A stretch of 64,000 nucleotides of DNA from an uncultured Chloroflexia bacterium. Its GTDB lineage: Bacteria > Chloroflexota > Limnocylindria > Limnocylindrales > CSP1-4. The position numbers were made by a program, and so were the translations under genes. The stretch lies in assembly GCA_963712745.1 (NCBI GenBank), contig CAVQJC010000020.1, forward strand, positions 448,001 through 512,000, given 5' to 3'. Positions 1 to 64,000 of this stretch are shown in pieces. Position 1 is the first letter of the stretch; every line of letters starts with the position of its first letter. The notes beneath the pieces are model-generated. The model did no database searches, was not told where the DNA came from, and saw nothing but the letters and a program-made list of their open reading frames with translations.

Positions 1-1168
1 GCATGGCCAGCCCGTACTGTCGCCGTCGGCGAGCCAGGCGAAAGGCCTGGGCCAGCGAGACCGTGACACCGACCGCGATGACGGCCACGATGAGGATGCC
101 GATGAGGCCGGCATCGCGCAGCAGGTACATCGAGAGCCAGCCGACCACGACCAGGAGGGCCGCGGCGGCCAACCAGCGCATCGGGCGAGGCGGCACCATC
201 TCGGGATCCCGCTCGGCGCCAGACTCGGCGGCCACGTCGATCTCGGCCTCCAGCTCGGAGGCTTCGAACTCCAGGCTGTGAGCACGAGCGACGACACTGC
301 GCAGCTGCGCCAGGGGCATATCGGTGGGCAGTTCGCGACGCAACTCGGCCGCCTCGCGCTTCAGCTCGGTCGCGCGCTTGAGGCGCTCCCAGCGCTCGTG
401 CGCCGCGGCGCGACGCTCGGCCAGGTCGGCGGCTCGGCGTACCTCGGCCAGGTCGGCCTGCTCGCGTCTGAGCTTGATCTCCAGCCCCTCCCGGCGCTCG
501 TGAGCGGCGACCCAGGCGGCCCGGTCGGCCTGCAGACGCGTGAGGGCGGCCTCACCGGTCGCGAGCTCCTCCTCGAGCAGGGCGATCTCCGCCCGCGCGG
601 CCTTGAGCAGGCCCGGGTTCTTGTGGCCCTCCGTGCGGTGGCGGTGGATGGCGGCCTCCAGCTTCTTCTTGGCCTGGCCCGTGCCACGGTCGGCACCGCT
701 GATGGCCTTCTGCAGGCGGTCGCCGATGGCCGGCTCCTCGCCGGCGACCGCGTCCAGCTCGCTGTGGCCGACGCTGGCCGTGGCCCTGAAGAAGGCCTCC
801 GTGGGTACGCCGATGGCCTGCGCGATGTGGTCGCCGATCAGCGTGAAGTCGTTGATGACCTCACCGTCAAGCGTCAGCTCGCCCTCGGAGCGGGACCCGC
901 CGAAACGCTTGCGCAACGTGCCCGTCCTGCCCTCGACCTCGAAGTCCAGCTCGACCTCCGGTGGCGACTCCGAGCCCCAAGCCCAGGCCTCGCGCACGTC
1001 GGCGCGGTTGGAGTCGGCCTTGCGGAAGAGGGCCAGCTCGAGAGCCTGCTGGAGGGTCGACTTGCCTGCCTCGTTGGGCCCGCGCACGATGGTCAACCCC
1101 GCTGCCGGCTCGATCTCGAGCGCGTCGTGCGACTTGAAGTGGCTGAGTCGTAGTCGTCGGATGCGCAC
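1..1168 (-). CDS. SMC/Rad50-like (YhaN-type) AAA ATPase, N-terminal part; runs off window
   Basis: Read manually on the minus strand (not in ORF track): GTG start, VRIRRLRLSHFKSHDALEIEPAAGLTIVRGPNEAGKST (Walker A), then a coiled-coil-like stretch and a hydrophobic segment near nt 55-180. Starts 2 nt after the nuclease stop. Confidence 0.85.
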   Translation of the reverse strand, partial: MRIRRLRLSHFKSHDALEIEPAAGLTIVRGPNEAGKSTLQQALELALFRKADSNRADVREAWAWGSESPPEVELDFEVEGRTGTLRKRFGGSRSEGELTLDGEVINDFTLIGDHIAQAIGVPTEAFFRATASVGHSELDAVAGEEPAIGDRLQKAISGADRGTGQAKKKLEAAIHRHRTEGHKNPGLLKAARAEIALLEEELATGEAALTRLQADRAAWVAAHERREGLEIKLRREQADLAEVRRAADLAERRAAAHERWERLKRATELKREAAELRRELPTDMPLAQLRSVVARAHSLEFEASELEAEIDVAAESGAERDPEMVPPRPMRWLAAAALLVVVGWLSMYLLRDAGLIGILIVAVIAVGVTVSLAQAFRLARRRRQYGLAM

Positions 1169-1170
1169 GG

Positions 1171-2349
1171 CTAGGGCAGGCTCACGTGGCCCGGATCGTC
1201 GAGCAGCAGGCGCCGGCCCAGGCGCAGGATCTGCCGAGCCTGTTCGGCCGTCTCGTCGTCGCCCTTGGCCTCCGCCGCCGCGATGCGCGACTCGAGGTCG
1301 GCTACGAACCGTCCGGCCACGGTGTCCTCCGGCAGGTCGGGGCCGTCGGTGAGGTCGGCCACAGTACGATCGCGGACACGGATGTGCAGGAAGGACGACG
1401 CCAGCCCTCGTTCGACCTCATCGGTATCGATCTCGAGCGTGTCGGGCGCGATGCCCTCGATCGAGACCTGCAGCACGAGGTCGGCGTCGGCCGACTCATG
1501 CAGGCGTTCGATGAGCTGGGCCTGACTGGCCAATTCGCCGACGTCGATGCGCTCGTGGCGGAAGATGGTGCGGCCTACGGGCACCTTCTCGACGCGCACG
1601 CTGCTGGCACCGCCGACACCATCCTCGAGGCGTACCAGGCAAGCGAACCCGGCACCGTCCTGGTCGACGGCCACCGGCTCGGGCGCGCCCGAGTAGGCCC
1701 AGGTGGTGCCACCGGCCCGGCCGGTCGAGAACGAGTGCCAGTGACCCAGAGCCAGGTAGTCGAGGCCGCTGGCGGCGATCTCCTCGTCGCTGAAGATGAC
1801 GTCGTCCCGGTCGACCTTGCCGGGGATACGGCGCGAGCCGTGGATCATGCCGACCTTCCAGCTCGCGCGGTCGTCAGCCCGAACGTCGAAGCCCTCGAAC
1901 GGACTGCGGGGCGCGCGCTTGGTGGCGAAGACACGTCCGTAGACGATGAGGTCGAGCTCGCCGATGAGGAGCTCGGGCCGTTCCGGGGTAAGCACCGTCA
2001 GCAGGTCACTGCCTGCTGACAGACCGGCCAGCCGGGCGAGGTCGAAGGCGCGGTAGATGGAGCGGCCGTCGTAGACATCGTGCGTGCCAGGGATGATGAC
2101 CACGCGCACACCGGCAGCGGTCAACCGCTTCAACTGGGCCACGGCCGATTCCACCGAGCGGCGGGGCTGGGCGTTCGAATCGAAGAGGTCACCGCAGATC
2201 AGCGCCGCATCGACGTCGGCCTTCAGGCCTTCGTCGATGGCACGGCCGAAGGCGGCCATCTGGCGCTCGCGCTGTCGTGCGGCGGCGGCACCCATGTCGG
2301 CGTGGCGCGCGCCGAGGTGGATGTCGGCCAGGTGAAGCAACAGCGGCAT
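1171..2349 (-). CDS. Mre11/SbcD-family DNA repair exonuclease (metallophosphoesterase)
   Basis: Motifs ADIHLG, GDLFD, PGTHD, IHG, ALGHWH; AAGGAG RBS upstream of ATG at 2349. Confidence 0.9.
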   Translation of the reverse strand: MPLLLHLADIHLGARHADMGAAAARQRERQMAAFGRAIDEGLKADVDAALICGDLFDSNAQPRRSVESAVAQLKRLTAAGVRVVIIPGTHDVYDGRSIYRAFDLARLAGLSAGSDLLTVLTPERPELLIGELDLIVYGRVFATKRAPRSPFEGFDVRADDRASWKVGMIHGSRRIPGKVDRDDVIFSDEEIAASGLDYLALGHWHSFSTGRAGGTTWAYSGAPEPVAVDQDGAGFACLVRLEDGVGGASSVRVEKVPVGRTIFRHERIDVGELASQAQLIERLHESADADLVLQVSIEGIAPDTLEIDTDEVERGLASSFLHIRVRDRTVADLTDGPDLPEDTVAGRFVADLESRIAAAEAKGDDETAEQARQILRLGRRLLLDDPGHVSLP

Positions 2350-2746
2350 GTGTGTGACGTGCTCCTTCATCCCAGGTCCATCGGACCGCTGCGTGGCAGG
2401 CCAGCGGTACTCGCGACGACGGCCCCATTGTGCCATCGCACCCTCGGCCCGACGCCGCTACCACGGTCCCTCGGTGTGGCGGTACTCCCGGCGGGCAAGG
2501 TTGTGGCGGCGGCCGAGGGTGAGGGGCAGACCCCTGCATGGGAAGGCTGCCGTTGCCGGTTCGGCGGGCTCGGTGTAACCTCCCCCGAGCATTCCGGTGC
2601 GCCCCACCAGAACGGGACCTCGGGACAGAACTGGGACATGCGGCGCCCGGCACTCCAGACGCCAACGCCCTTCTGTTTCAGGCTGCCCGAGGCGGGGTCT
2701 TGCCGGACCAGAGATGCCAGTCTTTCGTGCCCCAGGAGGTCACCAG

Positions 2747-3112
2747 GTGTCGTACACGGATCGGACCCTTACATGCGTCGACTGCAGCGTGGAGTTCATC
2801 CACTCCGCTGCCGACCAGGAGTTCTATGCAGAGAAGGGGTTCGTGTCCGATCCCAAGCGCTGCCCCAGCTGCCGCGCAGCCCGGCGGTCCATGCGTGAGT
2901 CCGGTGGCTACGACTCCCGTGACATCGGTGGCCCACGCGGCTACGAACGTGGCGACTACCGGGCCCCGCGCGAGTACTTCGCGGTCATCTGCTCCGAGTG
3001 CGGCAATGCCGCGCAGGTGCCCTTCAAGCCGCGTATGGACAAGCCGGTCTACTGCTCTGACTGCTTCCGCACGGTCCAGGCCCGCAACGCCGAGCAGGCG
3101 GAGACCGCCTGA
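2747..3112 (+). CDS. CxxC-x17-CxxC / zinc-ribbon domain protein
   Basis: DRTLTCVDC...FYAEKGF...PKRCPSCR and CSECG...VPFKP...PVYCSDCF; AGGAGG RBS before GTG at 2747. Confidence 0.85.
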   Translation: MSYTDRTLTCVDCSVEFIHSAADQEFYAEKGFVSDPKRCPSCRAARRSMRESGGYDSRDIGGPRGYERGDYRAPREYFAVICSECGNAAQVPFKPRMDKPVYCSDCFRTVQARNAEQAETA

Positions 3113-3260
3113 CGCCACGACCACTCCGGGACACAGACCCGGCCGCTCCGGCGACGGGGCGGCCTTGCGGATTCTGCTGGACGGTCGGTCCTTCGGCCGG
3201 GAGCCCGTCCTCCGGCCGGGGCCGATCTTCCGACCGGATCGTCGAGAGTACGGATGAAAG

Positions 3261-3266
3261 TGTCAA
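3261..3266 (-). promoter_or_regulatory. Outward-facing -35 hexamer TTGACA in the IS110 right end
   Basis: Perfect TTGACA overlapping the transposase stop codon. In the circular junction it lies 17 nt from TATGAA (4689-4684). Confidence 0.7.
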
Positions 3267-4471
3267 GCCCCGGGCGTGGGTATACCCTCTGGACGGACGC
3301 GGTCGACCGCCTGGCGAAGGGTGGGGTGATGGGGATCGTCCCCACCGCGCAGCCTTGTCCGGCCCAGGTCGTGACTCGAACCAAGCGCTCCCCGTTGCGG
3401 CGACCGCGTCCCGGACACCTCCCGGCCGGCCAGCCGCTCGAGCGCGCGCCGCTTGGTACGCGCCAGGTCCGGTCGGGCATCCCGGTAGTCCTGGTCCTTG
3501 GTGAGCAGGTGCCAGGCGATGATCGCGAGCTTGCGGGCGACCGCGATGATGGCCACGCCGCCACCGCGGCGTGCCTTGATCCGGGCATGGAAGCCCGCGA
3601 GCGGTCCGGGCGAGCGGATGGCCGCATGGGCGGCCTCGGTCAGCAGACCCCGCGCATGCGCTTGGCCGGCCCGGCTGATGTGGCCACCCCATGCGGGTCG
3701 ATCCCCCGACTGGTGCACGCGGGGATCGAGCCCGAGGTAGCTCACCAGCTTGGCCGGTCGGCCGAACCGGGAGACGTCGCCGATGACCGCGAGCAGGCTT
3801 GCGGCGGTGACGAGCCCGATGCCCGGGATGGTCAGCAGCCGGTGCACCCGGGGGTCGTCGACCACCATGGCCGCGATGGCCCCGTCCGCGGCCCCGATCT
3901 CCTCACCCAGGAGCGCCTCGAACCGGAGCGCCGAGTCCAGGCCCAGTCGCTCCTCGGGTGGCAGCTCGAGCCCGCCCAGCCAGCGTCGCCCGGCCACCCC
4001 GAAGGGGTCGGTGGCGGGGCACCGCAGCAGGCGGCGCGACACGATCGCCGTCACCCGGTTGCGGGTCGCGGTCCGGTCGCGCACGAGGCCCGCCCGGTGG
4101 GCCACCAGCCGGCGCAGGGAGCGGGTGGTCGCGTCTGGCACCCACACCTCGGGCAGGTAGTCGGCGGCGAGCAGCTCCGCCAGGGTCGCGGCGTCGATGT
4201 CATCGGTCTTGCGCTTGGCCTCCGCGATGGCCCGGGTGCGGAGCGGGTTGGACACCACCACCCTGCCGGCATGCCGGCCCAGCAGCTCCGCGAGCGCCCA
4301 GGTGTTCGTGGACGCCTCCAGGGCGACCACGTCGTGAGGACCGAGCGTCGCGGCGAAGTCCCGGAACGGGTCGCCCATGGCGACCCTGGGCAGCCTCCGT
4401 GCCGACCCCTTCTGCTCCACCACTGCGACGTGGGCGAAGTCGCGTCCCACATCGAGTCCGACGTATCGCAT
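3263..4471 (-). CDS. IS110-family (DEDD RuvC-like) transposase/recombinase
   Basis: MRYVGLDV (D), VALEAS (E), KTDDIDA (DD), LLTIPGIG, and YLGLDPRVHQSG (Tnp-domain serine); GGAAGGAGG RBS before ATG at 4471. Confidence 0.95.
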   Translation of the reverse strand: MRYVGLDVGRDFAHVAVVEQKGSARRLPRVAMGDPFRDFAATLGPHDVVALEASTNTWALAELLGRHAGRVVVSNPLRTRAIAEAKRKTDDIDAATLAELLAADYLPEVWVPDATTRSLRRLVAHRAGLVRDRTATRNRVTAIVSRRLLRCPATDPFGVAGRRWLGGLELPPEERLGLDSALRFEALLGEEIGAADGAIAAMVVDDPRVHRLLTIPGIGLVTAASLLAVIGDVSRFGRPAKLVSYLGLDPRVHQSGDRPAWGGHISRAGQAHARGLLTEAAHAAIRSPGPLAGFHARIKARRGGGVAIIAVARKLAIIAWHLLTKDQDYRDARPDLARTKRRALERLAGREVSGTRSPQRGALGSSHDLGRTRLRGGDDPHHPTLRQAVDRVRPEGIPTPGA

Positions 4472-4504
4472 CGAGGGCCTCCTTCCCCGATCGGACGATG
4501 GACA

Positions 4505-4677
4505 CCTGGAAGGGCGACACGACACCTACGGATCCGTGCTCAAGGCACAACCGGTCAAGTCGCAGGGGCGGCCAGATAGACTCTCGGACTCTCACGTCCA
4601 CTACGCTCACGGCCCGCCCTCTGGTGTCCCACGAGCCCCTGTCCGGTGGCATCAGCCTACCGATACAGGTGGCCCTA
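4505..4677 (-). ncRNA. Putative IS110 bridge RNA (target-binding loop 4570-4614, donor-binding loop 4520-4562); ends approximate
   Basis: Two stem/internal-loop/hairpin modules whose loop strands match target flank and donor end sequences, plus an enclosing helix CAGGGGC/GCCCCTG (4641-4635 with 4569-4563). Confidence 0.8.
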
Positions 4678-4777
4678 GGCACGTTCATACCCGATAGACT
4701 CGAAAGCGACGCGTTCCCCAGCGCCCGGACCGAGTCACGAGAGGGTCACGAGACCGACGCCACGAGGTAGAGCCGCC

Positions 4778-6353
4778 ATGACCGACCAGCCGCGCACCAA
4801 GATCACCTACGCCACGCTGCGCGCGGACAACGCGGAGCTGCACGCCGCCTTCGAGGAGGCACTGGTGGCGGCTCGCGCCCGCCTCGGCGGCGGCCATCCC
4901 AATGTCATCGGCGGAAAGGAACGCAGCGGTGCGGGCGAGTCCGAGCTGCGCTCCCCCATCGACTCCGACATCCTCGTCGGACGCTTCGCCAACGCCACAC
5001 GGCAGGACGTGGGCGATGCCATCGCCGCTGCCCGGGCCGCCCAGCCAGCCTGGAACGCTCTTGGCTGGGAGAAGCGAGTCGACGATCATGACCGCCGTGG
5101 GCGACCTCATCAGCGAGCGGCTCATGGAGTACGGCGCGCTGATGGCCATCGAGGTGGGCAAGAACCGCCTGGAGGCATTGGGTGAGGTCGAGGAGAGCGC
5201 CGACCTCATCCGTTACTACGCCCGCATCGCGGTCGAGAACGAGTTCTACGTCAAGCCCATGGACAACCTGGGCGACCCCGCCACACATACCCGCTCGGTA
5301 CTGCGTCCGCACGGTGTGTTCGGCGTCATCGCACCCTTCAACTTCCCCATGGCCCTGGCCGCCGGTCCGGTCGGCGCCGCACTGGTGGCCGGCAATACCT
5401 GTGTCTTCAAGCCGGCCCGCGCGGGTGCCATGAGCGGCGTGCTGCTGATGGAGACTCTGCGCGACGCAGGTGTGCCCGACGGCGTGTGCAACCTGGTCAT
5501 GGGTCCGGGCGAGACCGTGGGCGACGAGCTCACGAGGAGCGCAGACATCGACGGCATCGTCTTCACCGGCTCGTACGAAGTGGGCATGGGCCTGCAGCGC
5601 GGTTTCACGCAGGCATATCCGCGCCCCTGCATCGTCGAGATGGGTGGCAAGAACCCGGCCATCGTGATGAAGAGCGCCGATCTGGAGAAGGCTGCCGAGG
5701 GCATCATGCGCTCGGCCTTCGGCTTCGGCGGCCAGAAGTGCTCCGCCAACAGCCGGGTCTACGTCGAGCGACCGGTGCATGACGAGCTGGTCCAGCGGCT
5801 GGTCGAGATCACCGAGCGGCTGACCGTGGGTGATCCGCTGCTGCGAGAGAACTTCATGGGCCCGGTCACCGACCAGCGTGCGCTGGACCGTTTCAGGCAG
5901 GCGGTGGCTGAAGCCCGCCGAGACGGCACGGTCTTCACCGGCGGCGAGGTCCTCACCCAAGGCGACCTGGCACGCGGCTTCTACGTCGAACCTACCGTCG
6001 TGGGCAACCTGCCGGCCGACCACCGGCTCTTCCGCGACGAGCTCTTCGTGCCCTTCACCGCGGTCCTGCCGGTCGAAACGCTCGACGAGGCGCTCGGTCT
6101 CTCGAACGCGGTCGTCTACGGCCTTACGGCCGGCATCTACAGCGAGGTCGACGACGAGGTCGAGCGGTTCCTCGACGGCATCCACACCGGCGTGCTCTAT
6201 GTCAACCGCCGGGCCGGTGCCACCACCGGTGCCTGGCCTGGCGTGCAGCCGTTCGGCGGCTGGAAGGGCTCGGGCTCGACGGGCAAGGCCGCCCTGGGCC
6301 CGTACTACGTGGCCCAGTTCCTGCGCGAGCAGTCGCACACCATCGTCGACTGA
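4778..6353 (+). CDS. Aldehyde dehydrogenase, 1-pyrroline-5-carboxylate dehydrogenase-like; frameshift near 5080
   Basis: PFNFP, FTGS, EMGGKN, GQKCSA, ELFVP, QPFGGWKGSG. The N-terminus (4778 ORF) and the rest (4902 ORF) are in different frames. Confidence 0.8.
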
Positions 6354-6408
6354 CGGCGAAGCGGACAGGCCGCCCGCGGCTATCGGACGGACACCGCGGA
6401 GGCGGGCG

Positions 6409-7224
6409 CTAGTCGGCGGACACCAGCTCCCAGGCGTCGACGATGTCGGCGGGGTCGGGTCGGGCCAGATCGATGGGCTCGCCGAAGCTGGAGAGCTCGT
6501 AGGCGACAGCGGCCAGGCCCACCTGGTCGCCAAGCGAGACCGGCATGTCGTAGGTGATACCCGTGATGTAGCCGTCGGCGTCCAGCCAGGCTTCGGCGCG
6601 GTCGACGTCGGCATTCGCCTTTCGCAGTCCGGCGAGGTTCTCCCCGTACGCCGGCAACAACCACCTGGGCAGCTGGTCACGCACCAGACCGAGATCTATT
6701 GGCACCTCGATGTGGGTCACTTCCACGCCATCGACCATCTCCCTGCCGAGGACCTCGATGGCACCGTCCACGCCCACGAGCCAGTACAGGGCGAGCGCGG
6801 CATCGCTGCCGATCTCGAAGCTGGCCTGCATCTCGCCGAACCCGGGAGGGGCCGCGGAGAGGTCGACGTGGAGCCATTCGCTCGGCGAGAGCAGACCACC
6901 GACCGTCATCCCTCGCAGATACATGTCACGTCCCTCGACGATGAAGGAGAACGAGCCGAGCTCGACCATCTCACCCTCCAGCCAGGCCTCCAGCTCCTCA
7001 CCGAACGAGACCTGGCCCTCCGCATCAAGGATGAGCACGGGCTCGATGCCGGCGGCCGGAACCTCGATCATCACCCGCACCCCGATGCCCACGGTCTCAC
7101 TCGCGAGCGTGCGCTCGACCGCTCGCGCCAGAGCGGCGGGCTCGACGGCGGGCTCGGTAGCTACGGTCGATGCGGCGGTCGTAGCCAGCAGCAACGCGAC
7201 CGAGAGCGGCCAGGTGATACGCAT
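6409..7224 (-). CDS. Secreted protein, possibly LppX/LprAFG-like fold
   Basis: Signal-peptide-like N-terminus; GREMVDGVEVTH, AWLDADG, FGEPIDL..P pattern. Confidence 0.55.
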   Translation of the reverse strand: MRITWPLSVALLLATTAASTVATEPAVEPAALARAVERTLASETVGIGVRVMIEVPAAGIEPVLILDAEGQVSFGEELEAWLEGEMVELGSFSFIVEGRDMYLRGMTVGGLLSPSEWLHVDLSAAPPGFGEMQASFEIGSDAALALYWLVGVDGAIEVLGREMVDGVEVTHIEVPIDLGLVRDQLPRWLLPAYGENLAGLRKANADVDRAEAWLDADGYITGITYDMPVSLGDQVGLAAVAYELSSFGEPIDLARPDPADIVDAWELVSAD

Positions 7225-7397
7225 GGCTTGTCTCCCTGCAGGCCGCCAGCGTGTCGGTGAGCGAACGTGGCGTCGAGAGCCACTCGGCAGGTGGTGCCCC
7301 CTGGTCGGTGGCGCACAGGGACCGTGACAAGCCCCGTATACTCCCTATCCACCGTGCATACATCCGATACAGAGGGACATCGATCGAAGGAGGGGAC

Positions 7398-8754
7398 GTG
7401 ACCCTGTCAAAGCTCATCGACATCGACCAGGCCGTCGCGCCCCGCCTGGTGACCGAGGTGCCCGGACCGCGCGCCCGCGCGCACGTGGCCTACGACCGTA
7501 CCTGGTCGTCGCCGAGCCTTCCCCGCGTCTACCCCTTCGTGCCGGTGCGCGGTAAGGGCGCCACCGTCGAGGACATCGACGGCAACCTGTTCATCGACTT
7601 CTGTGCCGGCATCGCCGTCAACTCCACTGGCCACTCACACCCCGCGGTCATCGAGGCCATCAAGGCCCAGGCCGAAGAGCTCGTGCACTACAGCGCGTCC
7701 GACTTCTACCCACCCACCTACGCGCGCATGTGCGAGGCCATCGCCGAGACCGCGCCCATCAGCGGTCCGGTACGCGTCTTCCTGGGTAACAGCGGGGCTG
7801 AAGCGGTCGAGGCGGCCATGAAGCTCGCGCGCGTGGCGACCGGTCGCCACGCCGTCGTCTCGTTCCTGGGCGGGTTCCACGGGCGCACCATGGGCGCGGT
7901 CACCTTGACCGCCTCGAAGGCCGCCTATCACGCCGGCCTGGCACCCCTGGTCAACGGCATCTTCCACGCTCCGTACGGCCACGCCTCCGACCTGGCCTGG
8001 TTCGACGAGGTGCTCTTCGACAAGGTCGTGCCGGCCGACGAGGTTGCGGCCGTCATCGTCGAGCCGGTGCAGGGCGAGGGCGGCTACGTCGTGCCCGAGG
8101 CCGGCTTCCTGCAGGGCCTGCGCGAGCTGTGCGACCGACACGGCATCCTGCTCATCGCCGACGAGATCCAGTCGGGCGCCGGGCGCACCGGCACGATGTG
8201 GGCCGTGGAACACTTCGGCGTCGAGCCCGACATGCTGCTCAGCGCCAAGGGCATCGCATCGGGCATGCCGCTCTCGGCCGTCGTGGCCAAGGCGCCCATC
8301 CTGGAGGTCTGGGACGCAGGCGCTCACGGCTCGACCTACGGTGGCAATCCCGTCGCCTGCGCGGCTGGGATCGTCACCATCGAGTTGCTGCGGAGCGGAC
8401 TCATCGAGAATGCCACCGCGCGTGGCCAACAGGGCCTCGCCGGACTGCGCCAGATTCTCCGCGGCGTTCCCCCAGAGCGTGGTCGATGTGCGCGGACTGG
8501 GCCTGATGCTGGCCCTGGAACTGGCCACGCCGCAGCTGGCCAAGGCACTCGAGTACGAGGCCTTCAGGCGCGGCCTGCTGGTCCTCGGCTGCGGCCACAA
8601 GTCCGTGCGCATCTCGCCCCCGCTGGTCATCGACGAAGTCACCATGGCCAACGGGCTGCGCGTGCTCGAGGACGCGCTGTCGGCAGTCGCGCGTGCCGAC
8701 ATCGAGGGCGGCCCGGTCGCCGACGTCGTCACCTTCGGCCGATCTCGGGGCTAG
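7398..8754 (+). CDS. Class III PLP aminotransferase (GabT/ArgD-like); frameshift near 8455
   Basis: DIDGN.FIDF, NSGAEAVE, FHGRT, EPVQGEGG, DEIQSG.GRTG, SAKGIASG. The C-terminal DVRGLGLM segment is in another frame (ORF 8044-8754). Confidence 0.85.
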
Positions 8755-9259
8755 AGCGGTCGAAGCGTAGAGCGGCAGCTCAGTCGGCCGTTCGGAACGT
8801 AGCGCCCGGGTCAGCCCCGCTGGTCTACGCAGAGTCAGGGAGTGCCCAGGGTCGACTCCTCCAGGCTGCACGCATCGGCTGGCTGGTCACAGTGGCCCTT
8901 CGAACGGGGACCGAGCGGGGGTCGGACGGGACCCGGGCGAGTCCGGTTGGTCCGGTGAATGGGAGCCACGCCGACTGATCGGCAGTCGCAGGGCCCTTCT
9001 GTCCGGGGCGCGACGATAGACCTTGGTACCCCGGTCGTACGACCCAAGTACCCGCCAGACCGGTTCGCCGACGCACCACCTCGGCCATTGGGTGACGACT
9101 TGGGCGGTTAGTGGTAGTAGCCCGGCCGGGACCCGGCTGATAAACCTTTGGTACTGCCTCCCCCCTGACGTCAGGGCCGAACCTCTCCAGGCTCCGCGGA
9201 CCTCTCCCGCAGCCTCCGGCTCAGGCGACCTCCCAGGGGGCAATGAACGGAGGAACGCG

Positions 9260-9739
9260 ATGCGTACCATCATCTCCCCCGAGGCCGAGCACCTCGACAC
9301 CGCCGTGGAACCGGTCCCCGAGCAGGACCAGCAGCGCCGCCATCGCGGCCAGGCGCTCGTCGAGTTCGCGGTGGTCCTGCCCGTCTTCTTCCTGCTCGTG
9401 GCGGGCATGTTCGACTTCGGCCTGGGAATCTACTCCGACCTGACCCTCGTGAATGCCGCCCGTGAAGGCGCACGACTGGGCGTCATCGATCCCGGCAACA
9501 CGAGCGCCATCGAAGAACGCGTTCGTGCCATGGCCGGCAACCTCGATGCCTCGAAGCTCAACGTCACCATAGCCTGCGAGCGCCCCTCCGGGAGCAGCTT
9601 CACCGCCTGCACCGACAAGCAGTGGCTGCCTGGCGATGCCACGAAGGTGACCGTCGACTACAGGTACACGATGTTCTTCCCCGTCCTCTTCGGTACGGAG
9701 ATCCCGCTCTCCTCCGAGTCGAAGATGCGCATCGAGTAG
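9260..9739 (+). CDS. TadE-like Flp pilus assembly pseudopilin
   Basis: RGQALVEFAVVLP prepilin motif, hydrophobic helix, NAAREGAR; GGAGG RBS. Confidence 0.9.
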   Translation: MRTIISPEAEHLDTAVEPVPEQDQQRRHRGQALVEFAVVLPVFFLLVAGMFDFGLGIYSDLTLVNAAREGARLGVIDPGNTSAIEERVRAMAGNLDASKLNVTIACERPSGSSFTACTDKQWLPGDATKVTVDYRYTMFFPVLFGTEIPLSSESKMRIE

Positions 9740-9850
9740 ATCGCCGCCTTTCTGTCCCGCAAGTCCGGCGTTCCTCCCACGGAGGCAGTCCGCACGTAAC
9801 GCCGATCGGTCCGGCCCTCTCCCGGACCCACGCACAGCAAGGACGACACG

Positions 9851-11242
9851 ATGAACCTCCTCTACTGGGCCCGCCAGGGCACCATCTCCAACCGACCGCC
9901 ACAAGACGGCATGGCGACCCGAGCTCGCCTGGCTCAGCGAGGCCAGACCCTCGTCCTCTTCTCCCTCTTCATCACGGTCCTGCTCGGCGCCGCCGCACTC
10001 GTGCTCGACCAGGGCCTGCTGCGCAAGGCCAACATGGACCTGCAGAATGCCCTCGACGCCGGCGCACTCGCTGGCGTCCCGATGGTCCTCGATGAGCCGG
10101 ACAAGGCCGAAGCGATCGCGCGCGACTATGTTCACCTCAACTACCCCGGCGATCTGCCGGACAGCGACATCGGCGTCGGGTTCCGCTGTCTCATCGGTGT
10201 TCAGGACGGCGGGCCCCGCCTGAGCGACGTGCCCTTGACGTGCGACCCGGGCCCATCGGCCACCTGGACGGTGGACGATGACATCGCCTACGCGACCTGC
10301 GTCCCGGCCCCCGACCGTCAGTGCAACACCATCGTGCTGAGCGGGCCTGCTGAAGTCGACTTCAAGCTGGCACCGGTGCTCGGCGTACCGGTCGGCTCGA
10401 CCGGCGCACGCATCGCAGCCGCCTGCAAGGGTGCGTGCGGCGAGCCTCCCCAGATCCCAGTCGACCTGGTCATGATCATCGACCGAACCAACTCGATGAA
10501 TGGCGTCGACACCGATAACGCTCGCAACGCTGCCGATTCGGTGCGCAGGACACTCGATCCCTCGGTCCAGTGGCTGTCTCTCAGCGCACTCGGCCCGAGT
10601 GTGCTCGATCCGTTTGCGTCGTGCAAGACCCTCGCAGACTCGAGCATCGGCGGTGCCACTGCGAGCGACCTGCGTCGCTGGGTGCCCGTGGGGCTCACCG
10701 GGCAGGGCGCTGCCGTTGCCGACTACGCCTCGGACGACACTGCCATGGACAAGGCCATCTCCTGCTTCAACAACTCGCGGACCAGTACCGATATCGCCGA
10801 CCCGGTCCGAATGGCCACGCTCGAGCTGGAGACGTACGGCCGACCTGGCGCCAAGAAGGCCATCCTACTGCTCAGTGACGGACAGCCCAACCGGTCGACG
10901 ACCGGGACGACGAACTACTGTCTGGAGTCCGACAAGGCAGCGTCGGACGCCAAGAAGGAAGGCATCGAGATCTACACCGTCGGATTCGGCCTGAACGGAT
11001 CCAACGATGCCCAGTGTCCGGACCGGGATGCACCGTGGCGCGGCGAGATGGCCACCACCCTGCTGGCTTCGATGGCCACTGACTCGGTCGCCGACGGCGG
11101 CTGCCCCGGTACGGAGAACACCGACGGCGACCACTACTACTGCCTGCCCAAGACCGCCGGTGCCAGCACCGATCTGGCCGATGTCTTCCAGACTGCGGTC
11201 CAGGACCTCACTGGTTACTCACGACTGGTCCCGGCCGAGTAG
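9851..11242 (+). CDS. TadG-like protein with vWA domain
   Basis: RGQTLVLF, LQNALDAGALAG, MIDAS-like DRTNSM, LLSDGQPN, IYTVGFG; many Cys. Confidence 0.85.
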   Translation: MNLLYWARQGTISNRPPQDGMATRARLAQRGQTLVLFSLFITVLLGAAALVLDQGLLRKANMDLQNALDAGALAGVPMVLDEPDKAEAIARDYVHLNYPGDLPDSDIGVGFRCLIGVQDGGPRLSDVPLTCDPGPSATWTVDDDIAYATCVPAPDRQCNTIVLSGPAEVDFKLAPVLGVPVGSTGARIAAACKGACGEPPQIPVDLVMIIDRTNSMNGVDTDNARNAADSVRRTLDPSVQWLSLSALGPSVLDPFASCKTLADSSIGGATASDLRRWVPVGLTGQGAAVADYASDDTAMDKAISCFNNSRTSTDIADPVRMATLELETYGRPGAKKAILLLSDGQPNRSTTGTTNYCLESDKAASDAKKEGIEIYTVGFGLNGSNDAQCPDRDAPWRGEMATTLLASMATDSVADGGCPGTENTDGDHYYCLPKTAGASTDLADVFQTAVQDLTGYSRLVPAE

Positions 11243-11395
11243 TCACCGGGACATCGATGACACCTACGCTGATCCGTGACGAAGACCTCCGTCGCGGGAG
11301 CCGACCGTCCACCGGCCCGCGGTCACGCCGTCCGGTTGACGCCCAATGGAGACTGTCCCTGCTGTCCTGTGGATGTGGCCGCGGTGAACGAGAGG

Positions 11396-12244
11396 TCAGA
11401 TCCGGGTGAGCGTGATGATCACGACCCCGGTGGTCACCGCGGCCACGCCACCCCATTGACGTGAGCTGATGCGCTCACCGAGAGCGTGGGCCATGAGCGC
11501 GGCCATGACGGCGAACTGGGAGGACAGCACCGAGGTGATGGCGATCGACTCGGCTGCGCCCCAGGCGAAGAGGTAGACCCCGGCCACCTCGGCGACGGCA
11601 GCGACGAGCAGGAAGGGCAGCACCGGCCGCTCGAAGCGCAGCCGGCGCGTCAGGGCCAGCGGAAGGGTCAACAAGGCCACGCCCGCGATGCGTCCCGCAG
11701 CCACCACCCAGCTCGGAGGCACGCCCTCACTGGCACGGCCGGCCCCGTACAGCCCGACCCCGAAGATGACCGCGGCCAGCACCGCGTAGGCGACGTAGCG
11801 CGCACCCTCGCCGGCCAGCACATCAGCCCCGCCGCCCGGCTGCCACGCCACCACGAAGATGCCCACCGCGATGAGCGCCAGCATCACGCCCAGCAAGGGC
11901 GAGGCGGCCTCCCCGGTGAGCACCGCCAGGGCCGCCGCGATCGAGCCCTCGGTCGAGACGATGGGGGCGGTCACGGGCACCTTGCCCCCGGTGAGCGCGG
12001 CGTAGTTGAAGACCATGCCGATGGAGTAGCCCAGCCCGGCCACCGTCAACCAGGCCAGGTCGGCAGCAGCGATCGGCTCGGCCGGCGCCTCCAGGACCAC
12101 GACCGGCATCACCACCAGCAAGCCGATGAAGACGACCAACGCGGTCGTCGACCACGGCCCCAGCACCCGGCTGGCACGCGCCGCTGCCAGCGTCGCGAGG
12201 GCCCAGGCCAGCGCGGCACCAAGGCCGCCCACCACGGCGATCAT
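11396..12244 (-). CDS. EamA/DMT-family transporter
   Basis: About 10 hydrophobic helices in two repeats; LGERIS C-terminal motif. Confidence 0.8.
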   Translation of the reverse strand: MIAVVGGLGAALAWALATLAAARASRVLGPWSTTALVVFIGLLVVMPVVVLEAPAEPIAAADLAWLTVAGLGYSIGMVFNYAALTGGKVPVTAPIVSTEGSIAAALAVLTGEAASPLLGVMLALIAVGIFVVAWQPGGGADVLAGEGARYVAYAVLAAVIFGVGLYGAGRASEGVPPSWVVAAGRIAGVALLTLPLALTRRLRFERPVLPFLLVAAVAEVAGVYLFAWGAAESIAITSVLSSQFAVMAALMAHALGERISSRQWGGVAAVTTGVVIITLTRI

Positions 12245-12370
12245 CGTGACTGCCGGTCAGGCATCTGCAGCACAGGGTTCACGGTGCGCAGACTACGCGT
12301 CGGCGAGCGCCCACGCGGGCGGGGCGCGCATGACGGCGGACTCCGCTGGCTGGGCGTAGGCTTGGCTGCG

Positions 12371-13273
12371 ATGAGACGCCTGAGCCCGTTCCTGGCTGCC
12401 CTGCTGCTACTCCTGACCACGCTCCCCGCCGCGGCCCAGGAGGTGCCCCAGATCGTCCCCCGGCTGGTCTCATCGGAGATCGCCCAGGGACCGAATCGCT
12501 TCCTGTTCAGCCTGACTGACGCGACCGGAGGGCTGCTGGCCGCTCCGGACGTGGAGGTCCGGCTCGAGTTCTACGACCTCGATGCGGACCCGAATCAGGT
12601 CGTCTTCGAGGCCGATTCGCGCTTCCTGTGGGCCATCGAAGGCCTGCGTGGCCTGTATGCCTCGGACGTGGAGTTCCCGCACGCCGGGCGCTGGGGCACC
12701 CGCTTCTACGCGACCTTCCCCGACGGCACCACCGTGACCGAAGGTGTCCCCTATGACGTGCTGGAAGAGACCACCACGCCAGCCATCGGCGCGCCGGCAC
12801 CGGTCATCGACTCTCCCACTGCCGAGGATGTGGGCGGCGACCTGAGCCGTATCTCCAGCGACCCTGAACCGGTGGGGCGCTTCTACGAGCTGTCCATCCT
12901 CGACGCCATCGAGGCCGACAAGCCGGCAGTCATCGCCTTCGTCACGCCCGCCTTCTGTCAGACGGCCACCTGCGGTCCGACCATCGAGAAGGTCAAGGAG
13001 GTAGCGGCCAGCCACCCCGAGGACGTGAACTTCGTGCACGTCGAGCCGTATCTCATGCACGTCAAGGACGGCTATCTCCAGCCGCTGCTGTCCGAGGACG
13101 GCTGGCTTCAGCCTGCACCCTGGACCACGCGCTTCGGCCTGGCGGTCGAGCCGTACCTGATCGTCCTCGACGCCGACGGCCTGGTGCGGGCCAAGTTCGA
13201 GGGAGCCATCACCGTGGACGAGCTCGAGGATGCCCTGTGGGCCGCATCGGAGCCGCTGCCTTCGGGGTCCTGA
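12371..13273 (+). CDS. Secreted thioredoxin-fold protein
   Basis: Signal peptide ending AAA-Q; F.TPAFCQTATCGP; EPYLIVLDADGLVRAKFEG. Confidence 0.7.
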   Translation: MRRLSPFLAALLLLLTTLPAAAQEVPQIVPRLVSSEIAQGPNRFLFSLTDATGGLLAAPDVEVRLEFYDLDADPNQVVFEADSRFLWAIEGLRGLYASDVEFPHAGRWGTRFYATFPDGTTVTEGVPYDVLEETTTPAIGAPAPVIDSPTAEDVGGDLSRISSDPEPVGRFYELSILDAIEADKPAVIAFVTPAFCQTATCGPTIEKVKEVAASHPEDVNFVHVEPYLMHVKDGYLQPLLSEDGWLQPAPWTTRFGLAVEPYLIVLDADGLVRAKFEGAITVDELEDALWAASEPLPSGS

Positions 13274-13312
13274 AGACGCCCATCACGCCCCGGCGCAGCG
13301 TACGATGACCCG

Positions 13313-14233
13313 GTGAGCACATCGAAGGTGGCCAGCATGCGCGAGGCCATCGCGGCGCTGGTGCACGACGGGGACAGCGTGGCCATCGAGGGCTTCACCC
13401 ACCTCATCTGCTTCGCCGCCGGCCACGAGATCATCCGCCAGGGGCGCCGTGACCTCACGCTCATCCGCATGACGCCTGACGTCATCTACGACCAGATGAT
13501 CGGCGCCGGCGTGGCGCGCAAGCTCGTCTTCAGCTGGCTGGGCAACCCCGGTGTGGGCAGCCTCCACGCCATCCGCCGCGTGACCGAGGGCCCGCAGCCG
13601 GCGCTCGAGCTCGAGGAGTACAGCCACTTCGGCATGGTCGGGCGCTACCTCGCGGGCGCCACCGGCCTGCCCTTCTACCCACTGCGCAGCTACGAGGGCA
13701 CGGACCTGCCCGCGGTCAACCCCCGCATCGTGCCCCTGCGCTCGCCCTACGGCGACGAGACCGTCCACGTCGTGCCGCCGCTCAGGCCCGACGTCACCAT
13801 CATCCACGCCCAGCGCGCTGACGCCGCGGGCGACACCCAGATCTGGGGCCTGACCGGCAGCCAGAAGGAGGCGGCCTTCGCCGCCGGGCGGGTCATCGTC
13901 GTGGTCGAGGAACTGGTCGAGGAAACCGTCATCCGGGCCGACCCCAACCGCACGCTCATCCCCGGGCTCATCGTCGACGCGGTGGTGGTCGAGCCGTACG
14001 GGGCGCACCCCTCCTTCGCCCAGGGTTACTACGACCGCGACAACACCTTCTACGTCGAGTGGGACGCCATCGGCCGCGACGCCGCGCGCACGTCGGCCTG
14101 GCTCGATGAGTGGGTCCACGGCGTCTCGGGGCGGGCCGAGTACATGGAACGCCTCGGTGCCGCGGCCCGTGAGCGCATCCGTCCGACCGGCGTCGCGCTC
14201 GCGGGCCCCATCGACTACGGCGAGTACCGATGA
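13313..14233 (+). CDS. CoA-transferase subunit A (glutaconate/3-oxoadipate type)
   Basis: SMREAIAALVHDGD, DVTIIHAQRAD..G, GAHPS; overlaps subunit B by ATGA. Confidence 0.88.
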   Translation: MSTSKVASMREAIAALVHDGDSVAIEGFTHLICFAAGHEIIRQGRRDLTLIRMTPDVIYDQMIGAGVARKLVFSWLGNPGVGSLHAIRRVTEGPQPALELEEYSHFGMVGRYLAGATGLPFYPLRSYEGTDLPAVNPRIVPLRSPYGDETVHVVPPLRPDVTIIHAQRADAAGDTQIWGLTGSQKEAAFAAGRVIVVVEELVEETVIRADPNRTLIPGLIVDAVVVEPYGAHPSFAQGYYDRDNTFYVEWDAIGRDAARTSAWLDEWVHGVSGRAEYMERLGAAARERIRPTGVALAGPIDYGEYR

Positions 14234-14970
14234 GCTCTGCGGCGCCGACCCGCAACGAGACGATGATCGCCGCGGCGGCACGCGAGCTGGCCGGCCAGCG
14301 CGTCTGCTTCGTGGGCATCGGCCTGCCCAACATCGCGGTCAACCTCGCGCTGCGGACGGTGGCCCCGCAGCTCGAGCTCATCTACGAGGCCGGCGTCTAC
14401 GGGGCCCAGCCGGCGCGCTTGCCGCTGTCCATCGGCGACCCCACCATCGTCACCGGCTCGCTGGCGGTGATGAGCCAGGCCGACCTCTTCGGCCTCTACC
14501 TGCAGCGCGGCCTCGTCGACGTGGGCTTCCTGGGGGCTGCCCAGATCGACCGCTACGGCAACATCAACAGCACCGTCATCGGCGAGTACGCTCGGCCGGC
14601 CGTGCGGCTGCCCGGCTCCGGTGGCGCCATCGAGATCGCCCTGCACTCGCGGCAGGTGTTCGTGGTCATGCGCCAGTCGCGGCGATCGTTCGTCGAGCGC
14701 ATCGACTTCCGCACCTCGCCCGGCGGTGAGCCCGGCGGGGAGCGCGGACCCTCGGTCGTGGTCACCGACCTCGGCGTCTACCACTTCGACGACGACGGCC
14801 AGATGCGCCTCGACGCGCTCCACCCCGGCGCCACGCTCGACGACGTCCACGGCGCCATGGGCTGGGAGGTGCGCGTCTCGACCTCGCTGGCCACGACCCC
14901 GCCACCCTCGAGCGAGGAGCTGCGCCTGATGCGGGAGGTGCTGGACCCCGAGGGCCGCTACATCGGCTAG
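14230..14970 (+). CDS. CoA-transferase subunit B
   Basis: FVGIGLP, IYEAG (catalytic Glu), FLGAAQIDRYGNINST, RLPGSGG, VVTDLG. Confidence 0.88.
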   Translation: MSSAAPTRNETMIAAAARELAGQRVCFVGIGLPNIAVNLALRTVAPQLELIYEAGVYGAQPARLPLSIGDPTIVTGSLAVMSQADLFGLYLQRGLVDVGFLGAAQIDRYGNINSTVIGEYARPAVRLPGSGGAIEIALHSRQVFVVMRQSRRSFVERIDFRTSPGGEPGGERGPSVVVTDLGVYHFDDDGQMRLDALHPGATLDDVHGAMGWEVRVSTSLATTPPPSSEELRLMREVLDPEGRYIG

Positions 14971-15035
14971 CGGCCTGCGGTGGGCGACAGGGCCTGGGGA
15001 CTGGTGGAGCGGCCCGTAAGCAGGCCCACGCCCCG

Positions 15036-15677
15036 TCAGCGGCCGCGGAGCAGCCGGCTCTGCCAGACCATGTAGATGCCGATGGCGATCATGGCCAGCG
15101 GGATGACGACCACGAGGCCCATGTCGAAGGGCAGCGTGTCGGAGGTGTCGGCGAGACCGATCAGTCCGAGGACGGCGCCGATCCAGAGAGCGTACTCCCG
15201 GCGCACGTGCTGGAAGCGGCCGAGGCCCCAGCCGATGAGAAAGGCGATGCCGATGAAGAGCGTGTTCCAGCCATCACCGGTGAGGATGTCGAAGTCCCGC
15301 CCCACGCTGGCCAGGCCCCAGGCGGTGAGCACCAGCGCCGGCATGGTGGCACCGACGATCCGACCGAACAGCCAGGCCGCGCCGAAGGCGAGGCCGGCGG
15401 CCAGGATGAGCAACGAGCCGAAGGACAGGTCCGGGATGAGGATCTCGATCAGCAGCCCGATGCCAAGCACGAGCAGCAGCACCGCGAACCAGGGAAACGA
15501 CTGGCCGGACGACGACCAGCGGTAGGCGCGGACGAAGGGCTGCTGGGCTGGGCCGCCGAAGGTCGGTCCCGCGCCGCCCGGTTGCTGGGGGCTGCCCTGC
15601 CCTGGACCTGGTGGCGGCTGAGGGCTGCCGGGCGGAGGCGGGCCGACCGGCCTGGCCCGGCGTGCTGGATCGGTCAT
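15036..15677 (-). CDS. Hypothetical multi-pass membrane protein with Pro/Gly-rich N-terminus
   Basis: About six hydrophobic segments. Confidence 0.65.
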   Translation of the reverse strand: MTDPARRARPVGPPPPGSPQPPPGPGQGSPQQPGGAGPTFGGPAQQPFVRAYRWSSSGQSFPWFAVLLLVLGIGLLIEILIPDLSFGSLLILAAGLAFGAAWLFGRIVGATMPALVLTAWGLASVGRDFDILTGDGWNTLFIGIAFLIGWGLGRFQHVRREYALWIGAVLGLIGLADTSDTLPFDMGLVVVIPLAMIAIGIYMVWQSRLLRGR

Positions 15678-15710
15678 GCGTCGAATCGTAGCCTGAGCCG
15701 GGACATCCGC

Positions 15711-16481
15711 CTAGCCGGGCCCGTGCTCGCCGTCGGCCGCGGGCCCATGGCGGGCGGGAGCGCCCAGCCACACGCTGCCGTCAGCGAAACGCTCCGCCTT
15801 CCAGATGGGGACACGCGCCTTCAGCTCCTCGATGGCATAGCGGCAGGCCTCGAACGCTGCCTCCCGGTGTGGCGAGGCGACCACGATGAGCACGCTCGAC
15901 TCGCCCACTGCGACCTCGCCGAGCCGATGGACGACGGCCACCCTCTGCACCCCGAAGCGCGATTCGATCTCGTCGGCGATCTGGTCCAGCACGGACAGGG
16001 CCATGGGCTCGAAGGCCTCGTAGCTCAGGCCCACTACCCGTTGGCCCGCGAAACGAGCGGCTTCCGCCTCCTGGCCCGGAGCGGGCGAGCCCGCCGATTC
16101 TCGCGTCTGGCCCACGAAGACCGCGAGCGCACCGTCGGCCGAGGAGGCCACGCTCGCTCGCAACTCGGCCAGCAGGCCCTCGTCGAGCGTCGCTTCCTGC
16201 AGCTCGAGCCGCCGGTAGCGGTCGGGCTCGGAGGCGGCGCCACCTGCCACGGGCGGGATGACCGCCAGCTCGTCGCCGTCGGAGAGCGGCTCGCGGATAT
16301 CGGCGTAGTGGCCGTTGCGCGCGAAACGCACGCTGGACTCGGCCGCGGCGATGACCGGGTGTTCCGCCACCAGCGCGGTCCAGGCGGCCGCCACGTCGGC
16401 GCCTTCGGACAGCTCCAGCTCAAGGCGGCGCAGTCCGGTCTGGGCGCGCTGCAGGGCGAACAGGCGGACGATGATGCGCAC
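15711..16481 (-). CDS. Fused MoaD-MoaE molybdopterin synthase (MoaX-like)
   Basis: Ubiquitin-like N-domain ending DELAVIPPVAGG, then MoaE motifs HRLG, SPHREAAF, LKARVPIWK.E. Confidence 0.9.
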   Translation of the reverse strand: MRIIVRLFALQRAQTGLRRLELELSEGADVAAAWTALVAEHPVIAAAESSVRFARNGHYADIREPLSDGDELAVIPPVAGGAASEPDRYRRLELQEATLDEGLLAELRASVASSADGALAVFVGQTRESAGSPAPGQEAEAARFAGQRVVGLSYEAFEPMALSVLDQIADEIESRFGVQRVAVVHRLGEVAVGESSVLIVVASPHREAAFEACRYAIEELKARVPIWKAERFADGSVWLGAPARHGPAADGEHGPG

Positions 16482-16483
16482 GG

Positions 16484-17311
16484 CTAGACCAGCAGCCCTT
16501 CACCGAAGAGCAGACCCGCGGCCACGATGGTGGAGGCCATCACCAGCGCGAACTCGATGTAGAGCAGGCCGGTCGCCGACTCCATCGAGCGCGTCAGCGA
16601 GGTGCGATAGGCCATGGCCGTGAGCAGCAGCGGGAAGACGAGCCCCACGATGAGACGCAGCCAGACGAAGACCAGGTTGGGCCCGGTGAGCGCTTCGAAT
16701 GGCTCCAGTTCGGGGATCCCGGCCGCCAGCCAGACAGCGAAGAGCAGCAACTGGATCGCCAGCCCGACCATCAGCAGCTGCGTTGTCAGGACCAGCGGCC
16801 GTTCAGAGATCTTGGGCGTGACCAGGTACCAGTGCGCGAGCACGACCGCGGCCATCGAGCCGCCGGTGACCGCGGCCAGGGCCAGCAACTGCACCAGCAT
16901 CGAAGCCGAGATGGGCTCACCACCGCCCCAGTCGAGCGCACCCAGAGCCATGGCCGCCACGCCCGCGATGACGGCGCCACTGCCCAGCCACAGCGCGCGG
17001 CCGCCGCGCCTCAGGCGGACTCCGGCTACGAGCGAGAGAAGGCAGAAGAGGGCGATGGCCGCCCGTCGCGGCTCGTCGAAGTCGGCGCCGCCGTCGACGG
17101 CCAGCTCGGTCGGGGCCGGGAGGCCCCACTCGACCAGCAGCCAGCCCAGGCCCATGACGGCAGCCAGGATGGCGCTGAAGCCGAGGAAGCCAGGCGTCGC
17201 GTCGGTCGTCTGGCGCAGCAGCCAGGTCAGCGCGAAGGACCCGAGGGCGAGGCTGCCCAGGAGAACCCACGTCACATAGCTGAGGCTCTGGATGATCTGC
17301 TGCGTCTCCAC
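16484..17311 (-). CDS. Hypothetical polytopic membrane protein
   Basis: About eight TM helices; LAHWYLVTP and SATGLLY motifs. Confidence 0.7.
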   Translation of the reverse strand: METQQIIQSLSYVTWVLLGSLALGSFALTWLLRQTTDATPGFLGFSAILAAVMGLGWLLVEWGLPAPTELAVDGGADFDEPRRAAIALFCLLSLVAGVRLRRGGRALWLGSGAVIAGVAAMALGALDWGGGEPISASMLVQLLALAAVTGGSMAAVVLAHWYLVTPKISERPLVLTTQLLMVGLAIQLLLFAVWLAAGIPELEPFEALTGPNLVFVWLRLIVGLVFPLLLTAMAYRTSLTRSMESATGLLYIEFALVMASTIVAAGLLFGEGLLV

Positions 17312-17328
17312 GCAGCGAGTGTAGGGCG

Positions 17329-19795
17329 CTAGGCGGGACTGCTCTCCAGCGCGTCACTACCAGCGATCTCGGTGTCGGTCCCGGGGGCGGGCGGCGGCAC
17401 CGGCGCGGGCGGGCGGCGCGCGGGCGCATTCTCCACGATGAGCATGCCCGCGGCGAGGGCCTCGATGTCGACCGAGACGAGGCCGACGTTCTTGCCCGGC
17501 CGGCCCAGCAGGTAGCCCTGCCCGGTGGTGATACCCAGCTCCCGCAGCGAGCGCAGCTGCTCGGCGGTCTCGAGGCCCTCGGCGATGGCCACCGCACCCT
17601 GGCGTACGGCCAGGTCCATGAGCGAGCGCACGACCGCGCGCGAGGAGTCGTGCTGGGCGCCGTCCTGGACCAGCGACAGATCGATCTTGACGATATCGAA
17701 ACGCACCTGGCTGAGCAGTCGCAGGCCGGCATTGCCGGCTCCGACGTCGTCGGCCGCGAGACGCACGCCCGCGTGCTGGAGGGCAGCTACGTGGCGACGC
17801 AGGCGGTCCAGGTCGGTGATGGCCTCGCGCTCGGTGAGCTCGACGATGACGCGACCGGGGCTGAGCTGGTAGCGAGCCAGGATACTCGAGCAGCCAGGCG
17901 GCGCTGAAATCCTCGGCTTCCAGGGTCTGCGGGCTGAGATTGATGGTCACCACCTGCTGAGGGTCGATCTGGGCCGCCCCGGCAGCCACGACCTCGAAAC
18001 AGGCGAGGTCGAGCTCGACCGTGCGCCCGGCCGCGGACGCCGCCGCGAACAGCTGCCCCGGGTTGGAGAATGGCGATGAGGCACCGGGCCGGATGAGACC
18101 CTCGAAGCCGAGCACGCTGCCATCACGCAGATCGACGATGGGCTGGTAGACCGGCGTCAGGTTGCGGGCACGCACGAGGTCGCGCACGGCCGTAGCCGAG
18201 CCGACGCCACTGGGATCCTGGGAGACGAGGTCCCTGTCGGGGTCGTAGATGGCCACCGTGCCGCGACCACCGCGCTTGCACCGATAGAGCGCGGCATCGG
18301 CCTGACGGAAGACCTCGTTGCGGTCGGCCGCCAACTGCGGGATGGAGGAGATGCCCCCCGAGAAGGGGATGACCCGCTCGCCCGCCGCGGGCCGGAGGCA
18401 GAAGTGCCGCAGCCGGTTGGCCGCTACCAGCGCGTTGTCGGCGTCGGTGTGTGGCAGCAGGACCGCGAACTCGTCACCACCGATGCGGAAGGCACGGTCG
18501 CCGTAGCGCAGGGCGTCGCGGATGGCGTTGGCCATGCCTACAAGCAGGCGATCGCCGGCCGGATGGCCTTCGCCGTCGTTGACGACCTTGAGGTCGTCGA
18601 GGTCGATCAGCAGCAGCGCCACAGGCACGTGGTGGCGACGGTAGAGGTCGAGCTGGCGGTCCAACTCCTCCTGGAAGGAGCGGTGGTTGCCCAGTCCGGT
18701 GAGACCATCGTGGAGCGAGTCCTCGCGCGCTTCCCGGTACAGCACTTGCAGCTGCGCTCGCGACTCGGCCAGGTCGTCGAAGGGTTGGAGGAAGGTACTG
18801 GCCAGGGCCACGGCCACGAGCAGCACCACGATCGTCAGGGCGGCGAGTGCGGCCAGCAGCGCATCTCGCGGCGGTTCGGGCGTGACGGGCCAGAGGTGGA
18901 TGAGGCCGAGATGCGCGCCGTCGTCGGTCTCCCACAGTGGCGCGGCAGTAGCCGTCCAACCGGCCGCCTCGAGGGCACGAGCGGTGCCGCCATGGCCGGC
19001 CAGGATGCCGTTGACGCGGACGCGCAGATTGCCCAGGGGCTTCACGCCCTCGACGTCCTGGGCGGTCATGGCGGCCGCGGTGCGGGCACCGGCCACGATA
19101 GTGTCGTTGGCCATGTCGACAAGCAGCGCGCTCGTGCCTAGTCCGGCCGCGCTGGGCGTGGCCGAGAACATGTCGCGCAGACCGACCTCGACGCTGATGA
19201 CTCCGGCACTCTTCCTGGGCGCGCCGATGAGCCTGGTAGCGAGGACCATGCGGCGCGTGCGGTCGGGGCCGTAGGACGTGGAGCTGACGACGGTACCCTC
19301 GGTCGCCGCAGCCACTCGGTCGATGAGCTCCGCGTCGCCGCAGGCAGCCTCACCGTCGGATGCTCCACCGGGCACTTCCAAGACCACGGTCGAGCCGTCG
19401 AGTTCACGCGTGAGGCAGGCGCCCTGTACGAGTCCCGCGTCGCCGGCGCCGATGGCCTCTACGGCCCAGGTCGCGATGGTCCGCTCCCCGCTGCCGCTGA
19501 CGCCGTCTACCAGGCGACGCACGTCGCTCGCGGCGGCGGTCGCGAGCAGTCGTGTCTCGAGTGCGGACTTGGCCGTCATGAGGTCGGCGGCGGCGGCCGA
19601 CGTCTGCCATGTCCGACGGTCCTCCGCGGCCAGCGGATCCTCGGGCGTGAGCGTGTTGATGAGGAGGATGACGCCCACCATGGGCAGCACGGCCAGACCG
19701 AGCATGGCCAGCCACAGCCGGATACGGACGAGGCGTGCGCCATCGAGGAAACGAAGGCGAGAGCGGCCGGGTGCGGACGTGTTGGGCGTTGGCAT
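17329..19795 (-). CDS. Membrane-anchored GGDEF-EAL protein; frameshift near 17885
   Basis: Two TM segments, DGLTGLGN, RYGD I-site, IGGDEF, YQPIV, EGL. DDVGAG, IVKID and AEGLET are in a second frame (ORF 17329-17766). Confidence 0.85.
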
Positions 19796-19902
19796 AGGGC
19801 CAGCACGGGGCTGGAGTACCTATCCAACACCCTCGCCGACCGGCGCGGAATGGCCCGAATCGCACACTCCGGCACAGGACCGCCGGACTGGCAGGGGCAG
19901 GC

Positions 19903-21351
19903 TCAGCCCGGCTGGGCCACCACCATGAGCTTGAGCTCGGTCATGTCCTCGATAGCCCAGCGCAGCCCTTCTCGACCGATTCCGCTCTCCTTGATGCCGC
20001 CGTAGGGCATGTGGTCGACACGGTAGGTCGGCACGTCGTTGATGACGACGCCGCCGACATCGAGCGTCTCGAACGCCCGCCAGGCGGTGCCGAGGTCATT
20101 GGTGAAGATGCCTGCCTGCAACCCGAACCGACTGGCGTTGATCTCGGCGAAGGCCTCCTCCACGTCGCTGAAGGGGAAGGCCACGACCAGCGGCGCGAAG
20201 GCCTCGGCGGAGCACACCTGCGCGGAACGCGGTGCGTCGGTGATGACGGTGGGCTGGAAGAAGAGGCCATCGGCACGGCCGCCGGTGAGGACCCTGGCAC
20301 CGTCGGCGACCGCCTCTGCCACCCAGCGCTCGGTGCGCTCGACCGCGGCGGTGTCGACCATGGGGCCGATGTCGGTGGCCGGGTCCATGGGGTCGCCCAG
20401 CTTGAGCGCAGATGTGGCGGCCACGAAGCGGTCCATGAAGGGAACCCACACGTCCTCGTGGACGAGCAGTCGCTGTACGCTGATGCAGACCTGCCCGCTG
20501 AAGGCGAAGGCCCCGGTCAGCGAGCGTTTGACCGCCCACTCGAGGTCGGCCGAGGCATCGACGATGGCGCCGGCGTTGCCACCCAGCTCGAGGACCACGG
20601 GCTTCTTGCCGGCGCGTTCCTTCATGCGCCAGCCGACAGCCGGCGAGCCGGTGAAGGAGAGCAGCTTGAAGCGCTCGTCGGCCACCAGACGGTCACCCAG
20701 CACGCGGTCCATGGGCAGCACCGAGACGGCCCCGGCCGGCAACCCGGCCTGGTCGAGGATCTCGGCCACGGTGAGCATCGTGAGCGGGTCACGCGACGGC
20801 GGTTTGAGCAGGATGGAGCAGCCGGCCGCGAGGGCGGGGGCAAGCTTGTGGGCAGCCAGGTTGAGCGGGAAGTTGAAGGGGCTGATACCGGCCACCGGGC
20901 CGATCGGGAAGCGACGGGTGAGCGCATGGCGGCCCTTGTGCGCCGGCCCGATATCGAGGGGCAGCGTCTCACCGCCGAGGCGTTCGGCCTCCTCTGCCGC
21001 GAGACGGAAGACGAGCACGCCGCGATCGACCTCCACGCCGGCGTCGCGGATGGACTTGCCCGACTCGCGGGTGATGAGCTCGGCCAGCTCGTCCCGGCGC
21101 GCGGCGATGCCGGCGCTGATGTGACGGAGGGCCGCAGCCCGCTCGTACGTGGGCAGCCGCTTCATGGCTTCGAAGCCATCGACCGCAGCAGCAGCGGCCT
21201 CCTCGTACTGTTCCTCGGTGGCCAGGAAGGTCGAGCCGGCGAGCTCGCCGGGATGGGCCGGGTCATCGACCTCGAGGGTCCGCGGCGAAGTCGTCCAGCG
21301 GCCGGCCAGGTAGATGGGATGGTCGTGGCGGTCAAGGTCGGTCTGGGTCAT
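19903..21351 (-). CDS. Aldehyde dehydrogenase family protein
   Basis: PFNFPLNL, FTGS, LELGGN, GQVCIS, EAFAP, PYGGIKESGIGREG. Confidence 0.92.
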   Translation of the reverse strand: MTQTDLDRHDHPIYLAGRWTTSPRTLEVDDPAHPGELAGSTFLATEEQYEEAAAAAVDGFEAMKRLPTYERAAALRHISAGIAARRDELAELITRESGKSIRDAGVEVDRGVLVFRLAAEEAERLGGETLPLDIGPAHKGRHALTRRFPIGPVAGISPFNFPLNLAAHKLAPALAAGCSILLKPPSRDPLTMLTVAEILDQAGLPAGAVSVLPMDRVLGDRLVADERFKLLSFTGSPAVGWRMKERAGKKPVVLELGGNAGAIVDASADLEWAVKRSLTGAFAFSGQVCISVQRLLVHEDVWVPFMDRFVAATSALKLGDPMDPATDIGPMVDTAAVERTERWVAEAVADGARVLTGGRADGLFFQPTVITDAPRSAQVCSAEAFAPLVVAFPFSDVEEAFAEINASRFGLQAGIFTNDLGTAWRAFETLDVGGVVINDVPTYRVDHMPYGGIKESGIGREGLRWAIEDMTELKLMVVAQPG

Positions 21352-21455
21352 GAGGACCCCATCGTAGCCATGCATCGACGCCGCTGGGCCGTCGGCAGGG
21401 GATTCCTGACGCGTCTTGTAGGCTGATAGAGAAGCCCCGCAGCAGGAGTGCATAC

Positions 21456-21959
21456 GTGCCGCAGTACCCGAACCCACCGGAGATGGTCATCGACCCGGCC
21501 AAGAGCTACACCGCCACCATCGAGACCACGGCCGGCACCATGACCGCCGAGCTCTACGCCTCGGAAGCGCCGCGCACGGTCAACAACTTCGTCTTCCTGG
21601 CGCGCGAAGGCTTCTACGGTGACGTGATCTTCCACCGCACCATCAGCGGCTTCATGATCCAGGGCGGCGACCCCACCGGCACCGGCTCGGGTGGCCCGGG
21701 CTACCGCTTCGAGGACGAGCCCGTCTCGCGCCAATACCTGCGCGGGACGCTGGCCATGGCCAACGCCGGACCCAACACCAACGGCAGCCAGTTCTTCGTC
21801 ATGCATGCCGACTACCCCCTGCCTCCGAACTACACCATCTTCGGGAAGCTCAGCGCCGGCGAAGAGGTCGTCGACGCTATCGTGGGGGCCCCCACGGGCG
21901 CGCAGGACCGCCCCGTGAACCCGGTGGCGATCAAGTCGGTGACCATCACCGAGGCCTGA
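21456..21959 (+). CDS. Cyclophilin-type peptidyl-prolyl isomerase
   Basis: FHR..GFMIQGGDPTGTGSGGPGY, MANAGPNTNGSQFF. Confidence 0.95.
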   Translation: MPQYPNPPEMVIDPAKSYTATIETTAGTMTAELYASEAPRTVNNFVFLAREGFYGDVIFHRTISGFMIQGGDPTGTGSGGPGYRFEDEPVSRQYLRGTLAMANAGPNTNGSQFFVMHADYPLPPNYTIFGKLSAGEEVVDAIVGAPTGAQDRPVNPVAIKSVTITEA

Positions 21960-21961
21960 GC

Positions 21962-22294
21962 GTGGGAACCAAGGGTACGCGGGCCAAGAGTGCCGGCATC
22001 GAGGCGACCGCCGAGCTGGAACGCGTGCTGGAGCCCCTGGGCATCGCCTCGCGCTCGATGTTCGGCGGCCACGGCCTGTTCAAGGACGACGTGATGTTCG
22101 CCATCGTCGACTCAGAGGGCCGGCTGTATCTGCGTGCCGACAGCTCTACCGCTCTCGCCTTCGAGGCTGCCGGCTCCACCCAGCACGCGCGCATGCCCTA
22201 CTGGGAGGTGCCGGAGCCGGTGCGCGAGGACTCCGAGCAGCTGCGCGAGTGGGCGGCCACGGCTGCCGAGGTCGCCGTCCGCAGTCGGCGCTGA
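21962..22294 (+). CDS. TfoX/Sxy N-terminal domain protein
   Basis: RSMFGGHGLF, LYLR, MPYWEVP, LREWA. Confidence 0.85.
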   Translation: MGTKGTRAKSAGIEATAELERVLEPLGIASRSMFGGHGLFKDDVMFAIVDSEGRLYLRADSSTALAFEAAGSTQHARMPYWEVPEPVREDSEQLREWAATAAEVAVRSRR

Positions 22295-22308
22295 CACGCC
22301 CTCGGCGA

Positions 22309-22515
22309 CTACTCCGGCGAGGCCGAGGGCAGCAGCACCTTGATGGCCTCGTCGATGGTCGGCGCGTCTGGCGCCTCCGAGCCGAAGAAGAAGAGCCAGG
22401 CCGCGGCGATGGCGGCGATGAACACGATCACGAGCACGACCGCGACCAGGCCCACGATGATCCAGCGGCGCCGACGTACGCGTTCCTGGTCCTGCATCTC
22501 TGGCGTACCGCTCAT
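22309..22515 (-). CDS. Small single-pass membrane protein
   Basis: AGGAGG RBS, basic patch, then one long hydrophobic helix. Confidence 0.55.
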   Translation of the reverse strand: MSGTPEMQDQERVRRRRWIIVGLVAVVLVIVFIAAIAAAWLFFFGSEAPDAPTIDEAIKVLLPSASPE

Positions 22516-22604
22516 CGACGTCCTCCTGGGGGTACCGCCCAGCGGCCACCCTTCCTGCCCCAAGCATAGTCTGCGTGCGGTGCACGACAGTCCTGTGACG
22601 GCGA

Positions 22605-23477
22605 TCAGATATCCGGCTCGACGCAGCGTGCGTAGCAGCCCATCACGCGGACCCACACGCAGACCGATCGCAGGTCCGCCAGGAAAGAACGTGCTGCTGC
22701 CTCATCACCGCAGACATCGGAGTCGATATCGACCCAGAAGACGTACTCCCAGCTGCCCTCGCGACTGGGCCGCGACTCGAGCTTGGTCATATTGATGCGA
22801 TGGTCGGCGATCACTCCGAGCGCTCGCACCAGCGTGCCCGGCTCGTTGCGCACGGAGAACGCGATGGCGCTGCGGCGACTACCGTCGACATCGGCCGTGG
22901 CCGGGACCGGCAGGGCGGTCGAGCTGGGCAGCGCCAGCACCAGGAAGCGGGTGCGGTTGCGCCGCTCGGCCTGGATGTCCTGGGCCAGCACCTCCAGGCC
23001 GTGGATCTCCGCGGCCCGAGGCGACAGCACCGCGGCCGAGCCCCGCTCCCCTGCCTCGCGGATGGCACGCCCGGCGCCGGCAGTGTTGGTGGCAGCCAGC
23101 AGGGTCCACTCACGAGAGCGCAGGAATGGCTCCGCCTGGGTCAGGGCCTGGATGTGCGAGTAGACCCGTTCGATCGACTCCAGCCGCTCGCCGGGCAGCG
23201 CTGCCAGGCACAGGCGGACGGGCACGATGACTTCGCCGACCACGGCTGCCTCGGTCTCGAGCAGTAGGTCGTAGACCTCGCGCACACCGCCGCCGACCAC
23301 ATTCTCGATGGGCAGGACGCCGGCCGCGACCACACCCGTCTGGACCGCCTCGACGACATCTCCGAACATGGGCACGGGCAAGGCGCGGGCATCAGGATAG
23401 GCCGCCAGCACCGCGTCCTCGGCGAAGGAGCCGGGTGCGCCGGCGAAGGCCACGCGCATCGCTGCCTCGGTCGTCAC
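22605..23477 (-). CDS. pheA: Prephenate dehydratase
   Basis: G.PGSF, LPIEN, YSH.QAL.Q, NRTRF, ACT domain with NMTKLESRP. Confidence 0.92.
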   Translation of the reverse strand: MTTEAAMRVAFAGAPGSFAEDAVLAAYPDARALPVPMFGDVVEAVQTGVVAAGVLPIENVVGGGVREVYDLLLETEAAVVGEVIVPVRLCLAALPGERLESIERVYSHIQALTQAEPFLRSREWTLLAATNTAGAGRAIREAGERGSAAVLSPRAAEIHGLEVLAQDIQAERRNRTRFLVLALPSSTALPVPATADVDGSRRSAIAFSVRNEPGTLVRALGVIADHRINMTKLESRPSREGSWEYVFWVDIDSDVCGDEAAARSFLADLRSVCVWVRVMGCYARCVEPDI

Positions 23478-23609
23478 CGCGCAAGCCTAGCGCCCCAGGG
23501 CAGAGAGCGACGGCGCCGAGGGTGTGGCCCCAGCACCGCGCGACGACCGCCACTGCCCCCCGGGCAGGGAGATGATCGACCCGGGTCAGCGGGCCCTGGC
23601 CAGCGCCGC

Positions 23610-25241
23610 TCAGACGGTCGGTTTCGCGGCCTGGCTCTGCTTCCAGATGGCGTATTCGAAGGAGTCGGCCAGGGCCGCCGCCGAAGCCGAGATGATGTTC
23701 GTGTCCGAGCCCATCGTCGACCATTCGTGGTCACCGTCGATGGAGTCGATGATCACCCGGGTCCGGGCCGCGGTGGCAGCCTGGCCATCGATGATGCGCA
23801 CCTTGTAGTCGACCAGGCGCATCGACTGCAGCTGCGGGTAGAACGCACCGAGTGCCTTGCGCAGCGCAGTGTCGAGCGCATTGACCGGGCCGTTGCCCTC
23901 GGCGGCGGTGTGCAGGACCTCACCGTCGACCCTGACCTTGACCGTGGCTTCCGAGAGGAAGTCGCGGCCCAGCCGTTGTTCCGAGAGCGTGGTGTAGTCG
24001 AGGATCTCGAAGGGTGCCTCGTAGTTGGCGCTCTTGCGCCGGATGAGAAGTTCGAACGAGGCTTCCGCGCCCTCGAAGGCGAGGCCCTGGTTCTCGAGCT
24101 CCTTGATGGTCTCTGACAGCACCTTGGGATCGATGCCCTCGAGGTTGTGGCCCAGCTGCTCGGCACGGATGCGCGTGTTGGCGCGGCCCCCGAGCTCCGA
24201 GACGACGAGGCGGCTCTCGTTACCCACGAGGACCGGGTCCACGTGCTGGTAGCTGTGCTCGACCTTGGCTACCGCGGCACCGTGGACGCCGCCCTTGTGC
24301 GCGAAGGCGGAGCGGCCCACGAAGGGCTGGTAGTCGAGTGGCGTGACATTGGCGATCTCCGCCACCGAGCGAGAGAGCGAGGTCAGGTGGCTGATGTCGC
24401 CGCCACCGACGGGGGCCAGCTGAAGCTCTGTCTTGAGCGCCAGGTTGGCCATCACGCTGACCATGTTGGCGTTGCCGCAGCGCTCGCCGTAGCCATTGAT
24501 GGTGGCCTGCACGTGGCGGGCACCGGCGGCCACGGCCGCCATCGTGTTGGCCACCGCCAGCTCGGCATCGTTGTGGGTGTGGATGCCCCAGGTCACCTCG
24601 GGCGCATCGGGGTCGGCGGCCAGCGACTCGCGGGTGTCGCTGAAGATGGCCACCAGCTCCCCGGTGAGGGTGCCGCCGTTGGTGTCGCAGAGCACGATGT
24701 CGCGGGCACCGGCCTGGCGCGCAGCGCGCAGCGTGTTCAGCGCGTACTCACGGTCGGCCTTGTAGCCGTCGAAGTAGTGCTCGGCATCGTATACGACGGT
24801 GCGGCCCTGCTCGCGGATCCACTGGACCGACTCCGCGATCATGTCCAGGTTCTGGTCGAGGGACGCACCCAGCACCTCGATGGCGTGGAGCGTCCAGGAC
24901 TTGCCGAAGATGGTCACCACCGGCGTCTCCGCGCGCACCAGCTCGTTGAGGAATGGATCCTCGGCGGCGGTGTTGGCGCGGTGGCGCGTGGAGCCGAACG
25001 CCGCCAGCTTGGCGTTGGTCCAGGTCATCTTCTTGGCGGCGGCGAAGAACTCGATGTCCTTGGGGTTGGAACCCGGCCAGCCGCCCTCGATGAAGGGCAT
25101 GCCGTACTCGTCGAGCATCCGCGCGACACGGATCTTGTCCGCGAGCGAGAGGGTGATGTTCTCGCCCTGGGTCCCGTCGCGAAGGGTCGTGTCGTAGAGG
25201 ACGACCGGCTTGTCTGCGGCCGGTGCTAGGTCGGTGCTCAC
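23610..25241 (-). CDS. cimA: Citramalate synthase
   Basis: YDTTLRDGTQGE, EGGWPGSNPKD, DAEHYFDG, H.HND, AFAHKGGVH, FEGAEASFEL. Confidence 0.9.
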   Translation of the reverse strand: MSTDLAPAADKPVVLYDTTLRDGTQGENITLSLADKIRVARMLDEYGMPFIEGGWPGSNPKDIEFFAAAKKMTWTNAKLAAFGSTRHRANTAAEDPFLNELVRAETPVVTIFGKSWTLHAIEVLGASLDQNLDMIAESVQWIREQGRTVVYDAEHYFDGYKADREYALNTLRAARQAGARDIVLCDTNGGTLTGELVAIFSDTRESLAADPDAPEVTWGIHTHNDAELAVANTMAAVAAGARHVQATINGYGERCGNANMVSVMANLALKTELQLAPVGGGDISHLTSLSRSVAEIANVTPLDYQPFVGRSAFAHKGGVHGAAVAKVEHSYQHVDPVLVGNESRLVVSELGGRANTRIRAEQLGHNLEGIDPKVLSETIKELENQGLAFEGAEASFELLIRRKSANYEAPFEILDYTTLSEQRLGRDFLSEATVKVRVDGEVLHTAAEGNGPVNALDTALRKALGAFYPQLQSMRLVDYKVRIIDGQAATAARTRVIIDSIDGDHEWSTMGSDTNIISASAAALADSFEYAIWKQSQAAKPTV

Positions 25242-25265
25242 GGTGCTCTCCCCGTTCTGATGCGG

Positions 25266-26393
25266 CTAGACGGTGTGCAACTGCGCCGCCACGGCCTCGC
25301 CGAAGGCGGCAGTGCCGACGCTGACCCAACCGCGAGCCTCGCCGTCGGGGCCCATCAGGTCCTTCGTGCGAGTCCCGCCGTCGAGCGTGGCGCGAACGGC
25401 TGTCTGGATGGCATCGGCCGCCGCCGACTGGCCCAGAGACCAGCGCAGCATCATGGCCGCCGACAGGATGGTGGCGGTGGGGTTGGCGATGTCGAGGCCG
25501 GTCTTGGCCGGGGAAGAGCCGTGGATGGGCTCGTACATCCCGGTCGTCCCGTGCTCGGTCTTGCGTTCGCCGAGCGAGGCGCTGGGCAGCATGCCCAGCG
25601 ATCCGGCGAGGACCGAGGCCTCGTCACTGAGGATGTCTCCGAACATGTTGCCGGTGACGATGACGTCGAACGAGGCCGGCTTGGTGATGAGGGACATGGC
25701 CGTGGAGTCGACGAGCCGGTGCTCCAGCTCGACATCGGGATAGGCCGGGGCGATCTCGTCGGTGACTGCCCGCCACAGCCGGCTGTTGGCCAGCACGTTG
25801 GCCTTGTCCACGCTGGTCAGCTTCTTGCGCCGGCCGCGAGCGAGCTCGAAAGCGAGCTCGACGATACGACGGATCTCCGGCTCGGTGTAGGCCATGGTGT
25901 CGTAGGCCTCGCGCCCATGGGGCCCCTCGAAGGCCTCCTCGCGCTTGCCGAAGTAGATGCCGCCGGTGAGCTCGCGGACGATCATCATGTCCACGCCCTC
26001 GATGAGGTCCGCCCGCAGCGGCGAGGCCTCCTTGAGCGAGGGCTCGACCGAGACCGGTCGGAGGTTGGCGTAGAGACCCAGCACCTTGCGCATCTTGAGC
26101 AGCCCCTGCTCGGGGCGCACCTTGGCTGCGGGGTCGTCCCACTTGGGGCCGCCGACCGCGCCCAGCAGCACGGCATCGGCGGCCAGCATGATATCGAGGT
26201 CTTCGTCGCGAACGGCCGTGCCGTAGGCGTCGATGGCGACGCCGCCGGCCTTCACCTCTGTCCACTCGATGTCGAAGCCGAAGCGCTCCTGGGCCGCGGT
26301 CAGCACGACCAGGCTGGCCTCGACGATCTCCGGCCCGATGCCGTCACCGGGGATCTTGACGACCTTGTAGGTGGGAGTGCCTTCCGGGCTCAA
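25266..26393 (-). CDS. leuB: 3-isopropylmalate dehydrogenase
   Basis: PGDGIGPEI, GAVGGPKWD, RELTGGIYFG, NMFGDILSDEAS, EPIHGS. Confidence 0.95.
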   Translation of the reverse strand: MSPEGTPTYKVVKIPGDGIGPEIVEASLVVLTAAQERFGFDIEWTEVKAGGVAIDAYGTAVRDEDLDIMLAADAVLLGAVGGPKWDDPAAKVRPEQGLLKMRKVLGLYANLRPVSVEPSLKEASPLRADLIEGVDMMIVRELTGGIYFGKREEAFEGPHGREAYDTMAYTEPEIRRIVELAFELARGRRKKLTSVDKANVLANSRLWRAVTDEIAPAYPDVELEHRLVDSTAMSLITKPASFDVIVTGNMFGDILSDEASVLAGSLGMLPSASLGERKTEHGTTGMYEPIHGSSPAKTGLDIANPTATILSAAMMLRWSLGQSAAADAIQTAVRATLDGGTRTKDLMGPDGEARGWVSVGTAAFGEAVAAQLHTV

Positions 26394-28008
26394 GCTTCGG
26401 TCTCCTTCCCGGCCTCGGTCGCTTGATCCGCTGCCGCCTCGTGCCAGAGCAGCTTCTCCAGCCCGGCCAGATAGGCCTCCAGGGAGGCCTCGATGATGTT
26501 GGTGGACAGTCCGTGACCGTTGACGGTCTCGGCCGTTCCCTCGGGATCGATCGAACGCCGGGCCCGGACCATCACCTGGCCCTGGGCGTCCTCGCCGCCC
26601 GAGACCGCGCGGATCTCGTACTCAGCCAGGCGTGGGTACCAGCCGATGATGGGCTCGACGGCCTTGTCCACGGCCGCGAAGAGCGCGTCGACGGGGCCGT
26701 TGCCCTCGGCCAGCGCTTCGGCCGACTCACCCTTGACGACAAGTGAGACCGCTCCCTTGGCCACGCCGCCCTTGCCCGTGCTGATGGACCAGTCCTCGAG
26801 CTTGACCGGTGAATCGGGTGCCGCCGCCTCATCCTTGCCGGCGCCGGAGGCCTGGGCCTCGACGAGGGCAGTGAGGTCGGCGTCGGTGACTTCCTTCTTG
26901 GCATCGGCCAGGGCGATGGCCTGGCGGTAGACGCGGTCGAGCGCCTCGCCCTCGAGCTCGTAGCCCAGCTCGGCCAGCTTGCCCTGCAGGCCGCGGCGGC
27001 CGGAGAGCTTGCCCACCGACAGGCGTGAGCCGGCCAGGCCCACCGACTGCGGCGTCATGATCTCGTAGGTCAGCGCGTTCTTGAGCACGCCGTCCTGGTG
27101 GATGCCCGACTCGTGGGCAAAGGCATTGCGGCCCACGATGGCCTTGTTGGGCTGGACCGCGAAACCGGTCAGGTAGCTGACCAGCCGGCTGGCGTTGCTG
27201 ATCTGCTCGGTGTTGATGCCGTGGCCGGCCACCTGGAACTCGGTGGGGCGGGTGCGCAGCGCCATCACCACTTCCTCCAGGGAGGCGTTGCCGGCGCGCT
27301 CGCCGAGGCCGTTGATGGTCACCTCCACCTGGCGCGCACCGGCCTGTACGGCCGCGAGCGTGTTGGCCGTCGCCAGGCCCAGGTCGTTGTGACAGTGGAC
27401 GCTGATGACGGCGCCAGAGCCGACGCGGTCGACGACCATCTGGGTCAGACGGCCGAACTCGGCAGGGATGGCATAGCCGACGGTATCGGGGATGTTGACG
27501 GTAGTGGCACCGGCATCGACCACGGCCTCGTAGACCTTGAGCAGGAAGTCGTGCTCGGTGCGGCTGGCATCCTCGGCACTGAACTCGATCTCGGCGTCAG
27601 GTCCCAGGCGCTTGCGCGCGTAGCTGACCCACTTGACCGCCGCCGCGAGCGCTTCCTCGCGGGACATCTTCAGCTTGTGCTTGAGGTGGATGTCGCTGGT
27701 GGCGATGAAGAGGTGCAGGTGCGGCTTCTCCGCCGGCAACAGCGCCTCCACCCCACGCTGGGGATCGCCGTCCTTGCAGCGGGCGAGGCCGGCCACGGCG
27801 ATACCCTTGGTCTCGGTGGCGATGCGCTGGACGGCTTCGAAATCGCCGGGCGAGGCGGCCGGAAAGCCGGCCTCGATGACGTCGACCCTGAGGCGGGCGA
27901 GCTGGCGGGCGACCTCGATCTTCTCGGCCACCGTGAGCCCGGCACCGGGCGCCTGCTCACCGTCACGCAGGGTGGTATCGAATATGCGTACCGGTACGTC
28001 GGCAGTCA

Positions 28009-28009
<1 letters not shown>
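26390..28009 (-). CDS. leuA: 2-isopropylmalate synthase
   Basis: FDTTLRDGEQAPG, HCHNDLGLA, GERAGN, HESGIHQDG, GNGPVDA. Confidence 0.95.
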
Positions 28010-29076
<1,067 letters not shown>

Positions 29077-29091
29077 GTGTGGGAATCCCTC

Positions 29092-29727
29092 CTACTCGGT
29101 CGCGGGTCGTGTGGTGGTGGGAGTGGTAGCCGGTTCAGGCCCGGCACGCAGGATGGCCTCGAGGTCGATGGCGCCGGAGCCGCGGCCGAGGGCGATGGTG
29201 CCGGTGCGGACCATCTCCTTGATACCGAAGCCGCCGAGCAAGGCCACGAGCGAATCGATCTCCTGCTCGGTGCCGCTGTGTTCGATGATCACCGTCTCGG
29301 GGCCGACGTCGAGGACGCGGCCCTTGTACAGCTCGATGATGCGCAGGATCTCGCCGCGCTTGGATTCGGTGGCACGGACCTTGATCAGCGCCAGCTCGTG
29401 CTCGACCACGCCCGACTCGGGCAGGTCCTGCACCTTGAGCACGTCGATGAGGCGGTAGAGCTGCTTGCCCATCTGCTCGACGGCGAAGTCGTCCCCGCGC
29501 AGGGTGATGGTCATGCGGCTGATGTCGGGCCGCTCGGTGTGGCCGACGGCCAGCGACTCGATGTTGAAGTTGCGGCTGCGGACCATGCTGGCCACGCGAT
29601 TGAGCACACCGGGCTGGTTGTTGACCAGCACCACCAGCACGTGGCGGTGGGTCTGGCCCGAGCCCGGGACGTAGCGTGCCCTGGGCACGTTCTTGGCTGG
29701 GGCCGAGATGGGATCGTTCATGGCCAT
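29092..29727 (-). CDS. ilvN: Acetolactate synthase small regulatory subunit
   Basis: V.NQPGVLNRV, NIESLAVG, ELALIKV, EMVRTG. Confidence 0.93.
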   Translation of the reverse strand: MAMNDPISAPAKNVPRARYVPGSGQTHRHVLVVLVNNQPGVLNRVASMVRSRNFNIESLAVGHTERPDISRMTITLRGDDFAVEQMGKQLYRLIDVLKVQDLPESGVVEHELALIKVRATESKRGEILRIIELYKGRVLDVGPETVIIEHSGTEQEIDSLVALLGGFGIKEMVRTGTIALGRGSGAIDLEAILRAGPEPATTPTTTRPATE

Positions 29728-29729
29728 GG

Positions 29730-31649
29730 CTAGCGCTCCTCGCCCTCGACCGCGTCGGCCTTCATGTCGGTGCCGTCCTCGCTCTGGGGGGGCTGGTCCT
29801 GGCCCATGTCATCGATGAGGTCGGAGAGGCCCTTGCCCGCGGGCATCATCGGCAGCACGTTCTGCGTCTGTTCGATCTCGAACCACACCAGCGCCGGCCC
29901 GTCGTGGGCCTGGGCGCCGCGGATGGCCTCGTCGACCTGCTCGGGTGAACTGGCCTTGAACGTAGGCATGCCGTAGGCCTCGGCCAGCTTGTCCCACTGG
30001 GGGGCCGGCAGGTCGCTGGAGTGGTAGTTGCCGCCGTAGACGATCTCCTGCCACTGCCGGATCATGCCCAGCTTCTTGTTGTCCATGAGGGCGATCTTCA
30101 CCGGGATGTGGTCGACCACCGTGGTCAGCATCTCCTGGATGGTCATCTGCAGACCACCGTCGCCGACCACCGCCCACGTCTCCTTGTCGGGACGTCCCAG
30201 GGCGGCACCCATGGCCGCGGGCAAGCCGAAACCCATCGTGCCCAGGCCGCCGGAGCTGAGGTGGCTGTCGGGCCGGCGGAACCCGGCGTAGCGGGCCAGC
30301 CACATCTGGTGCTGGCCGACGTCCGAGACGAGAGTGGCGTCGTGGTCGGTGAGCTCGCCGAGGCGTTCTATCACGTAGTCGGCCGTGAGCAGGCCCTGCT
30401 TCCAGCCGCCCGAGCCGTGCCACGAGATCGACTCCGACTCGGTGCGCCATTCGGCCAGCTCGTCGAAGTAGGCCCTTCGCTCGGCGGGGTCCACTTCCGG
30501 GACCGCCTTGATGAACTCGCGCAGGACGTTGCGGACGTCGCCCACGATGGGGATGTCGACGGCCACGTTCTTGCCGATCTCCGATGGGTCGATGTCGACG
30601 TGGATGATCTGAGCATTGGGCGCGTAGGTGCTGACCGAGCCGGTGACCCGGTCGTCGAAGCGCATGCCCAGGGCGATGAGCAGGTCGGCCGACTGGATGG
30701 CCTTGTTCACGTGCTTCCAGCCGTGCATGCCCATGTACCCGTAGGAGAGCGGGTCGGTCTCGTCGATGGCGCCCACGCCCAGCAGCGTATGGGTGACGGG
30801 GATCTGGGCCTTATGCGCGAAGGTGCGCAGCTCATCGCTCGCGCGGGCGATGAGGATGCCGTGGCCGGCGAGGATGACCGGGCGCTTGGCCTCGGCGATG
30901 GCTCTGGCCGCCAGCTTGACCTGCCGCGGGTGACCGTCGAAGCGGGGCTTGAATCCGGGCAGGTCAAGCACCGTCGGGTCCTGGGCACGCGTCTCGGCCG
31001 TGAGCGCGTCCTTGGTGAAGTCGATGTGGACGGGGCCCGGGCGACCGGTGCGGGCGATGTGGAAGGCCTCCGCCACCACGCGCGGGATGTCGTCGGCGTT
31101 GCGCACGAGGTAGTTGTGCTTGGTCATCGGCAGCGTGATGCCGCTGATGTCGATCTCCTGGAAGGCGTCCTTGCCCAGCAGCGCGCCGGGCACGTTGCCG
31201 GTGAGCGCGACCATCGGCACCGAGTCGAGCTGGGCGGTGGCGATGCCGGTCACGAGGTTGGTGGCGCCAGGGCCGGACGTGCCCAGGCACACGCCGACGC
31301 GGCCGCTGGCGCGAGCGTAGCCGTCGGCAGCATGTGCGGCTCCCTGCTCGTGGCGGACCAGGATCGTGCGTAGCTCGGGATAGTCAGCCCAGACGTCGTA
31401 GAGCGGCAGGATCACGCCTCCGGGATAGCCGAAGATGACGTCGACGCCCTGGTGGATGAGCGCTTCGCACAGCGCGTCGGCGCCGATACGATCGCGCTGA
31501 CCGATGCGGCCCTGCTGGAGCATGTCGGCGCGCGCCTTCTCGACGGCCGCAGTCTCGGCAGACCCGGGGTTGGGCAGATGCCGGCCACGCCCAGGTGGGG
31601 CGGGCGCTTGCGGCGTCGCCGCGGTAGTGCTCATCTTTTCGGTGGTCAT
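29730..31649 (-). CDS. ilvB: Acetolactate synthase large subunit
   Basis: FGYPGG, RHEQGAAHAADGYAR, TSGPGATN, RFDDRVTG, GDGG..M TPP motif. Start codon uncertain. Confidence 0.95.
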   Translation of the reverse strand: MTTEKMSTTAATPQAPAPPGRGRHLPNPGSAETAAVEKARADMLQQGRIGQRDRIGADALCEALIHQGVDVIFGYPGGVILPLYDVWADYPELRTILVRHEQGAAHAADGYARASGRVGVCLGTSGPGATNLVTGIATAQLDSVPMVALTGNVPGALLGKDAFQEIDISGITLPMTKHNYLVRNADDIPRVVAEAFHIARTGRPGPVHIDFTKDALTAETRAQDPTVLDLPGFKPRFDGHPRQVKLAARAIAEAKRPVILAGHGILIARASDELRTFAHKAQIPVTHTLLGVGAIDETDPLSYGYMGMHGWKHVNKAIQSADLLIALGMRFDDRVTGSVSTYAPNAQIIHVDIDPSEIGKNVAVDIPIVGDVRNVLREFIKAVPEVDPAERRAYFDELAEWRTESESISWHGSGGWKQGLLTADYVIERLGELTDHDATLVSDVGQHQMWLARYAGFRRPDSHLSSGGLGTMGFGLPAAMGAALGRPDKETWAVVGDGGLQMTIQEMLTTVVDHIPVKIALMDNKKLGMIRQWQEIVYGGNYHSSDLPAPQWDKLAEAYGMPTFKASSPEQVDEAIRGAQAHDGPALVWFEIEQTQNVLPMMPAGKGLSDLIDDMGQDQPPQSEDGTDMKADAVEGEER

Positions 31650-31759
31650 GGCTGCTGCCCTTCCCTGCTGCTCGGTGCTCGCTCGCTCTCGATGGTTGTC
31701 GCTTGATGGTCTCCGCCGCTCTAGCCGTCGGTCACCGATGTGACCCGTCGGTCGCCGAC

Positions 31760-31793
31760 ACAACAAAGACCCTCGCCGTTCCCGGCGAGGGTC
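31760..31793 (-). terminator. Intrinsic terminator (attenuator) upstream of ilvB
   Basis: Perfect 11-bp stem GACCCTCGCCG-GGAA-CGGCGAGGGTC followed by TTTGTTGT on the minus strand. Confidence 0.85.
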
Positions 31794-31828
31794 CCTGGGT
31801 GGTTCGACGTCCGTCGCGCCTCGCGGCG

Positions 31829-31951
31829 CTACCTCCGCCTGTCCCCAGACTCCCGCCGGGAGCCGGTAATAAGGCCGACAAGCTCGAGTACGATGAGCTC
31901 AAGCTTGGCAACCAGGGCTACCTCTACAGGCTGGGGCAGATTGACGGGCAC
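31829..31951 (-). CDS. Putative ilv-leu operon leader peptide (start uncertain)
   Basis: (V)PVNLPQPVEVALVAKLELIVLELVGLITGSRRESGDRRR*: Val/Leu/Ile-rich, with A/T-ending codons, directly upstream of the terminator. Confidence 0.7.
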   Translation of the reverse strand: MPVNLPQPVEVALVAKLELIVLELVGLITGSRRESGDRRR

Positions 31952-32279
31952 GCGCTTGCCGTCGCCACGGATGGCGAGTGCGGCGTAGTTGCGCTGCCGA
32001 TCGGTCTGGCCCATCTGTCGAGACGACCCCTTGTGCGGAGAGATTGGCCCGACTGTACACGCTCAGGCGCGGACGTGTCCAGCACGGCCGTTGGTACTGT
32101 CGCAGGTCACGTGGATAGTCCGGGGTAGTGCGGTGCGGTCAGGTGCGGGCGCGCTCACGTACGCGGGAGCCCGCCACGCTGGGTCGCGCCCGGACATCGA
32201 GGTCTGGCCCGAAACGGGCACAATGGCGTCAACACCGCTGCAATCCCAGCACAGCCCAATCCACCAGGAGGATGACGAC

Positions 32280-33278
32280 GTGGTCGGCATCGGCATCATC
32301 GGCACCGGCAAGCAGGGCGCGGATCACGCTCGCCGCATCAGCTCGCTGGGTGAGAGGGCCCGGCTCGTAGCGGTCCACGACCTCGATCATGACCTCGCCG
32401 TCCGCGTGGCCGGGGAATGCGGCTGCCGAGTCGCCTCCAGCGACCAGGCACTCATCGAAGATCCGGACGTCGAGGCCGTCGTGGTCGCCAGCGTTACCGA
32501 GACGCACGTGCCACTGGTGCTGGCTTGCATCGCCGCCGGCAAACCGGTGCTCACCGAGAAGCCACTGGGTATCACCGTGCCCACCTGCGAGAGTGTGCTC
32601 GACGCGGAGATCGCGGCCGGCCGCCGCTTGACCACGGTCGGCTTCATGCGTCGCTTCGATCCGGAGTACGGCCGCCTCAAGGCGACCGTGGAAGCCGGCT
32701 CCATCGGCGAGCCCCTGGTGGTGCACTGCATCCACCGCAACCCGCAGGTGCCCGCTCGCCACGTCACCCGCCAGACGTTGACCGATACCGTGGTCCATGA
32801 GATCGACATCGCCCGCTGGCTGCTGGGCGAGGAGATCGTGAGCGTGGCGCTGGAGAAGCCACGCCACCAGCCCAGCGTCAGCCATCAGCTTGCCGACCCC
32901 CTGCTGGTACGCCTCGAAGCCCGCAACGGCGCGCGCGTGGACGTGGAGGTCTTTGCCAATGCCGGCTACGGGTACGACGTCCGCTGCGAGGTGCTCGGCG
33001 ACAAGGGCTACGTCGCCATGGGCAACGGCCCCTTCGACCTGGTCACGCCCGAGTCGGCACCGGAGCAGGGCTTCCCGGCCGACTGGCTGGCTCGCTTCCG
33101 ACCCGCCTACGACGCCGAGATCGGTCACTGGGTCGAGAGCATCCATGGGCCCGCCCCGTCACCTAGCGCCTGGGACGGTTATGCCGCCACGGTAGTGGCC
33201 GAGGCGCTCGTGCGCGCCCTGCAGACGGGCCACCGCGAAGCGGTCTCGGTGGGCCCTCGCCCCGACCTCTACCGCTAG
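32280..33278 (+). CDS. Gfo/Idh/MocA oxidoreductase (inositol 2-dehydrogenase-like)
   Basis: GIIGTG, EKP, GFMRRFDP, HEID, YGYDVRCEV; AGGAGG RBS. Confidence 0.88.
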   Translation: MVGIGIIGTGKQGADHARRISSLGERARLVAVHDLDHDLAVRVAGECGCRVASSDQALIEDPDVEAVVVASVTETHVPLVLACIAAGKPVLTEKPLGITVPTCESVLDAEIAAGRRLTTVGFMRRFDPEYGRLKATVEAGSIGEPLVVHCIHRNPQVPARHVTRQTLTDTVVHEIDIARWLLGEEIVSVALEKPRHQPSVSHQLADPLLVRLEARNGARVDVEVFANAGYGYDVRCEVLGDKGYVAMGNGPFDLVTPESAPEQGFPADWLARFRPAYDAEIGHWVESIHGPAPSPSAWDGYAATVVAEALVRALQTGHREAVSVGPRPDLYR

Positions 33279-33350
33279 TCGTGAGGGACGCTCGGGAGCG
33301 CGCCATCACAGCCGGGATGCACCCGGTCGCGCCTCTGCTACGCTCGGGAC

Positions 33351-34799
33351 ATGTCTAGCACCGCAGGCGCGCCGCGCACACTCGTCCAGAAGATCTGGGA
33401 CGACCACGTCGTCCACCAGGAGCCGGGTGCTCCCACCGTCCTCGGCATCGACCTCCATCTCGTCCACGAGGTCACCAGCCCGCAGGCCTTCGAGGGTCTC
33501 CGGCGTCGCGACCTCAGGGTGCGCCATCCTGAACGCACCATCGCGACCGCGGACCATTCCACGCCCACTCATGACCGCTCGCTGCCCATCCTGGACCAGC
33601 AGGCCAGCTTCCAGCTGGCCAAGCTGCAGGCCAACTGCGATGAGTTCGGCGTCCCGCTCTATGCCCTGGGCTCCGACCGCCAGGGCATCGTCCACGTCAT
33701 CGGCCCTGAGCTCGGTCTGACCCAGCCGGGCATGACCATCGTGTGCGGTGACTCGCACACCGCCACTCATGGTGCGTTCGGTGCGCTGGCCTTCGGCATC
33801 GGTACTTCCGAGGTCGAGATGGTGCTGGCCACGCAGACCCTCTTGCAGCGCCCGCTCAAGACCTATGCGGTCAACGTCACGGGTGCCCTGGCCTCCGGGG
33901 TGACCTCGAAGGACATCATCCTCAACCTCATCTCGCGGATCGGCGTCGGTGGCGGAACCGGCCATGTCTTCGAGTACCGCGGCGAGGCCATCGAAGCGCT
34001 GACGATGGAGCAGCGCATGACCATCTGCAACATGTCCATCGAGGGTGGCGCCCGGGCCGGGCTCATCGCGCCCGACGACACGACCTTCGAGTACGTCGCC
34101 GGCCGGCCTCATGCCCCCGCGGGCGAGGCCTTCGACCGGGCCGTAGCCTACTGGCGCACGCTCCCGTCCGACCCCGGTGCGACGTATGACAAGTCGATCA
34201 CCATCGAGGCCGATGCACTCGAGCCGATGATCACCTACGGCACCAACCCCGGCATGGGCATCGGTATCAGCGACGCCGTCCCCCGACCCGATGACGCCGC
34301 CAGCGATGCGGAGCGGCGCAACCTCGAGAAGGCGCTCACCTACATGGACCTCGAGCCGGGTGTGTCGCTCAAGGGCCACAGGGTGGACACCGTCTTCATC
34401 GGCTCCTGCACCAACAGCCGCATCAGCGATCTGCGCCAAGCGGCCACGCTCATCAAGGGCCAACACTTCGCACCCGGGGTCCGCGTGATGGTGGTGCCCG
34501 GCTCACAGCAGGTGAAGGTCCAGGCCGAGCAGGAAGGCATCGCCGACATCTTCCGCGACGCCGGCGCCGACTGGCGGGAAGCGGGTTGCTCGATGTGCAT
34601 CGCCATGAACGGCGACCAGGGCGATCCCGGCGAGTACATCATCAGCACCAGCAACCGCAACTTCGAGGGCCGCCAGGGCAAGGGCGCCCGCACCTTCCTG
34701 GCTTCACCCCTGACCGCGGCCGCGACGGCCCTGACCGGCGTCATCACCGACCCGCGGCCCCTCGTCCAACGCACCTCCGCAGCGGTGGGAGAGAAGTAG
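33351..34799 (+). CDS. leuC: 3-isopropylmalate dehydratase large subunit
   Basis: [42 protein letters not shown]. Confidence 0.96.
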
Positions 34800-34801
34800 C
34801 C

Positions 34802-35425
34802 ATGTCCGAACCGTTCACCAGCTTCAGCAGTGCCCTCATCCCGCTGCCCGCCGAGAACGTCGACACCGACCAGATCATCCCCGCGCGCTTCCTCAAGACG
34901 ACTGAGAAGTCCGGTCTTGCCGACGCGCTCTTCTACGACTGGCGCTATGACGAGAACGGCGATCCCCGGCCGGACTTCATCATCAACAAGCCGGAGATGC
35001 AGGGCCGCCAGGTGTTACTGGCCGGCGACAACTTCGGGGCCGGCTCCTCGCGCGAGCACGCGCCCTGGGCGTTGACCTCGTGGGGTATCCGGGCCATCCT
35101 CTCGACCAGCTTCGCGGACATCTTCCGCAACAACTCGCTCAAGAACGGCCTGCTCCCGATCATCGTCGACGAGGACACCCATCGCGCGCTCTTCGAGAGC
35201 TACGCCGACCGGCCAGACGACATCGTCACCGTCGATCTCGAAGCCCAGATGGTCCACCTCCCCGGCGACCAGGACATCGCCTTCGAGGTCGATCCGTTCG
35301 CCCGGCAGATGCTGCTCGAGGGCAAGGACGAGATCGGCTGGCTGCTGGACCGAGCCCACGCCATCGATACCTGGGAGGCGGCCAATCCCGCCCGCATCGA
35401 TACCCGACGGACCGACGCCGCCTGA
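34802..35425 (+). CDS. leuD: 3-isopropylmalate dehydratase small subunit
   Basis: [32 protein letters not shown]. Confidence 0.96.
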
Positions 35426-35450
35426 GGCGGCACCACGCGGAGAGCCCGAC

Positions 35451-37166
35451 ATGCCCCTGCCCTACGACCAGGCGAGCAACCCTGCCAAGCGCCATTCCGC
35501 CAAGCTCACCGACGGGCCCGACCGTGCCGGTGCCCGCGCCATGCTCAAGGCGGTGGGCTTCACCGATGAGGACCTGGCCAAGCCCATCATCGGCGTGGCC
35601 ACGACCTGGATCGAGACCATGCCCTGCAACCTCAACCAGCGTCGCCTGGCGGAGTCCGTGAAGGAGGGCATCAGGGCCGCCGGCGGCACGCCCATGGAGT
35701 TCAACACCATCGCGGTCTCGGATGGCGTGGCCATGGGCACCGAGGGCATGAAGGCCTCGCTCGTCAGCCGGGAGGTCGTGGCCGACTCCATCGAGCTGGT
35801 CGCGCGTGGCCATCTCTTCGACGGCCTGGTCGCCCTCTCCGGCTGCGACAAGACCAATCCCGGCGCGGCCATGGCCGTCGCTCGCCTCGACATCCCCAGC
35901 GTGATCCTCTACAACGGCACTATCTACCCGGGCATCTACAAGGGCCAGCCCCAGGACGTCGTCAGCGTGTACGAGGCCATCGGCGCCTACAACGCCGGCA
36001 AGCTGACGGCGGAAGAGCTGTATGCCATCGAGGAGGTGGCCTGCCCGGGTGCCGGTGCCTGTGGCGGCCAGTTCACGGCCAACACCATGAGCATGTGCCT
36101 GGAGTTCATGGGCCTCTCGCCGGCCGGGCTCAACGGCATCCCGGCTGAAGACCCCAAGAAGGACGACGCGGCACGAGCCTGCGGCGAGCTGGCCATGGAC
36201 CTGGTGCGCCGCGACGTGCGGCCGAGCTCCTACGTGACGCGCGACTCCATCGACAACGCGGTCGCCGGCGTGGCCGCCACCGGCGGCTCCACCAACGCGG
36301 TCCTGCACATGCTGGCCATCGCGCGTGAGTTCGACATCGAGTTCAGCGTCGATGACTTCCACGTGATCGCCGAGCGGACACCGATGATCGGCGACCTGCG
36401 TCCCGGTGGCCGCTACTCGGCCGCCGACATCTACGACGCCGGAGGGGTCGGCATCGTCATCCGCGAGTTGCTCAAGCGGGATCTCATGCACGGCGACTCG
36501 GCCACGGTCGATGGCCAGACGCTGGCCCAGATCGCAGCGGGCGTGAAGGAAACGCCAGGGCAGGATGTCTTTCGCCCGATCGAGGACCCCATCAAGGCCA
36601 CCGGCGGCCTGGCCATCCTGCACGGCACGCTGGCACCCGAGGGCTGCGTCATCAAGCTGGCCGGTCACGAGACGCGCAGGTTCAGCGGCCCGGCACGCGT
36701 GTATGACTCGGAGAACGCCTGCTTCGCCGCGGTCAAGGCCGGCGACATCAAGCCCGGCGATGTGGTCGTGCTGCGCTACGAGGGCCCAGTCGGCGGCCCT
36801 GGCATGCAGGAGATGCTTGGCGTCACCGCGGCGCTCGTGGGCGAAGGCCTGGGCGCCGACGTGGCGCTGCTTACCGACGGCCGCTTCAGCGGCGGCACGC
36901 GCGGCCTGATGATCGGCCACGTGGCGCCCGAGGCCGCCTTGGGCGGGCCGATCGCGCTGGTCGAGGAGGGCGACACCGTCACCATCGACGTCGACCGTCG
37001 AGCGCTCGACCTCGAGGTCGATGAGGCCGTGCTGGCCCAGCGACGCGCGCGCTGGACAGCGCCGGAGCCGCGCTACCGGACCGGCGTGCTGGCCAAGTAC
37101 GCAGCGCTCGTAAGCTCGGCCAGCGAGGGCGCCATCACGCGGCCGACCCCTCGCGGCGAGGTCTGA
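35451..37166 (+). CDS. ilvD: Dihydroxy-acid dehydratase
   Basis: [32 protein letters not shown]. Confidence 0.96.
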
Positions 37167-37230
37167 CCCGCCCTCCGACCAGACCCTCTGGGAGATCCAC
37201 GCCCGCGCCCGGGGGCGCCTGCGAGCAGGC

Positions 37231-38430
37231 CTAGGGCTGCTCGTATCGAGCGCGCAGCGTGTCGTTGGACCCCTTGGGCGCGTTGTTGTGCCAGGCCTCC
37301 ATCAGCTGCGACGACTTGTTGGCGCCTCGGAGGAGGGCACCGACGCGGGTGCCCTTGTGCCCGTAGGCCCGGCTGCCCCAGGTGGCGCCGCTATCGGTCG
37401 ACTGGACGCGCCGCGGCAGCAGCCGGCTGTCGTCCTTGGACCAGGCCCCGGCCTCGAGGACGATGCGCTTGCCCACCACGTCGAGGGAGTACGGCCGCGA
37501 GGGGTGTTTGGCATTGCCCGTGTTGATGAGGCTCTTGGCGTTGGAGAAGGTCGCCCCGAGGTCGTCGCTGATCTCGACCTTGACCTTGCCGGCGTCCGAG
37601 TAGGCCACCACCAGCCGTTGCCCGAGGGCGGCCATGACCGGGTCGCTGATACCGCTGAAAGCGATGGACTGGGTGGCTTGTCCGGTGACGTTGGGCGGGA
37701 TGCCTTTCCCGATGCCGAAGCGCTTGAGGCGGAGGTGCCCGCCCTGCACGTAGGCCACCGCGACCGAGTCGGAAGTGCCGGCCACGGCCAGCCCGCTGCC
37801 GAGCTCGGCCGGACCCAGGTTGAAGGTCCGCTTGAACTTGGGCGCCGTGCCCAACTTCTCGAGACTGCGCAACATCAGGCGCGCCCGCTCCTTGGAACCC
37901 TTCTTCTCGAGCCAGGCGATGGCGAGGAGGTCGTTGCCGGCGCACGCAACGGAGACGTCGCGGACCTGGCGGTCCTTGGAGGTGCTCGTCATCAGCGCCT
38001 GGGCCGCTTCGCCACCGAGTCGACGACTGGTAAGGAAGACATCGGAATCGCCGCGGCGGTCAGAGCTGCTCCGATAGGCGCTGCCGACCCATACGCGACC
38101 AGCGCAGATGTCAAGCGACATGCCCAGCGAGGGCACGCCCACCACGGGGAACCTGCGCATCTTGCCGCTGTTCTTGCTGTAGGTGGCGCCGCCATCCCGG
38201 CTGAAGGTCAGCCACAGCTGACCGGGCTTGGTGCCCTCGTGCCAGCCCACGGCCACGACCTTCTCGCTGCCGAGCTTGTCGGTGGCGACGTCCTTGACGC
38301 GCAACAGGCTCGAGGAGCGCAGCGGGCTGGGTTTGGCCTCCTTGGTGGCGCCCACCATCGGCGCGGCCGCGATCAGCATCAGCGTCAAGGCGGATGCGAC
38401 GGCCAGCAGGAGTCTTCGCTTGACGACCAT
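37231..38430 (-). CDS. Secreted basic protein with BNR/Asp-box repeats (beta-propeller-like)
   Basis: Signal peptide; SRDGGATY, SDDLGATF, STDSGATW. Confidence 0.7.
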   Translation of the reverse strand: MVVKRRLLLAVASALTLMLIAAAPMVGATKEAKPSPLRSSSLLRVKDVATDKLGSEKVVAVGWHEGTKPGQLWLTFSRDGGATYSKNSGKMRRFPVVGVPSLGMSLDICAGRVWVGSAYRSSSDRRGDSDVFLTSRRLGGEAAQALMTSTSKDRQVRDVSVACAGNDLLAIAWLEKKGSKERARLMLRSLEKLGTAPKFKRTFNLGPAELGSGLAVAGTSDSVAVAYVQGGHLRLKRFGIGKGIPPNVTGQATQSIAFSGISDPVMAALGQRLVVAYSDAGKVKVEISDDLGATFSNAKSLINTGNAKHPSRPYSLDVVGKRIVLEAGAWSKDDSRLLPRRVQSTDSGATWGSRAYGHKGTRVGALLRGANKSSQLMEAWHNNAPKGSNDTLRARYEQP

Positions 38431-38582
38431 GGCGTTTTCCTCCTACGCGGTCTCTCTATTCGCTTCCATCCCTCTCGGGCGCAGCCTACATCGCCTGTGC
38501 ACACTCCGCTGACGAGCGGATGCGCGCGGATGGTGAACGGCCCGTGAAGGGGCCGGACGACCTGGTTCCCCGCGCGCCGCGC

Positions 38583-39107
38583 CTAACGCCGGCGACTCGC
38601 CCGCCGCAGTCCGCCGCGCTCGGTGACGGCGTGGCTCGCGAGGGCCGCCACGCCCATGGCCACCAACGCCCGCTCTGCCATGGGCATGGGCCGCACGACC
38701 GCGAGGAACTGGTCCGCTCGCTCACGGTCCACGCCCCCCAGCAGGAGCTGCCCTGCGGGTGTGAGCGTGAGGACCCGCTGGCGGCGGTCAGCGACCTCCT
38801 CAGCGCGGTCGACATACCCGCGTTCTGCGAGCTGGCTCACCAGGCGGCTCGTGGCCGAGGGGGACCGGTCGAGCTGCTCAGCCAGATCGCCGATGGTCAA
38901 GGTCACCGGCCCACCGATGGCGTAGAGCGCGGCCAGGGCCGTGAAACCGATGTCAAGGGAGCCCAGCTGGTGGGCGAAGCCGATCACGAGCTCGCGCCAT
39001 AGAGCACGCCCCACCGCGATGCGATCCGATAGGATGCGCGGATTCTGAAGCTCGTCGCGAGCGGCCTGGACGACGGGTGAGAGCAGTGGATCATCCATCC
39101 TGTGCAT
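38583..39107 (-). CDS. MarR-family transcriptional regulator (start uncertain)
   Basis: TIGDLAEQL..SPSATSRLVSQL..RGYV.R...DRR...LTLTPAG. Confidence 0.88.
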   Translation of the reverse strand: MHRMDDPLLSPVVQAARDELQNPRILSDRIAVGRALWRELVIGFAHQLGSLDIGFTALAALYAIGGPVTLTIGDLAEQLDRSPSATSRLVSQLAERGYVDRAEEVADRRQRVLTLTPAGQLLLGGVDRERADQFLAVVRPMPMAERALVAMGVAALASHAVTERGGLRRASRRR

Positions 39108-39234
39108 GATTGCATATATTTCCGATGGTGGGTCCTCATCTCCTGCTACGGTTCGGACGGCGCCGGAGGTGTGCGCCCCGCCGTGCACGGAGACATCGCG
39201 GCGTACCTTGAGCGACAGAGGGGAGCATCGATCG

Positions 39235-40173
39235 GTGCCTGCCTACATCTACCCCGGACAGGGCTCACAGTCGGTCGGCATGGGCAGGGCGCTGGCCGCG
39301 GTGTCCCCAGAGGCTGCGGCCGTGTGGCAGGCGGCCGACGACGCCCTGGGAGAGCCCATCTCCAGGCTGGCCTGGGAGGGCCCGGCCGAGCAGCTCGACC
39401 TGACCGTCAATGCGCAGCCGGCGCTGCTGGCCGCATCGATCGCCGCCCAACGGGCGCTCGAAGCCAGCCTGATGGGTGGTCGCTCACCGTTGGGGCCGCC
39501 TGACTACTTGGCCGGGCATTCCATGGGTCAGTACAGCGCGATGGTGGCGGCCGGCGTGCTCGAACTCTCCGATGCCGTGCGCCTCGTCCGCGAGCGCGGC
39601 CGCCTGATGCAGGCGTCCTCCGGGGATGGCGCCATGGCGGCCATCATCGGCCTGCCCGACGAGCGCATCGATGAGCTCATAGCCGTGGGCGCACCACTGG
39701 GCATCATCACCGTGGCCAACAGGAATTCGCCGGGACAGATCGTCATCAGCGGCCAGCGCGTGGCGGTCGAGGCGGCGGCGGCGGGCGCCAAGGGCCTGGG
39801 CGCCCGGCGCGGCATGGTCCTGCCGGTGAGCGTGGCCGCCCACTCCTCGCTCATGGCCGAGGCCGCCGAGGGCATGCGCCGGGCCCTCGCCGACATCACG
39901 TTCCACGCGCCCGCGGCGCCGCTCCTGGCCAACGCCGACGCCGTCGAACTCGACGACGGCGAGGCCTGCCGCGACGAGCTCATCGACCACCTCACCCGCG
40001 GCGTGGACTGGGTCACCGCCGTGGAGACCATGGCCAGCGCCGGCACCGACACCTTCGTGGAAGTCGGACCTGGCAAGGTCCTGACCGGGCTGGTCCGCCG
40101 TATCGCGCCCGAGGCGACGACCGTCGCCATCGACGACATCACCACCGAGAGCGGCCTCGAGTTGCCCGCCTAA
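39235..40173 (+). CDS. fabD: Malonyl-CoA:ACP transacylase
   Basis: PGQGSQ, AQPAL, GHSMG, N.NSPGQIVISG, LPVSVAAHS, EVGPGKVL. Confidence 0.94.
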   Translation: MPAYIYPGQGSQSVGMGRALAAVSPEAAAVWQAADDALGEPISRLAWEGPAEQLDLTVNAQPALLAASIAAQRALEASLMGGRSPLGPPDYLAGHSMGQYSAMVAAGVLELSDAVRLVRERGRLMQASSGDGAMAAIIGLPDERIDELIAVGAPLGIITVANRNSPGQIVISGQRVAVEAAAAGAKGLGARRGMVLPVSVAAHSSLMAEAAEGMRRALADITFHAPAAPLLANADAVELDDGEACRDELIDHLTRGVDWVTAVETMASAGTDTFVEVGPGKVLTGLVRRIAPEATTVAIDDITTESGLELPA

Positions 40174-40200
40174 CGCCCCACAGGAGTAGACCAAGCACCC

Positions 40201-41466
40201 ATGCGCCGTCCCGACTTCACCCGCCGCGTGGCCATCACTGGCCTCGGCATCATCAGCCCAGTGGGCACTGACATCACCTCTGCCTGGGACAACCTCGTGG
40301 CCGGTAACAGCGGCCTCCAGCGCATCACCCGCTGGGACCCCGAGATCACGCCCTGCCATGCCGCGGGCGAAGTCAACGACTTCGATCCCAAGGAGTGGAT
40401 GAACTTCAAAGCCGTTCGCCGCACGGACAAGAACGTCGTCTTCGGGGTCGCCGCGGCCAAGCAGGCCATGATCGACTCGGGTTTCGAGATCACCGACGAG
40501 AACGCCGACGAGTTCGGCGTCTACTTCGGCTCCGGGGTCGGGGGCCCCGGCCTCATGGCCGACGCCATGGAGACGCTCGAAACCAAGGGCGGCAAGAGCG
40601 TCAGCCCCTTCTTCATCGCCAACATGCTGCCGGATACGGCCTCGGGTCAGATCGCCATCGAGCTCGGAGCCAAGGGCCCGAACATGGCCATCGTCACGGC
40701 CTGCTCGACGGGCACACACAACATCGGCGAAGCGGCCGAGGGCATCCGCCGCGGCGACTTCATGGCGGCTGTCTGCGGATCTACCGAGACGCCCCTCTAC
40801 GAGGTCGGCTACGTCGGCTTCAGCAACATGCGCGGCATGGGCACGCCCCGTGAAGGCCGACCGCTGTCGGACATCTCGCGACCGTTCGACCGCACCCGTG
40901 ACGGCTTCGTGCTGGGCGAAGGCGCCGGCGCCCTGCTCGTGGAAGACCTGGAGCTGGCCAAGGCAAGGGGTGCACGCGTCTACGCCGAGGTCGTGGGCTA
41001 TGGCAACGCCGCCGATGCCTGGGACCTCATCCAGCCGGTGGAGAAGGGCGACGGCGTGCGCCGCGCCATGGAGTGGGCACTCGAGCGGCACGGCGTACCA
41101 CGCGACGAGATCGACATGATCAACCCGCATGGCACCTCCACGCCCCTGGGCGACTTGCGCGAGGCGGAGGCCATCAAGGCCGTCTTCCCCGACACCTACA
41201 AACGCGTGGGCATCAGCGGCACCAAGTCGATGACCGGCCACCTCATGGGCGCGGCCGGTGCCATCGAGGGCGTGTTCACCGCCCTCTCGGTGCACCACCA
41301 GGTCATCCCCGCCACCCAGAACTACCTCGAGCCGGACCCCGAGATCGACCTCGACATCGTGGCTGGCGATTCTCGCGAACAGGAGATCCGCTACGCCATG
41401 AGCGACAACATCGGCCTTGGCGGTCACAACGGCGCCATCATCTTCAAGCGCTACCTCGGCGACTGA
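40201..41466 (+). CDS. fabF: Beta-ketoacyl-ACP synthase II, copy 1
   Basis: Cys-His-His triad in TACSTG, PHGTST, TGHLMG. Confidence 0.9.
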   Translation: MRRPDFTRRVAITGLGIISPVGTDITSAWDNLVAGNSGLQRITRWDPEITPCHAAGEVNDFDPKEWMNFKAVRRTDKNVVFGVAAAKQAMIDSGFEITDENADEFGVYFGSGVGGPGLMADAMETLETKGGKSVSPFFIANMLPDTASGQIAIELGAKGPNMAIVTACSTGTHNIGEAAEGIRRGDFMAAVCGSTETPLYEVGYVGFSNMRGMGTPREGRPLSDISRPFDRTRDGFVLGEGAGALLVEDLELAKARGARVYAEVVGYGNAADAWDLIQPVEKGDGVRRAMEWALERHGVPRDEIDMINPHGTSTPLGDLREAEAIKAVFPDTYKRVGISGTKSMTGHLMGAAGAIEGVFTALSVHHQVIPATQNYLEPDPEIDLDIVAGDSREQEIRYAMSDNIGLGGHNGAIIFKRYLGD

Positions 41467-41592
41467 ACCTCTGGCTCGGGCGCGCCCCAGCGCCACGCGC
41501 CGGCACCGGGCTCCCGGGCGCTCGACAGGCGGCGCAGAATACGGAGGTCTCGAGACGATCGGGGCCTGGGCGAGACACGCGCGGAGGGCCTG

Positions 41593-42633
41593 ATGCGCAA
41601 AGCCGGACTGAGATTGCCCATCCTGGCGGTCGCGCTGGCGATGCTGGTCGTGGCGGCGGGTGGCGTCGCGCCGGCCGCCTCAGCGTCGGCCGCGGACTAT
41701 CGTGTCCGTCACTATGACCTGGCCAAGGTCTCCCGTGGTCAGTTGCCCTGGACCGCCGAGCCACGCCTCAAGCTGCCCGCACACAAGCCGCGTGACGCAC
41801 AGGGCGTGCCCATGTACCTCGTCGACGGTCGCCGCTACTACCGTCCCGGCGCCCTGGCCATCAGCGGCATGAAGCGGATCGACACCTGGATCGAGACCGG
41901 CAACAAGCGGCAGCTCAAGCAGGCGCTGCTGCAGGCCAGCAAGCTGCGGAGCCTGGCCGTCGACCAGCGCGACGCCTGGTGGCTGCCCTTCCGCTACGAC
42001 TACCCGCCCGCGGGCATGCGCGCCCCCTGGGTCAACGCCATGACCCAGGGACTGGCCATCTCATTCTTCGTGCGCCTCTACCGCGTCACCGACGATGTCA
42101 TCCACCTCAAGGCAGCCAGGCGCGTCTTTCGCAGCTTCCTGCGCCCCCAGCGCCAGGGCAGGCTGTGGGTCAGCCATGTCGACGCGCGGGGCTACCTGTG
42201 GCTCGAGCACTACCCGGGCCCAGGGCCGGACATGGTGCTCAATGCGCACATGCACGCCCTGTTCGGCATCTACGAGTACTGGCAGGTGACCGAGGACCCC
42301 AAGGCGCGACGGGTCCTCGAGGGTGCGATCACCACCATGCGCGACAACGCTACCCGCTTCCGCAGGCCCGGTGGCTACAGTCTCTACGACCTGGTCGCCC
42401 GTACCCGGCACGCGAAGTACCACAAGATCCACATCTGGCAGCTGCGCCTGCTCGCCAGCATCTCGAGCGATCCCTGGTTCTGGCGGCTGGCCGACAAGTT
42501 CGCACGCGACGCGCGGCCCACCGGCTATGTGCCGGGGCGACCAGCCAAACGCGGCACTGCGCCCACGGCACTCCCCGCGGACAACCTGTCCAAGGCGGTC
42601 GAACTGGTCGCGGGCCTAAGGCCGGTCGACTAG
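41593..42633 (+). CDS. Secreted D-glucuronyl C5-epimerase-like (C-terminal domain) protein
   Basis: Signal peptide; WVNAMTQG.AIS..VR, WLEHYP, VLNAHMHALFGIYE, SLYDL, YHKIHI.QL. Confidence 0.75.
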   Translation: MRKAGLRLPILAVALAMLVVAAGGVAPAASASAADYRVRHYDLAKVSRGQLPWTAEPRLKLPAHKPRDAQGVPMYLVDGRRYYRPGALAISGMKRIDTWIETGNKRQLKQALLQASKLRSLAVDQRDAWWLPFRYDYPPAGMRAPWVNAMTQGLAISFFVRLYRVTDDVIHLKAARRVFRSFLRPQRQGRLWVSHVDARGYLWLEHYPGPGPDMVLNAHMHALFGIYEYWQVTEDPKARRVLEGAITTMRDNATRFRRPGGYSLYDLVARTRHAKYHKIHIWQLRLLASISSDPWFWRLADKFARDARPTGYVPGRPAKRGTAPTALPADNLSKAVELVAGLRPVD

Positions 42634-42722
42634 GAACGCCGACCGGGGCATAGCTCGCGGCCGCGATCGTCAGCGCGGTCGGCTACGATCCACGCACATA
42701 CCTCAGAGGAGTCCGCGATACC

Positions 42723-43988
42723 GTGCCGTCCACCGATCTCGCCCGTCGTGCTGTCATCACCGGTCTCGGTGCGGTCACGCCCATCGGCAATGACCATCCC
42801 ACCTTCTGGGCCAATGCCAAGGCGGGCAAGAGCGGGGGCGGACCGATCACGCACTTCGACGCCTCCGACCTGGACGTGCGCATCGCGGCAGAAGTGAAGG
42901 ACTTCGACCCGTCCACGGGCATGGACCGCAAGATGGCCCGCCGCATGAGCCGCTTCATCCACTTCGCCATGGCCGCCGGCAAGGAGGCCGTGGCCGACGC
43001 CGGACTCGATTTCACTGACTGGACGCCAGAGCAGCGAGACCGAGTGGCGGTCATCGTCAACACCGGCGGCGGCGGCCTCGAACAGGTCATCGACGGCCAA
43101 GACACCCTCAGCCAGCGTGGGGCGCGCTTCGTCAGCCCTTTCGCCATCCCGGCGCTGTCCGGCTCGATGGCCGCCTGCCTGTTGTCGATGGAGTACGGGC
43201 TCACCGGCCCGGTGCAGACCCAGGTGGCGGCCTGCGCCTCGAGCGTCATCACCTTCCTCGACGCTCTGCGCATGATCGAGCGCGGCGAGGTCGACGTCAT
43301 CGTGGCTGGCGGCACTGAGGCGCCGCTGCTGAAGATGGGCTTCGCGGCCCTGTCCAACATGGGTGCGCTGTCCAAGCGCAACGACGATCCCGAAGCGGCC
43401 TCGCGACCCTTCGACAAGGAGCGGGACGGATTCCTCTTCGGCGAGGGCGGCGCCATCTTCATCATCGAGACGGCCGAGCACGCCCTCGCCCGGGGCGCCA
43501 CCATCCAGGCCGAGCTGCTGGGTGCTGCCCTGACCGCGGATGCGTTCCACATCTCGGCGCCGGAGCCGACGGGGCGCGGGGCAGCGATGGCCATGAAGAA
43601 GGCCATCATGGACGCAGACATCAGCACCGACGAAGTCGACTTCGTGGTGGCCCACGGTACGTCGACGCCGCTCAACGACGTGACCGAGACCAGGGCCATC
43701 AAGGCGGCGCTCGGCGACCACGCCTACAGGGTTGCCATCTCGTCACCCAAGTCGATGGTCGGCCACCTCCTGGGTGGTGCGGGCGCGGTGGCCGCAGCGG
43801 TCGCCATCGGCGCCATCCGCGAGGGCATCATCGCACCCACCATCAACTACCACACACCCGACCCGGAGTGCGATCTCGACTACGTGCCCAATGTGGCCCG
43901 CGAGGCCAAGGTCGACACGGCCATCGTCAACGGCTTCGGCTTCGGGGGGCAGAACGCGGTCGCCGTCTTCCGTCGGTTCCAGGAGTAG
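42723..43988 (+). CDS. fabF: Beta-ketoacyl-ACP synthase II, copy 2
   Basis: AACASS, AHGTSTP.ND, VGHLLG, NGFGFGGQN. Confidence 0.92.
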   Translation: MPSTDLARRAVITGLGAVTPIGNDHPTFWANAKAGKSGGGPITHFDASDLDVRIAAEVKDFDPSTGMDRKMARRMSRFIHFAMAAGKEAVADAGLDFTDWTPEQRDRVAVIVNTGGGGLEQVIDGQDTLSQRGARFVSPFAIPALSGSMAACLLSMEYGLTGPVQTQVAACASSVITFLDALRMIERGEVDVIVAGGTEAPLLKMGFAALSNMGALSKRNDDPEAASRPFDKERDGFLFGEGGAIFIIETAEHALARGATIQAELLGAALTADAFHISAPEPTGRGAAMAMKKAIMDADISTDEVDFVVAHGTSTPLNDVTETRAIKAALGDHAYRVAISSPKSMVGHLLGGAGAVAAAVAIGAIREGIIAPTINYHTPDPECDLDYVPNVAREAKVDTAIVNGFGFGGQNAVAVFRRFQE

Positions 43989-44026
43989 GGCGAAGGATCG
44001 GAGGTCTGAGCCGGTCGCCGATGAGG

Positions 44027-44512
44027 CTACTCCCCGGCGGGGCGAGGCGGCAGCTCTCGGCCCTCGAAGGCGGTCAGGTCCTCCACGAGGCCGGCTGGTG
44101 TCCGCATGGGCCGACCCCGCACGAGGTCGTAGAACACCTGCACGCTGGACCCGTCGGCCACGACACGGGCCGCTCCGATCGGCGAGTCCCCCACCTCCAC
44201 CCGGTATTCGAGGCCGAATGCCGAACGACTCGCCCAGCCCACGCGCACGGCGCAGAAGAGCGGCTCGCCGTAGAAGGCCGGTTGGCGGTAGCTGATGTGA
44301 GCCTCGGCGATGACGAACGTGCGCTTGTCGGCGTCGGGCCCAGTGCCGAACGGGTGACCCACGACGGCGGTGTAGTAGCCACCTCGCGCCATCTCGAAGT
44401 ACGAGAAGTAGACCGCGTTGTTGACATGACCGAGCGCGTCGGTGTCGTTGTAGCGGATCTCGATGGGGTGGCGATAGCGGAAGTCGCCCTCGGGCGGTCG
44501 TGAACGGGTCAT
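44027..44512 (-). CDS. 4HBT/YbgC-type acyl-CoA thioesterase
   Basis: RYNDTDALGHVNNAVYFSYFE.AR. Confidence 0.9.
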   Translation of the reverse strand: MTRSRPPEGDFRYRHPIEIRYNDTDALGHVNNAVYFSYFEMARGGYYTAVVGHPFGTGPDADKRTFVIAEAHISYRQPAFYGEPLFCAVRVGWASRSAFGLEYRVEVGDSPIGAARVVADGSSVQVFYDLVRGRPMRTPAGLVEDLTAFEGRELPPRPAGE

Positions 44513-44585
44513 GCCCGGATGCTAGCGAGGCCAGGCGCTGCCTGCCGGTCGGCAGAGGTCGCGCAGGTGCCGTACCGTTGCCGCG

Positions 44586-45416
44586 ATGTCCAAGACGACC
44601 GCTGAGCCGAGCCTTCCCGCGCCCCCTGCCACCGGGCCGGTGCACCCCATGGAGCCGCCCGAGCGGGGACCCGAGCAGACCTCCTCGACCTCCATCGAGC
44701 GCGGCCGGCCGAGCTATTCCTGGCGCTACGGCCAGGACCGTCGCCTGGAGATGGTGCGCGAATTCGTCGATCTCACGGACGCCCGCATCCTCGACGTGGG
44801 CTGCGGCATCGGCACCTACGTCCGCCGCTTCCGGCAGTACTCCGACGATGTCCACGGCATCGAGGTCGAGGAGGAGCGCGTGGCTGAGGCCAGCGCGGAG
44901 CTGCCCAACATCGTGCACGCCTTCGGAGAGGACCTGCCCTACCCTGACGACCACTTCGACCTCGTCTTCTCGAACGAGGTCATCGAGCACGTCGAGGATG
45001 ACCGACGCACGGCTGCCGAGATGGTGAGGGTGACCAAGCCTGGCGGCGTCATCGTGGCCTTCGCGCCCAATCGTCTGTATCCCTTCGAAACGCATGGCGC
45101 CTACTTCGGCGATCGCTACGTCTTCGGCAACATCCCGCTCGTCAACTGGCTGCCTGACCCGCTGCGCGACCGCTTCGCCCCGCACGTCCGCGCCTACACC
45201 ATGCGCAGCATCGAGCGCCTCTTCGCAGGCCAGCCGGTGCGGCTGGTGCACCACCGCGTGGTCTATCCCGGGTTCGACAACATCAGCGCCCGCCACGCCC
45301 AGCTCGGCGGCGGACTGCGACGGGCGCTCTACCTCGCCGAACACACGCCCCTGCATCGCTTCGGGCTATCGCACCTCCTGGTGCTGCGCAAGAAGACCAG
45401 GCTGGCTGGGGACTGA
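44586..45416 (+). CDS. Class I SAM-dependent methyltransferase
   Basis: ILDVGCGIG, LPYPDDHFDLV, VIEHV, RVTKPGG. Confidence 0.9.
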   Translation: MSKTTAEPSLPAPPATGPVHPMEPPERGPEQTSSTSIERGRPSYSWRYGQDRRLEMVREFVDLTDARILDVGCGIGTYVRRFRQYSDDVHGIEVEEERVAEASAELPNIVHAFGEDLPYPDDHFDLVFSNEVIEHVEDDRRTAAEMVRVTKPGGVIVAFAPNRLYPFETHGAYFGDRYVFGNIPLVNWLPDPLRDRFAPHVRAYTMRSIERLFAGQPVRLVHHRVVYPGFDNISARHAQLGGGLRRALYLAEHTPLHRFGLSHLLVLRKKTRLAGD

Positions 45417-45470
45417 GGCCGGCCGGGTCAGGGCGTGGGCCGGACAGGCCGCCGTCGGGCCGGCACCGGA

Positions 45471-47150
45471 TCAGAGGTCGGCCGGGGTCTGCGTCGCGAC
45501 CGGGTCGATGACGTGCGCCTCGATGACGACCGGCGCCGACCAGTTGCCCGCGAGGTCACGCCACTGCACGTGGATCGATCGCGGCCCTTCAGCGGATGAG
45601 CCGCCGGTGCTCTCGTCGCCCAGTGGGAAGTCGACACGGTCCACCGCGGGGTAGGTGCGGCCGGTCACGAGCATGCCGTCTTCATCGAGAGCACCGTCGA
45701 GACCGATGCGCGTGAACAGCAGGCCCGTGCCCTCGGGATCATCGGCCGCGAACAGGCGGAGCTGGGCCGAGCCGGATACTACCGAACGCCCGTCGATGTC
45801 CCCCTGGACCGTGTCGGGATCGAGCGCTGGCGAGCCATTCGGCGGCGCTTCGTCGAGGCGCGGGCGGAGCTGGTTCTGCAGCGCCCAGCCCATCTCCTCG
45901 CGATCCCCGTCCATGCCCAGGGCCCAGACGCCGACACCGGCCAGGCCCGAATCGAGGGCCAGCTCCATCTTGGCCGTGAAGGTATCCGGATCCTCGTACC
46001 AGACCTGTCGCCAGGTCGGCGGGCATGACGAACACTGGCTGGTCGCGTAGACAGTCCAGGCCGCTGCCTGTGCCGGGTCGTACTGGCGGCCAGACGCGGC
46101 GGCGGCGGCCAGGGCCGCGGGGTAGTCCACGCTGGCCGGCCCGTCGATGCCCTTGCCGCCGCGGACCTCCGAGCCCGGGGCATCGGACTTGGTCGACCAG
46201 GCCAGGCCGTACCACGGCAGTGCCAGCAGCAGGTCCTCGCCGGCAGCCTGTTCGAGCGCCCCTGCGACGGTGCGGCTGAGATCGAGCGGCGCGTCTTCCA
46301 GCGGAGCGGCAGAGCCGGTCGACGCTGAGGCGGTGGTGTGATAGCCGTAGCCCATGATGACCGCGAGGTCGGCCGCGCCCTCCGCGGTCAGGCCAGCGAG
46401 GTCGTAGTTCTCCAGGCTGGGTACGACATCCACGCTCAGGTGCAGGTCCGGATCGACCTTGTCGAGCGCCGCCCGAACCTCGCGTACGAAGGTCACGTAC
46501 TGCTCGGCGACCTGCTTGGGCAGCGGTTCGAAGTCGAGGTTCACACCGTCCAGGCCGCGTCCCTCGACGAAGGCCGCGATGCGGTCGGCCAGCGCTCGGC
46601 GGTTCTTGCGGTTGGTCAGGAGCGTGATCATCCGTTCACGGGTGCCGTCGGTCCAGGCGGTGCGCTGGACGACCGGTACGACCTTCACGCCCGCGGCCTG
46701 CAAGCGGGTCCTGAGCTCGTCGAAGACCGGACTGCGTATCAGGCGCCAGCCCGGCGGTACCTCGCCGCCGGGCTTCTTCGCCACGAGCCTGCCGTCCTGC
46801 GAGGCCTCGATGCTGTGGAACGCGGCGATGGTCAGCGACCCGGTGTCGATCGAGTCGGCCGCGCTCTCGAGCAGCCAGTGTGGGATGAACCCCAGGACCT
46901 CCGCCTCGACCGGCTGGGGCGTGGGCGGGGGTGTGGGGGTCGGGGTCGGCGAGGCCAGCGGCGGCTCGGTAGGCGAGGCGTCAGCACCGGGCGACGATGC
47001 CGCGCTCGGCGGGGCCGGGGTCTCGAGCAGATCGCTCTCGACGGTGATGCAGGCGCTCGCCACGAGCGGCAGCATCAGCAGCAGGAGCCAGGCCACGGCG
47101 AGATGACGGCTCGGCTTCGTCCGTCGGCGGTCGATCAGCACAGCGAGCAC
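45471..47150 (-). CDS. GH18-family glycoside hydrolase lipoprotein
   Basis: Lipobox ASAC, Pro/Thr linker, DGVNLDFE, IMGYGY, LALPWYG, VWYED, GVGVWALG. Confidence 0.8.
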   Translation of the reverse strand: MLAVLIDRRRTKPSRHLAVAWLLLLMLPLVASACITVESDLLETPAPPSAASSPGADASPTEPPLASPTPTPTPPPTPQPVEAEVLGFIPHWLLESAADSIDTGSLTIAAFHSIEASQDGRLVAKKPGGEVPPGWRLIRSPVFDELRTRLQAAGVKVVPVVQRTAWTDGTRERMITLLTNRKNRRALADRIAAFVEGRGLDGVNLDFEPLPKQVAEQYVTFVREVRAALDKVDPDLHLSVDVVPSLENYDLAGLTAEGAADLAVIMGYGYHTTASASTGSAAPLEDAPLDLSRTVAGALEQAAGEDLLLALPWYGLAWSTKSDAPGSEVRGGKGIDGPASVDYPAALAAAAASGRQYDPAQAAAWTVYATSQCSSCPPTWRQVWYEDPDTFTAKMELALDSGLAGVGVWALGMDGDREEMGWALQNQLRPRLDEAPPNGSPALDPDTVQGDIDGRSVVSGSAQLRLFAADDPEGTGLLFTRIGLDGALDEDGMLVTGRTYPAVDRVDFPLGDESTGGSSAEGPRSIHVQWRDLAGNWSAPVVIEAHVIDPVATQTPADL

Positions 47151-47151
47151 C

Positions 47152-49431
47152 CTACCAAGGATCGGCGCGGCCGGGTTGCACCGTGGTACGCCGGAGCCGA
47201 AGGGAGTTGAGGACGACGCTCACGGAGCTGAAGGCCATGGCCGCGGCGGCGAGGATGGGGTCCAGCCGCAGGCCGAAGAACGGATAGAGCAGACCCATGG
47301 CCACGGGGATGAGCACCACGTTGTAGCCGAAGGCCCAGACGAGGTTCTGGCGGATGACCCGCAGCGTGGCGCGTGAGACACGGATGGCCGAGCCGACCAG
47401 GCGTGGATCGCCACCCACGAGGGTGATATCGCTGGCTTCGATGGCCACGTCCGTGCCGGTGCCGATGGCGATGCCGACATCCGCCTGCGCCAGAGCGGGT
47501 GCGTCGTTGATGCCATCGCCGACCATGGCCACCGTGCGGCCGGCAGCCTGCAGCGCAGCCACGCGGGCGGCCTTGTCGGCAGGCAGCACCTCTGCGCTGA
47601 CCTGATCGATCCCGACCGCTTCGGCCACGGCGGCTACCGCAGCAGCGCTGTCTCCGCTCAGAAGGTGGACCTCGATACCGGCCTCGCGCAGCTCGCGGAC
47701 CGCCGGCGCGGCGGAAGGCTTGATGGCGTCGGCCAGATCGATGGCCCCGGCCAGCTCGGGGCCATCCGCCACATAGACCGTGGTGTGGGGCGTGTCGGCT
47801 GCAGCCCGCAGCCCGTCGAGGGCAGCCGCGGTGAACCCCTCCTCCAGCAGAAAAGCCCGGCTACCGACGAGCAGGGAACGGCCGTCGATGCGGGCGCGTA
47901 CCCCCCGGCCCGGAACGGCGCCGAAGTCGGCGACGGGCGTGACGGCCACTCCCCGGCGGTCGGCCTCGGCCACGATGGCGGCAGACAGCGGGTGCTCGGA
48001 GGGCCGTTCGGCAGAGGCCGCCAGGCCCAGGACCTGGGCCGCCTCGAGGCCGCTGCGCGCCCGCACGGCACTGACCTGCGGCCGGCCCTCGGTGAGCGTA
48101 CCGGTCTTGTCGAAGACGACCGTGTCGATGCCGCCGGCGAGCTCGAGCGCTGCCCCGCCGCGGATGAGCACGCCGGCTTCCGCGGCACGCCCGGTGCCGA
48201 CCATCACCGCCGTGGGCGTGGCCAGGCCCATGGCGCAGGGGCAGGCGATGATGAGCACGCTGATGGCCGACACCAGCGCGAGCGTCAGCGCCGGCTCCGG
48301 GCCCAGGAGCCACCAGGAGATGAACGTGAGCGCGGCCAGCACGATGACGAGCGGCACGAACCACTCGGTCACGCGGTCCGCCACGCGCTGGATCGGTGCC
48401 TTCGAGCCCTGGGCCTCACGCACCATGCGCACGATCTGGCCGAGCACCGCATCGCGGCCGACGTGGGTCGCCCGCAGCACGATGGTGCCGTCGCTGTTGA
48501 GGGTGGCCCCGATCACCGGGTCGCCCTCTTCACGCAGCACGGGCAACGGCTCACCGGTGAGCATCGATTCATCGACGCTGGAACTGCCGGCCACCACGAT
48601 GCCGTCGACCGGCACCTTCTCACCGGGTCGGACGCGCACGAGATCGCCAGGGTGGATGTCCTCGATGGGCACGTCGGTCTCGGACTCCCCGTCCACGCGG
48701 CGGGCCGTGCGGGCGCCCAGGCCGACCAGGGCGCCGACTGCGCTACTGGCCTGGGCCTTCGCTCGCGCCTCCATCCAGCGACCCACCAGGATGAGGCCGA
48801 TGATCATGGCCGAGGAGTCGAAGTAGGTGACCGGCTCGATGCCGGCCTCGATGACGAGGGCCGGAGCGAGGGTGACCACGACGCTGTAGCCCCAGGCCGC
48901 GAGTGTGCCCAGGGCCACCAGCGTGTCCATCGAGACCGTTCGGTGTCGCGCCTGCCGCCGGGCGTTTCGCAGGAAGACCCCGCCGGCCCAGAACTGCACG
49001 AATGTGGCCGGGATGAGAAGCAGCCAGTTGAGTTCGGCCATGGTCATGCCCAGGGCATCGGGCCACAGCATCAGGGCCATGATGCCGAGGGCCACAGCCA
49101 GCGAGACCAGCGCGCGCACGCCCAGGTCGCGCATCTCACGGGCACGTGCCCCGGCGTCGGGATCGGCCTCGTCCAGGGTCAGCTCGGCACTCTCACCTGC
49201 GCCGCGCTCGGGGCGCACGTCATAGCCGGCCGCCTCGATAGCAGCGACCACCTCCGCCCGGCCAGCCAGGGCAGGGTCAACGGCCACGGTGGCGCGCTCG
49301 GTGGCCAGGTTGACGTTGGCCTCGCGTATGCCGTCGGCGTCGCGGAGGAAGCGCTCGATGCGGTTGACGCATGAGGCGCAGGTCATGCCCTCGACTCCGA
49401 CCGAGAACTCGATGGGCTCGGGTGCCGTCAT
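47152..49431 (-). CDS. copA: P1B-type copper-translocating ATPase
   Basis: GMTCASC HMA domain, [30 protein letters not shown]. Confidence 0.93.
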
Positions 49432-49448
49432 GGGAAACGGCGCTGGGC

Positions 49449-49769
49449 CTAGCGGCCGACCGGTCTGATGGCGTAGACGCCGATGACCATGTCCACGCAG
49501 GGGTCATGGCACAGCTCGAGACCGACCTCGCCCTTGTCCACGAGTTCGGCCAGGAAGCCGCACTCGCGCTGCGGCAGACCCGCCCAGTAGCGTCCTTCGC
49601 GCGTGTCCACGGCGAGCACATCATCAGCCTCGCCGTTGATGGCGAAGCGCCGCCGCAGTTCGTGCATGGGGACGTAGGCCCGTGACTTGATGAAGCGCCG
49701 CAATTGCGCCTGCGTGCAGCCCTGACTGGGGGTCGAACCGTCGTAGCGGCTGCCGTTGTTGTCAGCCAT
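49449..49769 (-). CDS. Hypothetical protein with Cys/His motifs upstream of copA
   Basis: 106-aa ORF with plausible RBS and GC3-biased codons; family not recognised. Confidence 0.6.
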
Positions 49770-49948
49770 GTATCCGTCTTTCTCGCGAGCGCCGCCTTGC
49801 CGGCCTCACGGTCGGCGCCAGCGGCGCCGGTCACTCGTCATCGTCCTGAAGGGCTCGTCAAATCGTGCGACGTCCCGGTCGGCGGATGATACACCCGGTC
49901 CCGGGGCGAGCCCCTTGTGCCACCATGGCGGGCGGTGCGTCTGTGCCG

Positions 49949-51094
49949 TCAGCGCCCGGACACGACGAGCAGCTCGCGCGGCAGCCGGTTGAGCGTCTCA
50001 GCCCCGCGTGGTGTGCACAACACGGCGTCCTCGATGCGCACGCCGAAGCGACCCTCGAGGTAGATGCCGGGCTCACAGCTGAACGTGTTCCCCACCACCA
50101 CAGCCTCGGTATTGCCGGCCACCAGGTACGGCTCCTCGTGCACCTCCAGGCCCAGCCCGTGCCCGAGCCGGTGGATGAAGTGGTCGCCGTAGCCGCCGGC
50201 GACGATGAGGTCGCGAGCGACGGCGTCGAGAGCCTCGAAGGTGATGCCGGGGCGAACGGCGGCGCGTGCCGCCGCCTGGGCGTCCGCGGTGAGCTGGTAG
50301 ATGGTCGCGAAGGCCTCCTCGGGAGCGGAGCCATCGTCGGCCGCGACCCAGACGGTGCGCGTGATATCCGAGTGGTAGCCTGCGCGGCGTCCACCGACAT
50401 CGAGCAGCAGGGGCTCGCCGGCGCCGATGACCCGTTGACCGGGCTCGTGATGAGGGGAGGCGCTGTTGGGCCCAGAAGCCACGATCGCGAACTCGGCCGT
50501 ATCGTGACCTTCCGCCACGAGCGCGTCACGCACGTCGCGGGCGACCTCGGCCTCGGTACGCCCCACCAGTGGTCCCGCGATGACACGTTCGACGGCGCGG
50601 TCGGCAGCCGCCGCGGCGGCACGCAGGAGTGCCACCTCGTCGGCGTCCTTGACCCTCCTCAACGGCGCCAACACCGACGAGGCCAGGCCCCAGGATGCCC
50701 CGGGCAGGGCGTCCTGCAGCGCGAGCACGAAGGCCGCTCGCAGGCCATCGGAGACCAGGAACCGGCGCTCGCCGCCAGTCGGCACCAGCGGTGGCAGGAG
50801 CGCGAACGGATCGTCCGTCTCATCCCAGACCCGCAGGTCGACGCCGTCCCGCCCGAGCCCGGGGCTGGCCAGTGCGGCCGGCGCCTCCAGTCGGGGGCTG
50901 AGGTACGAGATCGGACCGCGCGCAGGGAGGACCAGCAGGTTCAGACGTTCGCCGCCGTGGGCGGCGTAGCCGGTGAGCCATTCCAGCTCGGGCCCGACGC
51001 CCACGAGCAGGGCCGTGGCCGATGACGAAGCCAGCGACTCCTGTGACGTCTTCAGGCGGGCGGGATAGCGCTCGGCGCTGATGGCCCCGCTCAC
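49949..51094 (-). CDS. M24 family Xaa-Pro peptidase
   Basis: LRRVKD..E, ASGPNSASPHH, SDITRT, HRLGHGLGLEVHEEP, EPGIY, GVRIED. Confidence 0.92.
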   Translation of the reverse strand: MSGAISAERYPARLKTSQESLASSSATALLVGVGPELEWLTGYAAHGGERLNLLVLPARGPISYLSPRLEAPAALASPGLGRDGVDLRVWDETDDPFALLPPLVPTGGERRFLVSDGLRAAFVLALQDALPGASWGLASSVLAPLRRVKDADEVALLRAAAAAADRAVERVIAGPLVGRTEAEVARDVRDALVAEGHDTAEFAIVASGPNSASPHHEPGQRVIGAGEPLLLDVGGRRAGYHSDITRTVWVAADDGSAPEEAFATIYQLTADAQAAARAAVRPGITFEALDAVARDLIVAGGYGDHFIHRLGHGLGLEVHEEPYLVAGNTEAVVVGNTFSCEPGIYLEGRFGVRIEDAVLCTPRGAETLNRLPRELLVVSGR

Positions 51095-51095
51095 G

Positions 51096-51473
51096 TCAGC
51101 GCTCGACGGCGTTGGCGGCCAGCCAGCCCTCTACCAGACGGGTGCCGTCCTCGAAGAACTTGCGGTACGAGAAGACGCGCGTGGCGCCGGCCTTGAGCGC
51201 GCGCTTGCGCGTCAGCTGGTCGTCGTGCTCGGCCAACGCGATGACCGGCAGGCGCGCCGCAGCCACGCGTTCGATGGCGACCACGCCGTCGAGTCGACGG
51301 GCAGCCAGGTCGACGATGGCCCCAGTGATGGTGCGCTCATCGCCGAGCTGGTAGGCCTCCAGGGCTACGTCCAGCTCCGCGTCCGAGGCCAGCGAGACGG
51401 CAGAGCCGCCCGCGCGACGGACGGCCTCGTTGATGCGCGTGGACCACATCAGGTCGTCGGCGATGACGACCAC
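51096..51473 (-). CDS. Stand-alone receiver-like (CheY-fold) domain protein
   Basis: VVIADDL, AIVDL, LPVIAL, ALKAGA pattern. Confidence 0.6.
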   Translation of the reverse strand: MVVIADDLMWSTRINEAVRRAGGSAVSLASDAELDVALEAYQLGDERTITGAIVDLAARRLDGVVAIERVAAARLPVIALAEHDDQLTRKRALKAGATRVFSYRKFFEDGTRLVEGWLAANAVER

Positions 51474-51481
51474 GGCAGCGG

Positions 51482-52522
51482 TCAGGAGGCCTCCCAGGTG
51501 TCGGAGGTGAAGAGCAGGTCGCGCAGCACACCCTCGCCCTTGTCGGCACGGACGAGCTCGATCTGTCCGGCCACGAGCTGGTGATGGGTGGGCCGCTTGA
51601 CGCGGCGGAAGATGCCGATGGGCACCGGGTAGTCGGGCCAGAACATGCGGCTGAGGATGAACGCGAGCGTGTCGTCGGTCTCGTCGTGGACGAGCAGGTC
51701 CGACTCGGTGATGCCATCGCCCAGCTGCACGACCTCCGGCCGGGTTCCGTCGAGCCGGATGCCGCGGTCACGGTCCTTGCCGAAGATCATCGGCTCGCCG
51801 TGGCGGAGCCTGAGCGTACGGTCCTCGCGCACATCGCGGTCGGTGAAGTCGCGCCAGGCGCCGTCGTTGAAGATGTTGCAGTTCTGGAGGACCTCGAGGA
51901 ATGCGCTGCCCTTGTGCCGGCCGGTCGCCTCGAGCATCTCGCCGATGTGCTCGCCGTAGGTGTCGATGGTGCGAGCCACGAAGGTAGCCTCGGCCGCCAG
52001 CGCCAGGGTCGGCGGCACGACTGGCTGGTCGATGGTGCCCTCGGGCGTGGACTTGGTGCGCTTTCCGAACTCGCTGGTGGGGCTGGCCTGGCCCTTGGTC
52101 AGGCCGTAGATGCGGTTGTTGTACATCACGACCTTGACGTCCGTGTTGCGCCGCATCGTATGCACGATGTGGTTGCCCCCGATGGAGAGCGCATCGCCGT
52201 CACCGGTGATGACCCACACCATCAGGTCCGGTCGGGCGATCTTGAGCCCGGTGGCCAGGGTCGGGGCCCGGCCGTGGATGGAGTGGAAGCCGTAGGTGTT
52301 CATGTAGTAGGGCGTGCGGCCGGAACAGCCGATGCCGCTGATGAAGACGATGTTCTCGCGCGGGTAGCCGAACTCGGGCATGACGCGCTGGGTCTGGGCC
52401 AGGATGGAGTAGTCGCCGCAGCCGGGGCACCAGCGCACCTCCTGGTCGGAGGCGAAGTCCTTCTTGGTGAGCTTGAGCGGCGCGGTGGTGGTGGCAGGGC
52501 CGGTGGGGTCGGTCATGGTCAT
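51482..52522 (-). CDS. korB: 2-oxoacid:ferredoxin oxidoreductase beta subunit
   Basis: WCPGCGD, SGIGCS, HGR, GDGD..SIGGNH, YGLTKGQASPT. Confidence 0.92.
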   Translation of the reverse strand: MTMTDPTGPATTTAPLKLTKKDFASDQEVRWCPGCGDYSILAQTQRVMPEFGYPRENIVFISGIGCSGRTPYYMNTYGFHSIHGRAPTLATGLKIARPDLMVWVITGDGDALSIGGNHIVHTMRRNTDVKVVMYNNRIYGLTKGQASPTSEFGKRTKSTPEGTIDQPVVPPTLALAAEATFVARTIDTYGEHIGEMLEATGRHKGSAFLEVLQNCNIFNDGAWRDFTDRDVREDRTLRLRHGEPMIFGKDRDRGIRLDGTRPEVVQLGDGITESDLLVHDETDDTLAFILSRMFWPDYPVPIGIFRRVKRPTHHQLVAGQIELVRADKGEGVLRDLLFTSDTWEAS

Positions 52523-54381
52523 CGGTCCTCGTCGAGCAACAGTTGCGCGGCCTTCATGACATCTGGCACGGGGAAAGGTTTACCGCGCACGCGGTTGAGG
52601 CCCACCGCATCGACGAGGTAGCGCCCGCGGATGAGCAGCCGCAGTTGGCCATTGTTCATCTCAGGGATGAGCACGCGCTTGTAGCTCGAGAGCACGTCGC
52701 CGGTGTTGCGCGGGAAGGGGTTGAGATGGCGCAGGTGGGCGTGGGCCACCGCGTGGCCGGCGCGCTGCAGTCGCTCGGCCGCGGTCCGCAGCGAGCCATA
52801 GGTGCTGCCCCAGCCGAGGATGAGCAGGTCTCCGCTGTCGGGCCCGTAGACCTCCAGGTCGGGGATGTCGTCGGCGATGCCCGCGACCTTGCGCGCGCGC
52901 AGGTCGGTCATGCGCTGGTGATTGTCGGGGTCGTAGCTGACCTGACCGGTGACGTCGGCGCCCTCAAGACCACCGATGCGGTGCTCCAGGCCGGGCGTTC
53001 CGGGGATGGCCCACGGGCGCGCGAGCGTGTCCGGGTCGCGCTCGTACGGCCGGAACGTGGCTGGATCCTGGTGGTTGGCCACACTGATATCAGGCAAGTC
53101 CGCAGGCTCGGGGATGCGCCACGGCTCCGACCCCGTGGCCAGGAAGGCATCGGACAGGTAGACGACCGGGGTCATGTACTTGAGTGCGATGCGGCAGGCC
53201 TCGATGGCCAGGTCGAAGCACTCGGCCGGCGTGGCCGGTGCCACTACCGGCAGGGGCGCATCGCCGTTGCGGCCCCACAGCGCCTGCATCAGGTCGGACT
53301 GCTCGGTCTTGGTGGGCATGCCCGTGGACGGGCCGGCGCGCTGGACGTTGACCACCACCAGCGGCAGCTCGACCATGACAGCAAGGCCCATGGCCTCGCC
53401 CTTGAGCGCGATGCCGGGACCGGACGAGGCGGTCAACGCGAGCGCACCGCCGAACGCCGCGCCGATGGCCGAGCCGATGGCGGCGATCTCGTCCTCGGCC
53501 TGGAAGGTGCGCACGCCGAAGTGCTTGTAGGTGGACAGCTGGTGCAGGATCTCGCTGGCGGGGGTGATGGGATAGGAGCCATAGAAGAGCTCCCGCTTGG
53601 CCAGCTTGGTGGCGGCCACGAAGCCGAGCGCCGCAGCCTCGTTGCCGGTGACGTTACGGTAGGTGCCCGGCGGCAGCTTGGCCGGCTTGACGCGGTAGCT
53701 GGTGTGGAAGATCTCCGTCGTCTCGCCGAAGGCGTAGCCAGCCTTCAGCGCCCGCAGGTTCCCCTCGGCGATGATGGGGCGCGCGGCGAACTTCTTCTCG
53801 ATCCACTTGACGGTCGGGTCCATGGAGCGCTCGAAGAGCCAGAACATGATGCCGAGGGCGAAGAAGTTCTTGGTCAGGTCCACCTGCTTGGTGGACATAT
53901 CCAGCCCCTCGAGCGCCAGCGCATTGAGCTTGCTGATGGGGATCTCGATGAGGTTGAAGTCGCTGAGCGACCCATCACTCAACGGATCGACCTCGTATCC
54001 GGCCTTGGCCAGGTTCTGCTTGGTGAAGGCATCCTCATTGACCACGATGGCCCCACCCGCGGGGACATCGCCGACGTTGGCTCGCAGGGCGGCGGGGTTC
54101 ATGGCCACGAGCACGTCCGGCTGGTCGCCGGGCGTGTAGATCTCGGAGGAGCTGAAGCTGATCTGGAAGCCGGAGACGCCGGGCAGCGAACCGGCGGGGG
54201 CACGAATCTCCGCGGGAAAGTCCGGCAACGTGGCGATGTCGTTGCCATACACGGCTGCGGCACGGGTGAACTGGGAGCCCGTGAGCTGCATCCCGTCGCC
54301 CGAGTCGCCCGCGAAGCGGATGGTTACGCGCTCCAGCTCCTGGATCTCTGGGGCTGGATGGCGGTCTGTCTCTGTGGTCAC
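52519..54381 (-). CDS. korA: 2-oxoacid:acceptor oxidoreductase alpha subunit (gamma-alpha fusion)
   Basis: FAGDSGDGMQLTG, YPITPAS, QAEDEI, QRAGPSTGMPTK, GWGST. Confidence 0.92.
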   Translation of the reverse strand: MTTETDRHPAPEIQELERVTIRFAGDSGDGMQLTGSQFTRAAAVYGNDIATLPDFPAEIRAPAGSLPGVSGFQISFSSSEIYTPGDQPDVLVAMNPAALRANVGDVPAGGAIVVNEDAFTKQNLAKAGYEVDPLSDGSLSDFNLIEIPISKLNALALEGLDMSTKQVDLTKNFFALGIMFWLFERSMDPTVKWIEKKFAARPIIAEGNLRALKAGYAFGETTEIFHTSYRVKPAKLPPGTYRNVTGNEAAALGFVAATKLAKRELFYGSYPITPASEILHQLSTYKHFGVRTFQAEDEIAAIGSAIGAAFGGALALTASSGPGIALKGEAMGLAVMVELPLVVVNVQRAGPSTGMPTKTEQSDLMQALWGRNGDAPLPVVAPATPAECFDLAIEACRIALKYMTPVVYLSDAFLATGSEPWRIPEPADLPDISVANHQDPATFRPYERDPDTLARPWAIPGTPGLEHRIGGLEGADVTGQVSYDPDNHQRMTDLRARKVAGIADDIPDLEVYGPDSGDLLILGWGSTYGSLRTAAERLQRAGHAVAHAHLRHLNPFPRNTGDVLSSYKRVLIPEMNNGQLRLLIRGRYLVDAVGLNRVRGKPFPVPDVMKAAQLLLDEDR

Positions 54382-54532
54382 GCGGGGGCGGGCTCCTTCT
54401 TCACGACGCCGGCCGACGATGCCGCTGGTCGTGGCTGCAGCCAGTGTAACGCGGAGTGACGTTCGGCCCTTGACGGCGACGGCAGGGGGACTGGATCTGC
54501 CGGCGCGCCCGGGCACCCAGTAGCATCGGGTC

Positions 54533-55579
54533 GTGATCGGCGATCCGCCGCCCGGCCGGCGCGTGCCCTTCTCGGGACAGGCCCTGGGCATCATCCTCGT
54601 TCTGGTCTCGGCTGCCGGCTTCGGCTCCGGGGCGTTATTCGTGCAGCCGCTCTACGACGCGGAGATGGAGCCGCTGGCGGTGCTCTTCTGGCGCTTCACC
54701 ACGGCCGCGCTCTTCGGCTGGGGCTTCCTCCTGCTCTCGGGGCGCCGACGCACATCACTCCGGTCCCTGCCACGCCGACGCGTGGTGGTGCTGCTGCTCC
54801 TGGGCCTCCTCTACGTCGGCAACAGCTATGCCTTCATCGCCTCGCTGCAGGTGGTGTCGATCTCGCTGGCCTCGATCATCGCCTACCTCTACCCGGCCAT
54901 GGTGGCCGTGATGGCCACCCGCTTCGTGCGACGGCTGGAGGGTCGCCGGGCATGGATCGCGCTCGGTATCAGCCTCGCCGGCATCGCCCTCACCGTGGGC
55001 GGCATCCCCGAGGGCGAAGTGCCGCCACTCTGGGGCCTCGCGCTGGCCTTCGCCAACCCTCTGATCTACGCCACCTGGATCGTGCTGCAGGCACGGCTGG
55101 CCGGGGAGCGGCCGGGACCCGCGGGTGAACGGCGAGCGGTATCGATCCCGCCGGGCGACGCCGAGACGGCCATCGACAGCGGGCCCCCGGATGCGCCCGA
55201 CCCCTCCCCCGCTGCGGCCCTGATGACGACGGCCACGGCGGTCGCGTATGCCCTCCTGCTGACCGCCAGCGGCGGGTCGATCTCACCACTGGCGGTGCCC
55301 GCCGGGGTGTGGCTGCCGCTGCTGGGCCTGGGCCTGGTGGCCACCGCCATCGCCATCCAGACCTTCTACGCCGGGGTCAAGCGGGTCGGCGGTGCTCGCG
55401 CCTCGCTCATCAGCACGGTCGAGCCCGTGTACACCGTGGCCCTTGCGGTCATCCTTTTCGGCGAGCAGCTCACGCCGATGCAGCTGGCTGGTGGTGCCCT
55501 GGTCATCTTCGCTGTGGTGCTCGCGGAGACCGGCCGGCCCGATACAGTGAGCACCACACCCGCCCCGGACCGCGCCTGA
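54533..55579 (+). CDS. EamA/DMT-family transporter
   Basis: About 10 TM helices; YLYPA, STVEPV, LFGEQL. Confidence 0.85.
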   Translation: MIGDPPPGRRVPFSGQALGIILVLVSAAGFGSGALFVQPLYDAEMEPLAVLFWRFTTAALFGWGFLLLSGRRRTSLRSLPRRRVVVLLLLGLLYVGNSYAFIASLQVVSISLASIIAYLYPAMVAVMATRFVRRLEGRRAWIALGISLAGIALTVGGIPEGEVPPLWGLALAFANPLIYATWIVLQARLAGERPGPAGERRAVSIPPGDAETAIDSGPPDAPDPSPAAALMTTATAVAYALLLTASGGSISPLAVPAGVWLPLLGLGLVATAIAIQTFYAGVKRVGGARASLISTVEPVYTVALAVILFGEQLTPMQLAGGALVIFAVVLAETGRPDTVSTTPAPDRA

Positions 55580-55618
55580 AGCGGCACCCCATCAAACAGC
55601 CGACCGAGGAACCCACCG

Positions 55619-56498
55619 ATGCGTCTCGTCTCATATCTCGATGAAGCCGGCGACCGTCTCGGCGTCGAACCCACACCGGGCCAGTATCTGGTCGAGCCCC
55701 GCGCTCGGAACCGGCCTGCCCGGCTCGATGTCCGAGCTGCTGGCCGGCGGCGAGGCAGCCCTCGAGGCCCTGCGTGCCGCTGCCCGCGACGCATCCGAGG
55801 CCGGGCGTCCCGCCGACGTGGACCCGAAGCGCCGCATCGCGCCGGTGCCGCGACCGGGCAAGATCGTGGCGATCGGGCTCAACTACCGCGATCATGCCGC
55901 TGAGCTGGGCCTGGACATCCCCGCCGTCCCGCTGATGTTCGCCAAGTTCCCGAGCGCGGTCATCGGTGACGGCGCCACCGTCGAGTGGGACCCGCGCCTG
56001 ACCGACGAGGTCGACCTTGAAGTCGAGCTGGCCGTCGTCATCGGCCGCACGGCCCGCCGCGTCAGCGCCGAGCAGGCTCCGGGCCACATCCTGGGCTACA
56101 CCTGTCTCAACGACGTCACCGCCCGCGACCTGCAATTCTCCGACGGCCAGTATGTCCGCTCCAAGTCACTCGACACGTTCAGCCCGGTCGGCCCCGCCGT
56201 GGTCACCGTCGATGAGTTGCCCGATCCGGGCAGTCTCGCGGTTCGCAGCTACCGCAACGGCGAGGTCATGCAGGACTCGTCGACCGCCAACCTCATCTTC
56301 GACGTGCCCTTCCTGGTCTCGTTCTGCTCACAGGCGTTCACGCTCGAGCCGGGTGACATCATCGCCACCGGCACGCCGGGCGGCATCGGCTACTTCCGCG
56401 AGCCCAGGGTCTCCATGCGTGACGGCGATGTGATGGCCATCGAGATCGAAGGCATCGGCCGGCTCACCAACCCCTGTCGCGAGGTGCGCGCCGGCTGA
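55619..56498 (+). CDS. Fumarylacetoacetate hydrolase family protein; frameshift near 55690
   Basis: The MRLVSY start is in one frame. KIVAIGLNY, EVEL, NDVTARD and LEPGDIIATGTP are in another. Confidence 0.85.
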
Positions 56499-56620
56499 GC
56501 CGCCACCCGGCGCGGTCGTGCTTGCCGGGGCGGGTTGGCCCTCGTGGGCGAACCTGCATCGGTGCGATCGACCGCACGAGACCGCGCTCGCCTGTTTCGA
56601 GCTGGCCGGTCCGATGGCAA

Positions 56621-56825
56621 TGCGCGGTGCGGACCCCGGTGCGCGGTGCGGACCCCGGTGCGCGGTGCGGACCCCGGTGCGCGGTGCGATCTCCGTTGAG
56701 CGGTGCGATCCCCGTTGAGCAGGCGAGCGTGGCGATCCCCGGTGCGCAGGCGAGCGTGGCGATCCCCGGTGCGCAGGCGAGCGTGACGTGGTGCGATCCT
56801 CGTTGAGCGGGCGAACGTGACGTGC
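56621..56825. repeat. Compound minisatellite: 19-bp unit TGCGCGGTGCGGACCCCGG x3 plus variants, grading into a 27-bp unit
   Basis: Exact units at 56621, 56640 and 56659; variants at 56678 and 56697; 27-mers at 56716 and 56743. Confidence 0.9.
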
Positions 56826-56986
56826 ATGGCCGAGGCTCGGCCGAATCCTCTCGTTCAGCGGGAGCCCGTGGCAGCTTGCGCAGGCGATTCCCGTTCAGCG
56901 GGAGATCCAAGCGCCCCAGTAGCGCTGGGGACGCAGTCTGACGCATTTCGGCACCCGAGCTGGTCGCGTTGTCCCACTCAACGGGA

Positions 56987-57086
56987 ACGGCCGTGGATGC
57001 CGGTCCCTGGGGCACGGCCGTGGATGCCGGTCCCTGGGGCACGGCCGTGGATGCCGGTCCTGGGGCACGGCCGTGGATGCCGGTCC
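56987..57086. repeat. Tandem repeat ACGGCCGTGGATGCCGGTCCCTGGGGC (27 bp), about 3.7 copies
   Basis: Units at 56987, 57014, 57041 (1-nt deletion) and a partial unit at 57067; no spacers. Confidence 0.9.
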
Positions 57087-57227
57087 GGCTGGTCTCGTCG
57101 GCTGCTCGACGGGAGACGGCACGTCCGTCGCGCGACCTCGCCACCCGGATGACGTGACCGGCGTCACGCGGATCGCATCACTGACACCGCCGAGGACTCC
57201 CGGAGCTGACGACCCAACCCGGCGGTC

Positions 57228-58514
57228 CTACCGTGTCGCGAGCAGGGCCTCCTGGAAGACGCCCAATGCCTCCTCGATCTCCTCACGCTGGACGTTGAGC
57301 GGTGCGATCCAGCGGACGACATTGCCGGCGCCACAGGTCAGCACCAGGAGGCCCCGTTCGGCACAGGCCGCGCTGAGCGCGCTGCCGAGGGCGACGTCGG
57401 GGGCATCGGGGTCCTTGATCATCTCCGTGCCGATCATCAGCCCCGGCCCGCGGACGTCGCCGATGCGCGCATCCTCCGCTGCCAGCGCCTGCAGGCCGGC
57501 GGTCAGCTCCGCCCCGCGTGCCGCGGCGTTGGCCACCAGGCCCTCTTCGCGCATGACCTCCAGCACGGCGATACCCGCCGCACAGGAGACGGGATTGCCA
57601 CCGTAGGTGGAGCCGTGGGCGCCAAGGCCCCAACGCTCCTGCAGCTCGCGCGGCGAGACCAGCGCTGCGAGCGGCAGGCCGTTGGCGATGGCCTTGGCCA
57701 CCAGTACCACGTCGGGAACGATGTCGCTGTGCTCGAAGGCCCACATCCGACCAGTCCGACCGTAGCCGGACTGCACCTCGTCCACGATGAGCAGGATGCC
57801 GTGGCGGGTGGCCAGCTCGCGCAGGCCCTGCATGAACGCGACCGGTGCCGGGATGTAGCCACCCTCGCCCTGGACCGGCTCGATGATGAAGGCCGCCGTG
57901 CGGGCGGGCTGCAGCCGTTCGAGGAAGAGCCGCTCGAGGTAGGCCAGGCTGGCAGCGGAGGCCGCCTCCTCATCGCCGTCGAAGTCACGGTAGGCGTTGG
58001 GAAAGGGCGCGATGTGCACGTCCGGCAGGAGCGGGTCGTAGCCCGAGCGGTAGTTCAGGCTGGAGCTGGTGATGCTGGTGGCCCCGTACGTGCGGCCGTG
58101 GAAACCACCGGAGAACGCGATGATGTGCGTGCGGCCGGTAGCTCTCCGCGCCATCTTCATGGCACCGTCGACGACCTCCGCCCCAGAGTTGCCGAAGTAG
58201 ACCGTGTCCAGGCCTTCGGGTAGCTCCGCGACGAGCATCTCCGCCAGCCGTGTGACCGGGTCCAGGTGGCCCAGGCCATTGCACACGTGGATGAGCTCGT
58301 CCACCTGCGCGTGGATGGCCGCGTTGACCTTTGGATGGGCGTGCCCCAGCGAAGTCACGGCGATGCCGTTGGCGAAGTCGAGATAGGCCCGGCCGTCGCT
58401 GTCGATGAGACGGTGGCCCTCGCCCTTGACCCAGGCCTGCTGGTAGTAACGGCCGAGGATCGGCGAGAGGGTCGCGGTCGAGCGTTCCTGGATGGTGCGG
58501 GCAGTGTCGGTCAT
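57228..58514 (-). CDS. Class III PLP aminotransferase (GabT/ArgD-like)
   Basis: YLDFANGI, NSGAE, FHGRT, EPVQGEGG, DEVQSG.GRTG, VAKAIANG, DVRGPGLM. Confidence 0.9.
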   Translation of the reverse strand: MTDTARTIQERSTATLSPILGRYYQQAWVKGEGHRLIDSDGRAYLDFANGIAVTSLGHAHPKVNAAIHAQVDELIHVCNGLGHLDPVTRLAEMLVAELPEGLDTVYFGNSGAEVVDGAMKMARRATGRTHIIAFSGGFHGRTYGATSITSSSLNYRSGYDPLLPDVHIAPFPNAYRDFDGDEEAASAASLAYLERLFLERLQPARTAAFIIEPVQGEGGYIPAPVAFMQGLRELATRHGILLIVDEVQSGYGRTGRMWAFEHSDIVPDVVLVAKAIANGLPLAALVSPRELQERWGLGAHGSTYGGNPVSCAAGIAVLEVMREEGLVANAAARGAELTAGLQALAAEDARIGDVRGPGLMIGTEMIKDPDAPDVALGSALSAACAERGLLVLTCGAGNVVRWIAPLNVQREEIEEALGVFQEALLATR

Positions 58515-58579
58515 GGGCTCAAGCATACGGGCAGCGTGCGCAGCTGCGCCACGGGCTCGATGACGCTGGCAGTCGAGGC

Positions 58580-59308
58580 CTAGTAGCGGCGGCCGCGCAG
58601 CTTGTCGAGGTCGAAGCGGGCGGTATCAGCGATGGCCATCACGGCCATCGTGCCCGCTTGCACCGGATCGCTGACCACCAGGTCGGCCTCCGTCGAGACC
58701 GAGCCGGCCATGGAGAGGGCGACCACCGGGATGCCACGCTCGCGCAACTCCCGCACGGCCTTGGTGATCTCGCCGCCCATGAGCGAGCCGGCCAGCACCA
58801 GGATGTGTGCACGCGGCAGGTCGGCCACGGCGCGGACGGCCGCGGCGATCTCGTCTTCGCCAACGAGCGCCATGGTATCGACCGAGATGCGCTCGCCGCG
58901 CAGATTGTGGCGATCGCTCTCGGACACCGCACCCAGGGCCACCTGCGCCACCTGGGCGCCGCCGCCGATGACGATGACGCGCTTGCCGAAGATCTGGCCG
59001 AGGGTCGGTCGTGCGTCGGCGGCCGCCACCCCGGGCACGGTGCGAGCGATCTCGGTGGCCTCCAGCGGGCCAAGGTCGCGCAGCTCGAGGTCGAAGACGC
59101 GCGTGATCTCGTCGTCTTCCCCCTTCTTCGTGGCCGGGAACGAGTTGATGGTCACGACCTCCGCGCCGGCCTCGCGCAGGCGCACGAGGATCTCGGTGAG
59201 GTCCGCATCGTCGGTCGTGCGCACCTCGATAGCGGAGAGCACGTGGCCACGGCTGGGGATGGCGAGATCGGGGATGTCGCTATCGTGCGATTCGTCGTGT
59301 TTGCTCAT
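58580..59308 (-). CDS. ACT-like N-domain plus conserved C-domain protein (DUF5612-like, a family I know mainly from archaea)
   Basis: [39 protein letters not shown]...[10 protein letters not shown]...MAGSV...DPVQAG.MAVMA, recognised from memory. Confidence 0.75.
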
Positions 59309-59373
59309 CAGTCTTGGACGCAACTATGGCATAGCTACAGGACAGGGCACGCCTCCTGTATCGTCTGGCGACC

Positions 59374-60471
59374 ATGACCGAGACCAGCACCCTCGCGACC
59401 GCCATCCCTGCCGTCGGCGGCCGCGCTCTCATCCGCGTCGGCATCATCGGCGCTGCCGGCATCGCCGGTGGCGAGCTCGTGCGACTGCTCGAGCGTCACC
59501 CCAACGTTCGTATCGCCGGCCTCCAGGGCCGCGACCGCGATCACGAGCCGCTGGGCACGAGCCAGCCTCAGCTCGGCCGCACCGGGCACTTCATCGAGAC
59601 CGACCTGCCCCAGGTCGACGCGGTCTTCATGGCCCTCCCGCACGGCGCCTCGGCGGCGTTGGCACCCGACTTCGTGGAGCGGGGCATGGCGGTCATCGAC
59701 CTCGGCTCCGACTATCGCCTCAAGGATCCGGCCGAGTACGAGCGCTGGTATGCCTACACCCATCCCTTTCCGGAGTTGCTGGCGAAGGCGGTCTACGGCC
59801 TGCCCGAGCAGCACCGGGACGAGCTGCGGGCGCTCGAAGGCGCCGGCACCCGACTGGTGGCCTCGCCCGGCTGCTACCCCACCACCTCCATGCTGGGGCT
59901 GTATCCGCTGGCGCGTGCCGGGCTCATCGAGGACGTCGTGGTCGACGCCAAGAGCGGCGTCTCGGGTGCCGGACGCTCGGTCAAGGCCGATCTCATGTAC
60001 TCGGAGGTCAACGACTCGGTCAAGGCCTACGGGCTCGATGGCCACCGCCACACCGCCGAGCTGGTGCAGGAGATCCGAGACGCGGGACCCACGCCGGAGG
60101 CCAATCCCGGCGCCGCCACGGTCGATTTCCTGCCCCACCTGGTGCCCATGAACAGGGGCATCCTCGCGGCCGGGCACGTCCGCCCGACCCGAACGGTGAC
60201 GGAGGCCGAGCTGCGAGAGCTGTACCAGGAGGCCTACGCGAACGAGTACTTCGTCGAGGTCGTCGACTCGCCGCCGGCCACCGGTCACGTACGCGGCAGC
60301 AACTTCGCGCGGGTATACGCGCGCTACGACGAGCGCACCGGGCGCATCACCACGATCTCGGTCGAGGACAACCTGGTGAAGGGCGCCGCCGGCCAGGCGG
60401 TGCAGGCCTTCAACATCGTCTTCGGCCTGCCCGAGCCGGCCGGGCTCGAGCAGCTCCCCATCGTTCCGTGA
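59374..60471 (+). CDS. argC: N-acetyl-gamma-glutamyl-phosphate reductase
   Basis: F.ALPHG, VYGLPE, PGCYPT, SGVSGAG, DNLVKGAAGQAVQ. Confidence 0.95.
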   Translation: MTETSTLATAIPAVGGRALIRVGIIGAAGIAGGELVRLLERHPNVRIAGLQGRDRDHEPLGTSQPQLGRTGHFIETDLPQVDAVFMALPHGASAALAPDFVERGMAVIDLGSDYRLKDPAEYERWYAYTHPFPELLAKAVYGLPEQHRDELRALEGAGTRLVASPGCYPTTSMLGLYPLARAGLIEDVVVDAKSGVSGAGRSVKADLMYSEVNDSVKAYGLDGHRHTAELVQEIRDAGPTPEANPGAATVDFLPHLVPMNRGILAAGHVRPTRTVTEAELRELYQEAYANEYFVEVVDSPPATGHVRGSNFARVYARYDERTGRITTISVEDNLVKGAAGQAVQAFNIVFGLPEPAGLEQLPIVP

Positions 60472-61820
60472 GAGCGCTGGCCGACCTGCCATCCGAGTTG
60501 CCTCAGGCCGATCTCGTCGCGCGGCTACCGGGAGGCTTCCGCGCTTGTGGCACCAGCGCGGGCATCAAGGGCTCGGGCGCTCCCGATCTCGCGGTAGTGC
60601 TCGTGGAGAGCGGACCGGCCGCCGTGGCCGCGACCTTCACCACCAACAGTCTGCCGGCCGCAGCCGTGCGCATGAACAAGGAGCATCTCGCAGCGGGGGA
60701 GCCGGCCGGCGGCGGCCGCTACGGCTGGGTCGACGCGATGATGTCCACCAGCGGCTGCGCCAACGCCGCGACCGGCGAAGCCGGCCTGGCCGACCAGCGC
60801 AGCCTGGCCGCCAGCCTGGCCAGGGTCGCGGGCACGGTACCCCAACGCGTACTGGCCATGTCCACCGGGCTCATCGGCACGCGCCTGCCGGTCGAGCGCG
60901 TCGCTCGCGCCCTGGAGGACGTGCCGGCGGCCATGCGCTCGGACGACGCAGCCTATGCCGCAGTGGCCGAAGCACTGCGCACGACCGATTCGCGGGCCAA
61001 GTCCGCCTCGATCAGGGTCGAACTCCCGGGTCCCGCGGGTGAGCCGGTAACGGTGACCGTCAGCGGCGTGGCCAAGGGCGTGGGCATGATCCACCCCAAC
61101 ATGGCCACCATGCTCAGCTTCGTGCTCACTGACGCCGCCGCCGCGCCCGACACCCTGAGCCGGCTGTTGCGGCCGATCGTGGCCCGGACCTGGAACCAGA
61201 CCAGCATCGATGGCGACCAGTCCACCAACGACACCGTCCTGCTCGTGGCCTCCGGCGCTTCCGGCGCCGCCCCGGTCGAGGATGAGCCCCTCGCCCTGGC
61301 CGCCTTCGGCCGCGCCGTCGAAGCGGTGGCCCGATCGCTCGCTCGCCAGCAGGCGGCTGACGGCGAAGGTGCCGCCACGCTCATCACCTGCGCCGTCAGC
61401 GGCGGCCGTGATGATGCCGCTGCGCGCGCTGCGGCGCGCGCGGTCGTGTCCAGCAACCTGGTCAAGGCGGCCGTGCACGGAGCCGATCCCAACTGGGGCC
61501 GCATCGCCATGGCCGTGGGCAACGCCACCATCGCCTCGGCCGCCGTGCTCGATGCCGCCGGGCTCGATGCCGCCTCGGCCCGGGCACGCGCCGGTCAGCC
61601 AGTGGAGCTCGAGGCCGATCGATTGCGCATCGACATCGAGGGCACCCCTGTCTTCGACGGCGTCCCCCTCGAGTTCGACGAAACCGCGCTCTCGGCACGC
61701 ATGCGCGGCGCCGAGGTAGCGATCCGCGTGGACCTGGGGGTGGGTGAGGGAACCGGCGAAGCGTTCGGCTGCGACCTGACCGAGGAGTACGTCATCGAGA
61801 ACAGCGAGTACTCCACGTGA
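60468..61820 (+). CDS. argJ: Ornithine acetyltransferase / N-acetylglutamate synthase
   Basis: SGCANAATG, STGLIG, TTD, KGVGMIHPNMATML, DGDQSTNDT, DGEGA, DPNWGR; GTG start overlaps the argC stop. Confidence 0.94.
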   Translation: MRALADLPSELPQADLVARLPGGFRACGTSAGIKGSGAPDLAVVLVESGPAAVAATFTTNSLPAAAVRMNKEHLAAGEPAGGGRYGWVDAMMSTSGCANAATGEAGLADQRSLAASLARVAGTVPQRVLAMSTGLIGTRLPVERVARALEDVPAAMRSDDAAYAAVAEALRTTDSRAKSASIRVELPGPAGEPVTVTVSGVAKGVGMIHPNMATMLSFVLTDAAAAPDTLSRLLRPIVARTWNQTSIDGDQSTNDTVLLVASGASGAAPVEDEPLALAAFGRAVEAVARSLARQQAADGEGAATLITCAVSGGRDDAAARAAARAVVSSNLVKAAVHGADPNWGRIAMAVGNATIASAAVLDAAGLDAASARARAGQPVELEADRLRIDIEGTPVFDGVPLEFDETALSARMRGAEVAIRVDLGVGEGTGEAFGCDLTEEYVIENSEYST

Positions 61821-62584
61821 GCGGTTCGCCCGTGGTGGTCAAGCTCGGCGGAACCACCATCATGGAGCAGCAGGACGTGCTGCGCGAGATCGTCCAAGAA
61901 CGGCGGGCGCGCCCGCTCGTGGTGGTCCACGGCGGAGGCAAGCGCCTGACCGATTGGCTCGAGCGGCTCGGCGTGGAGAGCCGCTGGGAACAGGGCCGGC
62001 GGGTCACCGACCAGGCCACGCTGGAGGTCTTCCTCGCGGTCATCAGCGGCGTCATCAACGCCGAGCTGACCGAGGCGCTGCTGGCGCTGGGAGCGCGCGC
62101 AGTGGGCGTTCGCGGCATCGACTCGGGCATGATCAGCGGGCCACGCGCCCAAGGCCTGGAGCGCGTCATCAGCGAGCCCGTGGCCGACCCTGCGCTGCTG
62201 CAGACGCTGCTCGAGGGCGGCTACCTGCCGGTGCTCACGCCCATGGGCCTGGACCCCGGCGGTCACATCTGCAACGTCAACGCCGACGATGCTGCGGCGG
62301 CGGTCAGCGCCGCCCTCGGCGGTGAGCTGGTGCTCATGACCGACACCGACGGCGTGCGCGGCGCTGACGGCGAGCGCATCACCGAGCTCACCCCGGGCGC
62401 GGCGGCCCGCCTCATCGAGGAGGGAGTGATCGCGGGAGGCATGGTGCCCAAGGTGCACTCGGCGTTGCGGGCCATCGGCCCGGGGTCGCACGCGCAGCGC
62501 TCGGTCATCGCCGACGGCCGCACGCAGCGGGCGCTGCAGCGGGCGCTGCACGAGGGTGCCGGCACCGGCTTCCGACTCGCCTAG
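61817..62584 (+). CDS. argB: Acetylglutamate kinase
   Basis: VVKLGG, VHGGG, GRRVTD, NVNAD, GGMVPKV. Confidence 0.93.
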   Translation: MSGSPVVVKLGGTTIMEQQDVLREIVQERRARPLVVVHGGGKRLTDWLERLGVESRWEQGRRVTDQATLEVFLAVISGVINAELTEALLALGARAVGVRGIDSGMISGPRAQGLERVISEPVADPALLQTLLEGGYLPVLTPMGLDPGGHICNVNADDAAAAVSAALGGELVLMTDTDGVRGADGERITELTPGAAARLIEEGVIAGGMVPKVHSALRAIGPGSHAQRSVIADGRTQRALQRALHEGAGTGFRLA

Positions 62585-62602
62585 GAGCCCTGGCTCGTTC
62601 TG

Positions 62603-64000
62603 CTAGGCGACGCCCGCGCCGGGCTCGAAGGACCGGCCTGCCGGCGGCAGGAAGATGGCCTGACGCTCCTCCGGGATGGATTCGAGGTCTTCATCAGACA
62701 CCCGGCCCGCGGGCCACAGCGGTGTGGCGGGCGCGTCCATCTGGGGCAGGACAAGCCCGCTCTCGAGCCCGTGTACATCGACGTAGGTGGCTTCGACGGA
62801 GGCGTTGGGCCGGCCGAGCAGGAAGCCCTGGGCTGCGCCGATGTCGAGCTGGCGGATGACCTGCAACTGCCGAGGCGTCTCCACTCCCTCCGCGACGACG
62901 CGGGCGCGCTGGCTCAGGGCCAGGTCGCGCAGTGACTCAAGCACCGTGCGTGCACCTACCCGGCGGACGCCGTCCTGGACCAGCGCCAGATCGATCTTGA
63001 CGATGTCGAACTGGACCTGGCTGAGCAGGCGCAGGCCGGAATTGCCGGCGCCAACGTCGTCAGCCGCGAGCCGCAGGCCGTACTGCTGCAAGTTGGCGAA
63101 CGTCTTGCGCAGGCGGTTGAGATCGGCGATCTCGTCGCGCTCGGTGAGCTCGACGATGACGCGGCTGGGCGAGATTCCCGCCTTCATCAGCCCCGAGAGC
63201 AGCCAGGCCGGATCGAAGTCCTTGACCTCCAGTGTGCGCGGCGAGAGATTGAGCGTGAGCAGGCGGTCGGGTCCGATCGCCCGAGCGCCTTCGATCACCG
63301 CTTCGATACAGGCGAGGTCGAGCTCGACGGTGCGGCCGGAGGCTGCAGCCGCGGCGAAGAGCCTGGTGGTGTCCGGAAGCGGGCCGTTGGGGTCGGGCCG
63401 GATGAGGCCTTCGAAGCCGAGGATGCGACCAGTACGCAGGTCCACGATGGGCTGGAAGACGGGGCGCAACAGCTTGCCGGTCACGGCCTCGGCCACGGCG
63501 TTGCCGGTGACGTCGTTGAAGTCATCCGGTAGCTGGTCCCGCTCGGGATCGAAGACCTCGACCGCACCGCGACCGTGACGCTTGGCCCAGTAGAGTGCCG
63601 CGTCCGCCTGGCGGTAGACCATGTCGCGCTGGCTCGTGAACGCGGGTACTCCGGACACGCCGCTGGAGAAGAGGCAGGGCCGGGCTCCGCCGTTCGGCCG
63701 CGTGCTGAAGTGGAGCATGCGTTCGGCCACGCAGACCGCTTCATCGATGTCGGTTTCGCGCAGGATGATGGCGAACTCGTCGCCGCCGATGCGGTAGAGC
63801 CCGTCGCCCTCCCTGGCCTGCTCCCGCATCGTCTGGGCCATCGTCTCGAGCATCTCGTCTCCCGCGGCATGACCATCGCGGTCGTTCACGAGCTTGAGAT
63901 CATCGAGATCCATGAGCACGAGACTGAAGGGCGAGCCCCGCTTCTCGAACTCCTCGATGCGCCTGCGCAGTTCCTCCTGGAAGGCACGGTGATTGCCCAG
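62603..64000 (-). CDS. GGDEF-EAL protein; N-terminus outside window
   Basis: LGNHRAFQEE, REGD I-site, IGGDEF, FQPIV, EGL, DDVGAG, IVKID, AEGVET. Confidence 0.9.
   Translation of the reverse strand: MGNHRAFQEELRRRIEEFEKRGSPFSLVLMDLDDLKLVNDRDGHAAGDEMLETMAQTMREQAREGDGLYRIGGDEFAIILRETDIDEAVCVAERMLHFSTRPNGGARPCLFSSGVSGVPAFTSQRDMVYRQADAALYWAKRHGRGAVEVFDPERDQLPDDFNDVTGNAVAEAVTGKLLRPVFQPIVDLRTGRILGFEGLIRPDPNGPLPDTTRLFAAAAASGRTVELDLACIEAVIEGARAIGPDRLLTLNLSPRTLEVKDFDPAWLLSGLMKAGISPSRVIVELTERDEIADLNRLRKTFANLQQYGLRLAADDVGAGNSGLRLLSQVQFDIVKIDLALVQDGVRRVGARTVLESLRDLALSQRARVVAEGVETPRQLQVIRQLDIGAAQGFLLGRPNASVEATYVDVHGLESGLVLPQMDAPATPLWPAGRVSDEDLESIPEERQAIFLPPAGRSFEPGAGVA

Follow-up and report, generated by a model that had tools for sequence, protein, structure and literature searches.

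An IS110-family element of a Chloroflexota genome with a predicted bridge RNA upstream of its recombinase gene and guides in IS1111-type order

The window analysed here, a stretch of 64,000 nucleotides of DNA from an uncultured Chloroflexia bacterium, contains an IS110-family element on its minus strand. Its features are listed below by window position, with letters given in the direction of the recombinase gene.

3244–3248, minus strand: right target half CTCTC, outside the element; complementary to the 5′ strand of loop 1 (4608–4604) at four of five positions.
3249–3250, minus strand: right copy of the TA core, placed by comparing the junction with the empty site and with the ends of homologues.
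3249–4696, minus strand: the IS110-family element including the TA at both junctions, delimited by empty sites, by a second copy in the related genome G021 and by homologues with the same ends.
3261–3266, minus strand: TTGACA, a −35-like hexamer in the right end that overlaps the recombinase stop codon; conserved in end pairs.
3263–4471, minus strand: intact recombinase gene (402 amino acids), recognised by Pfam domains and by alignment to the IS621 transposase.
4501–4505, minus strand: GUGUC, 3′ half of a closing helix, from RNAalifold.
4520–4562, minus strand: module 2, the predicted donor-binding loop, from the fold, RNAalifold and the match to the element ends.
4565–4619, minus strand: module 1, the predicted target-binding loop, from the fold, RNAalifold and covariation with the flanks.
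4624–4628, minus strand: GACAC, 5′ half of the closing helix, pairing with 4505–4501 (RNAalifold).
4633–4675, minus strand: 5′ stem-loop of the RNA, a long hairpin in the minimum-energy fold.
4684–4689, minus strand: TATGAA, a −10-like hexamer in the left end, part of the subterminal repeat ATGAAnGTG; conserved in end pairs.
4695–4696, minus strand: left copy of the TA core, with one TA at each junction and a single TA in the empty site.
4697–4701, minus strand: left target half GAGTC, outside the element; identical to the 3′ strand of loop 1 (4583–4579).

The element proper occupies positions 3251–4694 (1444 bp, about 1.45 kb), and its reading frame, both ends and both loops are intact. On the plus strand, the junctions read GAGAG-TA-element-TA-GACTC. 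The empty site that a first-pass annotation had reconstructed from these junctions is real: ten empty-site loci were retrieved from genomes of the same genus, and GAGTA[G/C]ACTCG is uninterrupted in all eight of those inspected. The TA core proposed in the same annotation is likewise borne out by the junctions and the empty site, and is present in 46 of 46 unique left junctions of the family. The empty site sits within a spacer that is otherwise variable and poorly conserved. Among 40 related genomes searched, the two flanks of the window adjoin in many, and G021 contains a second copy of the element at another locus, with 95–96% identity across exactly the 3249–4696 span; this copy is decayed, with an 81-nt deletion and frameshifts. 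A second copy is absent from the window's own genome (a 20-contig assembly, 84.6% complete), and a search of this 4.2-Mb assembly gave no further site matching GAGTCTACNCTC.

The non-coding parts of the element are unequal, with 223 nt 5′ of the ATG at 4471 versus 12 nt between the stop codon and the right end. The stretch of roughly 220 nt first noted before the recombinase gene is thereby given its precise length, with TA 4696–4695 and TA 3250–3249 as the limits of the element. Subterminal inverted repeats, ATGAACGTG and CACTTTCAT, match at eight of nine base pairs and share the motif ATGAAnGTG; the terminal extensions beyond them measure 6 nt on the left and 3 nt on the right, core excluded.

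The recombinase scores past both Pfam cut-offs, for DEDD_Tnp_IS110 (PF01548, 5e-19) and Transposase_20 (PF02371, 5.3e-24), and so has the RuvC-like DEDD domain and the Tnp domain with the catalytic serine that characterise such enzymes. Its alignment to the IS621 transposase of the PDB (8e-16) runs through the motifs around E52, D90/D93 and S255 and is partial, comprising residues 2–141 and 195–326 only. Residues E52, D90, D93, S255 and D7 are invariant in ten family members; the N-terminal D7 lies outside the IS621 alignment, and its conservation was judged within the family only. A maximum-likelihood tree of 24 recombinases places the family outside the clade of IS5075, ISKpn2 and IS5708 (support 100/100), the single anchor of this tree assigned as IS1111-type being IS5075, from the title of a cited paper. 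On the same tree, a placement beside the IS5075 clade (p = 0.22) and a placement beside IS621 (p = 0.117) both survive the AU test.

The RNA predicted for the left end is about 175 nt long, runs from roughly 4677 to 4500 on the minus strand and has the same direction as the recombinase gene. Its 5′ hairpin is formed by most of 39 homologues when these are folded singly, with a conserved 3′ arm, CCGGAC..GGGGC, and a variable 5′ arm; the pairing is predicted to be weak in a few of them. The GACAC/GUGUC helix that follows encloses both modules and is invariant in the close family; in a Rhodococcus element it is GAGGA/UCCUC, amounting to three compensatory pairs.

Module 1 (4614–4570) reads GGCC / GTGAGCGTAGT / GGAC-GTGAGA-GTCC / GAGAGTCTATCT / GGCC. 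Its outer stem is longer than first described, with 4619–4611 paired with 4573–4565, and the stem is followed by the 5′ guide strand (4610–4600, with GAGCG-TA-G at 4608–4601), the inner hairpin (4599–4586) and the 3′ guide strand (4585–4574), in which GAGTC-TA at 4583–4577 precedes TC at 4576–4575. The latter two letters are also the first two bases of the left end. Module 2 (4562–4520) reads CGAC / TTGACCGGTT / GTGC-CTTGA-GCAC / GGATCCGTAGGT / GTCG, and consists of a stem (4562–4559 with 4523–4520), a 5′ strand (4558–4549), an inner hairpin (4548–4536) and a 3′ strand (4535–4524). All letters and coordinates claimed for the two modules in the first-pass annotation were confirmed on the minus strand. 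The minimum-energy fold of 4471–4705 reproduces both modules, as does the RNAalifold consensus of 40 sequences. TA is found in every loop strand but the 5′ one of loop 2.

Folded on its own, the left-end sequence has an ordinary energy (z = −0.91), and 34 of 200 shuffles do equally well. Over the homologues, 99.9% of 962 cells pair in the structure as stated, versus 27–43% when the partners are slid. Compensatory changes are found at 2 of 25 stem pairs (15 cells), a level reached by none of 500 shuffles: one is a change from A-U to G-C in three sequences, the other a C-G/U-A change in the inner stem of module 2 in 12 of 39 sequences. As 20 of the 25 pairs never vary, the structural covariation is thin. 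Covariation of the stems among homologues, which had been proposed as a check on the RNA, is thus present at two pairs, with three more in the closing helix of the Rhodococcus element. Rfam 15 gives no match in this region of the window at E values up to 10; a genuine IS621 bridge RNA, run as a control, is likewise without a match, the library holding no such family, and the null result is therefore uninformative.

The 3′ strand of loop 1, GAGTCTA (4583–4577), is identical to the left flank plus core (4701–4695) at seven of seven positions, while GAGCGTAG on its 5′ strand (4608–4601) matches GAGAGTAG on the plus strand at seven of eight, both as originally read. For the left guide, 46 unique combinations of left flank and guide were compared. 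At the five positions preceding the core, flank and loop-1 3′ strand agree in 40, 46, 46, 44 and 46 of the 46, and at the next two positions outward in 12 and 2 only; because agreement drops there, the left guide comprises 5 nt plus TA. The core-adjacent base is shared by the two partners in every combination, as C in 30, G in 12 and A in 4. On a tree of 47 recombinases, this base switched at least eight times, and the well-supported branches alone force four changes each for C and for G. The decayed G021 copy, with GAGTC-TA on its left and TA-TGCTG on its right in gene orientation, has the same identity of left guide and flank as the window, and an X1 contig carries the same guide with yet another right flank.

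Within the RNA, variation is greatest in the 5′ strand of loop 1, whose relation to the right flank is looser. It was assessed on 36 unique insertions with both flanks, representing 19 distinct guides, with right ends placed by motif and insertions on truncated contigs dropped. A guide matches the core and six bases of its cognate right flank at 5.6 of 8 positions on average, compared with 4.2 of 8 for 1,200 non-cognate pairs, and permuting flanks among guide groups gave no value as high as that observed in 10,000 permutations. From +1 to +5, the cognate match rates are 0.76, 0.85, 0.65, 0.62 and 0.47, versus non-cognate rates of 0.46, 0.51, 0.32, 0.28 and 0.33. Matching is strongest at +1 to +4 and absent by +6, which corresponds to a right guide of about 4–5 nt plus TA in which mismatches are tolerated; the right half-site has one mismatch to the guide in the window's own site and two in the G021 copy. 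The roughly symmetric 7-nt guides suggested by the first-pass annotation therefore hold on the left, where 5 nt plus TA are read strictly, and need amending on the right, where the guide is less sharply bounded and more permissive. Loop 1 covaries with both target halves, on opposite strands, which supports the earlier reading of the left end as coding for a bridge RNA.

In loop 2, ATCCGTA (4533–4527) is identical at seven of seven positions to 3255–3249, the last five bases of the element plus core, in agreement with the initial description. The partial match noted there between CCGGT and CCGAT stands as well: four of five positions are the same, and the odd one can form a G:T wobble. As RNA, the CCGGU of the loop-2 5′ strand can pair with the A of the core and bases 1–4 of the left end, giving five base pairs including the wobble. 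When the 223-nt left end is shuffled with dinucleotide content preserved, the flank-plus-core and right-end-plus-core 7-mers co-occur in 2 of 20,000 shuffles; the latter 7-mer alone is found in 242 of 20,000. In homologues, loop 1 had been expected to vary with the flanking target, as it does (46 of 46 on the left; 0 of 10,000 permutations on the right), and loop 2 to track the element ends, which it matches, with both its strands and the ends nearly invariant in 39 sequences. The left end of the Rhodococcus element is different, and there the loop-2 pairing remains at four of seven. The seven-of-seven match, the parallel with loop 1 and the example of IS621 suggest that module 2 is a donor guide; because loop 2 and the ends do not vary, this role is assigned from the match and not from covariation.

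Homologue scans gave 22 loci from species genomes and 51 from metagenomes. The module-1 pattern is present in 56 of 74 sources, the window included (metagenome-assembled genomes and metagenomes), and the recombinases of its carriers are 66–87% identical to that of the window. The two-module RNA extends beyond this group. A covariance model of the two modules scores 83 bits each on a Rhodococcus and a Sinorhizobium plasmid, upstream of recombinases with 53% and 48% identity, respectively. These elements, from Rhodococcus pyridinivorans (L093) and Sinorhizobium medicae (L112), share with the window element the two-module RNA, the right end ATCCG-TA and the 3′ strand of loop 2, but differ from it in the target guide, GUUAG-UA, and in the beginning of the left end. 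The Rhodococcus left flank, GTTGG-TA, fits the loop-1 3′ strand at six of seven positions; its right flank does not fit the 5′ strand. Covariance model R1 found nothing on the distant IS110 loci L039, L040, L076–L080, L082, L084 and L086–L091, nor on two other IS110 loci of the window's genome. Its match at 39569–39671 of the window was rejected as being at chance level (E = 0.6). In a second, low-GC family (L076, L078, L080 and L082; 38–41% identity), the left flank is likewise found on the 3′ strand of the loop, UUUGUAGAU, the right end and core of this family being placed only roughly.

The ends of the element also carry candidate signals for transcription. In 29 distinct end pairs, the right-end hexamer is TTGACA in 27 and TTGACG in two, and the left-end hexamer, which does not have the usual final T, is TATGAA in 28. 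Only when the ends are joined do they come to lie 17 nt apart (TTGACA-17-TATGAA), and we infer that at a circle junction they may act as a promoter; their roles as part of the stop codon and of the subterminal repeat could also explain their conservation. A promoter and terminator scan of the integrated copy called none, the promoter scan demanding at the last −10 position the T that is absent from TATGAA. Contigs from three RNA libraries of three studies match 3887–4124, 4081–4434 and 4347–4508 without differences; they cover the recombinase gene and the leader to 4508, and none lies on the RNA body at 4509–4677. These contigs, which show neither strand, ends nor absence and come from libraries of a kind that can hold DNA, are a weak hint of gene expression. 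In the contigs of four runs, neither a circle junction nor an empty site was found. An antisense RNA was considered as a candidate and rejected: the hexamers of the junction face into the left end with the same orientation as the gene, and two G:U cells in the stems (L033 and L035) would be A:C on the other strand.

Judged from its sequence and that of its homologues, the 3249–4696 region is an intact IS110-family element whose 223-nt left end very probably encodes a bridge RNA with a guide function. Transposing the IS621 mechanism to it, the element would excise as a circle, in which the joined ends set TTGACA 17 nt from TATGAA, and the circle junction would drive transcription of the RNA and the recombinase. 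The RNA would fold into the 5′ hairpin and the two internal-loop modules, closed by the GACAC/GUGUC helix. Module 1 would read the target, and module 2 would likewise read the circle junction, with AUCCG-UA matching the right end and CCGGU the left end. Bound to this RNA, the DEDD/Ser recombinase would exchange strands at the shared TA, with binding and chemistry taken to be as in the better-known system. With a palindromic core such as TA, only the guide strands would be left to decide which way round the element inserts.

An ordinary mRNA leader controlling recombinase expression might also lie 5′ of the gene, with the protein choosing the site and the matches between loop and flanks arising as a by-product. 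Such a leader would account for a structure directly 5′ of the ribosome-binding site, for an unremarkable folding energy and for an RNA body without RNA-library contigs. However, a leader would not be expected to follow changes in DNA beyond the element, whereas the core-adjacent loop base equals the flank in 46 of 46 combinations through at least eight switches, and the other strand of loop 1 tracks the other flank; we find this account scarcely credible. The covariation of loop 1 would be retained if module 1 were the sole guide, in the manner of a seekRNA, with module 2 serving as a protein-binding scaffold and the recombinase recognising the ends via the subterminal repeats. The ATGAAnGTG repeats that this requires are present, RNAalifold pairs much of loop 2 with itself, the pairing to the left end is weak (5 bp with a wobble), and in Rhodococcus the left end has changed with the pairing still at four of seven; moreover, loop 2 and the ends show no joint variation, neither of them varying. 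Nevertheless, the loop-2 3′ strand is the right end plus core in all seven letters, in the very place that the left flank plus core occupies in loop 1; few left-end shuffles contain this right-end 7-mer (242 of 20,000), and the homologous loop of IS621 is a proven donor guide, one arm of which pairs discontinuously (Durrant 2024, PMC11208160; Hiraizumi 2024, PMC11208158). We therefore regard a scaffold role for module 2 as improbable.

A further possibility concerns the copy in the window and is compatible with the bridge-RNA reading, namely that the RNA is real in the family and this copy is an immobile resident relic. It is the only copy in its genome, the 4.2-Mb assembly has no other GAGTCTACNCTC match, the contigs examined contain no circle junction or empty site, and the sister copy in G021 has decayed by deletion and frameshifts. 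Set against this are the open reading frame, the catalytic residues, both ends and both loops, all of which are intact, and on balance a relic seems unlikely, without being far-fetched.

For an element with a bridge RNA, the kind of system is familiar: bridge RNAs have been known since 2024, how they work is established, and they have been predicted at tens of thousands of loci. The bridge RNAs reported from IS110 elements have one loop for the target and one for the donor; they were predicted in 85.7% of ISfinder IS110 elements (Durrant 2024, PMC11208160), and a preprint of October 2026 presents 86 covariance models that together cover 32,190 of them, many with a shape different from that of IS621 (10.64898/2026.10.21.760802). 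As a bridge RNA, then, the element adds little. What it offers is a clean natural experiment, in which 19 variants of the right guide and three states of the left guide all come with insertion sites that match; such guide variation amounts to natural reprogramming in a GC-rich lineage distant from E. coli. A recombinase with a TA core and short guides might interest tool builders, although 7+7-nt recognition would be less specific than that of IS621. The one unusual point is the combination of an IS1111-type guide order with an RNA upstream of the gene, of which we found no description in the literature text searched; figures and supplements may show one.

The layout of the window element is that of IS621 in several respects. 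In both, the left end carries the RNA, predicted in the case of the window, ahead of the gene for a DEDD/Ser recombinase; a 5′ hairpin is succeeded by a target loop, which varies, and by a donor loop (putative here), which is conserved, and the size is similar (about 177 nt in IS621, about 175 nt predicted here). In the window, as in genuine IS621 copies, a −35-like hexamer in the right end and a −10-like hexamer in the left end would be united only in the circle, and in both systems the bases directly 3′ of the core on the 3′ loop strands match the partner DNA, like handshake guides. The core is the palindrome TA in the window and CT in IS621; each loop strand of IS621 includes the 2-nt core, as do three of the four strands here. 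A helix spans both loops in the window, unlike in IS621, and the recombinase has 402 residues with a conserved C-terminal tail, compared with 326. The strict guide is the 3′ one in the window (5+2 nt) and the 5′ one in IS621 (7+2).

The guide strands also differ in their order. Four genuine IS621 copies from E. coli W were analysed in the same way as the window family, as a control. In these copies, the left flank and core, read in gene sense, recur in the 5′ strand of the first loop (ATCGGGCCT versus ATCAGGC-CT), position 4 showing the known substitution of G for A; the right end together with the first base of the core recurs in the 5′ strand of the second loop (ACAGTATC versus ACAGTAT-C). 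In the window family, it is the 3′ strands that have this property. The IS621 rule that, in gene direction, the 5′ side of a loop pairs with the bottom strand and the 3′ side with the top strand does not hold here, and with the direction of the gene as reference the guide strand order is thus reversed. This reversal, a point absent from the first-pass annotation, concerns assignment to an IS621-like subtype and leaves the reading as a bridge RNA as it is. The left target is reported to join the left end (PMC13626964). A pipeline presuming the IS621 order would misassign the left and right guides of the window family.

ISEc21, which has a seekRNA of the IS110 type, resembles the window element in its non-coding region upstream of the gene and in short matches to both target strands that overlap at the insertion point, but its top-strand match lies 3′ of the bottom-strand match, while in the window it lies 5′ of it (PMC11187229). 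According to Siddiquee et al. (2024), the complement of the top strand comes first in seekRNAs of the IS1111 type, and the opposite applies to the IS110-type ISEc21 (PMC11187229); a 2026 review tabulates guide order as a family trait (PMC13604230). In this respect, the window element resembles the IS1111-type elements ISEc11, ISKpn4 and IS5075, in which the top-strand complement is first and the bottom-strand complement second (PMC11187229, PMC13604230), and one IS5075 copy, judged by eye, has the IS1111 guide order. The terminal extensions of 6 and 3 nt fall within the "7 and 3, occasionally 6 and 3" given for IS1111 elements, whose repeats are longer, at 11–13 bp, and near-perfect, compared with eight of nine base pairs here (PMC11187229). 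The RNA of IS1111-type elements is downstream of the gene, whereas that of the window is upstream, in the 223-nt as opposed to the 12-nt non-coding region (PMC11187229). An upstream non-coding region is described for ISMtsp17, an IS1111 relative and published exception in RNA position, which was compared by its description only (PMC11187229).

The clade formed by the Chloroflexota elements, their Rhodococcus and Sinorhizobium plasmid relatives and perhaps the second, low-GC family combines IS1111-like traits (guide order and subterminal repeats with extensions of 6 and 3 nt) with IS110-like ones (an RNA upstream of the gene and a donor loop that is a simple internal loop). It is tempting, if tentative, to see in it an intermediate, in which the RNA gene switched element ends without the recombination site being turned round. 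Guide order and RNA position are, in any case, not tied together. Both traits serve to separate IS110-type from IS1111-type elements in the seekRNA paper (PMC11187229) and in the 2026 review (PMC13604230), and their uncoupling in the window family bears on the origin of the two branches and on the annotation of orthologues.

The empty insertion site of the IS110-family element, whose core is TA, was located in genomes of the same genus, and its counterpart in the window is split between the two ends of the element.

L009-L016 (same-genus empty sites), about 1440-1500, or reverse strand: empty insertion site, GAGTA[G/C]ACTCG
Window 3241-3250 plus 4695-4703: counterpart of the empty site
Window 4778-6355, + strand: aldehyde-dehydrogenase-like gene, adjoining the left end of the element

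The motif GAGTA[G/C]ACTCG is kept in all eight same-genus genomes inspected. It sits about 75 nt 5' of the point where the dehydrogenase gene begins, and the rest of that spacer is variable. It contains the sequence TAGACT, which could be the -10 box of the host gene. The C variant of the site, found in two of the eight genomes, would suit the G-type guides (those with a G beside the core) of the element's family. In the dehydrogenase-like gene itself, the open frame of a relative is matched as three pieces in two frames: frame 1 covers the relative's residues 1-102 and 435-526, and frame 2 covers residues 103-433. This implies two shifts of frame, one close to 5084 and one close to 6078. Either the gene is decaying or the assembly contains errors.

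A DNA contig from an estuary metagenome (record 3 of sequencing run X1) carries the element with one difference, together with the left flank of the window; past the right core, its sequence departs from that of the window (at window 3248). Read in the orientation of the recombinase gene, its right half-site starts with CGCCC, matching the guide (the loop-1 strands of the predicted bridge RNA) at four of five positions. Either this record marks a third site of insertion, or the contig is chimeric. The metagenome contigs L065 and L066 are identical to each other in guide and right flank and differ in their left flanks, one of which (GAGAC) is mismatched to the guide; this pattern may have arisen by rearrangement between copies.

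The genome containing the window has at least five further IS110-family recombinase loci, unrelated to the element at the DNA level.

Other IS110-family recombinase loci of this genome (L094-L100), by contig: C4:201360-201830, C20:141332-141802, C20:26894-27365, C8:95500-95955, C1:109267-109704
Window 3263-3480, - strand: C-terminal tail of the element's recombinase, residues about 330-402, past the end of the IS621 alignment

A low-GC IS110 family on four metagenome contigs (L076, L078, L080 and L082; 38-41% protein identity) has long conserved non-coding sequence at either side of its gene, roughly 165 nt upstream and roughly 215 nt downstream. The upstream part includes a two-strand loop, the 3' strand of which, UUUGUAGAU, equals the left flank.

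The tail of the recombinase extends about 70 residues beyond the IS621 alignment and is kept across the family, with invariant columns as far as Val392; the stop codon lies within the TTGACA of the right end. IS621 inserts into REP sequences. Sub-threshold matches to the REP-derived Rfam family naRNA4 lie on either side of the copy of IS621 in E. coli W (L107, 739-797 and 2118-2183), which fits this insertion habit.
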